From the sequence record MZ234013.1: a stretch of 64,000 bases of DNA. The stretch is one strand, 5' to 3'. This document shows, in pieces, positions 1 through 64,000 of the stretch. Under the pieces are notes generated by a model. That model searched no databases. It was not told the DNA's origin and saw nothing but the letters and a program-made list of their open reading frames with translations. How positions within the stretch are numbered: position 1 is the first letter of the stretch; the number at the start of each line of letters is the position of its first letter. The DNA is from Escherichia phage vB_EcoM-101112UKE3-1. A program made the translations under genes and the position numbers.

Positions 1-203
1 CATACATAAACGTCATTAATATCATAAGTATAACCATCTATTTCTTTACGAGATTTAATCTTTCCATTAAATTCCAATAAATGAATAGAAACGAAATCAA
101 CTTCTGCCGGTGATAAATTCGGACAAATAGAATCAATAAGAAGTTTTAAATTTTCATCAGGACCTTTAACATCTTTTAAAATGTTATAATGTTTAAGACC
201 CAT
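1..203 (-). CDS. 28: baseplate hub distal subunit gp28, N-terminal part only (gene runs off the window start)
   Basis: Minus-strand ATG at 203..201; hand translation starts MGLKHYNIL, matching recalled T4 gp28 N-terminus; not in ORF track because truncated. Confidence 0.65.
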   Translation of the reverse strand, partial: MGLKHYNILKDVKGPDENLKLLIDSICPNLSPAEVDFVSIHLLEFNGKIKSRKEIDGYTYDINDVYV

Positions 204-225
204 CTTAGGAATAGAAACTTCTTTA

Positions 226-1398
226 TTACTTATTGGAAGAACTACTTTCTTCAGTGGTAGTATCAGATTTAAATTCATTTTTAACCTTAACTGGGTCTAT
301 TGTTTCCAGTTTCGTCGCATTAGTGAACATATATAGATGAGTTACTGAATTATTATTTGATAATTCATGGATAACTTCATCAACGTAAAATTCTGTTTTA
401 AATTGGTTTTTACTATCATTAAAAATAATTTTAACACCAGGAGTCAAGTTAAAATTACCGACAGTAGAACATTTAGCATAGCCATCATATTGCGCCATAG
501 TTTGAAGACGAATAGCTTCTTCATAGCCATTTCTATAAGTCATTTCAGAATAAGCACCTGACCTTGACACTACAATAGAGTTTTCACCCTTTCCTGTAGT
601 AATCATTGGCAGTGAAGAATCTAAAAACGAATGAGCATAGATAGTAGCATTTTTCATTGGATCACGTTTATGCGGGTTTGATTTAGTCAACCAAACAAAA
701 TCATATGCTAATGGATATTTCAATTCTTGGACGAATTGACCTATTAAAGTTGGCTCACCTACAATCATTGGATATGGTTCTTGATTTATCATCATATCAT
801 AGTCCATCATGTTAACTCCCATGATGTCTTGCCATACAAATACGAACTTATCGCTTCCTACCGCTAGAGCAACTTCTCTTACATAGGACAAATAATTTTC
901 AAATGTACTAGTCCATGGAATATCAGGAACATAAGCATTTATAGCATTTATTGCTGGAGTTAATAATGTGCGGTCTTGATAAATGACACCAAGCATTTCT
1001 TTTATAGATTCACCTGCATCAGGGAAAAATGGTCTACCAAATTTAAGATTTTCTATAGAATGAATAGTTCCCAATTCAATAGCAATGATGTTATCGCCTT
1101 TTGAATCTACTGACACGGAAAAATGTTTGCATCCATAAATTCGTGTTTTAACATTATTAATATCGTTTGCATTAGCTACAGAAATTTGAATTATTTCATT
1201 TCCATCCATTTTTGTATGAATGTTTTTAGAATCATAAAATTGTAGCATTCCTTCATTTCGACCATAAAGAGAGTCACGCATAGTTAATGTGGTAATAGTA
1301 GCAGCTAATTCAACAAATCTATTATTACTCCAAGCGTCATAACTCTCAAATAATTTAACGCTGAGATTTGGATATCCAGGACGTTGTAACATACTCAT
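226..1398 (-). CDS. 27: baseplate hub subunit gp27
   Basis: 390 aa ORF, length and sequence match T4 gp27 (391 aa); position between 28 and 51. Confidence 0.9.
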
Positions 1399-2147
1399 TG
1401 ATGTTTATCCTTCTCAATCAGTTTTAATACGAATCCGCGTTCGGCAGGAATCATTTTCATTATTGAATTTAAGCTATAATTACTTTTTACAAGCGTGTGA
1501 TTAATTTGATAAAAAGTAAATATCTCATCTGGATTAACTAATAGCTTAAACACATCTACTATATCAGTGTATTTTTTAATGTACTTATCACAACACGACA
1601 TGTGCAATGTTAAATTAATAGGATTCATTGCATCGAGAATTTTTTCTAATGTTTCTATCTCGATGGCGTCAACTAGTTCTATTTGACTGGACTCGCTAAT
1701 TTCCTTCCAATCATACCATATTTCATCTACTTGAACAGAATGAATATTTTCAGTAATCATCTTTGCTTTATTTTCATAAAACTCAGAAGGAAACTTTAAT
1801 TTAATTTTAACATTAGCTACATCAAAAACAGGTTCCTTTAATTCTTTTTGATATATTTCAAATGGAACTGTCTTTTCTTTTTTACATTTTGGACATACAA
1901 ATGTGACCGGTACTTTAGTTTTACCTATTGAACCTACAAATACCTGCAAAAATATAAATGGTTGCCAAGTCTTTGGATAGTCTCCAAAATAATCAGCAAT
2001 TAAATCAGCAATTACTTCTTTTTGTTCTTGTGGTGACCGATGTTCTATATCGTTTCGAACTAACAAAAAATCTCGATAATCTTCTACCGTAAATGGTTTA
2101 AAACGATGAACACCATCTGGTAATTTACAACGAATAATGTTTGCCAT
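1395..2147 (-). CDS. 51: baseplate hub assembly catalyst gp51
   Basis: 250 aa ORF; T4 synteny 26/51/27; ATGA-type overlap with gene 27. Confidence 0.85.
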
Positions 2148-2164
2148 AGATGCTCCTTTTATTC

Positions 2165-2176
2165 TATTTATAAATA
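2165..2176. promoter_or_regulatory. overlapping divergent late promoter boxes (TATAAATA on both strands) between genes 51 and 26
   Basis: tatttataaata: plus-strand TATAAATA at 2169..2176 about 22 nt before gene 26 ATG; minus-strand TATAAATA at 2172..2165 about 18 nt before gene 51 ATG. Confidence 0.5.
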
Positions 2177-2197
2177 TGATAAATAAAGGAGCTAAAT

Positions 2198-2824
2198 ATG
2201 TATGAATACAAATTTGATGTGAGAGTTGGTTCTAAAATAATCAACTGTCGCGCATTTACTCTTAAAGAATATCTAGAACTTATTACTGCTAAAAAGAATG
2301 GTTCAGTAGAAGAGATTGTTAAAAAGCTAATCAAAGACTGTACAAATGCAAAAGATTTAAACCGCCAAGAATCAGAACTATTACTGATTCATTTATGGGC
2401 GCATTCTCTTGGAGAAGTTAATCACGAAAACTCCTGGAAGTGCACCTGTGGAACTGAAATACCAACCCATATAAATCTATTACATACACAAATAGATGCA
2501 CCAGAAGACCTCTGGTATACACTGGGTGACATTAAAATTAAATTCCATTACCCTAAAATTTTTGATGATAAAAATATAGCCCACATGATAATATCATGTA
2601 TAGAAACGATTCATGCTAACGGTGAAAGCATTCCAGTTGAAGACTTAAATGAAAAAGAACTGGAAGATTTATATTCTATCATCACAGAGTCAGATATTGT
2701 AGCTATAAAAGATATGCTTTTAAAGCCTACTGTTTATTTGGCTGTTCCAATTAAATGTCCAGAGTGTGGAAAAACTCACGCTCATGTAATAAGAGGACTC
2801 AAAGAATTCTTTGAGCTATTGTAA
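2198..2824 (+). CDS. 26: baseplate hub subunit gp26
   Basis: 208 aa, same length as T4 gp26; synteny. Confidence 0.85.
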
Positions 2825-3222
2825 TGGCAAATATTAATAAGCTTTATTCTGATATTGACCCAGAGATGAAAATGGATTGGAACAAAGACGTTTCAAGATC
2901 ACTTGGATTAAGGTCAATTAAAAATAGTCTTTTAGGAATTATTACAACAAGAAAAGGTTCAAGACCGTTTGACCCTGAATTTGGATGTGATTTATCAGAC
3001 CAACTTTTTGAGAATATGACTCCTCTTACTGCTGACACGGTTGAGCGTAATATCGAAAGCGCAGTAAGAAACTATGAGCCACGTATTGATAAATTAGCAG
3101 TTAATGTAATACCGGTTTATGATGATTATACTTTGATAGTAGAAATACGCTTTTCAGTCATCGATAACCCTGATGATATTGAGCAGATAAAACTACAACT
3201 GGCTTCCAGTAATAGAGTATAA
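2824..3222 (+). CDS. 25: baseplate wedge subunit gp25
   Basis: 132 aa, same length as T4 gp25; overlaps gene 26 stop. Confidence 0.9.
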   Translation: MANINKLYSDIDPEMKMDWNKDVSRSLGLRSIKNSLLGIITTRKGSRPFDPEFGCDLSDQLFENMTPLTADTVERNIESAVRNYEPRIDKLAVNVIPVYDDYTLIVEIRFSVIDNPDDIEQIKLQLASSNRV

Positions 3223-3248
3223 TGCTTCACGTATAAACGTGGTATAAT
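3223..3248 (+). promoter_or_regulatory. candidate T4 middle-type promoter for uvsY (MotA-box-like tgcttca plus TGgTATAAT)
   Basis: tgcttca at 3223..3229, extended -10 tataat at 3243..3248, about 40 nt upstream of uvsY ATG. Confidence 0.4.
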
Positions 3249-3288
3249 GAATCTAAGTCCATCCAATAACAATTGAATAGAGAACAAT

Positions 3289-3702
3289 ATGAGATTAGAA
3301 GATCTTCAAGAAGAATTGAAGAAAGATGTATTTATAGATTCGACTAAATTACAGTATGAAGCAGCTAATAATGTGATGTTATATAGTAAATGGCTTAATA
3401 AGCATTCAAGTATTAAAAAGGAAATGCTTAGAATTGATGCACAGAAAAAAGTTGCTCTTAAAGCTAAATTAGACTACTACTCGGGACGAGGAGATGGTGA
3501 TGAATTTAGTATGGATCGTTACGAGAAATCAGAAATGAAGACAGTTCTATCAGCTGATAAGGATGTTTTAAAGGTTGATACCTCGTTACAGTATTGGGGG
3601 ATTTTATTAGATTTCTGTAGCGGAGCTCTTGATGCTATTAAATCACGTGGATTTGCTATTAAGCATATTCAAGACATGCGAGCATTTGAGGCTGGAAAAT
3701 AA
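3289..3702 (+). CDS. uvsY: recombination mediator UvsY
   Basis: 137 aa, matches T4 UvsY length and sequence (MRLEDLQEELKKDVFIDSTKLQYEAANN...). Confidence 0.9.
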   Translation: MRLEDLQEELKKDVFIDSTKLQYEAANNVMLYSKWLNKHSSIKKEMLRIDAQKKVALKAKLDYYSGRGDGDEFSMDRYEKSEMKTVLSADKDVLKVDTSLQYWGILLDFCSGALDAIKSRGFAIKHIQDMRAFEAGK

Positions 3703-3926
3703 TGAGATATAGCATTGATGATGCTTTTAATTATGAAGAAGAATTTGAAACGGAAATTCAATTCTTAATGAAAAAGCATAATCTTAAGCGTCAGGATATT
3801 CGTATCCTGGCCGACCACCCGTGCGGTGAAGATGTTCTTTATATTAAAGGAAAATTTGCCGGATATCTTGATGAATATTTTTATTCTAAAGATATGGGCA
3901 TTGATATGCATATGAGAGTTGTATAA
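3702..3926 (+). CDS. uvsY.-1-like small protein
   Basis: 74 aa ORF coupled to uvsY stop; T4 synteny. Confidence 0.65.
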   Translation: MRYSIDDAFNYEEEFETEIQFLMKKHNLKRQDIRILADHPCGEDVLYIKGKFAGYLDEYFYSKDMGIDMHMRVV

Positions 3927-3954
3927 ATAGATATATAATTCAGAGGAGACAATC

Positions 3955-4122
3955 ATGTCAGATAAGATTTGTGTTGTCTGTAAAACTCCAATCGATTCTG
4001 CATTGGTTGTTGAAACAGACAAAGGTCCTGTACATCCTGGGCCTTGCTATAATTACATTAAAGAACTACCAGTTTCAGAAAGTTCGGAAGAACAATTAAA
4101 TGAAACGCAACTTTTGCTATAG
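3955..4122 (+). CDS. uvsY.-2-like small Cys-containing protein (55 aa)
   Basis: Hand-translated MSDKICVVCKTPIDSALVVETDKGPVHPGPCYNY...; SD gaggag upstream; TATAAATA at 3922..3929; below the 60 aa track cutoff. Confidence 0.45.
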   Translation: MSDKICVVCKTPIDSALVVETDKGPVHPGPCYNYIKELPVSESSEEQLNETQLLL

Positions 4123-4145
4123 TGTGACCTTTAGTCTATAGTTTT

Positions 4146-4176
4146 GGCCCTTCCTTTTTGGTTGGGCCTTTTTTAA
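4146..4176 (+). terminator. putative terminator after the uvsY operon
   Basis: ggccc...gggcc inverted repeat followed by tttttt. Confidence 0.35.
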
Positions 4177-4177
4177 T

Positions 4178-4408
4178 TTAAAAGCTTTCTTCTACTTCAT
4201 CGTCTGAATCTTCTAATTCAGCTCTTTTTCCTGCCAAAGCATCTCTGACTGAGATGTCATCAGTATCTTTTAATTCAGTTTCTTTAACTCTTTTCTTATA
4301 ATAAGCTTCAAGTTCTTCTAAACCTTCTAATGTTTGACAAGAGGCAATTTTACCCATAAATTCATCAATAGAAGCTTCATAAAGAAATTGTTTAAATTCT
4401 AGTAACAT
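4178..4408 (-). CDS. uvsW.1: UvsW.1 (small protein downstream of UvsW)
   Basis: Track ORF begins at a TTG; first in-frame ATG at 4408 with GGAG SD gives a 76 aa acidic protein, matching recalled T4 UvsW.1. Confidence 0.7.
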   Translation of the reverse strand: MLLEFKQFLYEASIDEFMGKIASCQTLEGLEELEAYYKKRVKETELKDTDDISVRDALAGKRAELEDSDDEVEESF

Positions 4409-4433
4409 CTTTTTCTCCAAAGGGCCGAAGCCC

Positions 4434-5945
4434 TTATAAATTAACTGTTTTCATTACGTAATTAAATTTTTCATCTGCGTAGCGCTGAATACGATCAATG
4501 CCGTGTTTTAAAAGATAGTTCAAATGAACGTATTTCTTTTTCGTATTAGCAGATTTTGGCTTAACGCCACAATCATCTATGAGGTCCCAGACGGTTGCTA
4601 TTGTCTTAGAACCATGCTTACGTAATACACGACCGATTGTTTGTAATACAATGATTTTTGATTTAACACCGTGTGCTAAAACAACGTGATGCAGATTTTT
4701 AACTGAAATACCAGTAGAAAATACACCATAACTAGCTACTATAATTATTCCTTTACCGTTTTCAGCTAAGGTTTTCATTATATTGCGGGTTTCGGTATCA
4801 ACTTCCCCTGATACGTAATAAACTTTATCGTATTCATTTTTAATTAAATCGAAAATAGCTTTACCATGCGATACGTGTTTAAACATGACAAAAGCGTTTT
4901 CATCTTTTTGTGCAAGCTTAATAGCTAATTTAGCGATCCATTTATTTCTTTTACTAAGCCCAGTAATAATTTTTATTTCTTCTTGGTAAGTTTTTCCCTT
5001 TAATTTAGTAGTGAACTCATCGGGATAGCGAAGAAAAATACTATTAATTTTTAACTCAGTTACTTGTCCATCTTCCATTAATTTAGAGGTCGTTACTGGC
5101 TTAAATATTTCACCAAACATTCCAACATACTGCATGATATTGGCTTTGCCATCACGTAATGAACCAGACAAACCGAATTTGAACATGCAGTTATTTAAAC
5201 CTGATATGATAGATGAAATACTTTTTCCTGTAGCAAGATGACATTCATCATTCATCATCATTCCAAACTGTGAGAACCATTCTTTCGGTTGTTTTACTAC
5301 AGTTTGCCATGTACCAACAACGACCGGTGCATCATTTTTATATTTATCATCTTTTGATGCTCCACCACCGATTTTCTTTATCATTGCATGACTGAATAAA
5401 CGATAGTCAACAAAGTCATCAGCCATCTGAGTTGTCAGAGCAGTTGTTGGAACAATAATAAGAATTTTGCCTTCATAATTTTCCAAATAATACCGAGCAA
5501 GCAAAGCTTGAATTAAAGATTTACCTGCGGATGTTGGAAGATTAAGAATTCTACGACGATTAACTAATCCTTCGAACACTGCATCTTTTTGATACCAATG
5601 CGGTTCAATTCTTTTATTTCCTGAATAGATTTCTAATTTAGAAAGCCATTCATCAAAATCTTTTCTTGATAATTCTTCTTTTTCGTTAATCTGTGGGTCA
5701 ATCCAGGCTTTATAGCCAAAGTTATCGCAGAACTTTTTAATTTGCCCGACTAAACCGAATGGAAGAAGGCGATTATAATCTAAAAGACGAATTCGTCCAT
5801 CCCAGTGGCCATATCTGTACTTCGGATTAAAACGATACCCATCAGCTTCAAAGCTAAAGAAATCACGGAGTTCATGAAATGTACTTTCTTCACAATCAAT
5901 TCTCACGTGACTAAAATCATAAAAATGTACTTTAATGTCAGTCAT
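4434..5945 (-). CDS. uvsW: UvsW RNA-DNA/DNA helicase (SF2)
   Basis: 503 aa, near-identical to recalled T4 UvsW; helicase motifs (LNLPTSAGKS Walker A, DECH). Confidence 0.9.
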   Translation of the reverse strand: MTDIKVHFYDFSHVRIDCEESTFHELRDFFSFEADGYRFNPKYRYGHWDGRIRLLDYNRLLPFGLVGQIKKFCDNFGYKAWIDPQINEKEELSRKDFDEWLSKLEIYSGNKRIEPHWYQKDAVFEGLVNRRRILNLPTSAGKSLIQALLARYYLENYEGKILIIVPTTALTTQMADDFVDYRLFSHAMIKKIGGGASKDDKYKNDAPVVVGTWQTVVKQPKEWFSQFGMMMNDECHLATGKSISSIISGLNNCMFKFGLSGSLRDGKANIMQYVGMFGEIFKPVTTSKLMEDGQVTELKINSIFLRYPDEFTTKLKGKTYQEEIKIITGLSKRNKWIAKLAIKLAQKDENAFVMFKHVSHGKAIFDLIKNEYDKVYYVSGEVDTETRNIMKTLAENGKGIIIVASYGVFSTGISVKNLHHVVLAHGVKSKIIVLQTIGRVLRKHGSKTIATVWDLIDDCGVKPKSANTKKKYVHLNYLLKHGIDRIQRYADEKFNYVMKTVNL

Positions 5946-5974
5946 GTCTAAATACCATGTAATAAATATATCTA

Positions 5975-5982
5975 TATTTATA
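5975..5982 (-). promoter_or_regulatory. late promoter box (TATAAATA) for uvsW
   Basis: tatttata on plus strand, about 30 nt upstream of uvsW ATG. Confidence 0.4.
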
Positions 5983-5995
5983 CTGAGGAAATATT

Positions 5996-6676
5996 ATGAT
6001 AGATAAAGATTATATTGCAGAGCTGAAGGCTCTTGATGATAATAAAGAAGCTAAAGCTAAATTAGCTGAATATGCTGAACAGTTTGGTATAAAGGTCAAA
6101 AAGAATAAATCTTTTGATAATATCGTTAATGATATTGAAGAAGCTCTCCAGAAGCTCGCTAGTGAACCTATGCCAGAGACTGATGGGTTATCTATTAAAG
6201 ACTTAATTGATGCTGCTGATGCCGCAGACGGATTAAAATATGACGATGAAGAAGTCAATCCAGAGGCAGCACTTCTGATTGATTCTCCGGTTAAATCTGA
6301 CATTAAAATTGAAGTAGTAGAAACGGATAAAATTCCTGAAAATACCACTGTTTTAATTGAAGATACTCCTTTTGTTGAAGAAAAATTCGAACAGGCTGTA
6401 GCTGAGATTATTGAATCTGAAAAGCCGTCTGTATTTACTCTTCCGGAAAACTTTAGTCCGAATCTTCAGCTGATTGGAAAAAATCCAGGATTCTGCACTG
6501 TTCCTTGGTGGATTTATCAATGGATTGCTGAAACCCCAGATTGGAAATCTCACCCAACTAGTTTTGAACATGCGTCGGCACACCAAACTTTATTTAGCTT
6601 AATTTACTACATTAATCGTGACGGATCAGTTCTAATTCGTGAAACACGTAATTCTTCTTTCGTAACATTAAAATAA
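5996..6676 (+). CDS. inh: Inh, inhibitor of prohead protease gp21
   Basis: 226 aa, same length as T4 Inh; synteny next to hoc. Confidence 0.8.
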   Translation: MIDKDYIAELKALDDNKEAKAKLAEYAEQFGIKVKKNKSFDNIVNDIEEALQKLASEPMPETDGLSIKDLIDAADAADGLKYDDEEVNPEAALLIDSPVKSDIKIEVVETDKIPENTTVLIEDTPFVEEKFEQAVAEIIESEKPSVFTLPENFSPNLQLIGKNPGFCTVPWWIYQWIAETPDWKSHPTSFEHASAHQTLFSLIYYINRDGSVLIRETRNSSFVTLK

Positions 6677-6685
6677 GGATAACTT

Positions 6686-7816
6686 ATGACTTTTACAGTT
6701 GATATAACTCCTAAAACACCTACTGGAGTTATAGATCAGACTCAGCAGTTTACTGCTACACCCAGTGGTCAAACTGGAGATGGACCTATTACATATGCTT
6801 GGACTGTAGACGACGCTCCACAGGAAGAAACGTCAGCAACTTTTAGTTATGTACTAAAAGGACCTGCCGGTCAAAAGACTATTAAAGTAGTTGCAACCAA
6901 TCAAGTTGCAGAATCTGAACCTGAAACAGCAGAAATTAGTACAACTATCACAGTTCAAAATAAGACACAAACAACTACTTTAGCTGTAACTCCTGGTAGC
7001 CCTGATGCTGGAGTGATTGGAACTCCAATTGAATTTACCGCTGCCTTAGCTTCACAGCCATCAGGTGCAAACGCTACGTATCAATGGCACGTTGACGGTT
7101 CTCCTGTAGACGAAGCAACTGACGCTACATTCAATTACACTCCTGACACAAGCGGAGTTAAAAAAATCAAGTGTGTAGCTCAAGTAACTGCGGCAGATTA
7201 TGATGCACTAAGCGTTACTTCTAATGAAGTATCATTGACTGTTAATAAGAAAACAATGAATCCACAGGTTACATTGACTCCTCCTTCTATTAACGTTCAG
7301 CAAGATGCTTCGGCTACATTTACGGCTAATGTTACGGGTGCTCCAGAAGAAGCACAAATTACTTACTCATGGAAGAAAGATTCTTCTCCTGTAGAAGGGT
7401 CAACTAACGTATATACTGTCGATACCTCATCTGTTGGAAGTCAAACTATTGAAGTTACTGCTGTCGTTACTGCAACTGATTACGATAGCAAAACTATTAC
7501 AGCAGAAGGTCAAGTTCAGGTAACTGATAAAGTTGCTCCAGAACCAGAAGGTGAATTGCCTTATGTTCATCCTCTTCCACATCGTACTTCAGCTTATATC
7601 TGGTGCGGTTGGTGGGTTATGGATGAAATCCAAAAAATGACCGAAGAAGGTAAAGATTGGAAAACTGAAGATCCAGACAGTAAATACTACCTGCATCGTT
7701 ACACTCTTCAGAAGATGATGAAAGACTATCCAGAAGTTGATGTTCAAGAATCACGCAATGGATACATCATTCATAAAACTGCTTTAGAAACTGGTATCAT
7801 CTATACCTATCCATAA
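6686..7816 (+). CDS. hoc: Hoc, highly immunogenic outer capsid protein (tandem Ig-like domains)
   Basis: 376 aa, same as T4 Hoc; repeated T/S-rich beta-domain pattern; synteny. Confidence 0.85.
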   Translation: MTFTVDITPKTPTGVIDQTQQFTATPSGQTGDGPITYAWTVDDAPQEETSATFSYVLKGPAGQKTIKVVATNQVAESEPETAEISTTITVQNKTQTTTLAVTPGSPDAGVIGTPIEFTAALASQPSGANATYQWHVDGSPVDEATDATFNYTPDTSGVKKIKCVAQVTAADYDALSVTSNEVSLTVNKKTMNPQVTLTPPSINVQQDASATFTANVTGAPEEAQITYSWKKDSSPVEGSTNVYTVDTSSVGSQTIEVTAVVTATDYDSKTITAEGQVQVTDKVAPEPEGELPYVHPLPHRTSAYIWCGWWVMDEIQKMTEEGKDWKTEDPDSKYYLHRYTLQKMMKDYPEVDVQESRNGYIIHKTALETGIIYTYP

Positions 7817-7825
7817 TCATAATCA

Positions 7826-7848
7826 TAAGGGGCTTCGGCCCCTTTCTT
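7826..7848 (+). terminator. rho-independent terminator after hoc
   Basis: aaggggcttcggcccctttcttc: GC stem, tetraloop, T-rich tail. Confidence 0.6.
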
Positions 7849-7911
7849 CATTTTGAAAGCACACAAAACATACTCAGAAAATGATGTATATAATGGCATC
7901 AACTCGATAAC

Positions 7912-8109
7912 ATGAGATTGATTATGAGAACTGAGGTTGTGGTGTTTACTCTTCATGAGTCTGGAAAGTCATTCATTGAAATTGCTCGTGAATTAAACTT
8001 ACAGGCGAAAGAAGTGGCTGTATTATGGGCTCGAGCTATGACTGCTAAGAATAAATTTGAAACTCGAGAAAAAGTTGTCTATAGAAAAAGACATATTAAT
8101 AAAAGGTGA
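7912..8109 (+). CDS. 24.3-like small basic protein
   Basis: 65 aa ORF; T4 synteny between hoc and rnlB. Confidence 0.5.
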   Translation: MRLIMRTEVVVFTLHESGKSFIEIARELNLQAKEVAVLWARAMTAKNKFETREKVVYRKRHINKR

Positions 8110-8112
8110 AAA

Positions 8113-8391
8113 ATGGAACAGTATGATCTTTATGAAAATGAATCTTTTGCTAATCGATTACGCGAAAAAGCACTTAAAAGTAAACAGTTTAAGCTAGAGT
8201 GTTTTATTAAAGATTTTTCGGAACTTGCTAATAAAGCAGCTGAACAAGGTAAAACATATTTTAGTTATTATTGTACTGCTCGCGATAAATTGATTACTGA
8301 AGAAATTGGTGATTGGCTGAGAAAAGAAGGATTTAGCTTTAAAGTCAATAGTGATCAGCGTGATGGTGATTGGTTAGAAATTACATTTTGA
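8113..8391 (+). CDS. 24.2-like hypothetical protein
   Basis: 92 aa ORF; synteny. Confidence 0.55.
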   Translation: MEQYDLYENESFANRLREKALKSKQFKLECFIKDFSELANKAAEQGKTYFSYYCTARDKLITEEIGDWLRKEGFSFKVNSDQRDGDWLEITF

Positions 8392-8400
8392 GGATTAATT

Positions 8401-9405
8401 ATGTTTAAAAAGTATAGCAGTCTTGAAAATCATTACAACTCTAAATTTATTGAAAAACTTTATAGCTTGGGATTGACTGGTGGGGAGTGGGTAGCTCGTG
8501 AAAAGATTCACGGCACAAATTTCTCATTGATTATTGAGCGTGATAAAGTAACTTGCGCTAAACGCACTGGTCCTATTCTTCCTGCTGAAGATTTCTTTGG
8601 GTATGAAATTATTTTGAAGAATTACTCTGATTCCATTAAAGCAGTACAAGATATTATGGAAACTTCAGCGGTTGTATCTTATCAAGTTTTTGGCGAATTC
8701 GCTGGACCTGGCATTCAGAAGAATGTCGATTATGGCGATAAAGATTTTTATGTATTTGACATTATTGTTACTACAGAAAGTGGTGATGTGACTTATGTCG
8801 ATGATTATATGATGGAATCATTTTGTAATACATTTAAATTTAAAATGGCTCCACTTTTAGGTCGCGGTAAATTTGAAGAACTTATTAAATTGCCAAATGA
8901 TTTAGATTCTGTCGTCCAGGATTATAATTTTACGGTAGACCATGCTGGATTAGTTGATGCAAATAAATGCGTTTGGAATGCTGAAGTAAAAGGCGAAGTA
9001 TTTACCGCTGAAGGATATGTATTGAAACCTTGTTATCCTTCTTGGATGCCTAATGGCAATCGCGTAGCTATCAAATGCAAGAACTCTAAATTTAGTGAAA
9101 AGAAAAGGTCTGATAAGCCTATTAAAGCTAAAGTTGAACTGTCAGAAGCTGATAACAAATTGGTTGGAATTTTAGCTTGTTACGTTACACTGAACCGAGT
9201 AAATAACGTTATTTCTAAAATTGGTGAAATTGGTCCAAAAGATTTTGGAAAGGTGATGGGGCTAACTGTTCAAGATATTTTGGAAGAAACTTCTCGTGAA
9301 GGTATTACTCTAACTCAAGCGGATAATCCTTCTTTGATTAAGAAGGAATTAGTTAAAATGGTACAAGATGTACTTCGTCCGGCTTGGATTGAATTGGTAA
9401 GTTAA
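8401..9405 (+). CDS. rnlB: RNA ligase 2 (RnlB)
   Basis: 334 aa; KIHGTN lysine-adenylation motif; near-identical to recalled T4 Rnl2. Confidence 0.9.
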
Positions 9406-9408
9406 ATA

Positions 9409-9433
9409 AAAAGGGACCTTTCGGTCCCTTTGT
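9409..9433. terminator. bidirectional terminator between rnlB and gene 24
   Basis: aaaaagggacctttcggtccctttgtttt: GC hairpin with T-tracts on both strands. Confidence 0.65.
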
Positions 9434-9434
9434 T

Positions 9435-10718
9435 TTATTCATCAATGATAATTTTTGGTAGCTTAACACCTAATAAAACAGACAAATCTGAACGACCCGC
9501 CATTTTATCCATATCTCCACCATCAATTACTCTTGCTTCTTTTTCATCTTTTGCTACAGTGTAAGGATTTGCAGATAAAGCATATCTAACTAATAAACCG
9601 ATAGATGGCTGCAAACTTTCTGGATCAACTACAACTTTAAATGCACCTACATGTTCAGGGTCATCTAAGTCAAGACCTTCTGTATACGGAGCATAGAAAA
9701 TTGATCCAACAATTTCTTTTTCACCAATATTTTCTACTACGCCAACGATTACATAATCTAATGGACTGTTGGTATCGCAATAAAGCGGTAAACCATTAGC
9801 TAAGAACCCGTAGGCATTTTGTGAAAGATATTTATCATCTTCTGGTTTATGTTTTAACCAACCTGATGCAGCAAGAATCGCAGCGGCACGAGCTGAAGCA
9901 ACACAGAACGTTGCTGTATAAGTTGATTCTTTTTGGATATGCGAAACCATTTCACATACCATTCGGTATAATGAACGACCAGCTTCAGGTGCAGATGCAT
10001 AACTCAAATCGATGAATCCAGTATCAGTAATTCCTGTAACTTTATAGCGTTTTGACACTGTAATCAAAGACTGCAGAATATCTTTATTGATTTCATCTGC
10101 CATTTCAGTTGCAAGCAAATCTTCCAAGAAATTAGGAGCATCGAATCCATTTGCTTCTAAATCTTGTGCTAATTCAACTGTGATACCAGTTTTAAGTTTA
10201 CGAGATTTAACTGCGGTTTGCCATTTATTAATCTGGAATCTAGCATCCGCAATTTCACTATCAGAGCTTTCAAATTTGCTTGTTGACGCTGCGTCAGAAA
10301 ATAGACGAACCTTTAAAAGAACAATTGCAATCTGAAGAGCTAATTCTAAATCGCTTTCTTCAATATCAGCAAATGGTGTATCTTCTAATACTTTATAAAC
10401 GATATTATTATATTTGAATAAATCGCCCTTATTGAGAGTTAATTTAGACTCTTCTGTTAATTCTGTGATTTGTTCTCGGTCTACATATCCAGCTTCGCCA
10501 GCATAAGTAGCACCAGTTTTAAATGTAAATTCATTGTCTGGGTTAAGGTATTTGATACCATAAAAAGCAGCAACAGGTTGATTAGTTCTTTGCGTTGCTA
10601 CAATGTCAGAATATATTAATTTAGTGGTAGCGCGAGTCAAAGCAACGAGATTTGGGCGACCGATTGAGTTGCTATTCGTTGTGGTTGATTCGCGCAGAAG
10701 TTCGTTGATTTTAGCCAT
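9435..10718 (-). CDS. 24: head vertex protein gp24
   Basis: 427 aa, matches T4 gp24; paralog of gp23. Confidence 0.9.
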   Translation of the reverse strand: MAKINELLRESTTTNSNSIGRPNLVALTRATTKLIYSDIVATQRTNQPVAAFYGIKYLNPDNEFTFKTGATYAGEAGYVDREQITELTEESKLTLNKGDLFKYNNIVYKVLEDTPFADIEESDLELALQIAIVLLKVRLFSDAASTSKFESSDSEIADARFQINKWQTAVKSRKLKTGITVELAQDLEANGFDAPNFLEDLLATEMADEINKDILQSLITVSKRYKVTGITDTGFIDLSYASAPEAGRSLYRMVCEMVSHIQKESTYTATFCVASARAAAILAASGWLKHKPEDDKYLSQNAYGFLANGLPLYCDTNSPLDYVIVGVVENIGEKEIVGSIFYAPYTEGLDLDDPEHVGAFKVVVDPESLQPSIGLLVRYALSANPYTVAKDEKEARVIDGGDMDKMAGRSDLSVLLGVKLPKIIIDE

Positions 10719-10745
10719 TGCGCTTTCCTTTTGGTTTATATGATT

Positions 10746-10753
10746 TATTTATA
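10746..10753 (-). promoter_or_regulatory. late promoter box (TATAAATA) for gene 24
   Basis: tatttata on plus strand about 28 nt upstream of gene 24 ATG. Confidence 0.45.
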
Positions 10754-10768
10754 CCATAAAAACAACTA

Positions 10769-10788
10769 AAGGGACCCGAAGGTCCCTT
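10769..10788 (-). terminator. terminator downstream of gene 23
   Basis: aagggacccgaaggtccctt hairpin followed on the minus strand by a T-rich run. Confidence 0.55.
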
Positions 10789-10801
10789 AAATCGTCAAAG
10801 A

Positions 10802-12367
10802 TTAGATACCTTTAACATATACACGGCGGAAGTAAGCATTTTTACCAAGGCTATTCAGAATAGAAGGCATACCGCTCTGGATGCGAGAAGCCGGAGCCTG
10901 AGCAGCGGATTCTGCAAATGGGTTGATACCGATACCGTAACGAGTTTTGAATCCCATTACCGGTTGGAAGTTCTTCGGATCGGAACCACGCAGCGGAGTC
11001 AGAGCTACATATGGAGCGTAGTAAATACCAGCATCCATTTCGTTCGGACCTTTATAACCTACAGTGAAATAATCCTGTTTAGCATACTGGTCGATATATA
11101 CACGGTATTTACCACCCAGAACACCAGCAAATACTGACTTGGTAGTATCAGTGTTAAAGCCGGTAGCCAGACCCTGTGCAGCATAAGAAATGCCGGTATC
11201 AACTGAAGCCAGAACGTTAACTACGTTACGGGAAGCGATAATGAAGTTACCTTCGCCGCGACCAGTCTGACGAGCAATTTCAACTGCTTCTTTGTCAATC
11301 TGGAACAACAGAGCTTTAAAGGATTCACCTGCCCAGCGAGCACCACGAATATCGATTGGGTCCTGGAAGTCAAATACACCAGCTTTAGAACCCGGAGTCA
11401 GGGTCATACCAGATTTACCAACCTGAGCGGAGTAGTTAATCCAATCAACAACTTCGCGGTTGATTTCCAGCATAATTTCTGTAGCCAGAATACCAGACAG
11501 TTCAGCATCAGCATCCATACCATGAACAGCGCGGAGGTCTTGTGCTAATTCAATAGAGTAAGCAGCTTTCAGCTGACGAGATTTAGCTTCGATAACTTGT
11601 TTATCGATACGGAAGCCCATTTCATTCCATGGGTTATCGGTAGAACCGTTGAAACCTTCCTGAAGTTCAGCGATAGAAGTAGCCATACCTTCAGCGATTT
11701 CTACCAGTACACCAGCTTCCATTTGTTTCTTAATTTCAGCATCTAATTTGTCTGCGTCAGATGCGCCTGAATCAATTTGTTTAGCTGCTGTAGCTTGCAG
11801 ATATACAGTACCAGTTTCCTGGAAGAAGTGAGTATAGATATCACCTACTTTGGTTTGTGTGCTAGCAGCCAGAGCTGGGAATTTCTTAGCAGCACCCTGA
11901 CCAGAGAACATTGCATCTGGACCATACATTGGGTGGAATGCTTCTTTAGCATCAGCAGCGATTGGGTCTTTACCATATACTGCACGCAGTGCGAATACCT
12001 GGCCAGTCGGGCTATTCATTGGCTGAACACCACAAATATCGAAAGCAATCAGGTTAGGAATAGCACGACGTACCATACCCATAACAGCTGGGCCAATCTG
12101 AGTTACTGCTCCAGAAGTCTGACCTGCAGCGATGTTGGTAGCATTGTAACCGTGGTCACCACCGATTTCAGCTTCTGTTAAGAAAGAACCGAATGCCTGA
12201 GCAATTTTTTCGTCTTTATATTCCGGAGCTGTCTGGAAATCTTTTTCCTGGTTTTCAAAGATTTTAGCGATAATCGCTTGTTTGCTATTAGCAATTTCCG
12301 GTAAACCTTCACCTTCCAGTAATGGCTTCCATTTGTTCAAAAGTTCAGCTTTAGTTTTGATAGTCAT
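10802..12367 (-). CDS. 23: major capsid protein gp23
   Basis: 521 aa; N-terminus MTIKTKAELLNKWKPLLEGEG matches T4 gp23. Confidence 0.95.
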   Translation of the reverse strand: MTIKTKAELLNKWKPLLEGEGLPEIANSKQAIIAKIFENQEKDFQTAPEYKDEKIAQAFGSFLTEAEIGGDHGYNATNIAAGQTSGAVTQIGPAVMGMVRRAIPNLIAFDICGVQPMNSPTGQVFALRAVYGKDPIAADAKEAFHPMYGPDAMFSGQGAAKKFPALAASTQTKVGDIYTHFFQETGTVYLQATAAKQIDSGASDADKLDAEIKKQMEAGVLVEIAEGMATSIAELQEGFNGSTDNPWNEMGFRIDKQVIEAKSRQLKAAYSIELAQDLRAVHGMDADAELSGILATEIMLEINREVVDWINYSAQVGKSGMTLTPGSKAGVFDFQDPIDIRGARWAGESFKALLFQIDKEAVEIARQTGRGEGNFIIASRNVVNVLASVDTGISYAAQGLATGFNTDTTKSVFAGVLGGKYRVYIDQYAKQDYFTVGYKGPNEMDAGIYYAPYVALTPLRGSDPKNFQPVMGFKTRYGIGINPFAESAAQAPASRIQSGMPSILNSLGKNAYFRRVYVKGI

Positions 12368-12385
12368 TTGTGTTAACCTTTAAAA

Positions 12386-13195
12386 TTAGAAACGAGATGC
12401 GACTTTCGCATATACACTTACAATATCTTCTGCACCTTGTGCAGATTTATCTTCTACAGCTTCAGTGACGAAATTCAGTCCGGCTGCTTCAGTATCAGGA
12501 GTATTTATACTCTCAGTAATAGTGCTTTCATCTTTATTAGATTTCTTCACCATTTCTACGATTGCACTCAATTTACTTGAGAATGCATCTGAATAATCCA
12601 TACCTTCGACCAGAGCAGAGACTTTTTCTTTTTGAGACTCAGTCAGATCTTTAGTACTTTCGCTCAATGCCACTTCACGCTGCACATAATTGATATATGC
12701 GTCACGCTTATTGAGTTCTTCGAACAGACGAGCTGATTCTTCTTTATGTTCTTGCAGTTCTTCTTCCATTTCAGCTACAACATCAACTGATTCTTCTGGA
12801 ACAACAACGTTGTGTTCAACGAAGAGCTCTTTCAATCCACCAAGCATGGATTCAAACAGTTCGGCTTTGATACCTTTATCTACTGCTAATTTATTTTCAG
12901 TGAGCCATTCTTTTGCAAGATGGTCAAGGAATTTAGAAGCTTGCTCAGCGATTTTCTTCTCAGCTTTTTCTTCTGCTTCTTCTTTATTTTTTTCTACTTC
13001 TTCTTCTGCTTTTTCAGCAATTTTAGCGATATGAGATTCAGCTAATTTAACGGCGTGCTGCTTGACGGTAGCTTCGAATACAGTGCCGAAAGTTTCTTTT
13101 GCTTCCGGAGAAATATTAACTGATTCGAAAATACTATCAAGAGCAACGGAAGCATCAATTTTCTGCGCTTCGGCAATCAGTTGTTCTTTAAGCAT
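12386..13195 (-). CDS. 22: prohead core scaffold protein gp22
   Basis: 269 aa, highly charged coiled-coil, same length as T4 gp22. Confidence 0.85.
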   Translation of the reverse strand: MLKEQLIAEAQKIDASVALDSIFESVNISPEAKETFGTVFEATVKQHAVKLAESHIAKIAEKAEEEVEKNKEEAEEKAEKKIAEQASKFLDHLAKEWLTENKLAVDKGIKAELFESMLGGLKELFVEHNVVVPEESVDVVAEMEEELQEHKEESARLFEELNKRDAYINYVQREVALSESTKDLTESQKEKVSALVEGMDYSDAFSSKLSAIVEMVKKSNKDESTITESINTPDTEAAGLNFVTEAVEDKSAQGAEDIVSVYAKVASRF

Positions 13196-13222
13196 TTTGT
13201 AGTCCTGTTGTTTAGATAATAA

Positions 13223-13230
13223 TATTTATA
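13223..13230 (-). promoter_or_regulatory. late promoter box (TATAAATA) for gene 22
   Basis: tatttata about 28 nt upstream of gene 22 ATG. Confidence 0.45.
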
Positions 13231-13864
13231 ACGCTTTTTTCATGGCCTCTGCGAGAGCCATATAGGCGTCATCGGCACTTGTATCGGCTTCCGCCGTCTG
13301 TGATTCGGTAATTTCCTTAGGAGTTACCCATGCATCTGGAGCACTTGGACCCCATACTGCATCAACACCTACAGTTAATTTGAATCCTTCGTTTACGATA
13401 CGATAACCTTTATTTGTGTCAGTCAATGAACCTAATCCACGAGAAGAAACTCCTGGAATCCATCCGGCACGAATATTAGCTGCTAATTTATCTCCAGGAC
13501 CGTGGTCACCTTCAATAACACGAGCTCGTCCGTATACGTCATTTCCTTTCCACCACATATCTTCTATAATGATAGCGGCTTGCATCGGGTCAACATTAGC
13601 GCGTGGAGGATGATTTAATTCTCCGAGAGCTTGTTTAGTTAAAACTTGCTCATTAATATAGTCTTTTACCGCTTTTTCTAATATACGTTTTGGATAAAGA
13701 CGTTTATTTCTATTGACGACTTCCGCTTGCATGAATATTCCTTCGATGTATAAACCCGGTTTTAAACCTAAGTCTTTTCCATCATGAGATTCAAGCATTG
13801 GTACGCCATCAATAATTTCGCCAGGTTGACCCCAAGTTTCAATTAGTAATTGGGGTTCATTCAT
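13226..13864 (-). CDS. 21: prohead core protease gp21
   Basis: 212 aa, same as T4 gp21. Confidence 0.9.
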   Translation of the reverse strand: MNEPQLLIETWGQPGEIIDGVPMLESHDGKDLGLKPGLYIEGIFMQAEVVNRNKRLYPKRILEKAVKDYINEQVLTKQALGELNHPPRANVDPMQAAIIIEDMWWKGNDVYGRARVIEGDHGPGDKLAANIRAGWIPGVSSRGLGSLTDTNKGYRIVNEGFKLTVGVDAVWGPSAPDAWVTPKEITESQTAEADTSADDAYMALAEAMKKAL

Positions 13865-14289
13865 TAGCTTAATCCTAATGCTTTACGGCGTTTAAGAGCT
13901 TTTTTACGCTTACGCTGAGCACGAGATTGACCTGCTGGATTGGCAATCTTCGTTTTGGTAGCTTTACGAGCAATTTGTCTACGTTTTGCTTTAGACAGCC
14001 CAGTGGTTTGAAATGCATTACGTTCACGCGTTTTGCGGTCTTTGGTACGTGTAATTTCACCACGGGCGGAAACATGTTTAACGATAAATTCATTTAGCGG
14101 CATATTTTCATTAATAGAAGCTAATGCAACCGCTAAATCAGTTTCATCATCAAGCATATTCTCGACAATTGTATTTATATCGTCTTTATTTAAAGCAGAA
14201 GACAATTCGTCAAAGCGACCCTGTGCTTCAGGAATAAGTGCTTCGACATTCTCGAGAACTAATTCATGAGTTTCAGGGATCAGAAGCAT
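13864..14289 (-). CDS. 68: prohead core protein gp68
   Basis: 141 aa; synteny and length match T4 gp68. Confidence 0.75.
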
Positions 14290-14515
14290 TATTCATCATC
14301 CTCGTCTTCGTCTTTTTTGTCGTCTTTATCATCACTATCTTCGTCTTCGTCATCATCCTCGTCTTCAGGTTCTTCACCTTCGATTAAGAAATTACGAGCG
14401 ATAGCGATTTTTTCTTCTTTAATTAAATCAATCGTTCTTGCAGCCATGGCTTCAGCAAATAATTTACGAGCGGCTACGAGGTCGTTTGATTTAATAGCTT
14501 CAATTAAACCTTCCA

Positions 14516-14516
<1 letters not shown>
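14289..14516 (-). CDS. 67: prohead core protein gp67 (acidic C-terminal tail)
   Basis: 75 aa with poly-Asp/Glu tail; synteny. Confidence 0.75.
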
Positions 14517-16141
<1,625 letters not shown>

Positions 16142-16173
16142 TTAAGCAGGATGGGGATTTCTCCCCATTCATT

Positions 16174-16665
16174 TTATTCCCAATAATCGAGAGCAAGAGT
16201 TACTTCAAAGGTTTGGATTTCATTGTTTGAATCCCAATCTAATTGAAGCTCACCCACGTTAGTAGGCCACAGACCTTTAATTTCAATTTCTTTTGTTACT
16301 GTTTTAGCATCACGAGCATATTGACGAACAATAGCGCTCTTTTTATACTCTGCAGGTTTTCCACCAGTAATTTCGTTTCCTTGACCAGCAGCAATGCTTT
16401 GCCAATCAACAAACTTCTGGCGAGCATCATGAGCTTCATCGTTCATTACTGTAACAGTCCAGTCATCGAATGTACGATCGCCTGCTACGTTAATTTTACG
16501 GTTCATAAATCCAACTGGAATTTTTTCTACAATACCAGCTGGTAAAGCAGTGGCTTTACATTGGAATGTAAAATTTTGTCCAAGATAAGAAATTTCTACT
16601 TGGAATAAGTTAGGTCGAGCAAAATCACCAGATTCAAACGCTCGTGTTACATCATCTACAAACAT
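16174..16665 (-). CDS. 19: tail tube protein gp19
   Basis: 163 aa, same as T4 gp19. Confidence 0.9.
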   Translation of the reverse strand: MFVDDVTRAFESGDFARPNLFQVEISYLGQNFTFQCKATALPAGIVEKIPVGFMNRKINVAGDRTFDDWTVTVMNDEAHDARQKFVDWQSIAAGQGNEITGGKPAEYKKSAIVRQYARDAKTVTKEIEIKGLWPTNVGELQLDWDSNNEIQTFEVTLALDYWE

Positions 16666-16679
16666 ATTAGCCTCTGTAG

Positions 16680-16687
16680 TATTTATA
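16680..16687 (-). promoter_or_regulatory. late promoter box (TATAAATA) for gene 19; a second box at 16739..16746
   Basis: tatttata at 16680..16687 (GAGG SD follows) and again at 16739..16746. Confidence 0.45.
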
Positions 16688-16772
16688 TCCCTATGTTTAA
16701 CCTAGGGCATATAGAATTAAAGAATTAAGGATATAGTGTATTTATATGGCCTGCCGAAACAGGCCTTTAGAA

Positions 16773-17330
16773 TCATTCTAGTAAATCCCAAAGATCTACG
16801 CTATTTCTTTTTGACTTTTCTCGATTAGATTCCCAAGTGATTATTTCTAAATTTTTTACGCTTGCTATAATTTCCGGCGGAATTAAATTATCAAATCCAT
16901 ATTTGATAGATACTTTATGATCAAGTTGGTAAGCACCTTCTACGCCGCACACTCCTATTTTATCAGCATTCGGCCATTTTGACCAAATTTTTCTTATTTT
17001 AGCTGACTTAGTTATAGAATGAACTCTACTAGCATATAATGCAAACTCTTTTCTTTTACCAGTCCATCGAGGATGTTTATCGCCTCTTTGCCATGGTCTG
17101 CTTATTCCAGATTGAACTTCCGAATTTTTAATAGCAACTTGTTTAATGCTACATTTTCTACATGCATGTGTGGGTGTTCTATTTAAAAGCTGAATGCTTC
17201 TACTAAATTTAATACCACACAAATCACATTTAGCGTCAACCATTTTATTACTATTCTTTGGCATTAATTCTATTGGAACAGATATTGTATCATGGTATGA
17301 TACTTTATATCCCAGAATTGTCGACCACAT
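16773..17330 (-). mobile_element. free-standing HNH homing endonuclease gene inserted between genes 18 and 19
   Basis: Zn-finger-like CDLCG...CRKC plus HNH core (YQLDHKVSIKYG...WESNREKS); track ORF starts at a TTG at 17417 but a GC hairpin lies inside that N-terminus, so first ATG (17330) taken; start uncertain. Confidence 0.65.
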
Positions 17331-17395
17331 TTTTGAATGATTTCTTGGTTTTATTGTAACAAACTTAGAAATAATCACTTGTTTCCTCGAGAATA

Positions 17396-17409
17396 GGGGC
17401 CGAAGCCCC
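17396..17409 (-). other. GC hairpin between gene 18 stop and the HNH gene
   Basis: ggggccgaagcccc; no clear T-tract. Confidence 0.35.
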
Positions 17410-17421
17410 GCAATCAATCAA

Positions 17422-19401
17422 TTAACCTGCAAGACCAGTTAACTCATCGAAATCTGCACCAGTAGCAGTTGCGACGAAATTAAGTTGGATATAATTTATA
17501 CTACGAGCCGGTTGAATGTAGAATGTTGCAACAAACTCATTTCTATCAATTACTGACGGAGTGTTATTTGTTGTATCGCAAACTACACGATATTCATAAA
17601 TTCCACCGAGAGCTTTAATTCCCTGTAAGTATTGGGCAGTTTCTGTGCGGAATGATGAACGAGTAAACGCGTTGTTTAATTCGAACAAACGATATTTTGA
17701 ACTACGTCCGATATTCGTTTTCAACATATTAAACAGACGACGAACGTTAATACGATCAAATGGAGAAGGAACAGAAGTAGCTGTTTTATCACCATACAAT
17801 ACGTAACCATCGCCACCTGTACCAGTTACCGGGTTGATAGCTTCTTGGTATAAACGGTCGCGCTGAGCCTGGCGAGTTTCAATAGCAAGTTTAATAACGT
17901 TAAGAATCTGACCACGATTATAACCAGCTGGAGACATCCAAGTCTGAGATACGTTATCAGTTCTTGCGCATAAACCAGCAATATCAGCTGCTAATGGAAC
18001 CCAACGATTCACATCATTATATTTGTCATACTGATATTTGTAGTTACCATCGATTGCTGCATAGGTTGAACTGATATTAAAGTTATTATCAGTGTATGAA
18101 CCTGCTGCAGTTCTCCAATTGACTAAGTTATCAACAGCACGAGTTACAGGAATTCCAACTACAGTTTCACGCGGAGGAGAGCACAATACTAAGCAATCTT
18201 GGCGAGCATCCCCAATTGAAACGACGTGTTTTTGGACAGTAGATGCTGTTTCTAAAGATTCACCGGCACAAGAACCCGCAATAAACAATTGAACATCAAC
18301 GGATTCACGGTCAGCAAAGAAGTCCCAAGCTTCCATCAAATCTCCTGCTGTTACTTCAGCATTTGATGATAATCCACCAGACAGAGTTAAAATTCCAGAG
18401 AAGCCTTCTGGCCAGTTTTGTGCAGTTGCAAAAATATATTCTGAACCACCTTTTGCGAAAAAGTCATCGATATAGATGTTACTATCGTAAATATCTTTTT
18501 CACCACGCTTAGTTGAAAGAACAACGCTTTGAACAATAGCATCATTACGACGAACTATAATAGCGTACTGTGAATCAGTTTGTGGTCCATATCCAAACAC
18601 TGCTTTAGCAGTAGATGCACGAGTACCACCACCTGGATAAATTGGGAGTAATGCAGAAGCTCCTTTTGCATAGTCAGCTTTAGATACGATTTCAATTTCA
18701 ATTTTATCGCCCAACTCACCTGGATAAAGAGCTACTACTCCTGGAATTCCGTATTTTTCGAGATTTGCTTGAAAGTCAACCGCTGTCATAGCAGCTTCAG
18801 CATTTTCAATTTCAGCTAATAAAATACCAGAATCAGTAATAATTTTTCCAAGAGTTATTACTGCGGCTAAACCAGAGAAAGACGAAGAAATTTCTGCAGT
18901 CCAGTTAGAACCTAGTGTTGGATATTCACCGACTTCTTTCGCTTTAGCGATAATTTTTGCAGTAGGAATATTAATTTTCTTAATTTTTCCATCTGCGTCT
19001 ACTTCAGTAATTTTACCTTCAGTTTCAATATCATCTGAAACATATTTGACCGTGATTTTATCTCCAACCGCATAGTTACTACCTGGGGTAGAAATTGTGT
19101 ATTCAATATTACCAGCAATCGGAGATGAGTTTTTAGCGGTATCTCTATCGACAGCGCGCACAACTCGCAAATCATTTCCATATTGTAAGAAATTCATTGC
19201 AGACATAAAATAGTCAGCAGTTTCAGCTGTAGGTTGACCAAAAGTATTAACTAAATCTACTTCGTTTGTAACCTGTTTAATCTGAAAAGCAGGACCCCAC
19301 TGGAATTTACCGGCCAAAGCTGCTGTACCAGTAGAGTTATTAACCACGGTGCTTTGAACCGTAGTTTCTTTGAGCTCAATGCCCGGAGATAATAAAGTCA
19401 T
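17422..19401 (-). CDS. 18: tail sheath protein gp18
   Basis: 659 aa, same as T4 gp18. Confidence 0.95.
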   Translation of the reverse strand: MTLLSPGIELKETTVQSTVVNNSTGTAALAGKFQWGPAFQIKQVTNEVDLVNTFGQPTAETADYFMSAMNFLQYGNDLRVVRAVDRDTAKNSSPIAGNIEYTISTPGSNYAVGDKITVKYVSDDIETEGKITEVDADGKIKKINIPTAKIIAKAKEVGEYPTLGSNWTAEISSSFSGLAAVITLGKIITDSGILLAEIENAEAAMTAVDFQANLEKYGIPGVVALYPGELGDKIEIEIVSKADYAKGASALLPIYPGGGTRASTAKAVFGYGPQTDSQYAIIVRRNDAIVQSVVLSTKRGEKDIYDSNIYIDDFFAKGGSEYIFATAQNWPEGFSGILTLSGGLSSNAEVTAGDLMEAWDFFADRESVDVQLFIAGSCAGESLETASTVQKHVVSIGDARQDCLVLCSPPRETVVGIPVTRAVDNLVNWRTAAGSYTDNNFNISSTYAAIDGNYKYQYDKYNDVNRWVPLAADIAGLCARTDNVSQTWMSPAGYNRGQILNVIKLAIETRQAQRDRLYQEAINPVTGTGGDGYVLYGDKTATSVPSPFDRINVRRLFNMLKTNIGRSSKYRLFELNNAFTRSSFRTETAQYLQGIKALGGIYEYRVVCDTTNNTPSVIDRNEFVATFYIQPARSINYIQLNFVATATGADFDELTGLAG

Positions 19402-19429
19402 TTTTAATCCTCTTTAATATGCTTTAATA

Positions 19430-22570
<3,141 letters not shown>

Positions 22571-22611
22571 GATTTCTCCTAATCTGGGCTTTAATTAGTT
22601 TATAATATTTA

Positions 22612-25122
<2,511 letters not shown>

Positions 25123-25153
25123 TTAAAATCCTTTGGGGCCTTGCGGCCCCATG

Positions 25154-26611
25154 TTATGCTGGTGATAAAAAGGTAGAAAGTAGTACCCATTCGCCGTCTT
25201 TACGAACGTAAGCTTGGCCATCTTTTGGAGCTTCAGGAATATAACCTGCTTCTTGTAGAGCTTGAACGCTGCTCTGTAAAGAGGATATATTGTCTTTAGC
25301 TGTATTTACTTCATGTGTGACTGCCGCAATGTTAGTTTCATTCGTTTTTATAGAATTAGTTAATCCTCGTTCTTCAACAGTTGATCCGTCAGGATTATTT
25401 CCATTTATAAGTGAAGTAAGTTCAATAACTTGACCTTTAATTCCTGTTCTATTATTTCCTATTTCAACTTGTATATTTTGAACATTATTGTTTAAAACTG
25501 AAACTTCTCCTTCAAGCACTGAAACTTTATTTAATAGAGATCCAGAAGGAGACGGTTGTCCTCCGCTGGAGTCAGTTCCAACAATTTGATTTAACCACGA
25601 AACATTCGCTCTTAAACCAGACGAAGTGTTTTCACCAACAATTCCGTTTAAAGACTCAATAGAAGTTGTGTGATTTTTAATTTTTCCTTTAATACTAGAA
25701 GGAATATCATCTGAACCTATAGAAGTTTCAATAGCCGTTAAGCGCTGTTTAACACCTTCACTCTGATTTAATTCATTATTAATAGCTTCAATGCTACTTT
25801 TGTTATTATTAATTTCTGTTATTATAGAAACATTTTCTGGGTATCCAATAGAAGATTTAATTTCTGCTATATCAGAAATTATTAAAGTTTGTTTATCATC
25901 TATGGTGTTTAATCTATTATAAATATTTGGCCCAAAATCTACTGGTTTATTACCAAGTTCATCACGTAATTTACCAACTTCAACAGTTAATGATCCTACG
26001 TCAGATTCAGTAAATTTATTTTCTAATTCACTTAAACGAATGCCTTGTGAAGATAATAATGTACTATTTGTTATTATTCTGTGTTTCATTCCTGTGCTAG
26101 CATTACCAACAACAGGAAGACCGTTAATGTCTTGGCCAGAATATTGTCCTAATTCCTGTTTAATCCACAATAAATCATTTCTAATTGTTCTATAAACAGA
26201 GTTTTCTTCATCATTAAATGGACCTATATCAGCAATAATTTTGTCAACTGTATTATTAGTTCCAGTTAATATATCAGTGTGTTCACTGGTAAGTGTCTTT
26301 AAATTCGATATGTCATTTTTATTAACACTGATCTGCGATAGTGCTTCTATATCTCCTGATACATCTAAAACTCCTTGAATTGTTTTAATATCTTTCTGTG
26401 ATGTTTCAATGGCAGTTTTAAGAATTCCCACATTTTCATCAAGAACTTCGACGTTTTTAAACACGGAAACAATTGGTCTATTCATTGATCCATCATTTCC
26501 ATACTTAGTACTAGCTCCTAATATTTCTTCACCATTTTTAATCCATGAAATACGTTCCTGACCTTCGTCAGGAACGCTATCAACAAAAGGTAACTCTTTT
26601 AATTCAATCAT
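25154..26611 (-). CDS. wac: fibritin (whisker antigen control, wac)
   Basis: 485 aa coiled-coil with C-terminal foldon-like end ([27 protein letters not shown]). Confidence 0.85.
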
Positions 26612-26620
26612 TTGTAATCC

Positions 26621-28177
26621 TTAGTAATGAATTTTAATAATATAGTTTAATGATATATTCCATGGTCTAGTTTCATAACCAATTAACCCTTCGCGATTTA
26701 ACGTGCCGAACGAATCACGAGCCCCACCCATTTCAAATCCGTCGTTAGTAAAGAACAAATGGTTGTCCCAGTCGGCGCTTCTACCATTGCCCAAATATCC
26801 ACTGCCATTAGATGCGCCAAACGGTGCATAACCTCTGTTATTTCCATTTTCCCCCCAGGCGCCAGCATGTTTATGGTATGATATTTGTTGTGCTTGAACA
26901 CCGCCAACATGCATTCCATCGCATCCTACACCAAGTCTATCCTTCCCATAACCATCTTGTCCTCGTTGATTTAAAATATGACCACCGGTGCCCGCTCCTC
27001 TGACGAAAAGACCTCGCATATCAGGAATCCCTGGATTATTCCAATCCCCACCAAATCTTGTTCCAACCGTGTTTCTATAATCAGGATATTGGTCTCCTGA
27101 CACAGTTCCACCATGACACATAATCCAACCTGGAGGTGCTGAATCACCCGCAAACATCATAATAGTTCCAACCGGAACTCGTTCGGACGCATATCTTTCA
27201 GTGGCAACAGGTTGATCGCCATTTTTCCACATTCCACCGCGTGACCAAATTCCATTTGCTGTAAGATGGTCTAAATTTAAAGAACCATTAATAGTTTGTC
27301 CACCACGAGTATTAATTACATCTGCGTTCCAGGCTAATGCCCCAGAGCTATCACCTTCAGGAGCAATACCAGCTTGCGTCGTTAATTTTACTACCCCACG
27401 CATAGAACCGGTAGCTCCTCGACCATTTAGTGTTTCACCTGTTACTGCAACATCCCCCAAATTATTATTAATTTCTGCTTGTGTTCCTAGACGTATAACA
27501 CCCTTATATTCTTGTGTTGCAACAGAATTCATAAAGGTATACGGGGAAATTGCATATCCTTCGCGGAGAGTTCCTTGACGAGTTTGTGCAACAGTAGATA
27601 ATTGAACTACTCCTCTCACAGATTCTGTTGCAGTGTCTTCTGAAGGAGCTATTTGTGAAATTAATTTTATTGCAAGTTTTTGGGTTTTCAGCGGAGTCAT
27701 CGCCGTAGTATCATCAACTCCAGCCAAAGCTGCAGGTGTAGATGATATTTTAATAACCCCGTTTGATGACTCAGACGAATATCTATTTTTGAACACATCG
27801 TCAGTGTGGTATTTCAGTTTTTGTGGTGTTATTGATGAATTATTATCTGAGCCTTTTAATGTTTCTTCATTTGTTGAATAACGCGTTAAACCATATTTAG
27901 TTTCAGTAGCATTTGGATACAATAATCTTGTTGCTAATGTAGCTGGTGTAACGATTTTAGAATTATTAGTTCCATCTAAAACCTCTTGCTCTGACGCAAT
28001 CATTGCTATTCCTTTAACTTCCATAGTTGCATCAGGAATACCATTTACGCCGATATTACTTATTTTTGATAATGCAGACTGCACTGTCGTAACAGTGTCA
28101 GGAAAATTCGATCCAACTGGATCGAATTTAACATATTTTGATTCATTTGATACGTGCTGATATGTATTATTACTCAT
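26621..28177 (-). CDS. 12: short tail fiber protein gp12
   Basis: 518 aa; T4 gp12 is about 527 aa; synteny. Confidence 0.85.
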
Positions 28178-28833
28178 GCTATTCTCTCAAAATAATAAAA
28201 TACTGTAGGTTGTGTGTGACTATCTAACGTGACAGTTTGCGCACCTAATAATTGCCAAGTTCCATATCCAGGTTTAGAAGGAGAAATTATTTCTTGCTTG
28301 AAAGTAATTCCTTTATCAGAGTATTGCTCTAAGATATGTTCTTGGTTATCTAAATACTTAACTTGTATTTTATTTCCTATGGTAGGATGGTCTTCAAATG
28401 AATCAATTGCAATAAATTTTGCAACCATTTCCTGTAGAGCTATTCTAACGGCACTGGTAAATTCAATTGAAGTCATTCCGTTAGTAGCTTTAACTGGAAT
28501 ACCAAACATGTTAACAATAACTGGGTCACCTGGTTTGGCTGAAGTATCAGTAACAGTTCCTTCAAATGACCAATAGTCAGTTTGTTGTACGCCAGTAGGA
28601 GATACGCCGCTTATATTAATTAATACGGCTCCAACCTGTTGCTCTGCCATATTTCTAACATCATTGATAGCAGATTCTACATTTGGGTCATAAAAACCTT
28701 TTGCTATTTGTGAAATTGTTACAGCGCCTACCGGCTGATTATTCATAACCGAAATATCATTTTTCTTAGTTCTAAAACCAAGAAAATCTGCTAAGCGGGA
28801 AATAACTCCCGCTTTATTATTAAGTAAACTCAT
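28174..28833 (-). CDS. 11: baseplate wedge/short-fiber connector gp11
   Basis: Start at [10 protein letters not shown] gives 219 aa as in T4 gp11; ATGA overlap with gene 10 stop. Confidence 0.85.
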
Positions 28834-30638
28834 TATGCAATCCTTATCCAACGGTATACAGTAATAGACGGTTGAATATTACTAATATTAGCAGGAGGAG
28901 TATGTGAAGAGTTTGTTGTTGCGTAGTCTTCACGATATTTTGTATATATAGGACCAGTTTCGTCTGGGTCATATTGACATCCTCCAATAATAACTGATCC
29001 ATTTTCGTCTTCAATTAAAACTCTTTCATCAGTTTTAGTCGCAGGAAGATTTGCGTTTTCAAGCGTTACTGATGTTGTACCAACTGTTCCACCGGCGGTA
29101 TGTGAAGGATTTCCGCTAGAATCTAAATCATTATTGTTTAATGCAAAGTTTGGATCTGTAACATCATCATTCCATCCTACTAAAACCTGCCCTTTACCAA
29201 ATAATTTCCATGAACCAAATCCCATATAAGTCACTGGATTATTTGGATTTATAGCATTTTCATAAATTGAACCAACAGGATAAATGCTGTCGAAAATAGA
29301 TGATATTGAATTATACGTTCTAGTATAAGAATCAACTTTTTCAACATTTGGCCAACCGATTTTATCAAAATCTGTTAAGGCTACATCACCAGTAACTTCA
29401 GTAGATGATCCTTTACTAACATAACGGTCATCAGTTAATTCAATAATGTCATCTTTTTCTAAAAGAGTTCCTAAATCATTATTGAACCATGTTATAACGA
29501 TTATATCGCCGGATTCAAATTTTCTATCAAATAAAAGACTGACAGGTTTTCCATCTTCATATTCTATAGAATAATCTGTATTCGATTCTTTCCATTCACC
29601 ACCAAGAGATATACATCCTGCTTGCGTATCTGAGTTAGCACCTTCACACAAAAACAGAGGATATCCTGCTGTTCCAGCTTGTTGTTGTAAAATTCCATTA
29701 AAACGAACTTCAAGAGAATTAGGATTAATAGGTTCTCCAGGAATTAATCCAAATGCAGAGAATGGAATTGATTTCATTGTTGATAAATCAGTAACGTAAA
29801 TACTTCCTTCTAAAGAAGTTTTTGACGTTAATTTTGAATCTAATACTTTTATTTGGCGTCTTGTATATGAACTTCTCCATTGTGATATACCATCCATAAA
29901 TGTTTCAATTTGAACAGTGTCACCAATATTACAAGGCTGTCTTAACCTAATATTAAATCCATCAAGAGGAATCAATTCTCCTTCATTTTCCCCAGGAGAG
30001 CCAAAGTCACTGTTTTCACTAAATACATCGCCATAATATAATTCATTACCGCGGTGTTTTACTCGGATGTTATTAACATTATAGCTAGTTCCGCGGAAAA
30101 CATCTAAAAAGTCTGTTTGTCCTTGAACTTCGACTAAAAATTCTTTACGTGCTACATTACTAATATCTGAACTAATAATTTTGTCAATTTGTTTGTTTTT
30201 GACATATTCCCAACGTCCTGGAGCACAATAAACGAGCTCTAAATCACTAAATTGAGTATTAATTTCAACCGATGATGACGACCCTTTAATTGTATCCCCA
30301 GAAGCAGCTACTAAAGTAACTGGATTAATGTTCCATGTTGCAAATACATCCCTAGCTCTAATTACTTTATTATAATCATTAACAGTTCCTTTAGGAAGTT
30401 GTAAAGTTACTCTTCCAGAAGAGGTATTAATAGCGTATGATTTTCCCCACTTAGCTTTTAATGTTTGACCGGATGAAGCATTATAAGTTTTCCAGGCACC
30501 GGCTGAATATGGAACATCTCCATCGCCAAGTTCATAATAAAGTTCATCAAAGTTTTCATTTATTTTTATACCACCTTTACGCAGGTAGTCACCGGTACCA
30601 TCATCAACAACATTACCGATATTAATATTTTGTTTCAT
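28833..30638 (-). CDS. 10: baseplate wedge protein gp10
   Basis: 601 aa; T4 gp10 is 602 aa. Confidence 0.85.
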
Positions 30639-31504
30639 TATTGAGCCACCCCGATTTTCTGCGTAGCGATAACTTTAACTGCTGCTCTCATACCGACAGT
30701 TGAAGAACTTATAGTTGCCGTTACATAATTTTCTTTAATACTAAATGCAATATTAGCGATTTCGTCTTCTTCTGTTTCATTTCCAACCCGCATGACAGCA
30801 TATTCAGAAGAAATGACCGCTGAATTAACAGTATCTACAAGAATATTTATTTCTGCCGTTTTAATTTTTCTTCCATCTACTGATTGGCATGTAACTAACA
30901 ATTTAGCCATGTTATATTCAGTACGATGAAACAATGGAATGTCAACTGATCCGGATGTAGAAATATTCCATGTACCTTCAGCTGGTGATTCCTTTTGTCC
31001 AAACATACTTTCAATAGAATAATTCCAAACCGATGTAGAATTATCAGATGAAATACAGCGTAAAGTTACTTTACTATATGGGCTAGTTACTACTAAATTA
31101 CCTGAAACACCTTTAATTGAATCAATAGCTTGAATTGTTAAAGGATTAGTAACTGATATTGATCCATTAGAGTTAATGAATTCAACACAATCGCCGAGTT
31201 CGCCTCTTTCAATAATAACTTTAACACCTACAGTAGAGGTATCAATATCATGTCTAGTGCCAACTTTCACTGGAGTTGCGTACTCTGTAATAGAGTGTTT
31301 TTGATAATACCCAGTAGCATGGATAATTTGACCATCTGCTCCAGTGCCATTTGCTACTGCCATTTTACGCTGATCGCCAAACGCATTATAAATTGCGTTA
31401 AAATCACTATTAATTTTATTACCACCGTCGAATAAGATATCACCAGTAGAAGCGTTACCAATTTCGCCGGTATCAATCAATTTCTTTGGTTCTTGAATGA
31501 ACAT
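30638..31504 (-). CDS. 9: baseplate wedge / long tail fiber socket protein gp9
   Basis: 288 aa, same as T4 gp9. Confidence 0.85.
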   Translation of the reverse strand: MFIQEPKKLIDTGEIGNASTGDILFDGGNKINSDFNAIYNAFGDQRKMAVANGTGADGQIIHATGYYQKHSITEYATPVKVGTRHDIDTSTVGVKVIIERGELGDCVEFINSNGSISVTNPLTIQAIDSIKGVSGNLVVTSPYSKVTLRCISSDNSTSVWNYSIESMFGQKESPAEGTWNISTSGSVDIPLFHRTEYNMAKLLVTCQSVDGRKIKTAEINILVDTVNSAVISSEYAVMRVGNETEEDEIANIAFSIKENYVTATISSSTVGMRAAVKVIATQKIGVAQ

Positions 31505-31528
31505 AGCGGTTTCCTTATGAGTTTATAA

Positions 31529-31536
31529 TATTTATA
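31529..31536 (-). promoter_or_regulatory. late promoter box (TATAAATA) for gene 9
   Basis: tatttata about 25 nt upstream of gene 9 ATG. Confidence 0.45.
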
Positions 31537-31545
31537 AAGAAAAAA

Positions 31546-31563
31546 GGGAGCCCATGGGCTCCC
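31546..31563 (-). terminator. terminator after gene 8
   Basis: gggagcccatgggctccc hairpin followed on the minus strand by tttttt. Confidence 0.6.
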
Positions 31564-31568
31564 TTAAT

Positions 31569-32573
31569 TTAAAATGTAAACAGAATATTGATTTCTTCTG
31601 TTTGATCCATTGCCATAATAATAGGTGGCCTATTTTCCATATAAATCATTTCGCCCGAATGCCTCATTAAATCTTCTGGGTCATAATAATCCTTTTCAGC
31701 TTTAACGTTTGGGTCATTTGGATGAGCTTTAGCTTCAAGAGGATTCGTGATTATTGATATTTGTCTAAATCCTTTATTTCCTGGCAATGCAGCATCAGGA
31801 AAATAAACTGAATCTAAATATGCTTTAAAACGGATAGTATTTGCCTTAACCCGGTAAATTAATCCAAAATCATCTTGCTGCCAAGTGAGATTATCTTCAT
31901 ATCCCCATCTAGTCGGGTCTTCTTTTAATTCCTCAGGCCAAGGAACTACGATATATTCATTCGTGCATCTATTTATAGATACATCGGGTGGAATCTCAAA
32001 AAGATATTCCCATACATACCCGTCCCCAGGTTCAATTGTTCCTTCAGCATCTCCTCGACCTTCAGGAGGAGTCATTGACCTAACAGAAGGTGTCCATTTT
32101 CCGCCTAATTTAAGGCATTCATCCTTATCAGTTAAAGATGCGATTGAACACATTCCAGTATCAGGAACATCTAAACAACGATATACTAACCAGCCTGCGC
32201 CTGATTCAGTAGCGTTGTAAGGAGCTGAGTTACACACTACAATATCGTTAATTCTAAATGTGTATGGATCCGGATATCTAGTATCTCCCCAATCTCTGCG
32301 AGGAATAACAGCATCAAGCATTGATGGAAGAACTTTTACTGTTCCCATCATATGCGTCCACATGTCAGTTACGCCTAATACAGAATCGGTTGGATAAGGT
32401 GGGGCAAAGCCCACCTCATTTTCATTTGATGACCACGGTTCTGATCTTCCAAATGTGATAAAGATAGTGTTTTTATCCGGACCACTTCCAATTGAATTAT
32501 AAAAATTCAGCATTTTTTCTGTTCTAAATTTTGAAGTAACTATCGCACGATAGATAACACTTGAATCATTCAT
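31569..32573 (-). CDS. 8: baseplate wedge protein gp8
   Basis: 334 aa, same as T4 gp8. Confidence 0.85.
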   Translation of the reverse strand: MNDSSVIYRAIVTSKFRTEKMLNFYNSIGSGPDKNTIFITFGRSEPWSSNENEVGFAPPYPTDSVLGVTDMWTHMMGTVKVLPSMLDAVIPRRDWGDTRYPDPYTFRINDIVVCNSAPYNATESGAGWLVYRCLDVPDTGMCSIASLTDKDECLKLGGKWTPSVRSMTPPEGRGDAEGTIEPGDGYVWEYLFEIPPDVSINRCTNEYIVVPWPEELKEDPTRWGYEDNLTWQQDDFGLIYRVKANTIRFKAYLDSVYFPDAALPGNKGFRQISIITNPLEAKAHPNDPNVKAEKDYYDPEDLMRHSGEMIYMENRPPIIMAMDQTEEINILFTF

Positions 32574-35500
32574 CTATTTTAACCTGTGTTGGATTTTCAG
32601 GGTCTCTTGGATTTCCTATATTATCTTTTAGACGTTTATTAACTAAATCCCTAAATTGCGCAAATGTTGTTCCAGAAGCATCAAATAGGGGACTCATTAA
32701 TTTACGTCGTTCAGACGGCAATTGACCTTGAAATATTGAATTATTATTTTCAGCATTATAGTCATCAGGAAGAGGATATTCTACACCAGCCATTGGGCCA
32801 GGCTCATAAATTGCTTCGCCTGTTACTGAATCATACTCAATTTCACCGGTTGGAGTTAATTTAGCTACTCTATCAGCATATTCAGTAGGCAATCCAGAAT
32901 CCCATTTATAGTTTTTGTATTTATTAATTATGGTCTCTGTATGTTTAAGAGTTAAACCAACATTAATAAACATCGTTAAAAGGGTAATTGCTATAAATCC
33001 AAATCCTACTGGATGAACAAAACGAATAACGTCAGATTTCCAGCGGGAAGAAGGTAAATTGGATTTAATTTTCATTACATAGTATGATCTACTTCTATTA
33101 ATATAGTCTATATTGTTTTGAAGCAAATCCTTTCCTTTAACTCCACGAATAATTTCGCCTTCAAAACTAGGGAGTCTTTCTGCTTTAACTTCTTGCCCTG
33201 CTATTAAACGCCCCAAAAGATTATGTATAGTCACGGTCCATTGCAATTTACCATTAGAATAACTTCTTTCTATATAAGTAACATTACATCTTCCTGTAGC
33301 TGTATAAATCGTTTGTCCTACTAAATCCTCAGTCAAAGAATCAGATTGAACGATTATATCATATTCAGTACCAGCTCCAGATTCAATTTCAATTTCAACT
33401 TCTTCATTATAAAGAACTTTAAAAAGAAATTTGTATGATGCTTCAATTCCTTTAGTAGAATAAAAATCATAACTACGTGATTCAAAAAATCTTGCAACAG
33501 CATCACGTTTGTCAGCATTTAAATAAATGTTTCTTTTATATATCTCTGACCACAAATATTCCCACGCATGCTCTTCTCGTGGATACTGATTACGAATTAA
33601 ATTTCGTAAATTATTATACTGAGTTCCGTATCCGTCAGAAAGATATTGAATATATGCTTCACAAAATGCCTCAAAATTCGAATCCTGCAACAAATAAGAA
33701 TCAGGCATCATTGTGCCAATTAATGGTCTTAAATCAGGGTCAGCTAATCCATGCTCTTCTTCTGGCGACCAAGGAGTCTCATGCTCTTGGTTTTGTAAAA
33801 ATGCTTTTAAAAATACTCCAGTCGGCTTCCAAATAATTTCTACTGTATCTCTCACACGATAGTTAAAATCATAATAAGAAATTATTTCACCAGAAGATTT
33901 ATAAAAAAGCATCCCAGACGCATATTTTTTAAATCCCGTGAATTTAACATTTGGCATTACTATCGTACAATCACCATCATCCCAGTATTCATGAACTAAT
34001 CTATCTGGTGATGTTTCCGGAATATTTTCTATAACTTTAGTGTATTTTAAATCAGCATAAACTACTACAGCTCTATTAGAGTTGTTTATCCAACAGCGTG
34101 TGTTAGATTTTTTAGACCAATTAAAGAACGGTTCTGCGTAGTATTTCATTGGCTGAGGCGTAAAAGTTTCCCAATCAGACTTTTCATCTGCTATAAATGC
34201 CATCATATGATAATGCTTATCAGCTAACCATTCACGAGGAAATTCATATTTAACGGCACCGATTAACTGATATTTTGCTACAGTTTCAGGGTCATTAACA
34301 ACGTTATCATTTAAAAATTTAAAATTACTCGAAGATAGAGAAACTAATTTACCATCAGTTGACATATTCGCATACCCAGGTTGAATACGTCTTCTTTCTT
34401 CTTCAGTGTTGCCAAAAACTCTTTTCCACGTTTTTGTGTCATGATTTAAAACATATATTCCTTTATCAGTAGAATCAATTATTTTTGACGTTCTAGGATT
34501 AGCATTTAATGTTTCAACTTCACCGATAATAAGAGCAAAAACTTTATCACCAATAGAATCCATTTTATAGCATACTGCTTTAGGATTTCCAGTTATAGTC
34601 ATTGTATCAGATTCAAATAGCCTTTCCGAATATGTTGGAGATAATGGATCAGAATCTATAGGTGCATTGCTCGTTTTTATATATCTAACTTTATCTCTGG
34701 CAACAACATAGATATAATCATCCGTACAAGTAATGGCTTCAGCTATACGATATACATTCGCTGGTAAAGTCGCATAAGTACCAAAGATTTCTACATCAAA
34801 TCCTAAATGTAACTGGTCGCCAAGTTTAGCAAATGTTATATCCTGCGAACTGAATCTGACATCATCTGCTGACCATCTAACGTCAGTCGATTTACGGCCA
34901 TAGAAAATCTTGTCGTATCCTAGAACGTATGTTGTGTTCGCAGATTGGTAATATACTGTCTTAGATAAAGGATATCCTACACGGTCATTGAAGAGCTTTA
35001 CGGCTTTCCAGGTTTGTCCTTTATCATTGGATACTTTAACTACAGGTTGATAGCGCTCAAAAAGATATAGAATTCCTTCTGATTCCATCAAATAAACTCG
35101 GTTAATATCCTTACATACTTGCTGAATAGAACCTTGTATTTCATGATACTCATTTTCACCAATAATAAAATTACTTATTGATGAAACATCAACATACGAT
35201 GGGCTGAATTGAAATGATTCATTCATCAATGCAGCCATTATAGTGTCATTGTTAAAATTAACATAATCAGAATTATTAAGAGTAAATTTTTCCTGAATGA
35301 ATTTATTGGCTAATTGCATTTCAATCATGTTTTGAAATGTATAAGCATTTGTAGCAAAAGTTTCAAACTCTTCGGTATAAATCCAATCAGACTGCTCAAA
35401 ATCTTGCGCAGCTGTAGCTACTCTGATAATGTATGATGTCAATGGGTCAGCATCATCAAAAAAGAAGCTGTTATTTGCAGTATATCCTAAGTTAATCCAT

Positions 35501-35664
35501 CTGTATTGATTACTCGGGAGATTTTCCCCCGAGTTCGTTTTTGTCTCAGCGATTTCTACAAAATAGTAGAAATTAGCACCAACGTCATCCCAGCGTACTT
35601 GCACCTGATTTGCGGATAACTTGGAAATTCTGAGACTAGTGACTGAAGGTGCTTTTACTGTCAT
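32566..35664 (-). CDS. 7: baseplate wedge initiator gp7
   Basis: 1032 aa, same as T4 gp7. Confidence 0.9.
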   Translation of the reverse strand: MTVKAPSVTSLRISKLSANQVQVRWDDVGANFYYFVEIAETKTNSGENLPSNQYRWINLGYTANNSFFFDDADPLTSYIIRVATAAQDFEQSDWIYTEEFETFATNAYTFQNMIEMQLANKFIQEKFTLNNSDYVNFNNDTIMAALMNESFQFSPSYVDVSSISNFIIGENEYHEIQGSIQQVCKDINRVYLMESEGILYLFERYQPVVKVSNDKGQTWKAVKLFNDRVGYPLSKTVYYQSANTTYVLGYDKIFYGRKSTDVRWSADDVRFSSQDITFAKLGDQLHLGFDVEIFGTYATLPANVYRIAEAITCTDDYIYVVARDKVRYIKTSNAPIDSDPLSPTYSERLFESDTMTITGNPKAVCYKMDSIGDKVFALIIGEVETLNANPRTSKIIDSTDKGIYVLNHDTKTWKRVFGNTEEERRRIQPGYANMSTDGKLVSLSSSNFKFLNDNVVNDPETVAKYQLIGAVKYEFPREWLADKHYHMMAFIADEKSDWETFTPQPMKYYAEPFFNWSKKSNTRCWINNSNRAVVVYADLKYTKVIENIPETSPDRLVHEYWDDGDCTIVMPNVKFTGFKKYASGMLFYKSSGEIISYYDFNYRVRDTVEIIWKPTGVFLKAFLQNQEHETPWSPEEEHGLADPDLRPLIGTMMPDSYLLQDSNFEAFCEAYIQYLSDGYGTQYNNLRNLIRNQYPREEHAWEYLWSEIYKRNIYLNADKRDAVARFFESRSYDFYSTKGIEASYKFLFKVLYNEEVEIEIESGAGTEYDIIVQSDSLTEDLVGQTIYTATGRCNVTYIERSYSNGKLQWTVTIHNLLGRLIAGQEVKAERLPSFEGEIIRGVKGKDLLQNNIDYINRSRSYYVMKIKSNLPSSRWKSDVIRFVHPVGFGFIAITLLTMFINVGLTLKHTETIINKYKNYKWDSGLPTEYADRVAKLTPTGEIEYDSVTGEAIYEPGPMAGVEYPLPDDYNAENNNSIFQGQLPSERRKLMSPLFDASGTTFAQFRDLVNKRLKDNIGNPRDPENPTQVKIDE

Positions 35665-37643
35665 TGTGATATAGGCTCCAAATCGATAGTTAAGTATTGT
35701 GGACGTAAGTCATTTTCAAATACAATCAGTGAACCGTCGCGAGTAAAGATAACATCATCGGTTGGGTCAGAATATAATTCGATGGTCTGAACTTCAAATT
35801 TTTCAGATGTTAAATTAATTTTAGCGATATTCCAATAAATCACATCAGCTGGATAATTTATTTCACCGATAACATAGTATTTGTCGCGTCCATCAGAATT
35901 TGCTAATTTGTTAAAATCGTTGCCTGTATATGGCTGAATGTTTTCATTTTCTGTAACATCGCCAGAAGCAAATGGACCAATAATAACTTTACCAATTCCT
36001 TTAGAATCTCGGTCTGTTGATACTATGCGAACGTCATATAATACATCTTCTTCTAAACCAGTATCAGGATTTACAACCTTTCGTCCAGAATTAAATGAAA
36101 ACGTATTAGATTCCATAGAACGATCTTTTATTTGATTATTGTATTTAATACCTGCTTCAGGCGTTTTATAGAAGTTTTGTACTTCACGAACAATTTGAAT
36201 TGTCGCTGATGAGCCAATGATAGAATGATCTGCATCATCTACATATGTCAACATCTTAGATTTAGCGAAAGATGAATTAAAAATTTCTACGTCTTCGGTA
36301 TAATAACGATCAATTTTATCAATTATTTGACCTTCGAGCCACTGTTCGGATTCTTGCAGCTTATTTAAAGCATATGTGACTTTTAAATTAGTCTTAATAA
36401 AAAGATAATTAGGAGAAATAATTGATGGCGTAATAGGAGCTAAATTATAGTCTTTGAGATAATTTTTAATATCTTCACGCTGTACAGTAGTTAAATACAG
36501 ACCTGATTTAGGTTTAGCAGCAATAAATGCATAACCAGGTTTAGTAGAATCAGTGAAAGTCTGAACTGCTTGAATAATAGAACCAAATCTCTCTGAAACG
36601 AATGTATCATAGTCAGTCGCAGTTACGCAGCGTTGCTGGGTTTCGCGTTTAATAGTACCCAATTCGCGGATACGCTCAATATCTTCTGGATCACCGCCGC
36701 CATCTGCCCCAACAAAATCTGGGTCATCGTTTGGATTTTCATTAATATTGATGACAGTTATATTTGTTAATGTATCTGCGTATGAAAATCCGACTGCTCC
36801 GTTCGCGTCAGCACCATTAGTACTGATGTACTCAATAACAATCGTAGAGTTCTGAGTAGGTTTAAGACCTCCGATATAATTAGCGGTCAAAGCTCCTTCA
36901 GAAGCATTAACAGAAATTTCACCTTCACCAAAATAGAATTCAGTATTTCCATCAATAGTTTCACGCATGTAGTAAATTGTCGATGTAGAACCAGCATGAA
37001 CCATTGACTTTCTTGTCCAGTTAATCCATTCTGCTCCATCAACGTATAATTTAACCTGGTTTCTATCAATATTTTTATCATAAATGATAATAGGTGTTAA
37101 TTTATCATAAATGATTTCAGTTCTTACTATACGTCCCTGGGCCAATTTTAAACGCGGAAAATATTGGTTATTTTTATCACGAATAGCAATAACGTCTTCG
37201 GTAGAAACGAAGTTATATGGATTAACAGAAGTATCTTTTGCATATGCTAAAAAGCGAGTTCCGCGAGGAATAGTAATGTAATTCCTATTCAATGCGTCGG
37301 TGCATGTTAACATAATTTCGGTCTGCGCAGCGGATTTTGAAGTAGGTAAATATCCGTTATCTTGTGCAGCTTGAACAACTGAACTTCGTAAGTTAGCAGT
37401 ACGCATAAAGCTTTCATACACAGCAGCATTACCAAACTGTTGAATGTACAATGTATTATAAGCTAAAAGGTCACACAGAACGTTTAATCTTGAGCCTTCA
37501 AAATCATAATCCAAAAATTCATTTTGGCCATTAAGCCATTCAATGAGGTTTTGTTTTATTTCAGCAAACGTACCCCCGACGAATATCTCGGGAATAGCAT
37601 TTGCTGTTCTTGTTAATTGATAATTTACAGGGGTATTTGCCAT
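35661..37643 (-). CDS. 6: baseplate wedge protein gp6
   Basis: 660 aa, same as T4 gp6. Confidence 0.9.
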   Translation of the reverse strand: MANTPVNYQLTRTANAIPEIFVGGTFAEIKQNLIEWLNGQNEFLDYDFEGSRLNVLCDLLAYNTLYIQQFGNAAVYESFMRTANLRSSVVQAAQDNGYLPTSKSAAQTEIMLTCTDALNRNYITIPRGTRFLAYAKDTSVNPYNFVSTEDVIAIRDKNNQYFPRLKLAQGRIVRTEIIYDKLTPIIIYDKNIDRNQVKLYVDGAEWINWTRKSMVHAGSTSTIYYMRETIDGNTEFYFGEGEISVNASEGALTANYIGGLKPTQNSTIVIEYISTNGADANGAVGFSYADTLTNITVININENPNDDPDFVGADGGGDPEDIERIRELGTIKRETQQRCVTATDYDTFVSERFGSIIQAVQTFTDSTKPGYAFIAAKPKSGLYLTTVQREDIKNYLKDYNLAPITPSIISPNYLFIKTNLKVTYALNKLQESEQWLEGQIIDKIDRYYTEDVEIFNSSFAKSKMLTYVDDADHSIIGSSATIQIVREVQNFYKTPEAGIKYNNQIKDRSMESNTFSFNSGRKVVNPDTGLEEDVLYDVRIVSTDRDSKGIGKVIIGPFASGDVTENENIQPYTGNDFNKLANSDGRDKYYVIGEINYPADVIYWNIAKINLTSEKFEVQTIELYSDPTDDVIFTRDGSLIVFENDLRPQYLTIDLEPISQ

Positions 37644-37651
37644 TTTAAATC

Positions 37652-37945
37652 CTATTTAATGAATACTTTAGATGATGCCTGAGCCACAGTATCACCGCAT
37701 GATATTGGATCAGCCATTTGAACAGCTTTCTTTCCAGTGACATATACCTTAGAAGTTCTGGGTTGTGTCACTCCGCCATGTGTTTCATATGGCTTTTTAA
37801 TTTCTGTATGTTCTGTAATTGGATCACCTGCTACGAGAACAGCAATTCCTCCAGTGAATACTTTACTTTGTGTAGCATTCACAACTGTTGGAGGCCATGC
37901 TTCATGACCAGCAGTAACACATTTATCATAACTTAATCCTGACAT
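37652..37945 (-). CDS. 5.4: gp5.4 PAAR-repeat spike tip protein
   Basis: 97 aa; PAAR-like conserved Cys/His pattern; synteny. Confidence 0.8.
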
Positions 37946-38500
37946 CTATGACCTCTCATACACATAGCTTCTTAATTTATTAGCCCAACGACTCCAATTT
38001 CCAACTATAGTTTTAGTATAATTTTTAACGAGAGTTTTTCTTACTGGAGCAGGAGGATCTGTCGGTTCAGTAGTATCAGAAGATGACCTAGAATTACTGC
38101 CAGAACCTCCAGATTCACTTTGTTCTTGGTAGTCATATATTAATGTTACTTCGTAAGTGAATGTCTTCTGGAGGTTTTGAGGAGCTTTCCATAAATACAA
38201 CTGAGTATCAGAATCAGTAGGAAGTTCTTCCCATGAAGCAGCAGTTTTAAATTCATCGCCTAAACGATATTTCAACGCGTCATTTCCAAATCCAAACACA
38301 GATTCATATGTTCCGTATAAGCGATTTTCTTCTACTAAAACCCCAGGAGTTTCTTCGTAACTAGTTATATTTATAGATACTAACGTTTCACCTGTTTCTA
38401 ATTGAGCGGTAAAGGTGACGTCGATAGAAGAACCTTCCATGGATTCTCCTAAATCAGCGCTCATTGGAAGTATATTAGCCAATGTCAATCCTCGATCCAT
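37946..38500 (-). CDS. gp5.1-like protein
   Basis: Track ORF starts at a TTG; in-frame ATG at 38500 (MDRGLTLAN...); overlaps the gene 5 3' end; start uncertain. Confidence 0.55.
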
Positions 38501-40202
38501 CAATTGTGTATTGACCAGATGAAATAGAACTCATAGATGCCATTTTTTCTGTCCAATCACCACCAACGTCCCAATCAACTGTCCCAGCAACTTTCCAAGA
38601 AAGATTTCCATTTACTGTGTTAGTTTGATTTCCTTCAACTAAAGTGGTAGCATCTCCTTTAACTGTGATGTCAGCATTACCTTCAACTACAATAGTAACA
38701 TTACCTTTAACTAGGATAGTTCCATTGCCTTCAACAGTTTTCGTTTCGTCGCCACGTACAAATATTGTATTGCTTCCATCTATCTGGTGAAGACGATTAT
38801 CCATGTTGTAATAAATTTCTGATCCACCGACGTTAGTCTTTTTATCACCGGCTACCAAAAAATTACCATCAGCGTTGGTTATATCATACAAATTATCAAC
38901 AGTTTTTCTTGTTCTTCTTCCTGACGGTGATACTTCTTCATAAGTTCCAGTTGGATGAACTAATCTGTATCGTTCTTGCCCAGGGGTATCATCAAATTCC
39001 TGAATATGTCCACTTTCAGTTTCCATTGTATGCACATAAGGATATTCACCTTTATATGAAGAAACTGGTTCTTTGAATAAAATTCTCGAGTCATTTGGAA
39101 TAGGAGGGTCAGCAGGGTCAGAAGATTTAGCTACAGTAGCAGCCATTGCTGATAGAGACCTAGCTGGGGTTTTCACTTCAACGCCATATGATTCTAAATT
39201 TCCCGTAAGAATAATCATGGTAACACGGGATGCACGGCCTTTTGTTTGTTGATACCACAATGAATCACGACCGGCTTTATATGCTTTTTCCCAATCTCCT
39301 GCTAACATAGCAGTTAACATTGTGTTAAATTTAGCTACACCGCCAACACCCATCTGAAACGCCATATTTTCTAATGCCATTTGACGAGAACGGTTGACAG
39401 CTTGCCAGACTGGTCCTACTTTAGAATGTGATTTAATATCCCTTTGCATATCAGCCAAATCACGTTCAAATAAAGTCGTCGCCTCTTCCATCGTAATAGA
39501 ACCTGGGTTTCCAGTAATTTCACGACCAACTTGTTTTGATAAAACTTTATTAATTTGAGCCATATCACGAACTGGCTGCTTCATGATAAGATGACCAATA
39601 CCAATTGTCGGATATCCTTCTGTATCCCAATAGACTTTTAGTCTTAATCCTTCATCACGGCGAAGCATTTCAGCCATTGACATATTTGGATTATCATCGG
39701 TTGGAATCTCTGATAGTGGTCTATCATCGGGATTTATTGCAGTGTCTAAGTTACTATCTTGGATAATGTTAGAAGACGAATCATATCCTACTTCTCCGCC
39801 TTGGTTTAATACATTAGTATCATTTCCTAAACGTCTAGGATATTGCCCAGTTGGGTCAGAAAATCCTTCAAGTCTATTCGGTTTTTCGCGAACTATTCCA
39901 CCATACGTGCCAAGGACAATTCCGTTAGTTTTCCATTTGTCTAAAAAATGACCATAAACTCTAGTTCCTTCTACCGGTCCAGTAACAGAACCTCCAATTC
40001 CAGACATTGCTGCAGAAGTTATAGGTTGAATAACTGACATCCATGGTAATTTTTCAGTTGGAATACCCATTACATCGCCTTGTGCTCTTTGAGGTGGATG
40101 CAGACCAACCACACGAACACGAACACGACCTAATTTTAATGGGTCCATTCTATCTTCAACAACACCAACAAACCAATTAAGGTTATTACTTATCATTTCC
40201 AT
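38475..40202 (-). CDS. 5: baseplate central spike / tail lysozyme gp5
   Basis: 575 aa; N-terminal OB domain, central lysozyme domain (EGLRLKVYWDTEGYPTIGIGH), C-terminal beta-helix repeats (VxGxxTxxV). Confidence 0.9.
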   Translation of the reverse strand: MEMISNNLNWFVGVVEDRMDPLKLGRVRVRVVGLHPPQRAQGDVMGIPTEKLPWMSVIQPITSAAMSGIGGSVTGPVEGTRVYGHFLDKWKTNGIVLGTYGGIVREKPNRLEGFSDPTGQYPRRLGNDTNVLNQGGEVGYDSSSNIIQDSNLDTAINPDDRPLSEIPTDDNPNMSMAEMLRRDEGLRLKVYWDTEGYPTIGIGHLIMKQPVRDMAQINKVLSKQVGREITGNPGSITMEEATTLFERDLADMQRDIKSHSKVGPVWQAVNRSRQMALENMAFQMGVGGVAKFNTMLTAMLAGDWEKAYKAGRDSLWYQQTKGRASRVTMIILTGNLESYGVEVKTPARSLSAMAATVAKSSDPADPPIPNDSRILFKEPVSSYKGEYPYVHTMETESGHIQEFDDTPGQERYRLVHPTGTYEEVSPSGRRTRKTVDNLYDITNADGNFLVAGDKKTNVGGSEIYYNMDNRLHQIDGSNTIFVRGDETKTVEGNGTILVKGNVTIVVEGNADITVKGDATTLVEGNQTNTVNGNLSWKVAGTVDWDVGGDWTEKMASMSSISSGQYTIDGSRIDIG

Positions 40203-40776
40203 AAGATTTCTCCATTATACGTATAAGGTCGTTCATAAATGAATTAATGTCTGATTTTGCTATTATTTTTATTTGACGAAGTTTTTCATTTTCAAGAACA
40301 GCATCTTCATACGTATTAACAGCAGCAAGTGCTCCTTCATATTGAGGATATTTTCTAGCTTTATCACCTTTATCATACCAAACATATGGATTATCATCGT
40401 ATGATATTAAATTATAAAATTTTTCACCGTTCTCATTCACATGATATACTATTTGGTCTCCACCTACATTTTTGTATTTTTGTATAGATGCTTGATAAGC
40501 TGCTTCTTGTGAAGTAATCCATCCATAATACGGGTCATAATTATCATTACACATCAATAAAACCCAATACAACTGTGGATTTCCATATATAGTATTTGCT
40601 AATTCTTCCGGGCGTGGTGAACCTTTGATATAATAAGTACGTAAGCGGTATCCCGCAAGAGCGCGTTTAAAATAGTCTTTATAGTTTCTAAAAATATCTG
40701 TCATAGGAATAGTCGGCGCGTTTTTATTCACCGTTTTGGCCGCATATTCAATCGGATCAAAAAATGTAAAGAGCAT
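40186..40776 (-). CDS. 53: baseplate wedge protein gp53
   Basis: 196 aa, same as T4 gp53. Confidence 0.85.
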   Translation of the reverse strand: MLFTFFDPIEYAAKTVNKNAPTIPMTDIFRNYKDYFKRALAGYRLRTYYIKGSPRPEELANTIYGNPQLYWVLLMCNDNYDPYYGWITSQEAAYQASIQKYKNVGGDQIVYHVNENGEKFYNLISYDDNPYVWYDKGDKARKYPQYEGALAAVNTYEDAVLENEKLRQIKIIAKSDINSFMNDLIRIMEKSYGNDK

Positions 40777-40789
40777 GGGCCCTCCTGTT

Positions 40790-40812
40790 TATAAATATAT
40801 TATCTATTTATA
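40790..40812. promoter_or_regulatory. divergent late promoter boxes for gene 4 (plus) and gene 53 (minus)
   Basis: Plus-strand TATAAATA at 40790..40797; minus-strand TATAAATA at 40812..40805. Confidence 0.45.
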
Positions 40813-40823
40813 AGGAGAATCCA

Positions 40824-41276
40824 ATGGCATATTCTGGAAAATGGGTTCCTAAAAATATATCAAAGTATAGAGGTGACCCTAAAAAAATTACGTATAGATC
40901 AAATTGGGAAAAATTCTTTTTTGAATGGTTAGATAAAAATCCAGAAATTATTGCATGGGGTAGTGAAACAGCAGTAATTCCTTATTTTTGTAATGCAGAA
41001 GGGAAAAAACGTAGATACTTCATGGATATTTGGATGAAAGATTCTTCTGGACAAGAATTTTTTATTGAAATAAAACCTAAAAAAGAAACACAACCACCAG
41101 TTAAACCAGCACATCTAACAACCGCAGCGAAGAAAAGATTTATGAATGAAATTTATACATATTCTGTTAATACCGACAAATGGAAAGCAGCGCAAGCTTT
41201 AGCTGAAAAGCGTGGAATAAAATTTAGAATTCTGACAGAAGATGGATTACGAGCTCTTGGCTTTAAGGGGGCATAA
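40824..41276 (+). CDS. 4: head completion protein gp4
   Basis: 150 aa, same as T4 gp4. Confidence 0.85.
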
Positions 41277-42103
41277 TGGCTATTTTTCAAATAATTAATG
41301 AAAGCACTCCCCAAGTTCCAAAGGTTAAGCAATCATTAAACGAAAAGAAATGGATTCAGATAGGTCTTGAATATAAAAAGGCCAAAGCAAAAGGAATGAC
41401 AGGAAAGCAATTTGCTGAAGAAAGAGGAATCAAATACTCTACGTTTACTTCAGCAATGTCAAAATATGCTTCAGGAATTAAAACGGCTGAAAAGATTCAA
41501 AAGCTTGAATCAAAACCAATGAATAAACTCAATAAGCAAGAAAGACAACTGCTTATGATAAATTCATTCAGACAAACATTGCGCGATAAAATTCGTAATG
41601 AAGGTGCAGCAATTAATAATAAAACCAGAAAGTGGTTTGCTGAAACTATTAAGCAAGTAAAAGGACATAAGGTTGTTCGCCCGCAGCCGGGACGAATATA
41701 TGCTTTTGCTTATGATGCTAAACACAAGGAAACTCTTCCTTACTGGGATAAATTTCCTTTGATAATTTATCTTGGTTTAGGTAAACATAATTTAATGTAC
41801 GGATTAAACTTGCACTATATTCCACCTAAAGCTCGTCAGCAATTTCTAGAAGAGCTTTTAAAGCAATATTCAAATACACCTACTATTACTAATAAAACGA
41901 AATTAAAAATTGATTGGAGTCAAGTGAAAGGATTTAGGGGTGCAGACCAAATGATTAAGGCATATATACCTGGTAATATTATGGGTAGCCTTGTTGAAAT
42001 CGCCCCGAAAGACTGGGCGAACGTTGTGTTAATGCCACTCCAAAGCTTCTACTCCAAAGGAAAACGTTTCTCTGCAAACAAAGTTTGGAGCAATGTACGA
42101 TGA
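41276..42103 (+). CDS. 2: DNA end protector protein gp2
   Basis: 275 aa; T4 gp2 is 274 aa. Confidence 0.85.
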
Positions 42104-42759
42104 ATTATGAAAAAATTTATAATTTACTAATTGATAGGGCTCGCAATAGAGCCCTTATTGGATATAAAGAAAGACATCATATTATTCCGAAATGTTTAGG
42201 CGGTAGTAATGATGCTTCTAACTTGGTTGATTTAACTCCAGAAGAGCATTATGTTGCACATCAGCTATTAGTAAAAATACACCCAAATTCTTTAAAATTA
42301 TCTTATGCAGCCATAAAAATGACGGTTTCAACTAAATATGTTAGGAGAAATAATAAAGTTTATGGTTGGTTAAAAAGAAAACATGCAAATAATATTTCAA
42401 ATACACAAACTGGACGAAAATATTATAATAATGGTAAAAGATGTATAAAATTACATGATGGAGATATAATTCCTGAGGGATTTATTTTAGGAAGAGGATG
42501 GAGTCCGACACAAGGAACAACTCATTCTAGAAAAAATGACACATTTAAAAACAAAAAGCTTCAATCTGCTTTAGCTAATAAACGGTGGGAAAAAGAAAAG
42601 AAAATAATGTTAGATAACTTTGGAGTTAACACTATTGATGAAGCAAAGAAAATTGTTCTTGATTTTAAATCAACTTGTCATCCAAGATATTGGCGAAAGC
42701 CAACTTTAGAAAAATTTCCATTTATGACTTCTGCTCGTTTAAGAAGTCTAATAAATTAA
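42100..42759 (+). mobile_element. free-standing HNH homing endonuclease (219 aa) inserted between genes 2 and 3; paralog of the 13/14 insert
   Basis: [17 protein letters not shown]...ERHHIIPKCLGGSNDASNLVDLTPEEHYVAHQLLVKIHPNS parallels the 23384..24196 protein; ATGA overlap with gene 2 stop. Confidence 0.75.
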
Positions 42760-42865
42760 TTCTATTATCTTCCATTCTTTTCTGTTGTTTGTTCTAAATG
42801 GAATTGAATGGAAGGGACTTAGACCCATTATACCACCAACAGTTATAAAGCATTATGAGGAATAT

Positions 42866-43396
42866 ATGTCGCAAGCACTGCAACAAATTTTTAACCAAGC
42901 AAATACAACTAACTTTGTAGTATCAATACCACATAGTAATACTACATCTGCTTTTACTTTAAATGCTCAGTCAGTTCCTATTCCAGGAATTAGAATACCT
43001 GTTACTGATACCGTGACTGGGCCGTTTGGACTGGGCCGAGCACAACGTCCAGGTGCTACATTTGAGTACGATCCACTCATCGTGAGATTTATAGTTGATG
43101 AAGAACTTAAGTCATGGATAGGAATGTATGAATGGATGCTAGGAACTAGCAACTATCTTACAGGTGAAAATACTGCCCAAAAAACAGGTCCTGAATACAT
43201 TACGCTTTACATTTTAGATAATAGCAAAACTGAAATCGTGATGTCAATAAATTTTTATAAGCCTTGGGTTTCTGACCTATCTGAAGTAGAATTTAGCTAC
43301 ACAGAAGATTCAGACCCGGCTTTAGTATGTACAGCAACGATTCCTTATACGTATTTTCAAGTAGAAAAAGATGGAAAAATTATAGCGGAAGTTTAA
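42866..43396 (+). CDS. 3: tail tube terminator / sheath stabilizer gp3
   Basis: Internal ATG with gagga SD gives 176 aa as in T4 gp3. Confidence 0.8.
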   Translation: MSQALQQIFNQANTTNFVVSIPHSNTTSAFTLNAQSVPIPGIRIPVTDTVTGPFGLGRAQRPGATFEYDPLIVRFIVDEELKSWIGMYEWMLGTSNYLTGENTAQKTGPEYITLYILDNSKTEIVMSINFYKPWVSDLSEVEFSYTEDSDPALVCTATIPYTYFQVEKDGKIIAEV

Positions 43397-43445
43397 TGCT
43401 TCAGTTTCATGTGTTATAATCTTAACTAAATTTGAGGAGAAACAT

Positions 43446-44170
43446 ATGAAACTAATCTTTTTAAGCGGTGTAAAGCGTAGTGGAAAAGATACTACTGCTG
43501 ATTTTATCATGAGCAATTATTCTGCAGTTAAATACCAACTTGCTGGTCCTATTAAGGATGCATTGGCTTATGCATGGGGAGTATTTGCTGCAAATACTGA
43601 CTATCCTTGCTTAACTCGTAAAGAGTTTGAAGGAATTGACTATGATCGTGAGACTAATTTAAATCTAACTAAATTAGAAGTAATCACGATTATGGAACAA
43701 GCATTTTGCTATCTTAATGGTAAAAGCCCAATTAAAGGTGTGTTTGTTTTTGATGACGAAGGACAAGAATCAGTTAATTCCGTAGCATTTAACAAGATTA
43801 TTGACGTTATAAATAATATTGAAGATCAATGGTCAGTCCGTCGTCTGATGCAAGCCCTAGGTACGGATTTGATTGTTAATAACTTCGACCGCATGTACTG
43901 GGTAAAATTATTTGCTTTAGATTATCTTGATAAATTTAACTCAGGTTATGATTATTATATCGTTCCTGATACCCGTCAAGATCATGAAATGGATGCGGCT
44001 AGGGCGATGGGTGCTACAGTAATTCATGTAGTTCGTCCTGGTCAAAAATCCAATGATACACATATTACAGAAGCTGGATTGCCAATTCGTGATGGCGATT
44101 TAGTAATTACAAACGATGGTTCTCTTGAAGAACTTTTTTCTAAAATTAAAAATACACTAAAGGTACTATA

Positions 44171-44171
<1 letters not shown>
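43446..44171 (+). CDS. 1: dNMP kinase gp1
   Basis: 241 aa, same as T4 gp1; P-loop GVKRSGKDT. Confidence 0.9.
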
Positions 44172-44856
<685 letters not shown>

Positions 44857-44868
44857 TTTCACAAAGTT

Positions 44869-44898
44869 GTTTACATACTGATGAGGTAGTGATACTAT
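44869..44898 (+). promoter_or_regulatory. T4 early-type promoter with stem-loop (PeSL-like)
   Basis: gtttac -35, 18 nt spacer, TGaTACTAT extended -10; -10 sits in the loop of hairpin tgatgaggta/tacctcatca. Confidence 0.6.
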
Positions 44899-44929
44899 TA
44901 CCTCATCAAAATTAATTAGGAAAATAAAA

Positions 44930-45187
44930 ATGAAAACTTTCAAAGAGTTTGCTACAAAAACTACTATCACTGAATCTTCCCACGGTATGGAAGTAAAGCT
45001 TGGAATGGCTTTAGCTGAAGCTGAGCGTCTTTTCTCTCGTATTAAAGAACTTGCTGCTGCGGTCGATCCTTCATCTTTTAAAGGAGACCAAACTAAAGTT
45101 AAAGCACTTTTAGCATTATGCTCCGATGCAGGAGAAATTGCTAAAAATGGCTCTAAGATGAAGAAACGATTAGAAGATTTAAAATAA
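44930..45187 (+). CDS. internal-protein-like small protein with capsid-targeting-like N-terminus
   Basis: 85 aa; MKTFKEFATK...ITE resembles the T4 internal protein leader (MKTYQEFIAE) cleaved by gp21. Confidence 0.5.
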   Translation: MKTFKEFATKTTITESSHGMEVKLGMALAEAERLFSRIKELAAAVDPSSFKGDQTKVKALLALCSDAGEIAKNGSKMKKRLEDLK

Positions 45188-45199
45188 TTTCACAAAGTT

Positions 45200-45229
45200 G
45201 TTTACATAGGGTTTTAGTTGTGATACTAT
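45200..45229 (+). promoter_or_regulatory. T4 early-type promoter with stem-loop (PeSL-like)
   Basis: 32 nt identical to the 44869 copy, then a different stem (ataggg/ccctat) around the conserved gtgatactat loop. Confidence 0.6.
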
Positions 45230-45263
45230 TACCCTATCAAAACAAAACCAAATGGAAATCAAA

Positions 45264-45497
45264 ATGAAAACTTACCAAGAATTTATTGCTGAAACTGCTG
45301 ATGTAAAAGTTGAGTTTATTTACACTGGCAAGAAAGATAAAATGGGTGAAATGCCTCATGGAGTTCTTCGTGATGCATTAGATAATTTCGGTCAACTCGC
45401 CGCAGAAGATTACGGTGATAAAATTGTTGTTACTGGTCCTGCTGCAGTTATTGAAAAATGGGCAGCAGAAAATAAATCAATTTTTCGTAAAAAATAA
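45264..45497 (+). CDS. internal protein (IP) with canonical capsid targeting sequence
   Basis: Starts MKTYQEFIAE, the T4 IP leader; 77 aa from the ATG at 45264 (track ORF starts at an upstream ATG, 45252). Confidence 0.6.
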   Translation: MKTYQEFIAETADVKVEFIYTGKKDKMGEMPHGVLRDALDNFGQLAAEDYGDKIVVTGPAAVIEKWAAENKSIFRKK

Positions 45498-45527
45498 GTT
45501 TACTTTTAGATAGGGTAGTGATACTAT
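45498..45527 (+). promoter_or_regulatory. T4 early-type promoter with stem-loop (PeSL-like)
   Basis: gtttac, 18 nt, tgatactat inside hairpin gatagggtag/ctaccctatc. Confidence 0.55.
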
Positions 45528-45555
45528 TACCCTATCTACTACTGAGGAGAATAAA

Positions 45556-45741
45556 ATGAAACGTTGTGAATTAATTCGAAATGTTGCTATTGCAATTTCT
45601 GCTTCCGCTTTCAGTTTTTCAATGTTTGTTGGATTTATATGCGGATTATTGACTACGGCAGAAAATGTTTTTTCACTTGTAGTAGCATTTTTAATTGGTT
45701 TAATTGCTATTGTTATGGATAAAATTTCTAAAGGTGAATAA
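45556..45741 (+). CDS. small hydrophobic membrane protein
   Basis: 61 aa, two hydrophobic segments; SD gaggag. Confidence 0.45.
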   Translation: MKRCELIRNVAIAISASAFSFSMFVGFICGLLTTAENVFSLVVAFLIGLIAIVMDKISKGE

Positions 45742-46139
45742 TGAACGTTGAATATTATGTATATGCGGATTACGAAAATAATCCGTCTAAAGATGAAGAT
45801 AATCGTTTAGGTGTAGATGCTTTCGATTCCCCTGCGGCGGCATGGCAATGGGTTGAAAGAACCGATATTCCTTACCGTTATATTGAAGTGGTTGACCACG
45901 CAGGAAACAAGTATCCTAAGGAAGCATATGTTCCTTCCGGGAAGGTAAATTTCCTTTTGTTTGCAGGTGATAATTATTATCCACGTGGTGGGTATACCGA
46001 TTTAATCGCTAAAGCATTCTCTGAAGATGAACTCCGTGACATTATCAAAGAAAATGAAAACAAACCGATGGGTTCTAATCGCTTTGACTGGTGGCAAATC
46101 GTAAATGCCAATACTCATACTATTGTTGATGAAGGCTGA
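45741..46139 (+). CDS. hypothetical protein
   Basis: 132 aa ORF coupled (ATGA) to the upstream ORF. Confidence 0.5.
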   Translation: MNVEYYVYADYENNPSKDEDNRLGVDAFDSPAAAWQWVERTDIPYRYIEVVDHAGNKYPKEAYVPSGKVNFLLFAGDNYYPRGGYTDLIAKAFSEDELRDIIKENENKPMGSNRFDWWQIVNANTHTIVDEG

Positions 46140-46141
46140 TA

Positions 46142-46429
46142 ATGATTCTTTATGCTAAAGTATCATCCATTGAAAATGGATATAAATATGATCAAGAAGC
46201 AGCTAAAGCCTTGATTGATGATTATGGCATTTTAACCTGTTTTGAAGTTGAAAAGGTTTACATTGACCGTTCATCTTCTCAAGTTAAATTAGTGAAGGAA
46301 GACCGTAAATTTAACACAGTTAACTTTGATTTCTTTATTGAAACGGAAAAAGGTCCTCTTGAATATAATATTTTCAAGAATCCTTTGGGTCTTGAATGTA
46401 TCGTAAATACGTATTATCATAAATGGTAA
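46142..46429 (+). CDS. hypothetical protein
   Basis: 95 aa ORF immediately after the previous stop. Confidence 0.5.
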   Translation: MILYAKVSSIENGYKYDQEAAKALIDDYGILTCFEVEKVYIDRSSSQVKLVKEDRKFNTVNFDFFIETEKGPLEYNIFKNPLGLECIVNTYYHKW

Positions 46430-46526
46430 ATATGCTTTAAGAATTATTTGTTATTATTAACTCATATCGCACTGATTAATACCCTCTATCATCAAGGGTT
46501 CTTGCTTAAGAGCCTTTGTTAATAAT

Positions 46527-46599
46527 TGGGAATTAGCCAAGTTGGTAAGGCACTGGATTTTGATTCCAGGATGCAAAGGTTCGAGTCCTTTATTCCCAG
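46527..46599 (+). tRNA. tRNA-Gln (UUG)
   Basis: Cloverleaf by eye: acceptor tgggaat/attccca, anticodon loop ttTTGat, T-arm ggttcgagtcc. Confidence 0.85.
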
Positions 46600-46600
46600 C

Positions 46601-46687
46601 GCGAGAATGGCCAAATTGGTAAAGGCACAGCACTTAAAATGCTGCGGAATGATTTCCTTGTGGGTTCGAGTCCCACTTCTCGCACCA
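46601..46687 (+). tRNA. tRNA-Leu (UAA), class II, encoded CCA
   Basis: Acceptor gcgagaa/ttctcgc, anticodon loop ctTAAaa, long variable arm, gggttcgagtccc T-arm. Confidence 0.85.
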
Positions 46688-46692
46688 AATTT

Positions 46693-46766
<74 letters not shown>

Positions 46767-46776
46767 ATTTAATTTA

Positions 46777-46850
46777 CTCCGTGTAGCTCAGTTTGGTAGA
46801 GCGTCTGCTTTGGGAGCAGAATGTCGTAGGTTCAAATCCTGCCACGGAGA
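46777..46850 (+). tRNA. tRNA-Pro (UGG)
   Basis: Acceptor ctccgtg/cacggag, anticodon loop ttTGGga, T-arm ggttcaaatcc. Confidence 0.85.
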
Positions 46851-46852
46851 CT

Positions 46853-46939
46853 GGAGGCGTGGCAGAGTGGTTTAATGCACCGGTCTTGAAAACCGGCAGT
46901 CGCTCCGGCGACTCATAGGTTCAAATCCTATCGCCTCCG
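46853..46939 (+). tRNA. tRNA-Ser (UGA), class II
   Basis: Acceptor ggaggcg/cgcctcc, anticodon loop ctTGAaa, long variable arm. Confidence 0.85.
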
Positions 46940-46941
46940 TT

Positions 46942-47017
46942 GCTGATTTAGCTCAGTAGGTAGAGCAACTCACTTGTAATGAGAAGGTCGGCGGTTCGAT
47001 TCCGTCAATCAGCACCA
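46942..47017 (+). tRNA. tRNA-Thr (UGU)
   Basis: Acceptor gctgatt/aatcagc, anticodon loop ctTGTaa, ggttcgattcc T-arm, CCA. Confidence 0.85.
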
Positions 47018-47018
47018 A

Positions 47019-47095
47019 GGCCCTGTAGCTCAATGGTTAGCAGCAGTCCCCTCATAAGGGAAAGGTTACCAGTTCAAATCTGGTCTGGGTCACCA
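47019..47095 (+). tRNA. tRNA-Ile (anticodon CAU, lysidine type; a naive predictor would call Met)
   Basis: Anticodon loop ctCATaa, T-arm agttcaaatct, CCA; T4 carries a CAU-anticodon tRNA-Ile at this position. Confidence 0.8.
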
Positions 47096-47104
47096 AATTA
47101 ATTA

Positions 47105-47191
47105 GGGGAGTTATCCCGTAGAGGTAGCGGTGTGGACTGTAAATCCATTGTCATTGCGACTCGGGTGGTTCGACTCCATCACTCCCCACCA
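47105..47191 (+). tRNA. candidate tRNA-Tyr (GUA), class II with long variable arm
   Basis: Perfect 7-bp acceptor ggggagt/actcccc, anticodon loop ctGTAaa, 15-nt variable arm, T-arm ggtgg-ttcgact-ccatc, CCA; resembles E. coli tRNA-Tyr. Confidence 0.65.
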
Positions 47192-47237
47192 ATTTATGAC
47201 TCGTCGTGAGACGCTCAGTTCTTTATTAAGGACTGAT

Positions 47238-47903
47238 ATGCATTTTTATCTTTATAAAATAACAAATAAAATTAATAATAAAATTTATATTGGTGTGCAT
47301 TCTACCGAAAATTTAGATGATGGATATATGGGTTCTGGTAAATTATTAAAAAGAGCCCAAGACAGGTATGGTATAGAAAATTTTTCTAAAGAAATATTAG
47401 AATATTTTGATGATAAAGAATCTATGCTTGAAGCCGAGAAAAATATTGTTACAGAAGAGTTTTTAAATAGACCAGATGTGTATAATTTAAAACTTGGCGG
47501 TGAAGGCGGATGGGATCATATAAATATTCCTGAGATGCTAAATCAGAAGAAAGACGCTAGTTTAAAAGGAGCTAAATCGTTTAAGTCACGTTTTAAAAAT
47601 GATATTTTACTTCAAGAAAAATATCGTCAAAATGGTTCAAATGTATTTAAACGTTTATGGTCAACTCCTGAATACAAGGAAAAATTTTTAAATAATAGCA
47701 GATTTTTAAATAAGCATCATACTCTTGAAACTATTAATAAAATGAAAGAAATTCACGCTAAAAATAATCACCAGAAAGGTGAAAAGAATTCCCAATTTGG
47801 TATGATGTGGATTCATTCATTAGATGAAAAAGTTTCTAAACGTATTAAGAAAACTGACCCAATTCCAGAAGGATGGTTTAAAGGTCGAAAAATGAAATTT
47901 TAA
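47238..47903 (+). mobile_element. segB: GIY-YIG homing endonuclease SegB in the tRNA cluster
   Basis: MHFYLYKITNKINNKIYIGVHST...GYMGSG GIY-YIG motif; 221 aa from the ATG at 47238, as T4 SegB; the longer track ORF would start inside the tRNA. Confidence 0.8.
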
Positions 47904-47908
47904 ATTAC

Positions 47909-47983
47909 GTCCCGCTGGTGTAATGGATAGCATACGATCCTTCTAAGTTTGCGGTCCTGGTTCGATCCCAGGGCGGGATACCA
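47909..47983 (+). tRNA. tRNA-Arg (UCU)
   Basis: Acceptor gtcccgc/gcgggat, anticodon loop ctTCTaa, T-arm cctggttcgatcccagg, CCA. Confidence 0.85.
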
Positions 47984-47989
47984 AATGAG

Positions 47990-48296
47990 AAACCGGGTCG
48001 CTACCGGTAAGTCGTCGGACTGATGTTCCCTGTTTAAGGACTGGCATTAATAAATCTTTATGTTTTGTTAATGCCCCCTTATATCACAGCAGAAACGGCG
48101 CACCGAATTATCGATTCGAGGAAATATCTTTGCCATAAGCCGAGTAGCGTTTTTGACGGAACGTTCGGATATGGTCGAGATATGGCCTTTTAAAAATATT
48201 GAGTAGCGTCAACTGCTTAATAACCGGGTTCGAATCCCGGCGTTTCGTACAAACACTTGCCTTAGCAGGTGGAACCCCGACAAGGTTGCCGCAAGG
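47990..48296 (+). ncRNA. candidate small stable RNAs downstream of tRNA-Arg (T4 species 1 / species 2 RNA-like)
   Basis: About 300 nt with no ORF, GC-rich helices and a tRNA-like T-arm (ccgggttcgaatcccgg); T4 has rnaC/rnaD next to tRNA-Arg. Boundaries not determined. Confidence 0.3.
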
Positions 48297-48330
48297 CTTA
48301 GCCCCGACCGAAAGGTTGGGGCTTTTTAGT
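48297..48330 (+). terminator. rho-independent terminator (copy 1 of a duplicated terminator)
   Basis: cttagccccgaccgaaaggttggggcttttt: 8-bp stem, GAAA loop, T-tract; followed by TATAAATA at 48330..48337. Confidence 0.65.
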
Positions 48331-48373
48331 ATAAATAAGTATATTAAAACCCCGAATTAAAACAGGAAATAAG

Positions 48374-48847
48374 ATGAAATCATATACTCAATTTTTAAAT
48401 GAAGCGGTGTTAAATGAAGCATCTAGCACTGAAATTCAAGCTGTTGCAAAAGCTGCCATTGCCGCGGGTAAATATTCCTATAAAGATGCTTCCGATGAAT
48501 CACGATTCCAATTTGCTCGTGATATGAAAGCCGAAGGATTTACAGGGAATGCAGTTAGTATGGCTTGGAAAAGTTTAGTTGCTACTGGAGCTGCTTTTGC
48601 AAAGGCTTCAGGTAAACCTGCTCCTAAAGCAGATCCTAAAGTCACACAAGAGAAAAATATTGTTAAAGGAATTATCTCCAAATATGAAGCTATCCTTAAA
48701 GAGCTTTTAGTAATCAAAACTGAAGGCCAAAAGCTAGCTCGTGCTTATAGTTTCAAAGATAACCCACATGTTCACTCTCTTGAGTATGTTGAAGACATCC
48801 AAAAAATTATTAAAGACCGCATTTGGTCTGCTAAACAAATCAAATAA
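48374..48847 (+). CDS. internal-protein-like protein with capsid-targeting-like leader
   Basis: 157 aa; MKSYTQFLNE-A resembles the IP leader; late promoter box about 37 nt upstream; flanked by duplicated terminators. Confidence 0.5.
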   Translation: MKSYTQFLNEAVLNEASSTEIQAVAKAAIAAGKYSYKDASDESRFQFARDMKAEGFTGNAVSMAWKSLVATGAAFAKASGKPAPKADPKVTQEKNIVKGIISKYEAILKELLVIKTEGQKLARAYSFKDNPHVHSLEYVEDIQKIIKDRIWSAKQIK

Positions 48848-48851
48848 CATT

Positions 48852-48885
48852 CTTAGCCCCGACCAAAAGGTTGGGGCTTTTTGGT
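48852..48885 (+). terminator. rho-independent terminator (copy 2, near-identical to 48297..48330)
   Basis: cttagccccgaccaaaaggttggggcttttt. Confidence 0.65.
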
Positions 48886-49015
48886 ATCTAGGCCTTTCCG
48901 GGCCTCTCTAGACATCATTTAGTTTCTACCCTTTATAATATATTATCCTATCTTTTAATTGCCCCTCCCTGCCCTAGAATTCCCTAAAACTTTTTAAAAA
49001 TTTTTTCACAAAACT

Positions 49016-49045
49016 GTTTACATCCCTGTTCTTCCATGGTACTAT
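49016..49045 (+). promoter_or_regulatory. T4 early-type promoter (class with tggtactatacaactatc)
   Basis: gtttac, 18 nt, TGgTACTAT; same module at about 59868 and 63456. Confidence 0.55.
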
Positions 49046-49087
49046 ACAACTATCAACTACTGATACAAAAACAACTTGGAGAATGAA

Positions 49088-49351
49088 ATGGATAATTACG
49101 GCGAACTGTTCAACTTCTTTATGAAATGTGTTTCAGAAGATTTCGGTCGTACAGTGAATGATATTAAAGTTATCGGTCCTGACCATCCGATGTTTGAAAC
49201 CTATGCAGTAATGGGTAATGAAGATGGTCAGTGGTATACTGTAAAGGTTGTGATTAACATGTTCACTGCTGAAGGTTATGTTAAACTGTCTTCTAAAGTT
49301 TACCATGATAACGATGAAATCGCAGAAGAATATTTCAATAATATGAAATAA
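49088..49351 (+). CDS. hypothetical protein
   Basis: 87 aa from the ATG at 49088 (SD ggag); track ORF starts at a TTG at 49076. Confidence 0.5.
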   Translation: MDNYGELFNFFMKCVSEDFGRTVNDIKVIGPDHPMFETYAVMGNEDGQWYTVKVVINMFTAEGYVKLSSKVYHDNDEIAEEYFNNMK

Positions 49352-49420
49352 TTGTGTACAAACGCCAAGGACGGTGTTATTATAGACTTATCAAAACAAA
49401 TACAGAAAACGGAGAAATAA

Positions 49421-49597
49421 ATGACTACTTTAATTATTTGGTTCGACGAAAATGAAGAAACATACTGCGTGAACATTGGCGAAAGCCCAATGCCAGAATT
49501 TGAATCTTCGGATAAAAACTCGGTTGTATCTTGGGCTGAAGGTTATAAAGCAGCAAAAGGCGATGTTGAAATAGTTTACAAACTATCCGGAGTATAA
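49421..49597 (+). CDS. small hypothetical protein (58 aa)
   Basis: Hand-translated MTTLIIWFDENEETYCVNIGESPMPEF...; SD ggag; below track cutoff; preferred over the antisense track ORF 49434..49622. Confidence 0.4.
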   Translation: MTTLIIWFDENEETYCVNIGESPMPEFESSDKNSVVSWAEGYKAAKGDVEIVYKLSGV

Positions 49598-49640
49598 TAC
49601 TCTCATGGATTTTAAATCTCAATTAACCTAAGGAAATACT

Positions 49641-50234
49641 ATGAACACACTGAAGAAAATTGTTGAGTTTATTCGCACTAAACTTGGTTCTGCTATGGCT
49701 AAAAATCTATCTGTCGAAGAACAGTATACTGCTGCAGCAGCAAAACTACTTGATAAAATTAAAGATCTAAAAACTGCTTCTGTTAAATCTATTAACGAAG
49801 AAAAACGTATTCGTGAACTTGTTATCGAAAAGAATCGACAGGCCGAATCAAAAGAGCGTGAAATTCGTAAACTTCTTTCCGAAGGCCAAGATGTAACAAT
49901 GCATGCTAAACTCGGTTTACTATATCGTCGAACAGCTGAGCAGTTGACTACTAAGGCTGACGGTTATGCTGAAATGCGAATTGAAATCGCCAAGAAAGTA
50001 GTTGAGTTAGATGATGCTCGTCAAGAACTTGCGGTTAAATTGGAATATATCCGTGAAACTCGTGCAGCAAATGCCCTTGGAATTAGTACTGCCGATGATG
50101 TAGTTGAAATTGCAGCACTGACTAAGGTTGATATTGAAGATACCCTTGCTCGAGTTGAAACCTTTAACGGTAATATTTCTGGGGTTGAAACTACCTCTGC
50201 CGATGTTCAGGAATACATTAATTCTCTGAAATAA
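49641..50234 (+). CDS. hypothetical coiled-coil protein
   Basis: 197 aa, heptad-rich charged sequence; SD aaggaa. Confidence 0.55.
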
Positions 50235-50236
50235 TG

Positions 50237-50258
50237 ATAAGGGGCTTCGGCCCCTTAT
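50237..50258 (+). other. GC hairpin after the 49641 ORF (possible terminator or processing site)
   Basis: ataaggggcttcggccccttat; weak T-tract. Confidence 0.35.
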
Positions 50259-50275
50259 ACTTGGAGTAAATAGGA

Positions 50276-50884
50276 ATGAAAATGCAAAGTGATTTCAATT
50301 CAATGTTTGAAGAGTTCCAAAGACAGGTTGATGTTCCAGACCAATTACTAAATGCTCTTAAACGCATGGCAGAAGGACGTAATTACTATTGGGGGTCTTC
50401 ATATGAAACTGATGAAAGCCTTTCCGGAAGATTTTCTAGAGGTAAAAAGTCTTTAATACGTCCTGGAATACTCATTAACAGTATTGAATCAATTCATTCA
50501 TTGACGTGTGATTTTGATGTTGAATTTACTGATTTCATTTCTCCTGAATGGACGGTTTGTTATTTAAACGACGATTTTGATTATCTCGGTGTTTATAGTT
50601 TAAGTGACGCATGGTTTAAACGTAATTTACAAAAGTCAAATTTATTTTATATTGATACTACTGTAAAATTTCAGGGCAAGAAATATTTCTTTACTCTTAT
50701 AGTTGATTCTGAAACGAAGCATGAAAATAAACGTATTCTTAGTAAAAAGAATATCTTAACTATTGTTGATGATCTTTTTGATAAATTTGTAGAAAATCCC
50801 AATTTTGAAAGTGATTTATTACTAGAAAAATTTGTTAAGGAATGTAGAGAATATGTCAAAACCATCACTATACCTTCCAAGTAA
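50276..50884 (+). CDS. hypothetical protein ending in the F-V-x-E-C-R junction motif
   Basis: 202 aa; C-terminus EKFVKECREYVKTITIPSK overlaps the next gene's RBS. Confidence 0.5.
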   Translation: MKMQSDFNSMFEEFQRQVDVPDQLLNALKRMAEGRNYYWGSSYETDESLSGRFSRGKKSLIRPGILINSIESIHSLTCDFDVEFTDFISPEWTVCYLNDDFDYLGVYSLSDAWFKRNLQKSNLFYIDTTVKFQGKKYFFTLIVDSETKHENKRILSKKNILTIVDDLFDKFVENPNFESDLLLEKFVKECREYVKTITIPSK

Positions 50885-51245
50885 ACCTGTGAAGTATGAA
50901 CCAAAGCGTCAGATAATTTCTACTGATGTGTTAATAGGTCCTGTTATACTCATATCATTTGTAATTCTATTGATTATTGGAGGTGTTTTAGATGTTATGA
51001 CTGATATTGATTCTGGCGAAATACTTGTGTTAATGCTAATTCTTCCATTAATAGTTCCACTTTTATTAGTACCCGTAAATTGGGTAGGATACTGGTATCA
51101 AGGAAGACATTATCGTAAACGTGTACGTGATTGGAAAGCTCAGTGTAAAAAGATTAAAAAGGAACACCAGCTTAAGCTAGATATGTATGAATTTGATGAA
51201 ATTATGAAATTTGTTAAGGAATCACGATGCAAAAGCCAAAACTAA
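50853..51245 (+). CDS. small membrane protein (two predicted TM helices)
   Basis: 130 aa from the ATG at 50853 (track ORF starts at a TTG); ends MKFVKESRCKSQN. Confidence 0.5.
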   Translation: MSKPSLYLPSKPVKYEPKRQIISTDVLIGPVILISFVILLIIGGVLDVMTDIDSGEILVLMLILPLIVPLLLVPVNWVGYWYQGRHYRKRVRDWKAQCKKIKKEHQLKLDMYEFDEIMKFVKESRCKSQN

Positions 51246-51589
51246 ATAAAGTCAAATATTCGTTTCCTGAGGCACTATTAATTCTTGCTGTATCAGTATT
51301 TACAGCTCTTGCGGGTAGTCTTATTGGATTGTTAATTGACTGTTTTATTTTAAATATCGACGGCACAGTAATTATAACAGAGGTTTGGAGTGAACTTCGT
51401 TTTACTATAGCGATTTCATTATTTTCATTCTTTGGTACCATGTTATATTTTCATTATGATAATTTTAAAATAAATTGGCAAAGAAAAAAGGATTACAAAA
51501 TACAATTAAAAGAATATAATAGCTACATGTCTTATATTGAAAATGAGTCAATGAAAGAGTTTGTGAGTGATTGTAGGAAAATTAAATGA
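51227..51589 (+). CDS. small membrane protein (two predicted TM helices)
   Basis: 120 aa; ends KEFVSDCRKIK. Confidence 0.5.
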   Translation: MQKPKLNKVKYSFPEALLILAVSVFTALAGSLIGLLIDCFILNIDGTVIITEVWSELRFTIAISLFSFFGTMLYFHYDNFKINWQRKKDYKIQLKEYNSYMSYIENESMKEFVSDCRKIK

Positions 51590-52074
51590 TTTTAAAAACT
51601 CGCTGGTATGATTTAGATGATGGGGACGATGGCATTTCAGTTGATAGAGTTGACTGGAATGGTTGTTCCGAAGATATGAAAAATTTGTTGATTAGGGAGT
51701 TTAGAATGGGATATCAAGCAGCTAAGCCATTTACTGTAACAGATGATAAGTTCGTATGTATTCAAAACGGTCGCGCTAAGTTAACGAATGCTGATTGGTT
51801 CACAGATAAGAAGGTTCTTCTGTGGTATATCATTAGTCTTCCTATATCATCGTTCGTATTTTACTTTTTTATAAAAAATCCAATGGACAGAATAGGAGAT
51901 TGGGTTCTTTTAACTATACTTGTTAATATTTTTACAGCAGCAGTATTATCAGGAATATGGCGTATGTTCATTGAAATGCCATGGCGTTTACGCAGACAAC
52001 AAAAGATTTTTGATGAAAAGAAATATACTCAAAATTTAAATAACTTTATCACTGAATGCAGGAAATTAAAATGA
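51586..52074 (+). CDS. small membrane protein (two predicted TM helices)
   Basis: 162 aa; ends NNFITECRKLK. Confidence 0.5.
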   Translation: MILKTRWYDLDDGDDGISVDRVDWNGCSEDMKNLLIREFRMGYQAAKPFTVTDDKFVCIQNGRAKLTNADWFTDKKVLLWYIISLPISSFVFYFFIKNPMDRIGDWVLLTILVNIFTAAVLSGIWRMFIEMPWRLRRQQKIFDEKKYTQNLNNFITECRKLK

Positions 52075-52511
52075 AAACACTATCAGCTGGTATTATCTTT
52101 ATGACAGAAGATAAAGATTTATTTATGGGTCGGGTTACTGGTTCTCGTAAGCCTGGAATGATGGCACATCGCTGGGATATTCCAAAGGGCCGCGTAGAAA
52201 GTTCTGATTTGAATGCACTGGAAGCTGCAAAAAGAGAATGCTTAGAAGAGACCGGTTTTAGCAATTATAATCCAGACCTTCTAGAAGACCTAGGTGTATT
52301 TAAATATTCTAGTAATAAAGACTTACAGTTATTTTATTATACGATTCCAGTAGAGCATGAGATGTTTAGAAATTGCCATTGCGAGTCTTATTTTGAAAAT
52401 AAAGATGGCGTTATGATTCCAGAGATGGATGCTTTTGCTCTTATTCCTCGTACTCAGTGGCAATATGTGATGGGTCCTTCACTTTACCGAATAATGAACA
52501 GCCTCTTTTAA
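52056..52511 (+). CDS. nudE: Nudix hydrolase NudE (e.1)
   Basis: Nudix box GRVESSDLNALEAAKRECLEETG; 151 aa from the ATG at 52056; alternative start 52071 has the better SD (aggaaa). Confidence 0.75.
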   Translation: MQEIKMKTLSAGIIFMTEDKDLFMGRVTGSRKPGMMAHRWDIPKGRVESSDLNALEAAKRECLEETGFSNYNPDLLEDLGVFKYSSNKDLQLFYYTIPVEHEMFRNCHCESYFENKDGVMIPEMDAFALIPRTQWQYVMGPSLYRIMNSLF

Positions 52512-53042
<531 letters not shown>

Positions 53043-53046
53043 AGTT

Positions 53047-53077
53047 GTTTACTTTCTCCTAGAATTGTGATAGTATA
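53047..53077 (+). promoter_or_regulatory. T4 early-type promoter upstream of denV
   Basis: gtttac, spacer, tgtgatagtat. Confidence 0.5.
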
Positions 53078-53101
53078 TTCACAGTTACTTGGAGGGATAA
53101 A

Positions 53102-53518
53102 ATGACTCGTATTAATTTGACTTTAGTATCTGAACTTGCTGATCAACATTTAATCGCAGAATACCGTGAATTGCCGCGTGTTTTTGGTATAGTTCGTAAG
53201 CATGTGGCAAACGGTAAGCGCGTTAAAGATTTTAAAATATCTTCTAAATTTATTTTAGGTTCTGGTCATGTTACTTTCTTTTACGATAAGTTAGAATTTT
53301 TGCGAAAGCGTCAATCGGACATTATAACGGAATGCTTAAAACGCGGGTTCAGTATAAAAGATACTGAAGTTCCTGACATCAGCGATATTCCAGTAGAATG
53401 GAAAAATGATTATAATCCATGTAAATCAGCTATTAAGTTGAGTCAACAACGACTCGATGAAAAAATTTTAATGAAGCCACACTGGTATAAGTATTACGGC
53501 AAAAATATTTACATTTAA
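53102..53518 (+). CDS. denV: endonuclease V (pyrimidine dimer DNA glycosylase, DenV)
   Basis: 138 aa; [29 protein letters not shown] matches T4 endonuclease V. Confidence 0.9.
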
Positions 53519-53663
53519 ATAACATGGGAATAACCTGGACCTCATGATTCTGTGAGGGATTCCCGCCAACCTGTAATAAGGTCGAGCCCAAGTGCGGTAA
53601 TGGGTAAATACAGAAATGGACAATTCATGCGCCATGGAATGGCCCAAACCTAGAGAGAACAAA

Positions 53664-54206
53664 ATGAGAACATTTTTAACTGGTCCTTATCTATCCCTGA
53701 TGAATGCTTTTACACACCATTCTGATGCTAGAGTAGAAGAAATTTGTAAAAACGAATATATCCCGCCATTTGAAGACTTACTTAAACAGTATTGCACACT
53801 TCGACTAGACGGTGGACGTCAATCTGGTAAATCAATTGCTGTGACTAACTTTGCTGCTAATTGGTTGTATGATGGCGGAACAGTTATTGTTCTTTCTAAT
53901 ACTTCAGCTTACGCTAAAATTTCTGCAAATAACATTAAAAAGGAATTTTCGCGTTATTCTAATGATGATATACGTTTTCGTTTATTTACTGATTCTGTCC
54001 GTAGTTTTGTTGGTAATAGAGGTAGCAAGTTCAGAGGTTTATCGCTTTCACGAATTTTGTATATAATTGATGAGCCTGTTAAATCTCCTGATATGGATAA
54101 AATTTACGATATTCATATTGAAACTGTGCAACACTGCTGCTGTAATATTAAATGTTGCATTGGTGGTATTACTCGTCCACAGTTTTTCGTAATCGGAATG
54201 CAATGA
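53664..54206 (+). CDS. hypothetical P-loop NTPase-like protein with Cys-rich C-terminus
   Basis: Walker A-like GGRQSGKS, Walker B-like ILYIIDEP, C-terminal HCCCNIKCC; start at ATG 53664 (MRTFLTG). Confidence 0.45.
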   Translation: MRTFLTGPYLSLMNAFTHHSDARVEEICKNEYIPPFEDLLKQYCTLRLDGGRQSGKSIAVTNFAANWLYDGGTVIVLSNTSAYAKISANNIKKEFSRYSNDDIRFRLFTDSVRSFVGNRGSKFRGLSLSRILYIIDEPVKSPDMDKIYDIHIETVQHCCCNIKCCIGGITRPQFFVIGMQ

Positions 54207-54532
54207 TGACAGACACTCAGCTTTTCGAATATCTTTATTTTTCGCCAAAAACTATTAAAAATAAATTGGTGAATCATTTTGAAATTTTGGCAAAAAATAA
54301 CATTTTGAGCGAATTTTATCCCAAGCAATACAAATTACAAAAAGGCGTATTCAAAGGATGCAGAGTTTTGTGCACGGCTCCTAATGCACGGCTAATGAAT
54401 AAAATTCCATATTTTACCATGGAATTTATTGATGGGCCTTTTAAAGGACTAATCACACAGAGTTTAATGGCATATGATTCTGAGCCATTTTTAATTAAAG
54501 AACAATCTTGGATAAATTTATTTTCTAATTGA
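54203..54532 (+). CDS. hypothetical protein
   Basis: ATGATG start overlapping the upstream stop; about 110 aa. Confidence 0.45.
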   Translation: MMTDTQLFEYLYFSPKTIKNKLVNHFEILAKNNILSEFYPKQYKLQKGVFKGCRVLCTAPNARLMNKIPYFTMEFIDGPFKGLITQSLMAYDSEPFLIKEQSWINLFSN

Positions 54533-54538
54533 GGTTAT

Positions 54539-54901
54539 ATGAAAGCATATCAAATTCTTGAAGGCACACATAAAGGTACTATTTATTTTGAAGATGGTAT
54601 TCAAGCACGAATTATTGTCTCTAAAACCTTTAAAGAGGACTCTTTTGTAGACCCAGAAATTTTCTATGGTTTGCATGCCCGTGAAATTGAAATTGAGCAA
54701 CAGCCTACAGTTAAAATTGAAGGTGGTCAACACCTGAACGTTAACGTTCTGCGTCGTGAAACTCTGGAAGATGCAGTTAAGCATCCGGAAAAATATCCGC
54801 AGCTGACCATCCGTGTATCCGGTTATGCAGTTCGCTTTAACTCTCTGACTCCGGAACAGCAGCGCGACGTTATCGCTCGTACCTTCACCGAGAGTTTGTA
54901 A
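54539..54901 (+). CDS. autonomous glycyl radical cofactor (GrcA/YfiD-like)
   Basis: C-terminal 60 aa carry the glycyl-radical signature [25 protein letters not shown]; T4 is reported to encode such a YfiD homolog. Confidence 0.8.
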
Positions 54902-55122
54902 TGGCAAAGATAATTATTGAAGGTTCTGAAGATGTGCTAAATGCTTTCGCCGAGTGGTTTAGTAATTCAGGCGAACAGCAATTTAATGAAGCGTGGAATA
55001 TGGGTGATATTAGTGGAATTTATCCTACGACAGAAATTTCTGTTCAGGGATATGGCATTCATGAACCTATTCGTTTAGTTGAATACGATTTATGTACTGG
55101 TGAGGAAGTCAAATATGATTGA
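54901..55122 (+). CDS. hypothetical protein
   Basis: 73 aa, TAATG overlap with upstream stop. Confidence 0.4.
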   Translation: MAKIIIEGSEDVLNAFAEWFSNSGEQQFNEAWNMGDISGIYPTTEISVQGYGIHEPIRLVEYDLCTGEEVKYD

Positions 55123-55381
55123 AGATATTAAAGGTTATAAGCCACATACCGACGAAAAAATCGGTAAAGTAAATGCTATTAAAGACGCTGAAGTTCGTTT
55201 AGGACTTATCTTTGATGCTTTATATGATGAATTCTGGGAAGCACTAGATAATTGCGAAGACTTTGAACTCGCGAAGAATTATGCTGAAAGCCTCGATCAG
55301 TTAGCTATTGCTAAAACGAAACTCAAAGAAGCTAGTATGTGGGCTTGTCGTGCTGTGTTCCAACCAGAGGAAAAATATTAA
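55115..55381 (+). CDS. hypothetical protein
   Basis: In-frame ATG at 55115 overlapping the upstream stop; about 88 aa. Confidence 0.4.
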
Positions 55382-55659
55382 TGGCTCAATTAAGCGCAGG
55401 GTTTGGTTATGAGTATTATACTGCCCCTCGTCGTGTGTCTGCTGCTCCTAAGAAAATTCAAAGTCTTGATGACTTCCAGGAAGTAGTCCGTAACGCTTTC
55501 CAGGACTATGCACGGTATCTTAAAGAAGATTCACAGGACTGTCTCGAAGAAGATGAAATTGCTTACTATGAGCAGCGTCTTGAACAGCTCAAAAATCTAC
55601 ATGAGGTTCGTGCAGAAGTTTCAAAGTCTATGAATAAATTGATTAGATTTAAAGAATAA
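55381..55659 (+). CDS. hypothetical protein
   Basis: ATG at 55381 abutting the upstream stop; about 92 aa. Confidence 0.45.
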
Positions 55660-55662
55660 CTG

Positions 55663-55691
55663 TTTACTTTTCCTCTTGACTGTGGTATAAT
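55663..55691 (+). promoter_or_regulatory. T4 early-type promoter upstream of regB
   Basis: gtttac, 17 nt, TGgTATAAT (perfect extended -10). Confidence 0.6.
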
Positions 55692-55718
55692 TTTTCTATC
55701 AGTTAAGAGGAGAATAAC

Positions 55719-56180
55719 ATGACTATCAATACAGAAGTTTTTATCCGTAGAAATAAGCTTCGTCGTCATTTTGAGTCGGAGTTTCGTCAAATTAACAATG
55801 AGATTCGTGAGGCATCAAAAGCAGCAGGGGTCTCATCGTTTCATCTAAAATATTCTCAGCATCTTCTTGATCGTGCAATTCAACGGGAGATTGATGAGAC
55901 ATATGTTTTTGAATTATTCCACAAAATAAAAGACCATGTTTTAGAAGTTAATGAATTCCTGAGTATGCCTCCGCGTCCTGACATTGACGAGGATTTTATT
56001 GATGGGGTTGAATATCGTCCTGGACGTTTAGAAATCACAGATGGAAATCTTTGGCTTGGATTTACAGTTTGTAAACCTAACGCGAAGTTCAAAGACCCGT
56101 CACTTCAATGTAGGATGGCAATTATCAACAGTCGTCGTTTACCAGGAAAGGCTTCTAAAGCAGTAATTAAAACTCAATGA
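55719..56180 (+). CDS. regB: RegB site-specific endoribonuclease
   Basis: 153 aa, same as T4 RegB; SD gaggag. Confidence 0.85.
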   Translation: MTINTEVFIRRNKLRRHFESEFRQINNEIREASKAAGVSSFHLKYSQHLLDRAIQREIDETYVFELFHKIKDHVLEVNEFLSMPPRPDIDEDFIDGVEYRPGRLEITDGNLWLGFTVCKPNAKFKDPSLQCRMAIINSRRLPGKASKAVIKTQ

Positions 56181-56187
56181 GGTAAGC

Positions 56188-56733
56188 ATGAGAAAAGCAC
56201 TACTCGCTGGTCTATTGGCCATTTCAATGATGGCACATAGCTCCGAGCATACTTTCAGTAATGTCCAACTCGATAACATGCGTTACGCGTATCAATTCGG
56301 GGAACAATTTTCTAAGGATGGAAAATATAAAACACACAAAAATATCCACAAGAGCGGATTAGGTCATATAATGGCTGCTATTTTATGGCAAGAAAGCTCT
56401 GGCGGAGTTAATTTAAAATCTAAACCAAAGCATCACGCTTATGGAATGTTCCAAAATTATTTGCCTACTATGCGAGCAAGAGTTAAGGAACTTGGTTATA
56501 ATATGACCGATGCTGAAATAAAAAGAATGTTGAATAAACGATCCAATTCAGCTTCCTGGGCGTACATTGAACTTTCTTATTGGTTAAATATACATAAGGG
56601 CGATATAAGAAAAGCAATATCCTCTTATAATTCGGGATGGAATGTTAAAGCTGGTTCTAAATATGCTTCTGAAGTCCTAGAAAAGGCTAATTACCTTAAA
56701 AATAATAAACTTTTGGAAATAGTAAATGACTAA
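56188..56733 (+). CDS. secreted lytic transglycosylase-like protein (SLT domain)
   Basis: Signal peptide MRKALLAGLLAISMMAHS; SLT-like motifs WQESSGG, YGMFQ, SYNSGWN. Confidence 0.6.
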   Translation: MRKALLAGLLAISMMAHSSEHTFSNVQLDNMRYAYQFGEQFSKDGKYKTHKNIHKSGLGHIMAAILWQESSGGVNLKSKPKHHAYGMFQNYLPTMRARVKELGYNMTDAEIKRMLNKRSNSASWAYIELSYWLNIHKGDIRKAISSYNSGWNVKAGSKYASEVLEKANYLKNNKLLEIVND

Positions 56734-57067
56734 AATTTTGGTTTTATGTATAGGATTAATTTCATTTTCTGCGTTAGCAGATACATCATATACTGAAATT
56801 AGAGAGTATGTAAACCGTACTGCCGCGGATTATTGTGGGAAAAATAAAGCATGCCAAGCTGAATTTGCGCAGAAATTAATATATGCATATAAAGACGGAG
56901 AAAGAGATAAATCAAGCAGATACAAAAACGATACATTATTAAAACGATATGCTAAAAAGTGGAATACCTTAGAATGTTCAGTTGCGGAGGAGAAAGATAA
57001 AGCCGCTTGTCATTCAATGGTTGACCGTTTGGTAGATTCTTATAATCGAGGATTGAGTACTAGATGA
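56726..57067 (+). CDS. secreted hypothetical protein (signal peptide, four Cys)
   Basis: MTKILVLCIGLISFSALA leader; 113 aa; overlaps upstream stop. Confidence 0.5.
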   Translation: MTKILVLCIGLISFSALADTSYTEIREYVNRTAADYCGKNKACQAEFAQKLIYAYKDGERDKSSRYKNDTLLKRYAKKWNTLECSVAEEKDKAACHSMVDRLVDSYNRGLSTR

Positions 57068-57531
57068 TTGTAAAATATATCAAGGGCGATATTGTCGCCC
57101 TTTTCGCTGAAGGTAAAAATATTGCGCATGGATGCAATTGTTTTCATACTATGGGTTCAGGCGTAGCGGGTCAATTAACCAAAGCTTTCCCTAAAATTTT
57201 GGAAGCTGATAAATTACAGACTGAATGGGGTGATGTAACTAAACTCGGTTCTTACTCAGTCTATGAAAAATACTTTAGGACTCATAAAGCGTATTGCTTC
57301 AACCTTTATACTCAATTTCAACCAGGGCCAAATTTTGAGTATTCCGCTTTAATGAATTGTATGCTAGAATTAAATGAGTTTGGTGAAAATAAACTGATTA
57401 AACCTACAATCTATATGCCTAGGATTGGTGCAGGCATAGGTAAAGGGAACTGGGATATTATTGAGGGGATTTTAGATACATATTCCTCTAAATTAGAAAT
57501 TGTGATTGTTGATTGGGAACCGTTATTATGA
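57064..57531 (+). CDS. TARG1/OARD1-like macrodomain protein (putative ADP-ribosyl hydrolase)
   Basis: YIKGDI...NIAHGCNCFHTMGSGVAGQL...MPRIGAGIGKG aligns by eye with human TARG1 (VKGDLF...SLAHCISEDCRMGAGIA...MPRIGCGLDRL). Confidence 0.6.
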   Translation: MIVKYIKGDIVALFAEGKNIAHGCNCFHTMGSGVAGQLTKAFPKILEADKLQTEWGDVTKLGSYSVYEKYFRTHKAYCFNLYTQFQPGPNFEYSALMNCMLELNEFGENKLIKPTIYMPRIGAGIGKGNWDIIEGILDTYSSKLEIVIVDWEPLL

Positions 57532-57740
57532 ATATACATTATCCACATCCATATGACCCAAAGAATAAGGCAGTAATTATTCGTCAATGGGAACGCATTT
57601 GCCGTACTAAATGTCCAATTAATAGTCCGCATGATGTAGATAAAGACTACATTGGAACATTCGTTGAATATACCTTTATTGATAAGAAAGGTCGTAAACA
57701 GCATGTAGAAGAATACTGCTTAAAGGTTACATGGTTATGA
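57528..57740 (+). CDS. hypothetical protein
   Basis: 70 aa from the ATG at 57528 overlapping the upstream stop. Confidence 0.4.
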   Translation: MNIHYPHPYDPKNKAVIIRQWERICRTKCPINSPHDVDKDYIGTFVEYTFIDKKGRKQHVEEYCLKVTWL

Positions 57741-57943
57741 GCCAAACTAGTATTCTTAAAAATGCCCATTGTGAAAAGTGTAAATGGCCAGTTGTTTTTG
57801 CTTTATGCAACGATGAAATGGCTTGTGATTTCGATTATTGGTGCTATTGTTCTAATAAAGGATGCATCAATCATAAAGGTGAAGGATTTTATTCGGGATT
57901 TTATCCTTATCCAGATTTCGTTAAAGAAGGTAAACCGAAATGA
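57731..57943 (+). CDS. Cys-rich small protein (possible Zn-binding)
   Basis: 70 aa with CEKC...C...C...CYC...GC pattern; SD aaggt. Confidence 0.4.
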   Translation: MVMSQTSILKNAHCEKCKWPVVFALCNDEMACDFDYWCYCSNKGCINHKGEGFYSGFYPYPDFVKEGKPK

Positions 57944-58113
57944 ATAGTTTTGAGTTACAGTATGAAGTGTTACGTGAGCTTGATAATTTAATTGAACTCG
58001 CTGTCAATAAAGGTTTTGCCATTGGAATCGGTCAAAAAGATACTGGTCATTTAACTATGGAAATATTTAAGCAAAAGCGAATTATTTTAAAACTCCTGGA
58101 AATTAATATATGA
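57940..58113 (+). CDS. small hypothetical protein (57 aa)
   Basis: Hand-translated MNSFELQYEVLRELDNLIELAVNKGF...; ATGA overlaps at both ends; below track cutoff. Confidence 0.35.
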   Translation: MNSFELQYEVLRELDNLIELAVNKGFAIGIGQKDTGHLTMEIFKQKRIILKLLEINI

Positions 58114-58295
58114 GTCTGAGTAAAGAACAAAAAGATAAATTGTTTGAGCTTATCCATGAACTTCTAGATGAGCATACAGAAGCAAACACCTTTTATGATG
58201 AATACGGCCCGCTATCTCCCGAACAGCAAGAAGAATTTGCTGATCGGTTTGATAAGAAAGAAAACGAATTAATAGCTTATGTGAATATGCTTTAA
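58110..58295 (+). CDS. small acidic hypothetical protein
   Basis: 61 aa; coupled to neighbours. Confidence 0.45.
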   Translation: MSLSKEQKDKLFELIHELLDEHTEANTFYDEYGPLSPEQQEEFADRFDKKENELIAYVNML

Positions 58296-58304
58296 GAAGG
58301 TGAT

Positions 58305-58886
58305 ATGGCGAGTTTAATTTTTACTTACGCAGCAATGAATGCTGGAAAATCTGCTTCTCTTTTGACTGCTGCACATAATTATAAAGAACGCGGAATGGGT
58401 GTATTAGTTCTTAAGCCTGCTATTGATACTCGCGATTCTGTCTGTGAAGTCGTTTCTCGCATTGGAATTAAGCAGGAAGCGAATATTATTACGGATGATA
58501 TGGATATTTTTGAGTTCTATAAATGGGCTGAAGCACAAAAAGATATTCATTGTGTATTTGTAGATGAAGCTCAGTTTTTAAAAACTGAACAGGTGCATCA
58601 ATTAAGTCGAATTGTTGATACATATAATGTTCCTGTTATGGCTTATGGGCTAAGGACTGATTTCGCTGGAAAATTATTTGAAGGTTCTAAAGAACTTTTG
58701 GCGATTGCAGATAAACTTATTGAACTAAAGGCAGTTTGTCATTGTGGTAAAAAAGCTATTATGACAGCTCGATTAATGGAAGATGGAACACCAGTTAAAG
58801 AAGGTAATCAAATCTGTATTGGTGATGAAATTTATGTTTCTTTGTGTAGAAAACATTGGAATGAATTAACTAAAAAGCTCGGTTAG
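58305..58886 (+). CDS. tk: thymidine kinase
   Basis: 193 aa; P-loop AAMNAGKS; C-terminal Zn-ribbon Cys pairs; matches T4 Tk. Confidence 0.9.
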   Translation: MASLIFTYAAMNAGKSASLLTAAHNYKERGMGVLVLKPAIDTRDSVCEVVSRIGIKQEANIITDDMDIFEFYKWAEAQKDIHCVFVDEAQFLKTEQVHQLSRIVDTYNVPVMAYGLRTDFAGKLFEGSKELLAIADKLIELKAVCHCGKKAIMTARLMEDGTPVKEGNQICIGDEIYVSLCRKHWNELTKKLG

Positions 58887-58928
58887 TGCAAAAGTTATAA
58901 ATAGGTTTATCTAACTAAAGGGGTATAT

Positions 58929-59141
58929 ATGCTACAATTAACTGAAAAGCAACTTCGCAATCTTACTGTTCTTCAATTAGATGAAATTCGTAGGGAAGTT
59001 GGAAATATCATTTCAGCTTTGCGTCGAGAAGTATCACTCAACCAATCTCCGGCAGACTATACTAGATTGCGAAATTTTGAAAAATACCTTGATAAAGTTA
59101 AGGCCGTGCATCGGCATAAAGTAAATACAGGACAAAAATGA
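58929..59141 (+). CDS. rI.-1-like small protein
   Basis: 70 aa; immediately upstream of rI. Confidence 0.5.
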
Positions 59142-59153
59142 TAGGAGGCCTTT

Positions 59154-59447
59154 ATGGCCTTAAAAGCAACGGCACTATTTGCCATGCTAGGATTAGCGTT
59201 TGCTTTATCTCCACCAATTGAAGCGAATGTCGATCCTCATTTTGATAAATTTATGGAATCTGGTATTAGACACGTTTATATGCTTTTTGAAAATAAAAGC
59301 GTAGAATCATCTGAACAGTTCTATAGTTTTATGCGAACGACTTATAAAAATGACCCATGCTCTTCCGATTTTGAATGTATAGAGCGAGGCGCGGAGATGG
59401 CACAATCATACGCTAGAATTATGAACATTAAATTGGAGACTGAATGA
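59154..59447 (+). CDS. rI: RI lysis-inhibition regulator (antiholin)
   Basis: 97 aa with signal-anchor MALKATALFAMLGLAFALSPPIEA; near-identical to recalled T4 RI. Confidence 0.85.
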   Translation: MALKATALFAMLGLAFALSPPIEANVDPHFDKFMESGIRHVYMLFENKSVESSEQFYSFMRTTYKNDPCSSDFECIERGAEMAQSYARIMNIKLETE

Positions 59448-59830
59448 AATTCAGCGACTTTTCACAAAGTGGAAAACCTTCAAAGGCAGATGAGTACTTA
59501 GGTTTATTAATGGCTGCACAAGCTTATTTTCATTCTGCACATTTTGAAACTAAAAGTTATGCTAGACACAAAGCATACGATTTTATTTTCTCCGAGTTGC
59601 CAGATTTGATTGATAAATTTGGTGAGCAATATTTGGGGTATTCTGGTAGAAAATACACGCCTTCAATTCCAGATGCCAGTAAACTTCCTACCGACACAAT
59701 TAAAATGATTGATCGCATACTAGACCAATCTAACAGCATTTATAAAGAAATGCCTCCAGCCATTCAAAGCACGATAGATGATATTACTGGAATGTTTTAC
59801 CAGAGTAAGTATCTTCTTTCCCTCGAATAA
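59444..59830 (+). CDS. rI.1-like protein
   Basis: 128 aa, coupled to rI stop. Confidence 0.55.
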
Positions 59831-59834
59831 CATT

Positions 59835-59858
59835 AGTCTCCTTCGGGAGACTTTTTTC
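59835..59858 (+). terminator. rho-independent terminator after rI.1
   Basis: agtctccttcgggagact hairpin plus tttttt. Confidence 0.7.
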
Positions 59859-59867
59859 ATTTTGCCG

Positions 59868-59897
59868 GTTTACTTTCCGTTTGAGCTGTGGTACTAT
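59868..59897 (+). promoter_or_regulatory. T4 early-type promoter (tggtactatacaactatc class)
   Basis: gtttac, 18 nt, TGgTACTAT. Confidence 0.55.
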
Positions 59898-59925
59898 ACA
59901 ACTATCGGATAAAGAGGAGAACATC

Positions 59926-60114
59926 ATGAAAATTGAAGCACTCAATCAAGAAGGAAATATCTACGTCATCATTAATGGTGATTTTTTCGTCGACATGGAT
60001 GAAGTTACTAGTGAAGAACTTGTAGAACTTCTTAAGAAACGTTATGATATGTGTGATGAAGCTGCAACTCATATGGCGTGTGCAATATTCTCTCTTTCAT
60101 ATGTGGTGGAATAA
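59926..60114 (+). CDS. small hypothetical protein
   Basis: ATG at 59926 with SD agaggag just downstream of the promoter; 62 aa. Confidence 0.45.
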
Positions 60115-60317
60115 TGACTAGAATTGAACAAGCAGATAAAATTAAAGAATTGGTAGCTTTAATTCGCAAAGCAGATGAGGAACTTAGTGACTTTGCTTGG
60201 TTTTCGGCAGGCATTGCAAATAAAGGCGCTGAAGAACTTGAAGCTAAAGTTGATAATGCTATAGAAGCGTTAGATATGTTTCTTGATGAAATTATCGATC
60301 ATAATACGAGAGTGTAA
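60114..60317 (+). CDS. small hypothetical protein
   Basis: ATG at 60114 overlapping the upstream stop; about 67 aa. Confidence 0.45.
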   Translation: MTRIEQADKIKELVALIRKADEELSDFAWFSAGIANKGAEELEAKVDNAIEALDMFLDEIIDHNTRV

Positions 60318-60319
60318 GT

Positions 60320-60514
60320 ATGCTAACACGCGAACAGTTTGAAAAAATCATTAAATTAGCACGTGATATTGAAATAGATTCATATCAATTAGCAGTTGAG
60401 CATTGTGAAGGATATTCATACGATGGTATAGAAGCAGCTAAAAAGGATTTGGATAAATCTAAAGCTAAGTTAGTTCAATATCTTGAAATGATTAGGTGGA
60501 ACAATGAAAACTGA
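60320..60514 (+). CDS. small hypothetical protein
   Basis: 64 aa ORF. Confidence 0.45.
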   Translation: MLTREQFEKIIKLARDIEIDSYQLAVEHCEGYSYDGIEAAKKDLDKSKAKLVQYLEMIRWNNEN

Positions 60515-60677
60515 AAAGCAGATGTTTTTAATGAAACTAATTGAAGAATATGCTAATGCAGTTTCTGACTATGAGTGTTCTTCTCGGGAAAGAGGTACAG
60601 CTTTCGCCAAAGAAGAAATGAAAATCATGGTTGATGCTCACACAAAGCTTCAGAATTTTATTGAAAACGTCATTTAA
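60504..60677 (+). CDS. small hypothetical protein (57 aa)
   Basis: Hand-translated MKTEKQMFLMKLIEEYANAVSDYECSS...; overlaps upstream ORF; below track cutoff. Confidence 0.35.
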   Translation: MKTEKQMFLMKLIEEYANAVSDYECSSRERGTAFAKEEMKIMVDAHTKLQNFIENVI

Positions 60678-60679
60678 TG

Positions 60680-60709
60680 GTTTACAAGTTGACAAGATTA
60701 TGATATAGT
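60680..60709 (+). promoter_or_regulatory. T4 early-type promoter with stem-loop
   Basis: gtttac, 18 nt, TGaTATAGT; -10 in the loop of hairpin ttgacaagatta/taatcttgtcaa. Confidence 0.5.
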
Positions 60710-60844
60710 AATCTTGTCAACTGCCAAGGAGAAGAGAATGAAAGTTTTGTTTGTTGTGTATGTGATGATTCAATATAATTATCCAATGTTTACTTATAAT
60801 CTGGTGAACAACATTATTGATATTATTCAAAGGAGTATGTAATT

Positions 60845-61402
60845 GTGGGTGAGTCGAAGAGAATCAATATGAAACGATTAGTATTAGAAGTTAGTCCGCT
60901 TTTTGGTGAATTAGCTATAGAAAAAGTAAATAATATGTATCGTTTGACACAAGAAGACGATATGCTATATTTTACGCCTAGTGAAATCATTCATTTAACC
61001 CAAATTGAATATCCTTATACTGATAAAATAGTAAGCATCAATGATGAGCACAAAATTCATTTTTATTCTTCATGCCCAGGATTTAATATTAAAAGTGAGT
61101 CAATGTGTTTATCAGTTATCCATTGGGATAGTTTTATAGATAAGATTAAATATTTTTATTATTCTAATGAAAGAAAACATAGTTTAAAATGGCTCAAAAA
61201 TTGCAATGCTATTATTACTAACGCTTGCAATCAGAATGATGAAACTGTTTTAAACGTATCAAAATGCTATGAAGATGGTGATGTCTTAACTATTCGTCAA
61301 ATTGATGATTTTCGATCGTATATTGTCACATTTACCAAAGACGAAGCTATTGCGCTAAAGACTTATCTCGATTCTGTCATTCCAACTATGATTTCAAAGT
61401 GA
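60845..61402 (+). CDS. hypothetical protein, tandem paralog A
   Basis: 185 aa from GTG with aggag SD 9 nt upstream (alternative ATG at 60869); shares motifs with the next ORF. Confidence 0.45.
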   Translation: MGESKRINMKRLVLEVSPLFGELAIEKVNNMYRLTQEDDMLYFTPSEIIHLTQIEYPYTDKIVSINDEHKIHFYSSCPGFNIKSESMCLSVIHWDSFIDKIKYFYYSNERKHSLKWLKNCNAIITNACNQNDETVLNVSKCYEDGDVLTIRQIDDFRSYIVTFTKDEAIALKTYLDSVIPTMISK

Positions 61403-61408
61403 GGAAAT

Positions 61409-61930
61409 ATGTTTATTTCAAGTGGAAGTGGTTTAATTCGTGTTGAATTTAAAAATGACATCTTTCTTATTCAAGGAGATGATATTATTAAAATGAGTTA
61501 TGACGAAATCAAGAAAATTTGTCATGCTCTTGAAAGTCATGGAAAAGTGAACGCTGTTATTGATATTGGCGATTTATGGGTGACACTTTATGAAGTATCC
61601 GAAGGATTTAACATTGAAGATGAAAATAACATTTTAGCTATTGATAAAAGAAGTGATTTGTTTGATGTATTAAAAGTTTATGAACAGTCAAATGGCGGAA
61701 GAAAAGCTGTATTGATTTATCAAAAACCGCATTCATGTGGAACTGCTTCAATCATTTCAGATATTGAAGATGAAACTGATACTTATATGTGTGTTTTAAA
61801 AGCTGGTGGTGACCGTCATCCGGATTTTATTTCTATTCGTCAAAACAATGAAGAAATTTCATTATCAAAATCAGAAGCTGAAGCTATGATTAAGTATTTA
61901 ACAACTGTTACACCTTCAATGAAAGGATAA
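61409..61930 (+). CDS. hypothetical protein, tandem paralog B
   Basis: 173 aa; QGDDIIKMSYDEI and C-terminus KYLTTVTPSM parallel TQEDDMLYFTPSEI and TYLDSVIPTM in paralog A. Confidence 0.5.
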   Translation: MFISSGSGLIRVEFKNDIFLIQGDDIIKMSYDEIKKICHALESHGKVNAVIDIGDLWVTLYEVSEGFNIEDENNILAIDKRSDLFDVLKVYEQSNGGRKAVLIYQKPHSCGTASIISDIEDETDTYMCVLKAGGDRHPDFISIRQNNEEISLSKSEAEAMIKYLTTVTPSMKG

Positions 61931-61932
61931 TT

Positions 61933-62394
61933 ATGATTATTAATGAAAACTCTTGGCACTATAAATTATTCAAATTGTTTAACGATGAATGGCAACGACC
62001 TAAGACGCTGTGCGCATACTTTTGGTCTATTGTTATCCCTACATTTTTCGTTTCTTTTTTCGGATGTACTATACTCGTAGGTCTAACTATCATCTGCGCA
62101 GAAATCATACAGAAATGGCTTATTTTTGGTAGTTTATGGACTCTTATTCCATCAGCATTTATACTTGCCATTTTGCTTGTTTTACTTATTATCGGTTCAT
62201 TTGTTATTCCTGCACAACTGCGTGAAAAATATAAAGATTATAAATGGAAAAAGGATTATGCTTTACACGTAGAAAATATTGATAGGGCGTATAAAGGTTT
62301 ACCTCCTATTCAACCCAAGAAATCGATTATCGTTGAATTTTTAAAAGCTCGTAAAGCTAAAGTATGTCCTGTTATTGAATATAAGGCTGAATGA
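61933..62394 (+). CDS. integral membrane protein (about three TM helices)
   Basis: 153 aa, long hydrophobic segments. Confidence 0.5.
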   Translation: MIINENSWHYKLFKLFNDEWQRPKTLCAYFWSIVIPTFFVSFFGCTILVGLTIICAEIIQKWLIFGSLWTLIPSAFILAILLVLLIIGSFVIPAQLREKYKDYKWKKDYALHVENIDRAYKGLPPIQPKKSIIVEFLKARKAKVCPVIEYKAE

Positions 62395-63404
62395 TGAAAA
62401 CAGTAATGAAAAGCTATTTTGGTAGTCATCTTTATGGAACTTCTACCCCAGAATCTGATGTAGATTTTAAAGAAATCTTTGTTCCTCCTGCTCGTGATAT
62501 TCTTATCGGAAATGTTAAAGAGCACATGAGTAAAAACACTAACAACACATCATCTAAAAACACTAAAGATGATATTGACCATGAACTATACAGTCTTAAA
62601 TATTTCTTTAAATTAGCAGCAGATGGTGAAACTGTAGCGTTAGATATGCTTCACACTCCACCTGAACTAGTGGTTAAATCTGATTTGCCTGATGTGTGGA
62701 AGTTTATTCAAGACAATCGTTCTCGTTTTTATACGACTAACATGAAATCCTATTTAGGATATGTCCGTAAGCAAGCTTCTAAATACGGCGTTAAGGGTTC
62801 TCGTTTGGCTGCATTACGTGATGTATTGAAAGTAGTTAATCAAATCCCTGAGCAATGGGTTGATTACCAAGAAGATGGTTCTATTAAGCAGCGTCGTACT
62901 AAAGTTGAAGATATTAAGCATCGTCTTCCAGAAAACGAATTCTGTGAATGGGTGTTCCATAATCATGAGAAAACAGGCCCACAGACGTTCTACACAGTGT
63001 TGGGTCGTAAATATCAGACAACGCTTTCTCTTATTGAGCTTAAGCAGTCACTGAACAAATTAGATGCTGAATACGGTGAACGTGCTCGTAAGGCCGAAGC
63101 CAATGAAGGTATTGACTGGAAAGCTCTGAGTCATGCTTGCCGTGGTGGACTCCAACTATTGGAAATTTACAAAACTGGTGACTTGGTTTATCCACTCCAA
63201 GATGCTCCATTTATTCTCGACGTGAAGTTGGGTAAACATCCATTTAAAACGGTTCAAGAGTTTTTGGAAGATGTGGTCGATCAAGTAGAAGCAGCATCTA
63301 CTGAAGCTTCTAAGAACGGTATGCAGCAAAAAGTGGACATGGGTTTTTGGGATGACTTCCTTGAGAAGGTCTATCTTGAAAACCACCGAAGTTATTATAA
63401 ATGA
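62391..63404 (+). CDS. predicted nucleotidyltransferase (Pol-beta superfamily fold)
   Basis: N-terminal GSHLYGTSTPESDVDF matches the G[GS]-x(9-13)-D-x-[DE] signature; 337 aa; ATGA overlap with upstream gene. Confidence 0.5.
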   Translation: MMKTVMKSYFGSHLYGTSTPESDVDFKEIFVPPARDILIGNVKEHMSKNTNNTSSKNTKDDIDHELYSLKYFFKLAADGETVALDMLHTPPELVVKSDLPDVWKFIQDNRSRFYTTNMKSYLGYVRKQASKYGVKGSRLAALRDVLKVVNQIPEQWVDYQEDGSIKQRRTKVEDIKHRLPENEFCEWVFHNHEKTGPQTFYTVLGRKYQTTLSLIELKQSLNKLDAEYGERARKAEANEGIDWKALSHACRGGLQLLEIYKTGDLVYPLQDAPFILDVKLGKHPFKTVQEFLEDVVDQVEAASTEASKNGMQQKVDMGFWDDFLEKVYLENHRSYYK

Positions 63405-63406
63405 TA

Positions 63407-63431
63407 GGGAGCCTTCGGGCTCCCTTTTTTT
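63407..63431 (+). terminator. rho-independent terminator
   Basis: gggagccttcgggctccc hairpin plus ttttttt. Confidence 0.7.
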
Positions 63432-63455
63432 ATTTCAAAAATTTTTCACAAAACT

Positions 63456-63485
63456 GTTTACAAGCATAAAGCTTTATGGTACTAT
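63456..63485 (+). promoter_or_regulatory. T4 early-type promoter (tggtactatacaactatc class)
   Basis: gtttac, 18 nt, TGgTACTAT; upstream A-tract shared with the 49016 copy. Confidence 0.55.
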
Positions 63486-63521
63486 ACAACTATCAAAACA
63501 AACACTTAAACGGAAAACAAA

Positions 63522-63671
63522 ATGAAAATTACACCAATTGAAGTAAAAAAGTTGATTGATACAGAAGAAATTTCAGAGTGTTTTGAAAGTTTCTTAGAAG
63601 ACGCAACTGAAGATAACGCGGTTTATCTTGCCCAGAAAATTATCGAAACTTATTTGGAGAAGAATCAATGA
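63522..63671 (+). CDS. small acidic hypothetical protein (49 aa)
   Basis: Hand-translated MKITPIEVKKLIDTEEISECFESF...; ATGA overlap with next gene; below track cutoff. Confidence 0.35.
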   Translation: MKITPIEVKKLIDTEEISECFESFLEDATEDNAVYLAQKIIETYLEKNQ

Positions 63672-63931
63672 CAGTTTACGTAGATGTTTTAATGAATCAT
63701 GGATGGAAACTTCACGGTCATCCAACTAAAAATTGTCATATGTTCACTGATGGAGATATTGAAGAGCTTCATGAAATGGCAGAAGCAATAGGAATGAAAC
63801 GTTCTTGGTTTCAAGATAAACGCATTAAACATTATGACTTACACGCTCGCCGACGCCAAAAAGCTGTAGAACTTGGAGCTGTAGAAGTATCTCGCCGTGA
63901 AGCGGTAAAAATTTGGCGAACGTTAAAATAA
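63668..63931 (+). CDS. hypothetical protein
   Basis: 87 aa ORF coupled to the upstream small ORF. Confidence 0.45.
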   Translation: MTVYVDVLMNHGWKLHGHPTKNCHMFTDGDIEELHEMAEAIGMKRSWFQDKRIKHYDLHARRRQKAVELGAVEVSRREAVKIWRTLK

Positions 63932-63934
63932 ATT

Positions 63935-63964
63935 GTTTACAGAAGGGTAGTAGTGTGATACTAT
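63935..63964 (+). promoter_or_regulatory. T4 early-type promoter with stem-loop (PeSL-like)
   Basis: gtttac, spacer, gtgatactat inside hairpin agggtag/ctaccct. Confidence 0.55.
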
Positions 63965-64000
63965 TACCCTATCAAAACAAATGTGAGATTGGAGAATAAA

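Follow-up and report, generated by a model that had tools for sequence, protein, structure and literature searches.

The window, which is the whole stretch of 64,000 nt analysed here, belongs to a Tequatrovirus that is not T4 itself; its part between 55700 and 57600 is closest to phage MLP2 (99.7% identity), and some 500 T4-like records match it at above 95% identity. The + strand genes follow the order of the T4 reference, regB, vs.1, vs, tk.4, tk.3/tk.2/tk.1 and tk (58305-58886, +). The first gene of the early unit regB-vs.1-vs-tk.4 is the endoribonuclease gene regB (55719..56180, +), recognised by Pfam PF10715 (E 1.4e-68) and by the T4 gene order. Next comes vs.1 (56188..56733, +), whose 181-aa precursor is predicted to give an exported lytic transglycosylase of the GH23/SLT-like type. 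Then follows vs (56726..57067, +); its 113-aa precursor is predicted to give an exported protein with four helices and four Cys, and the annotation of the gene reads 'valyl-tRNA synthetase modifier'. An earlier note on this DNA had singled out T4 vs.1 and vs for comparison, and the two ORFs are indeed their orthologues: Vs.1 is 100% identical to T4 Vs.1 (NP_049725; ORF 61.4), and Vs, a 2-residue deletion inside the signal peptide set aside, is 99% identical to T4 Vs (NP_049724). Nothing of substance distinguishes the pair from that of T4. The macro-domain gene tk.4 (57064..57531, +; Pfam Macro, PF01661), whose start overlaps the vs stop (ATGA), is treated here as downstream context outside the vs.1-vs module; a 2025 preprint (10.1101/2025.11.20.689424) named it AdfM and found it to be the single T4 gene needed against DarTG2 defence.

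Transcription and translation signals

A T4-type early promoter lies upstream of regB (55662..55691, +), with GTTTACT, a 17-nt spacer and an extended -10 element, TGGTATAAT. Nothing else that resembles a promoter feeds vs.1 or vs. No MotA box is present between 52912 and 57293, which rules out a dedicated middle promoter for either gene; together with the early promoter before regB, this places vs.1 and vs among the early genes. The MotA-box pattern WWTGCTTYA has 27 matches in the window as a whole, where 12.3 would be expected and none of 100 shuffles reaches 27, and one copy is situated at 58286-58294, just before tk. The interval 55662-55718 holds, besides the early promoter, the Shine-Dalgarno region of regB, in which GGAG, the RegB cleavage motif, occurs; regB is known to be autoregulated, and the motif agrees with that.

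The vs.1 stop and the vs start overlap by 8 nt (56726..56733, +), and vs has a weak Shine-Dalgarno sequence (GGAAA), implying translational coupling of the two genes. Beyond the pair, a perfect 8-bp GC-rich hairpin (AAGGGCGA-TATTG-TCGCCCTT) occupies positions 57082-57102, 15 nt past the vs stop and within the beginning of tk.4. On the minus strand (tail GATATATTTT) it has the score of an intrinsic terminator, on the plus strand weakly so; it may end antisense or late transcripts, or indicate a 3' end downstream of vs.

Vs.1 as a predicted exported GH23 enzyme

Manual and hydropathy analysis assigns to Vs.1 a signal peptide of n-h-c organisation with small residues at -3 and -1 (residues 1-18, MRK / ALLAGLLAISMMA / AHS|S; 56188..56241, +), and this character is kept in all 30 homologues in our comparison set (40-98% identity). 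With 13 residues, the h-region is too short for a SAR domain or a TM anchor, which points to a signal peptide of the cleavable type; a SAR-domain reading was rejected for this reason, the h-region being followed by AHS. The mature protein is predicted to have about 18.8 kDa, a pI of 9.7 and no Cys.

Pfam SLT (PF01464) matches residues 61-154 marginally, with 25.1 bits over a gathering threshold of 21.3 (E 1.4e-5). This resemblance is already published, and the enzyme part of our reading is known as a prediction: Nolan et al. (2006), who referred to earlier PSI-BLAST work, noted for vs.1 of six T4-like phages a marginal SLT match, and some GenBank records label vs.1 as 'transglycosylase SLT domain-containing protein'. 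The three SLT-like motifs listed in the earlier note were located in Vs.1. Motif I, E69-S-S-G-G (residues 69-73; 56392..56406, +), contains the predicted catalytic acid Glu69 (codon 56392-56394), which as part of WQESSxG is invariant in 30 of 30 homologues; motif II, G86-M-F-Q (residues 86-89; 56443..56454, +), is equivalent to GLMQ of Slt70; motif III, Y147-N-S-G (residues 147-150; 56626..56637, +), is of the AYNAG type. Within the same set G86, F88 and Q89 of motif II and Y147, N148 and G150 of motif III are also invariant. Alignment to the E. coli Slt C-domain by hhalign pairs ILWQESSGG...YGMFQNY with IARQESAWNP...SGLMQIM and places E69 on E505 of the Slt70 precursor, that is, on E478 of the mature enzyme; the alignment is weak (E 0.12), and its register agrees with the motifs and the fold. 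E478 is the established catalytic acid of Slt70.

Searching PDB sequences with Vs.1 alone or with a 30-sequence profile gave nothing significant, the output consisting of centrin noise and a weak match of motif III to the C-terminal AAYNTG motif of g-type lysozymes. Vs.1 represents a divergent branch, and fold comparison was needed. The AlphaFold2 model, built with the 30 homologues, has a pLDDT of 88, rising above 90 over the GH23 core; it predicts a lysozyme-like all-alpha fold with a substrate groove, and its top Foldseek matches are MltD, a GH23 chitinase and Slt. The two checks that the earlier note had set for its own proposal, a GH23-like fold and conservation of the putative catalytic Glu, thus came out in its favour. 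By sequence and model, Vs.1 has every computable attribute of Pfam SLT / GH23 family 1, with predicted activity.

Might Vs.1 instead be a catalytically dead pseudo-enzyme that binds murein and decorates or shields the peptidoglycan? The marginal SLT score, the PDB-sequence profile search with nothing significant in it, and the lack of any reported activity would be in line with such a role. Across wide divergence, however, it is precisely the catalytic Glu and motifs II and III that stay invariant, and the modelled GH23 core is complete at high confidence, and we consider this reading very improbable.

The identity of Vs.1 to family-1 lytic transglycosylases and other GH23 enzymes, including E. 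coli Slt70, MltE/EmtA and MltC, P. aeruginosa MltF and secreted enzymes of the EtgA type, is 13-19%. Unlike the family-1 enzymes, Vs.1 is phage-encoded and early, and it carries a conserved N-terminal helix (FSNxQLDNLxYAYxFGEQ, residues 23-40) and a second invariant Glu, E128 (WAYIELSYW), neither of which has a counterpart among the SLT motifs. By analogy, Vs.1 may work like the small secreted 'specialised' transglycosylases exemplified by EtgA.

Vs as a predicted exported four-Cys protein

Vs matches phrog_1256 (E 5.2e-40), and PF26829 is found on all Vs homologues; Cauli_AT was discarded as its family, being a chance Pfam match below threshold. NCBIfam holds no family for Vs.1 or Vs, and a PDB sequence search with Vs returned nothing. 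When 1.84 billion representative proteins were searched exhaustively with a profile, Vs relatives turned up in only 28 clusters, all of 77-134 aa and all belonging to the same small phage family, with no bacterial or other distant relatives among them.

Its N-terminus has the same n-h-c signal organisation with small -3/-1 residues as that of Vs.1 (residues 1-18, MTK / ILVLCIGLISFS / ALA|D; 56726..56779, +), leaving a predicted mature protein of 11.0 kDa. An export signal is found at the N-terminus of every full-length family member examined, and the remotest full-length relatives inspected keep both the signal peptide and the four Cys. Five Vs-like proteins from IMG/VR loci (L042, L043, L045, L046 and L062; start MKKLFVLL..ALSGC) have a lipobox, L-S-G-C at positions 13-16, in place of the AxA site, which predicts a membrane-tethered partner in these relatives. 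For Vs of the window itself, reading Cys8 as a lipoprotein site was rejected, L-V-L-C being no lipobox and lying too near the N-terminus. A signal that is always present, drifts freely and is sometimes of the lipoprotein type is what one expects of an exported protein.

The AlphaFold2 model of Vs (pLDDT 79) consists of four helices, of which helices 1 and 2 span residues 20-37 and 41-60. The Cys-flanked loop between them, C37-G-K-N40-K-A-C43 (56834..56854, +), is as C-x-x-N-x-x-C the most conserved surface element of the protein: C37 and C43 are invariant in the diverse 28-sequence alignment and N40 is kept in at least 90% of it. The second invariant Cys pair, C84...C95 (56975..57010, +), flanks the turn between helices 3 and 4, and apart from these four Cys solely G58 and G109 are invariant. 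A cytoplasmic protein might in principle use four Cys to coordinate zinc, a point against export. The placement of the invariant pairs at helix-turn boundaries points, like the signal, to an exported Vs. In a reported experiment, full-length Vs with an N-terminal tag was insoluble when produced in the cytoplasm of E. coli, a hint that fits export. Overall, Vs looks by its sequence like an exported, disulfide-bonded periplasmic protein, and the second secreted, Cys-containing protein that the earlier note had placed in an overlapping gene can be equated with it.

Small exported proteins that bind a lysozyme-fold enzyme in the periplasm are a concept shared with T4 Spackle and its target, the gp5 lysozyme, and with Ivy, PliG and MliC. 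Spackle, like Vs, carries a signal peptide and is made early by T4; its mass is about 10 kDa. The Vs family is unrelated to Spackle, however, and the Vs fold and sequence match none of the known lysozyme/LT inhibitors compared (Spackle, Ivy, PliG, PliC/MliC). Ivy plugs lysozyme-type active sites with a disulfide-closed loop, and its resemblance to the C-x2-N-x2-C loop of Vs is a lead only.

Linkage of vs.1 and vs

In six genera or groups (Mosigvirus, Gelderlandvirus, Dhakavirus, Jiaodavirus, Krischvirus and Acinetobacter T4-likes), vs.1 is directly followed by an ORF of 100-120 aa that encodes a signal peptide and shares the four Cys of Vs. A scan of IMG/VR anchored on Vs.1 yielded 55 loci, of which 51 were T4-like (at least 39% identity), and in 51 of 51 a Vs-like ORF (HMM E <= 6e-10) starts between -8 and +3 nt from the vs.1 stop. 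All but two of these ORFs are full length with the pattern C-x5/6-C ... C-x8-10-C (49/51). Of the two damaged ones (L027 and L045), one has lost the first Cys pair through an internal deletion (85 aa) and one is truncated (65 aa), with an intact vs.1 upstream in both; they may be natural loss-of-partner variants or assembly errors. Conversely, a locus search anchored on Vs, made with two subfamily alignments, led to 31 loci, all 31 of them on contigs already found via Vs.1. Genes further downstream of vs vary between genera.

The enzyme has a wider range than the pair. The Vs.1-like design, a signal peptide with E-S, G-x-F-Q-N and S-Y-N-A-G motifs, occurs in 2013 phage records, and Vs.1-like proteins exist outside the T4 group in Kuttervirus SJ3, Felixounavirus HY02 and Aeromonas phage phiAS4. 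These secreted SLT proteins (SJ3, L008 1453-2070; HY02, L009 1501-2049; phiAS4, L010 1486-2037) have no Vs-like partner. Thus Vs is not obligatory for the enzyme, and the secreted enzyme is much more widespread than the vs.1-vs pair.

Published transposon data add a functional link. For T4 in LB, mean insertion counts are 26.6 in vs and 22.6 in vs.1, against 178.6 in regB, 289.6 in tk.4, 652 in vs.3 and 767 in tk.3, and other control samples show the same dip. In M9 glucose, vs falls further still and is the strongest hit of the screen (log2 -2.19, adjusted p 0), and vs.1 falls by -0.87 (p 0.0055, adjusted 0.155). For Bas37 the counts are 23.5 in vs and 73.8 in vs.1, with 325 and 324 in the flanking genes. 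Within the cluster, the fitness cost is therefore confined to vs and vs.1 in both T4 and Bas37. Polarity on vs, which is translationally coupled to vs.1, could account for the cost of vs.1 insertions; if it does not, that cost shows that the enzyme itself is useful. Considering the strict two-way linkage, the conserved overlap, the same predicted compartment and this transposon link together, we think that Vs.1 and Vs act together.

Discussion

The annotated function of vs is the main rival to a periplasmic partner of Vs.1. On that account Vs would be a cytoplasmic peptide binding the host valyl-tRNA synthetase (ValRS), its adjacency to vs.1 would reflect tight packing of unrelated early genes, as all genes of the region overlap or abut (e.g. 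vs/tk.4), and its hydrophobic N-terminus would be unused, inefficient or a source of dual localisation. The annotation stands in T4 and in hundreds of records, and a literature on the corresponding tau factor exists. Mueller and Marchin, in 1975 and 1977, reportedly described the binding of a phage peptide, about 10 kDa in size, to cytoplasmic ValRS in vivo, with a change in the properties of the synthetase, and Neidhardt, McClain and Marchin are said to have dealt with the same classical peptide. The tau factor, of roughly 10 kDa, is near the predicted mature Vs in mass, but it is the signal-cleaved form that matches, and such cleavage would imply export and passage to the periplasm. The ValRS function was assigned to ORF 60.9 / vs by the T4 community; the 1986 sequence record names the ORF 'ORF 60.9' only. 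T4 has already seen an ORF assigned wrongly from the map, the T4 reference record stating of gene 40 (L099 4550-4894) that it was 'misidentified as spackle gene'. The authors of the transposon study interpreted the minimal-medium phenotype of vs via the ValRS-modifier label, and the defect is indeed strongest where aminoacyl-tRNA supply could matter.

Against cytoplasmic action stand an export signal retained family-wide despite drift, with lipoprotein signals at five loci, the four Cys as the only invariant side chains of Vs, and linkage to a secreted enzyme at 51 of 51 and 31 of 31 loci where other neighbours vary. A full-text literature search returned no paper discussing a signal peptide on Vs. 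These predicted export features lower our confidence in the ValRS label, though not in the family membership of Vs, and we regard a purely cytoplasmic ValRS-binding Vs as unlikely while taking it seriously. The label could reflect either a historical mis-assignment or a second activity. A bolder proposal is that Vs has no action on ValRS at all and is an exported, disulfide-stapled partner, probably a regulator or inhibitor, of Vs.1; the true tau factor would then be encoded elsewhere between rI and e, the interval to which gene vs was mapped, and the minimal-medium defect of vs would belong to cell-wall biology. We put this forward tentatively, as a plausible proposal rather than the outcome we expect.

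Another possibility is that Vs.1 serves as an auxiliary Sec-delivered endolysin, with Vs as a lysis inhibitor, the two tuning lysis timing. A separate endolysin gene, e, is present in the window at 52548, which makes Vs.1 an extra enzyme there, as the earlier note had it. T4 infections lacking e do not lyse. In the T4 transposon data e and the holin gene t are essential and vs.1 is non-essential, and the signals preceding vs.1 are early ones only; Vs.1 does not behave as a phage endolysin, which is required for lysis and controlled by holin. A precedent for an SLT endolysin nevertheless exists in T4-related myoviruses: Campylobacter phage F352 has a signal-peptide SLT endolysin of about 188 aa, and a small gene of about 106 aa, F379_024, overlaps an SLT endolysin gene and delays lysis (PMC7692668). 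Vs.1 shares with F352 Lys the combination of signal peptide and SLT domain and the size of about 180-190 aa; in Felixounavirus HY02 the Vs.1-like gene is directly 3' of rIIA and rIIB, with a spanin gene near. No specific sequence similarity is detected between Vs.1 and the F352 enzyme, however, so the resemblance is architectural only. The SLT enzymes of F352 and F379 are the endolysins of those phages, whereas the phage of the window keeps e, t and spanins; F379_024 lies upstream of its SLT gene and vs lies downstream of vs.1; and no export signal is reported for F379_024, whereas Vs has a predicted one. An endolysin role with Vs as its inhibitor is in our judgement improbable.

The explanation towards which we lean, and which we hold to be somewhat more likely than not, is that vs.1 and vs form an early, coupled pair encoding an exported GH23 enzyme and its periplasmic partner, engaged in non-lytic remodelling of murein. 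Early mRNA from the regB promoter would yield pre-Vs.1 and then, by translational coupling, pre-Vs; both would be exported by Sec and their signal peptides cleaved. Vs.1 would be set free in the periplasm, a single-domain enzyme with the goose-lysozyme/Slt fold (GH23, family-1 lytic transglycosylase) and, with Glu69 as catalytic acid, would cut murein glycan strands. Vs, a four-helix protein of about 11 kDa with probably two disulfides (C37-C43 and C84-C95), would most likely be a stoichiometric partner or regulator, restraining or directing Vs.1 in the periplasm. The outcome would be local remodelling during infection rather than lysis, since the phage can dispense with vs.1 but not with e and t, and infections without e fail to lyse despite an intact vs.1. 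If Vs restrains Vs.1, then loss of Vs should be worse than loss of Vs.1, especially in slow-growing cells; the M9 and Bas37 transposon patterns, with vs loss costlier than vs.1 loss, are as such restraint predicts. Possible purposes of the remodelling are envelope adaptation, passage for trans-envelope complexes, or the handling of superinfecting phage.

The observation made in the earlier note is confirmed, and its interpretation, an early periplasmic murein enzyme, is supported by the early promoter, the signal peptide and the GH23 motifs and fold, localisation and activity being computational claims. The less expected part, which goes beyond the known SLT prediction, is the predicted localisation of Vs and its obligate coupling to the enzyme. 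The sequence of Vs contradicts a functional label that is 50 years old. If Vs is periplasmic, the minimal-medium phenotype of vs needs a different explanation, and the name 'valyl-tRNA synthetase modifier', which the annotations of many hundreds of genomes have taken over, is misleading. About 2000 sequenced virulent myoviruses keep an early gene for a secreted GH23 protein although their endolysin is separate; if our reading is true, the vs.1-vs pair would be a new enzyme-plus-partner module through which the phage controls host murein during the latent period.

Follow-up and report, generated by a model that had tools for sequence, protein, structure and literature searches.

Introduction

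The main known substrates of human TARG1, a macrodomain protein of the ALC1/TARG1-like class, are Asp/Glu-linked protein ADP-ribose and OAADPr. SCO6735 from Streptomyces coelicolor, a member of the same class, strips DNA of thymidine-linked ADP-ribose, and it rescues cells from DarT (PMC9411070). Its activity was abolished or reduced by the substitutions Q85A/E, N27S and G128E, with Q85A being inactive. A water molecule held by the backbone of Val25 was proposed as the proton donor, and Val/Ile25 was termed a 'SCO6735-specific feature' (PMC9411070).

For phage T4, a further anti-DarTG2 factor had been predicted from the continued resistance of T4 without adfA and adfN (PMC11825919). The discovery of adfM, reported in the HIDEN-SEQ preprint (20 Nov 2025; bioRxiv 10.1101/2025.11.20.689424), answers this prediction. 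A T4 transposon library was screened there on a DarTG2-expressing host, with tk.4 as the sole transposon hit, and T4 became sensitive to DarTG2 when tk.4 was cleanly knocked out. The gene was dispensable on defence-free E. coli K-12 and was a hit with DarTG2 only. The authors gave it the new name adfM (anti-DarT factor, macrodomain), noted the structural similarity of its product to Mtb DarG and stated of an enzymatic removal of ADP-ribose from the DNA that it 'seems likely'. As far as it is available, the preprint offers genetics and a structural match without biochemistry or discussion of catalytic residues (bioRxiv 10.1101/2025.11.20.689424), and our literature search found neither a biochemical assay nor a catalytic mutant of T4 AdfM. 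The same name and DarTG2-protecting role belong to the single-domain macrodomain AdfM of chimalliviruses (PhiKZ gp104, PhiPA3 gp108), which is expressed late and imported into the phage nucleus (Cell Rep 2026, PMC13309987). PhiKZ AdfM hydrolysed a T-ADPr oligonucleotide in vitro, with N23 and K78 as active-site residues (PMC13309987).

We analysed a stretch of 64,000 nucleotides (the window) of Escherichia phage vB_EcoM-101112UKE3-1 (MZ234013.1), for which an earlier note had proposed a TARG1-like macrodomain with a regulatory or anti-defence function. Its suggestion of anti-defence against DarT acting on DNA is borne out by the screen and the clean knockout of the identical T4 protein, as given in the preprint (bioRxiv 10.1101/2025.11.20.689424), and its remark that no characterised T4 macrodomain gene was known at this locus has been overtaken by the same source, tk.4 being adfM. 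The finding of a macrodomain with an anti-DarTG2 role is correct and already known for the identical T4 protein, the genetics coming from a preprint.

Results and discussion

Gene identity and locus

The earlier note had reported a 155 aa ORF, and an ATG-initiated frame of this length indeed occupies exactly 57064-57531 on the + strand (Table 1). By tblastn, its product was 100% identical (155/155 residues) to T4 'ORF 60.5' (X04567) and to the gene tk.4 product in the T4 genome OZ209057. The identity to T4 Tk.4 is therefore established, with no difference at the protein level. The DNA was ~97.9% identical to T4 over 54.5-60.1 kb of the window, except for a swapped segment between tk.3 and tk, and 99.9% identical to phage MLP2 over 3 kb. 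Judged from these alignments, the window is a T4-like Tequatrovirus with a T4-identical Tk.4, and not T4 itself (~98% DNA identity here).

Table 1 Features of the tk.4 (adfM) locus, with positions counted from the first nucleotide of the window
Feature	Position	Strand	Remarks
Candidate sigma-70-type (T4 early-type) promoter	55663..55691	+	TTTACT-17-TATAAT, extended -10 TG, 10/12 matches; upstream of regB
regB-like endoribonuclease	55719..56180	+	Upstream neighbour
vs.1, SLT-domain protein	56188..56733	+	Upstream neighbour
vs	56726..57067	+	Directly upstream of tk.4
ORFs overlapping tk.4	57040..57147; 57411..57704	-	ORF listing; the + strand gene accounts for the locus
tk.4 / adfM CDS	57064..57531	+	ATG start, 155 aa + stop, single-domain macrodomain protein; ORF listing
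ATGA overlap, vs stop / tk.4 start	57064..57067	+	Sequence
H-G-C-N-C, codons 22-26	57127..57141	+	H 112/117, G 116/117, C 111/117, N 116/117, C 116/117
Asn25 codon	57136-57138	+	Equivalent of DarG Asn22, SCO6735 Asn27
M-G-S-G-V-A, codons 30-35, first glycine-rich ADP-ribose (phosphate) binding loop	57151..57168	+	Aligns to TARG1 MGAGIA, DarG MGKGIA
Gln84 (CAA), invariant Y-T-Q motif	57313..57315	+	Q in 117/117; position of TARG1 Lys84, DarG Lys80, SCO6735 Gln85
P-R-I-G-A-G-I-G-K-G-N-W, codons 119-130, second glycine-rich loop	57418..57453	+	Gly126 at TARG1 Asp125 position
ATGA overlap, tk.4 stop / tk.3 start	57528..57531	+	Sequence
tk.3, DUF7202 protein, 70 aa	from ATG 57528	+	Directly downstream of tk.4; T4 annotation also 70 aa
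Small ORF, 70 aa, Pfam Phage_zn_bind	57731-57943		Between tk.3 and tk
Small ORF, 57 aa	57940-58113		Between tk.3 and tk
Small ORF, 61 aa	58110-58295		Between tk.3 and tk
Thymidine kinase tk	58305..58886	+	Downstream, past tk.3 and small ORFs

The genes follow one another on the same strand in the order regB - vs.1 - vs - tk.4 - tk.3 ... tk, and the position of tk.4 between vs and tk.3 is common to T4 and the window. The overlap of vs with tk.4 suggests translational coupling, and the ATGA overlaps at both ends of tk.4 fit a translationally coupled block. Since vs overlaps tk.4 in this way, knockouts of either gene need to be checked for polar or coupling effects. According to the preprint, vs (valyl-tRNA synthetase modifier) was the T4 gene most strongly depleted in minimal medium (bioRxiv 10.1101/2025.11.20.689424). 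The vs.1 product (181 aa), annotated only as 'unknown function' in the T4 record, matches the Pfam SLT lytic transglycosylase domain (25.1 bits vs a cutoff of 21.3) and carries a hydrophobic, signal-like segment at its N-terminus. On the other side of tk.4, the Pfam DUF7202 match starts at residue 6 of a longer, TTG-initiated tk.3 ORF. Further downstream, the window genome has a different tk.2/tk.1 segment: positions 57742-58304 gave no megablast-level T4 match while the flanks were ~98% identical to T4, and the replaced segment holds three small ORFs compared with two in T4 (61 and 62 aa, both PHROG 653). No DarT gene was found beside tk.4 in the window, the neighbours being vs, vs.1 (SLT), tk.3 (DUF7202), a zinc-binding ORF and tk.

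The assignment of the gene to the early region by the earlier note is reasonable in view of the same-strand block from regB to tk with its ATGA overlaps. The nearest same-strand promoter-like site, upstream of regB, could drive regB-vs.1-vs-tk.4. However, the number of sigma-70-like sites in the region did not exceed that in shuffled sequence (promoter scan), and a pattern scan detected no MotA-box middle-promoter pattern from 47.5 kb to tk.4, so that it is only from gene order that early expression of tk.4 would follow. Within codons 7-13 of tk.4, a perfect 9-bp stem with a 3-nt loop (AAGGGCGAT-ATT-GTCGCCCTT) was observed at 57082-57102, 18 nt past the start codon, where it was flagged by the terminator scan on the minus strand; the surrounding 81-nt region had a folding z of -2.2. 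The stem may influence how translation starts or how stable the mRNA is, or it may be a coincidence.

Fold and class

Pfam family Macro (PF01661) matched residues 22-132 of Tk.4 with 27.7 bits (gathering score 22; E 2.9e-6). Searching the PDB with the single Tk.4 sequence returned BT1257 (1.3e-9), Poa1p, SCO6735, DarG and TARG1. A profile of the 71-sequence Tk.4 family recovered BT1257 (3e-19), TARG1/OARD1 (1.3e-15), SCO6735 (3.9e-15), Mtb DarG (4.8e-14), Poa1p (6.7e-14) and Taq DarG (1.2e-11), while nsP3/MacroD-type domains were reached at only ~4e-3. The AlphaFold2 model built from the 71-sequence alignment (pLDDT 95.5, pTM 0.90) displayed a three-layer alpha/beta/alpha fold with a mixed central sheet, and TARG1, Poa1p, BT1257 and DarG took its top Foldseek ranks. 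Furthermore, two glycine-rich loops corresponding to the ADP-ribose diphosphate site (G31-x-G33-x-A35 and I121-G122-x-G124) were invariant or nearly so in 117 homologues. The macrodomain fold assumed by the earlier note is established, with the Pfam, profile-vs-PDB, AlphaFold2 and Foldseek searches in agreement. Both by sequence and by structure, the nearest neighbours fall in the ALC1/TARG1-like class (TARG1, DarG, SCO6735, BT1257, Poa1p), clearly apart from the MacroD, nsP3, macroH2A and PARG types. Tk.4 is a macrodomain of the ALC1/TARG1-like class.

Conserved residues and active site

Residue counts were taken from an alignment of 117 Tk.4 homologues. Equivalences between proteins were derived from an HMM alignment to TARG1 and from a family-anchored alignment that included verified PDB chains, with the sequences for DarG and SCO6735 taken from PDB searches; the two agreed, and we regard the equivalences as established. 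Both were preferred over a six-sequence MAFFT alignment because they match the structure-based equivalence in PMC9411070; in the MAFFT alignment, which was dropped, SCO6735 and BT1257 were displaced by four residues in the central strand.

All four sequence blocks listed by the earlier note (GD-I/L, AH-C, MG-G-A and MPRIG-G) were present, as G8-D9-I10, A21-H22-G23-C24, M30-G31-S32-G33-V34-A35 and M118-P119-R120-I121-G122-A123-G124, and they coincided with the most conserved columns of the 117-homologue alignment, far beyond chance. In the first glycine-rich loop, G33 and A35 were invariant and M30/G31 nearly so; in the second, P119, I121, G122 and G124 were invariant, with G122/G124 corresponding to SCO6735 G126/G128.

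The likeness to human TARG1/OARD1 (C6orf130; PDB 4j5r and others) that the earlier note had drawn holds at the level of the class, but does not extend to the mechanism: the catalytic dyad Lys84/Asp125 is replaced by Gln84/Gly126 in Tk.4, and in the family Gln84 is universal while position 126 is Ala in 88 and Gly in 29 of the 117 homologues, never Asp. At Gln84, the HMM alignment shows 'LITK' for TARG1 and 'MIGQ' for BT1257. A similar difference separates Tk.4 from DarG, the antitoxin of DarTG2 (Thermus aquaticus, M. tuberculosis; PDB 5m31, 5m3e, 5m3i). DarG Asn22 is kept as Asn25 (116/117), but L-Y-T-Q84 aligns to F-P-T-K80 of Taq and Mtb DarG, so that the catalytic Lys80 is gone. With this lysine of DarG and TARG1 absent, the chemistry of T4 AdfM should not be presumed DarG-like. 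Moreover, at 155 aa compared with ~330-340 aa for DarG, Tk.4 has no C-terminal DarT-binding domain. Indeed, the PADLOC DarG model covered Tk.4 with positions 2-145 of 329, and the NCBIfam DarG equivalog scored 30.3 bits against a cutoff of 250 with positions 2-146 of 338.

An active-site parallel is offered by SCO6735 and BT1257 (Bacteroides thetaiotaomicron), both stand-alone ALC1-like macrodomains with 26-29% identity to Tk.4. Like SCO6735, in which the conserved Asn locks the Gln, Tk.4 carries Gln at the Lys84/Lys80 position together with this Asn and the loop glycines (Gln84, Asn25 and Gly122/Gly124, each invariant or almost so). Unlike SCO6735 and BT1257, it has H-G-C-N-C instead of H-V-C-N-D, and Gly23 (Gly in 116/117 homologues) in place of Val/Ile25. 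The mobile loop that follows the Gln is ~6 residues shorter: 7 residues separate Q84 from a conserved Tyr in T4 and 83/117 relatives, compared with ~13 in SCO6735/BT1257, and the T4 loop has no Lys and thus lacks the equivalent of the DNA-binding Lys89 of SCO6735. Going by these residues, Tk.4 represents a distinct clade with a SCO6735-like core and is neither a TARG1, a DarG nor a typical SCO6735 orthologue. With respect to Poa1p, for which the mutants H23A and S30A are known from PDB titles, His22 aligns with His23 and Thr29 (T in 73/117) with Ser30.

The T4 protein is also remote from its chimallivirus namesake: it shares ~21% identity with PhiPA3 gp108 (BLASTP E 2e-5, hhalign 96.5%), and has 'LYTQ' where chimallivirus AdfM has the DarG-type 'FPTK' with its Lys (K78). 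T4 and chimallivirus AdfM were most plausibly recruited independently, each from a different subfamily of the class.

Proposed function and alternatives

Taken together with the genetic need for tk.4 on DarTG2 hosts, which the literature reports, we consider it probable that AdfM counters DarTG2 by removing DarT2-made thymidine-ADP-ribose from phage ssDNA, and we hold this with more confidence for the role than for the chemistry. In the proposed sequence of events, the DarT2 toxin of the host DarTG2 system places ADP-ribose on thymidines of single-stranded phage DNA and blocks replication, while AdfM, a small single-domain macrodomain enzyme, would be made early in infection. Its glycine-rich cleft would most likely bind the ADP-ribose moiety, and the enzyme would most likely cleave the thymine-ribose bond by hydrolysis, so that ADP-ribose is set free and the DNA is restored. 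AdfM would thus act as a free-standing stand-in for the macrodomain half of the DarG antitoxin, with an active site of the SCO6735 Asn+Gln type and not Lys-based as in TARG1/DarG. In SCO6735, the distal ribose is positioned by the Gln, and the proposed agent of the chemistry is a water held by the backbone. For T4 AdfM, both the hydrolytic mechanism and the thymidine-ADP-ribose substrate are inferred.

Two features of the T4 sequence speak against this reading. One is the missing catalytic Lys of DarG/TARG1; the other is that Val/Ile25 and the long Lys-bearing mobile loop, both associated with DNA activity in SCO6735, are missing as well, although the role of residue 25 in SCO6735 is backbone-mediated, which softens the objection raised by Gly23. 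It also counts against the reading that the genetics comes from a preprint and was done on T4, to which the window is only a relative, although the protein is identical. The absence of the canonical Lys also favours another explanation, in which AdfM protects mainly without catalysis, by binding DarT2 or by shielding ADP-ribosylated or target ssDNA ('interaction-inhibition'). A precedent exists, as SCO6735 Q85A, DarG K80A and TARG1 K84A still inhibit DarT on DNA in vitro, with SCO6735 being the strongest (PMC9411070). We nevertheless regard protection of this kind as unlikely. Across the 117 homologues, there is little or no variation at the residues required for hydrolysis in SCO6735 (Asn, Gln and the two loop Gly), which fits selection on catalysis, and AdfM is without the DarG C-terminal domain that binds DarT, its matches spanning positions 2-146 of DarG models of 329-338 positions. 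Moreover, a stoichiometric inhibitor should co-vary with DarT variants, whereas the Tk.4 family is conserved and widespread (2,750 phage records).

It is highly improbable that Tk.4 is instead a small-molecule hydrolase, either a Poa1p-like ADP-ribose-1''-phosphate phosphatase or an O-acetyl-ADP-ribose deacetylase, with the DarTG2 phenotype being secondary. We know of no source of Appr-1''-p in T4 infection, since T4 RNA repair proceeds by Pnkp/Rnl1 and not by the Tpt1 pathway. The phosphatase and deacetylase labels of Tk.4 were transferred by homology, and the sole functional data, those in the preprint, are genetic and point to DarTG2. As ALC1/TARG1-like macrodomains are commonly promiscuous in vitro, a small-molecule activity would not exclude a role on DNA in any case.

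Least credible of all is the idea, also raised in the earlier note, that Tk.4 erases the phage's own Alt/ModA/ModB marks and so regulates host RNA polymerase, ribosomal protein modification or RNAylation. The residue targeted by Alt and Mod is arginine, while ALC1/TARG1-like macrodomains are, to our knowledge, known for Asp/Glu esters and thymidine and not for Arg-linked ADP-ribose. Although T4-like phages are established to encode three ARTs, and SCO6735 and TARG1 also act on protein-linked ADP-ribose (PMC9411070), we found no support for a regulatory eraser, and tk.4 was dispensable on defence-free E. coli K-12 and a hit only with DarTG2, according to the preprint (bioRxiv 10.1101/2025.11.20.689424). 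A link to CmdTAC, an mRNA ADP-ribosyltransferase system that defends against T4, was considered and dropped, as the CmdTAC paper contains no macrodomain counter-defence.

Distribution, origin and annotation

Tk.4-type matches were found in 2,750 phage records, most of which label the protein 'phosphatase' or 'hypothetical', compared with 291 for DarG-type macrodomains, and the family is widespread in Felixounavirus, rV5-like and PAK_P1-like phages. The 80 closest bacterial relatives (35-43% identity) were nearly all stand-alone proteins of ~150 residues. Among their 129 neighbours, the commonest Pfam families were unrelated housekeeping genes; DarT was absent from the top 25 families and accounted for at most 1/129. 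A tblastn search of Tk.4 against plasmids returned stand-alone or SLOG-fused macrodomains only and no annotated DarG. As DarG models match the macrodomain part only and the stand-alone relatives have no recurrent DarT, a recent capture of DarG is not supported, and descent of Tk.4 from stand-alone macrodomains appears more likely than from a captured DarG.

Further observations were made along the way. The bacterial neighbours included two NADAR-domain proteins and two NAMPT/NAPRTase, which hints that a few 'bacterial' contigs are phage-derived or represent NAD-conflict islands. Nine neighbours, from Desulfobacter-type loci, were semialdehyde dehydrogenases, an ordinary chromosomal context. 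In Thermus phage phiMa (MH673674, 27029-27472), a macrodomain with 82% identity to that of Thermus aquaticus DarG was detected; unlike the T4 type, it looks like a recent phage capture of a genuine DarG-type (Lys) macrodomain.

In near-identical phage genomes, tk.4 is labelled 'phosphatase', 'Poa1p-like family protein', 'ADP-ribose binding module protein', 'macro domain protein' or 'hypothetical protein'. Of these, 'phosphatase' goes back to PHROG 335 and is homology-based. The family is very common in phages and widely mislabelled 'phosphatase'.

Conclusions

More tentatively, and with somewhat less than even confidence, we propose that T4 AdfM may be a third type of active site that erases DarT2 marks: a short-loop clade with Gly23/Asn25/Gln84, set apart from both the DarG Lys type and the SCO6735 type with Val/Ile and a long Lys loop, which would derive from stand-alone bacterial macrodomains and form the dominant phage macrodomain family. 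If this is true, anti-DarT2 factors would make up most of PHROG 335, and such enzymes may act on other nucleic-acid or protein substrates as well.

T-even phages carry separate erasers for the two DarT chemistries, guanine being served by AdfN (NADAR) and thymine by AdfM (macrodomain), a point already made in the preprint. The additions of the present analysis are modest: the SCO6735-like Asn/Gln site without the Lys of DarG/TARG1, the distance from the chimallivirus namesake and the mislabelling of the family. These points matter for annotation, for the design of biochemical tests and for predicting DarTG2-resistant therapeutic phages.
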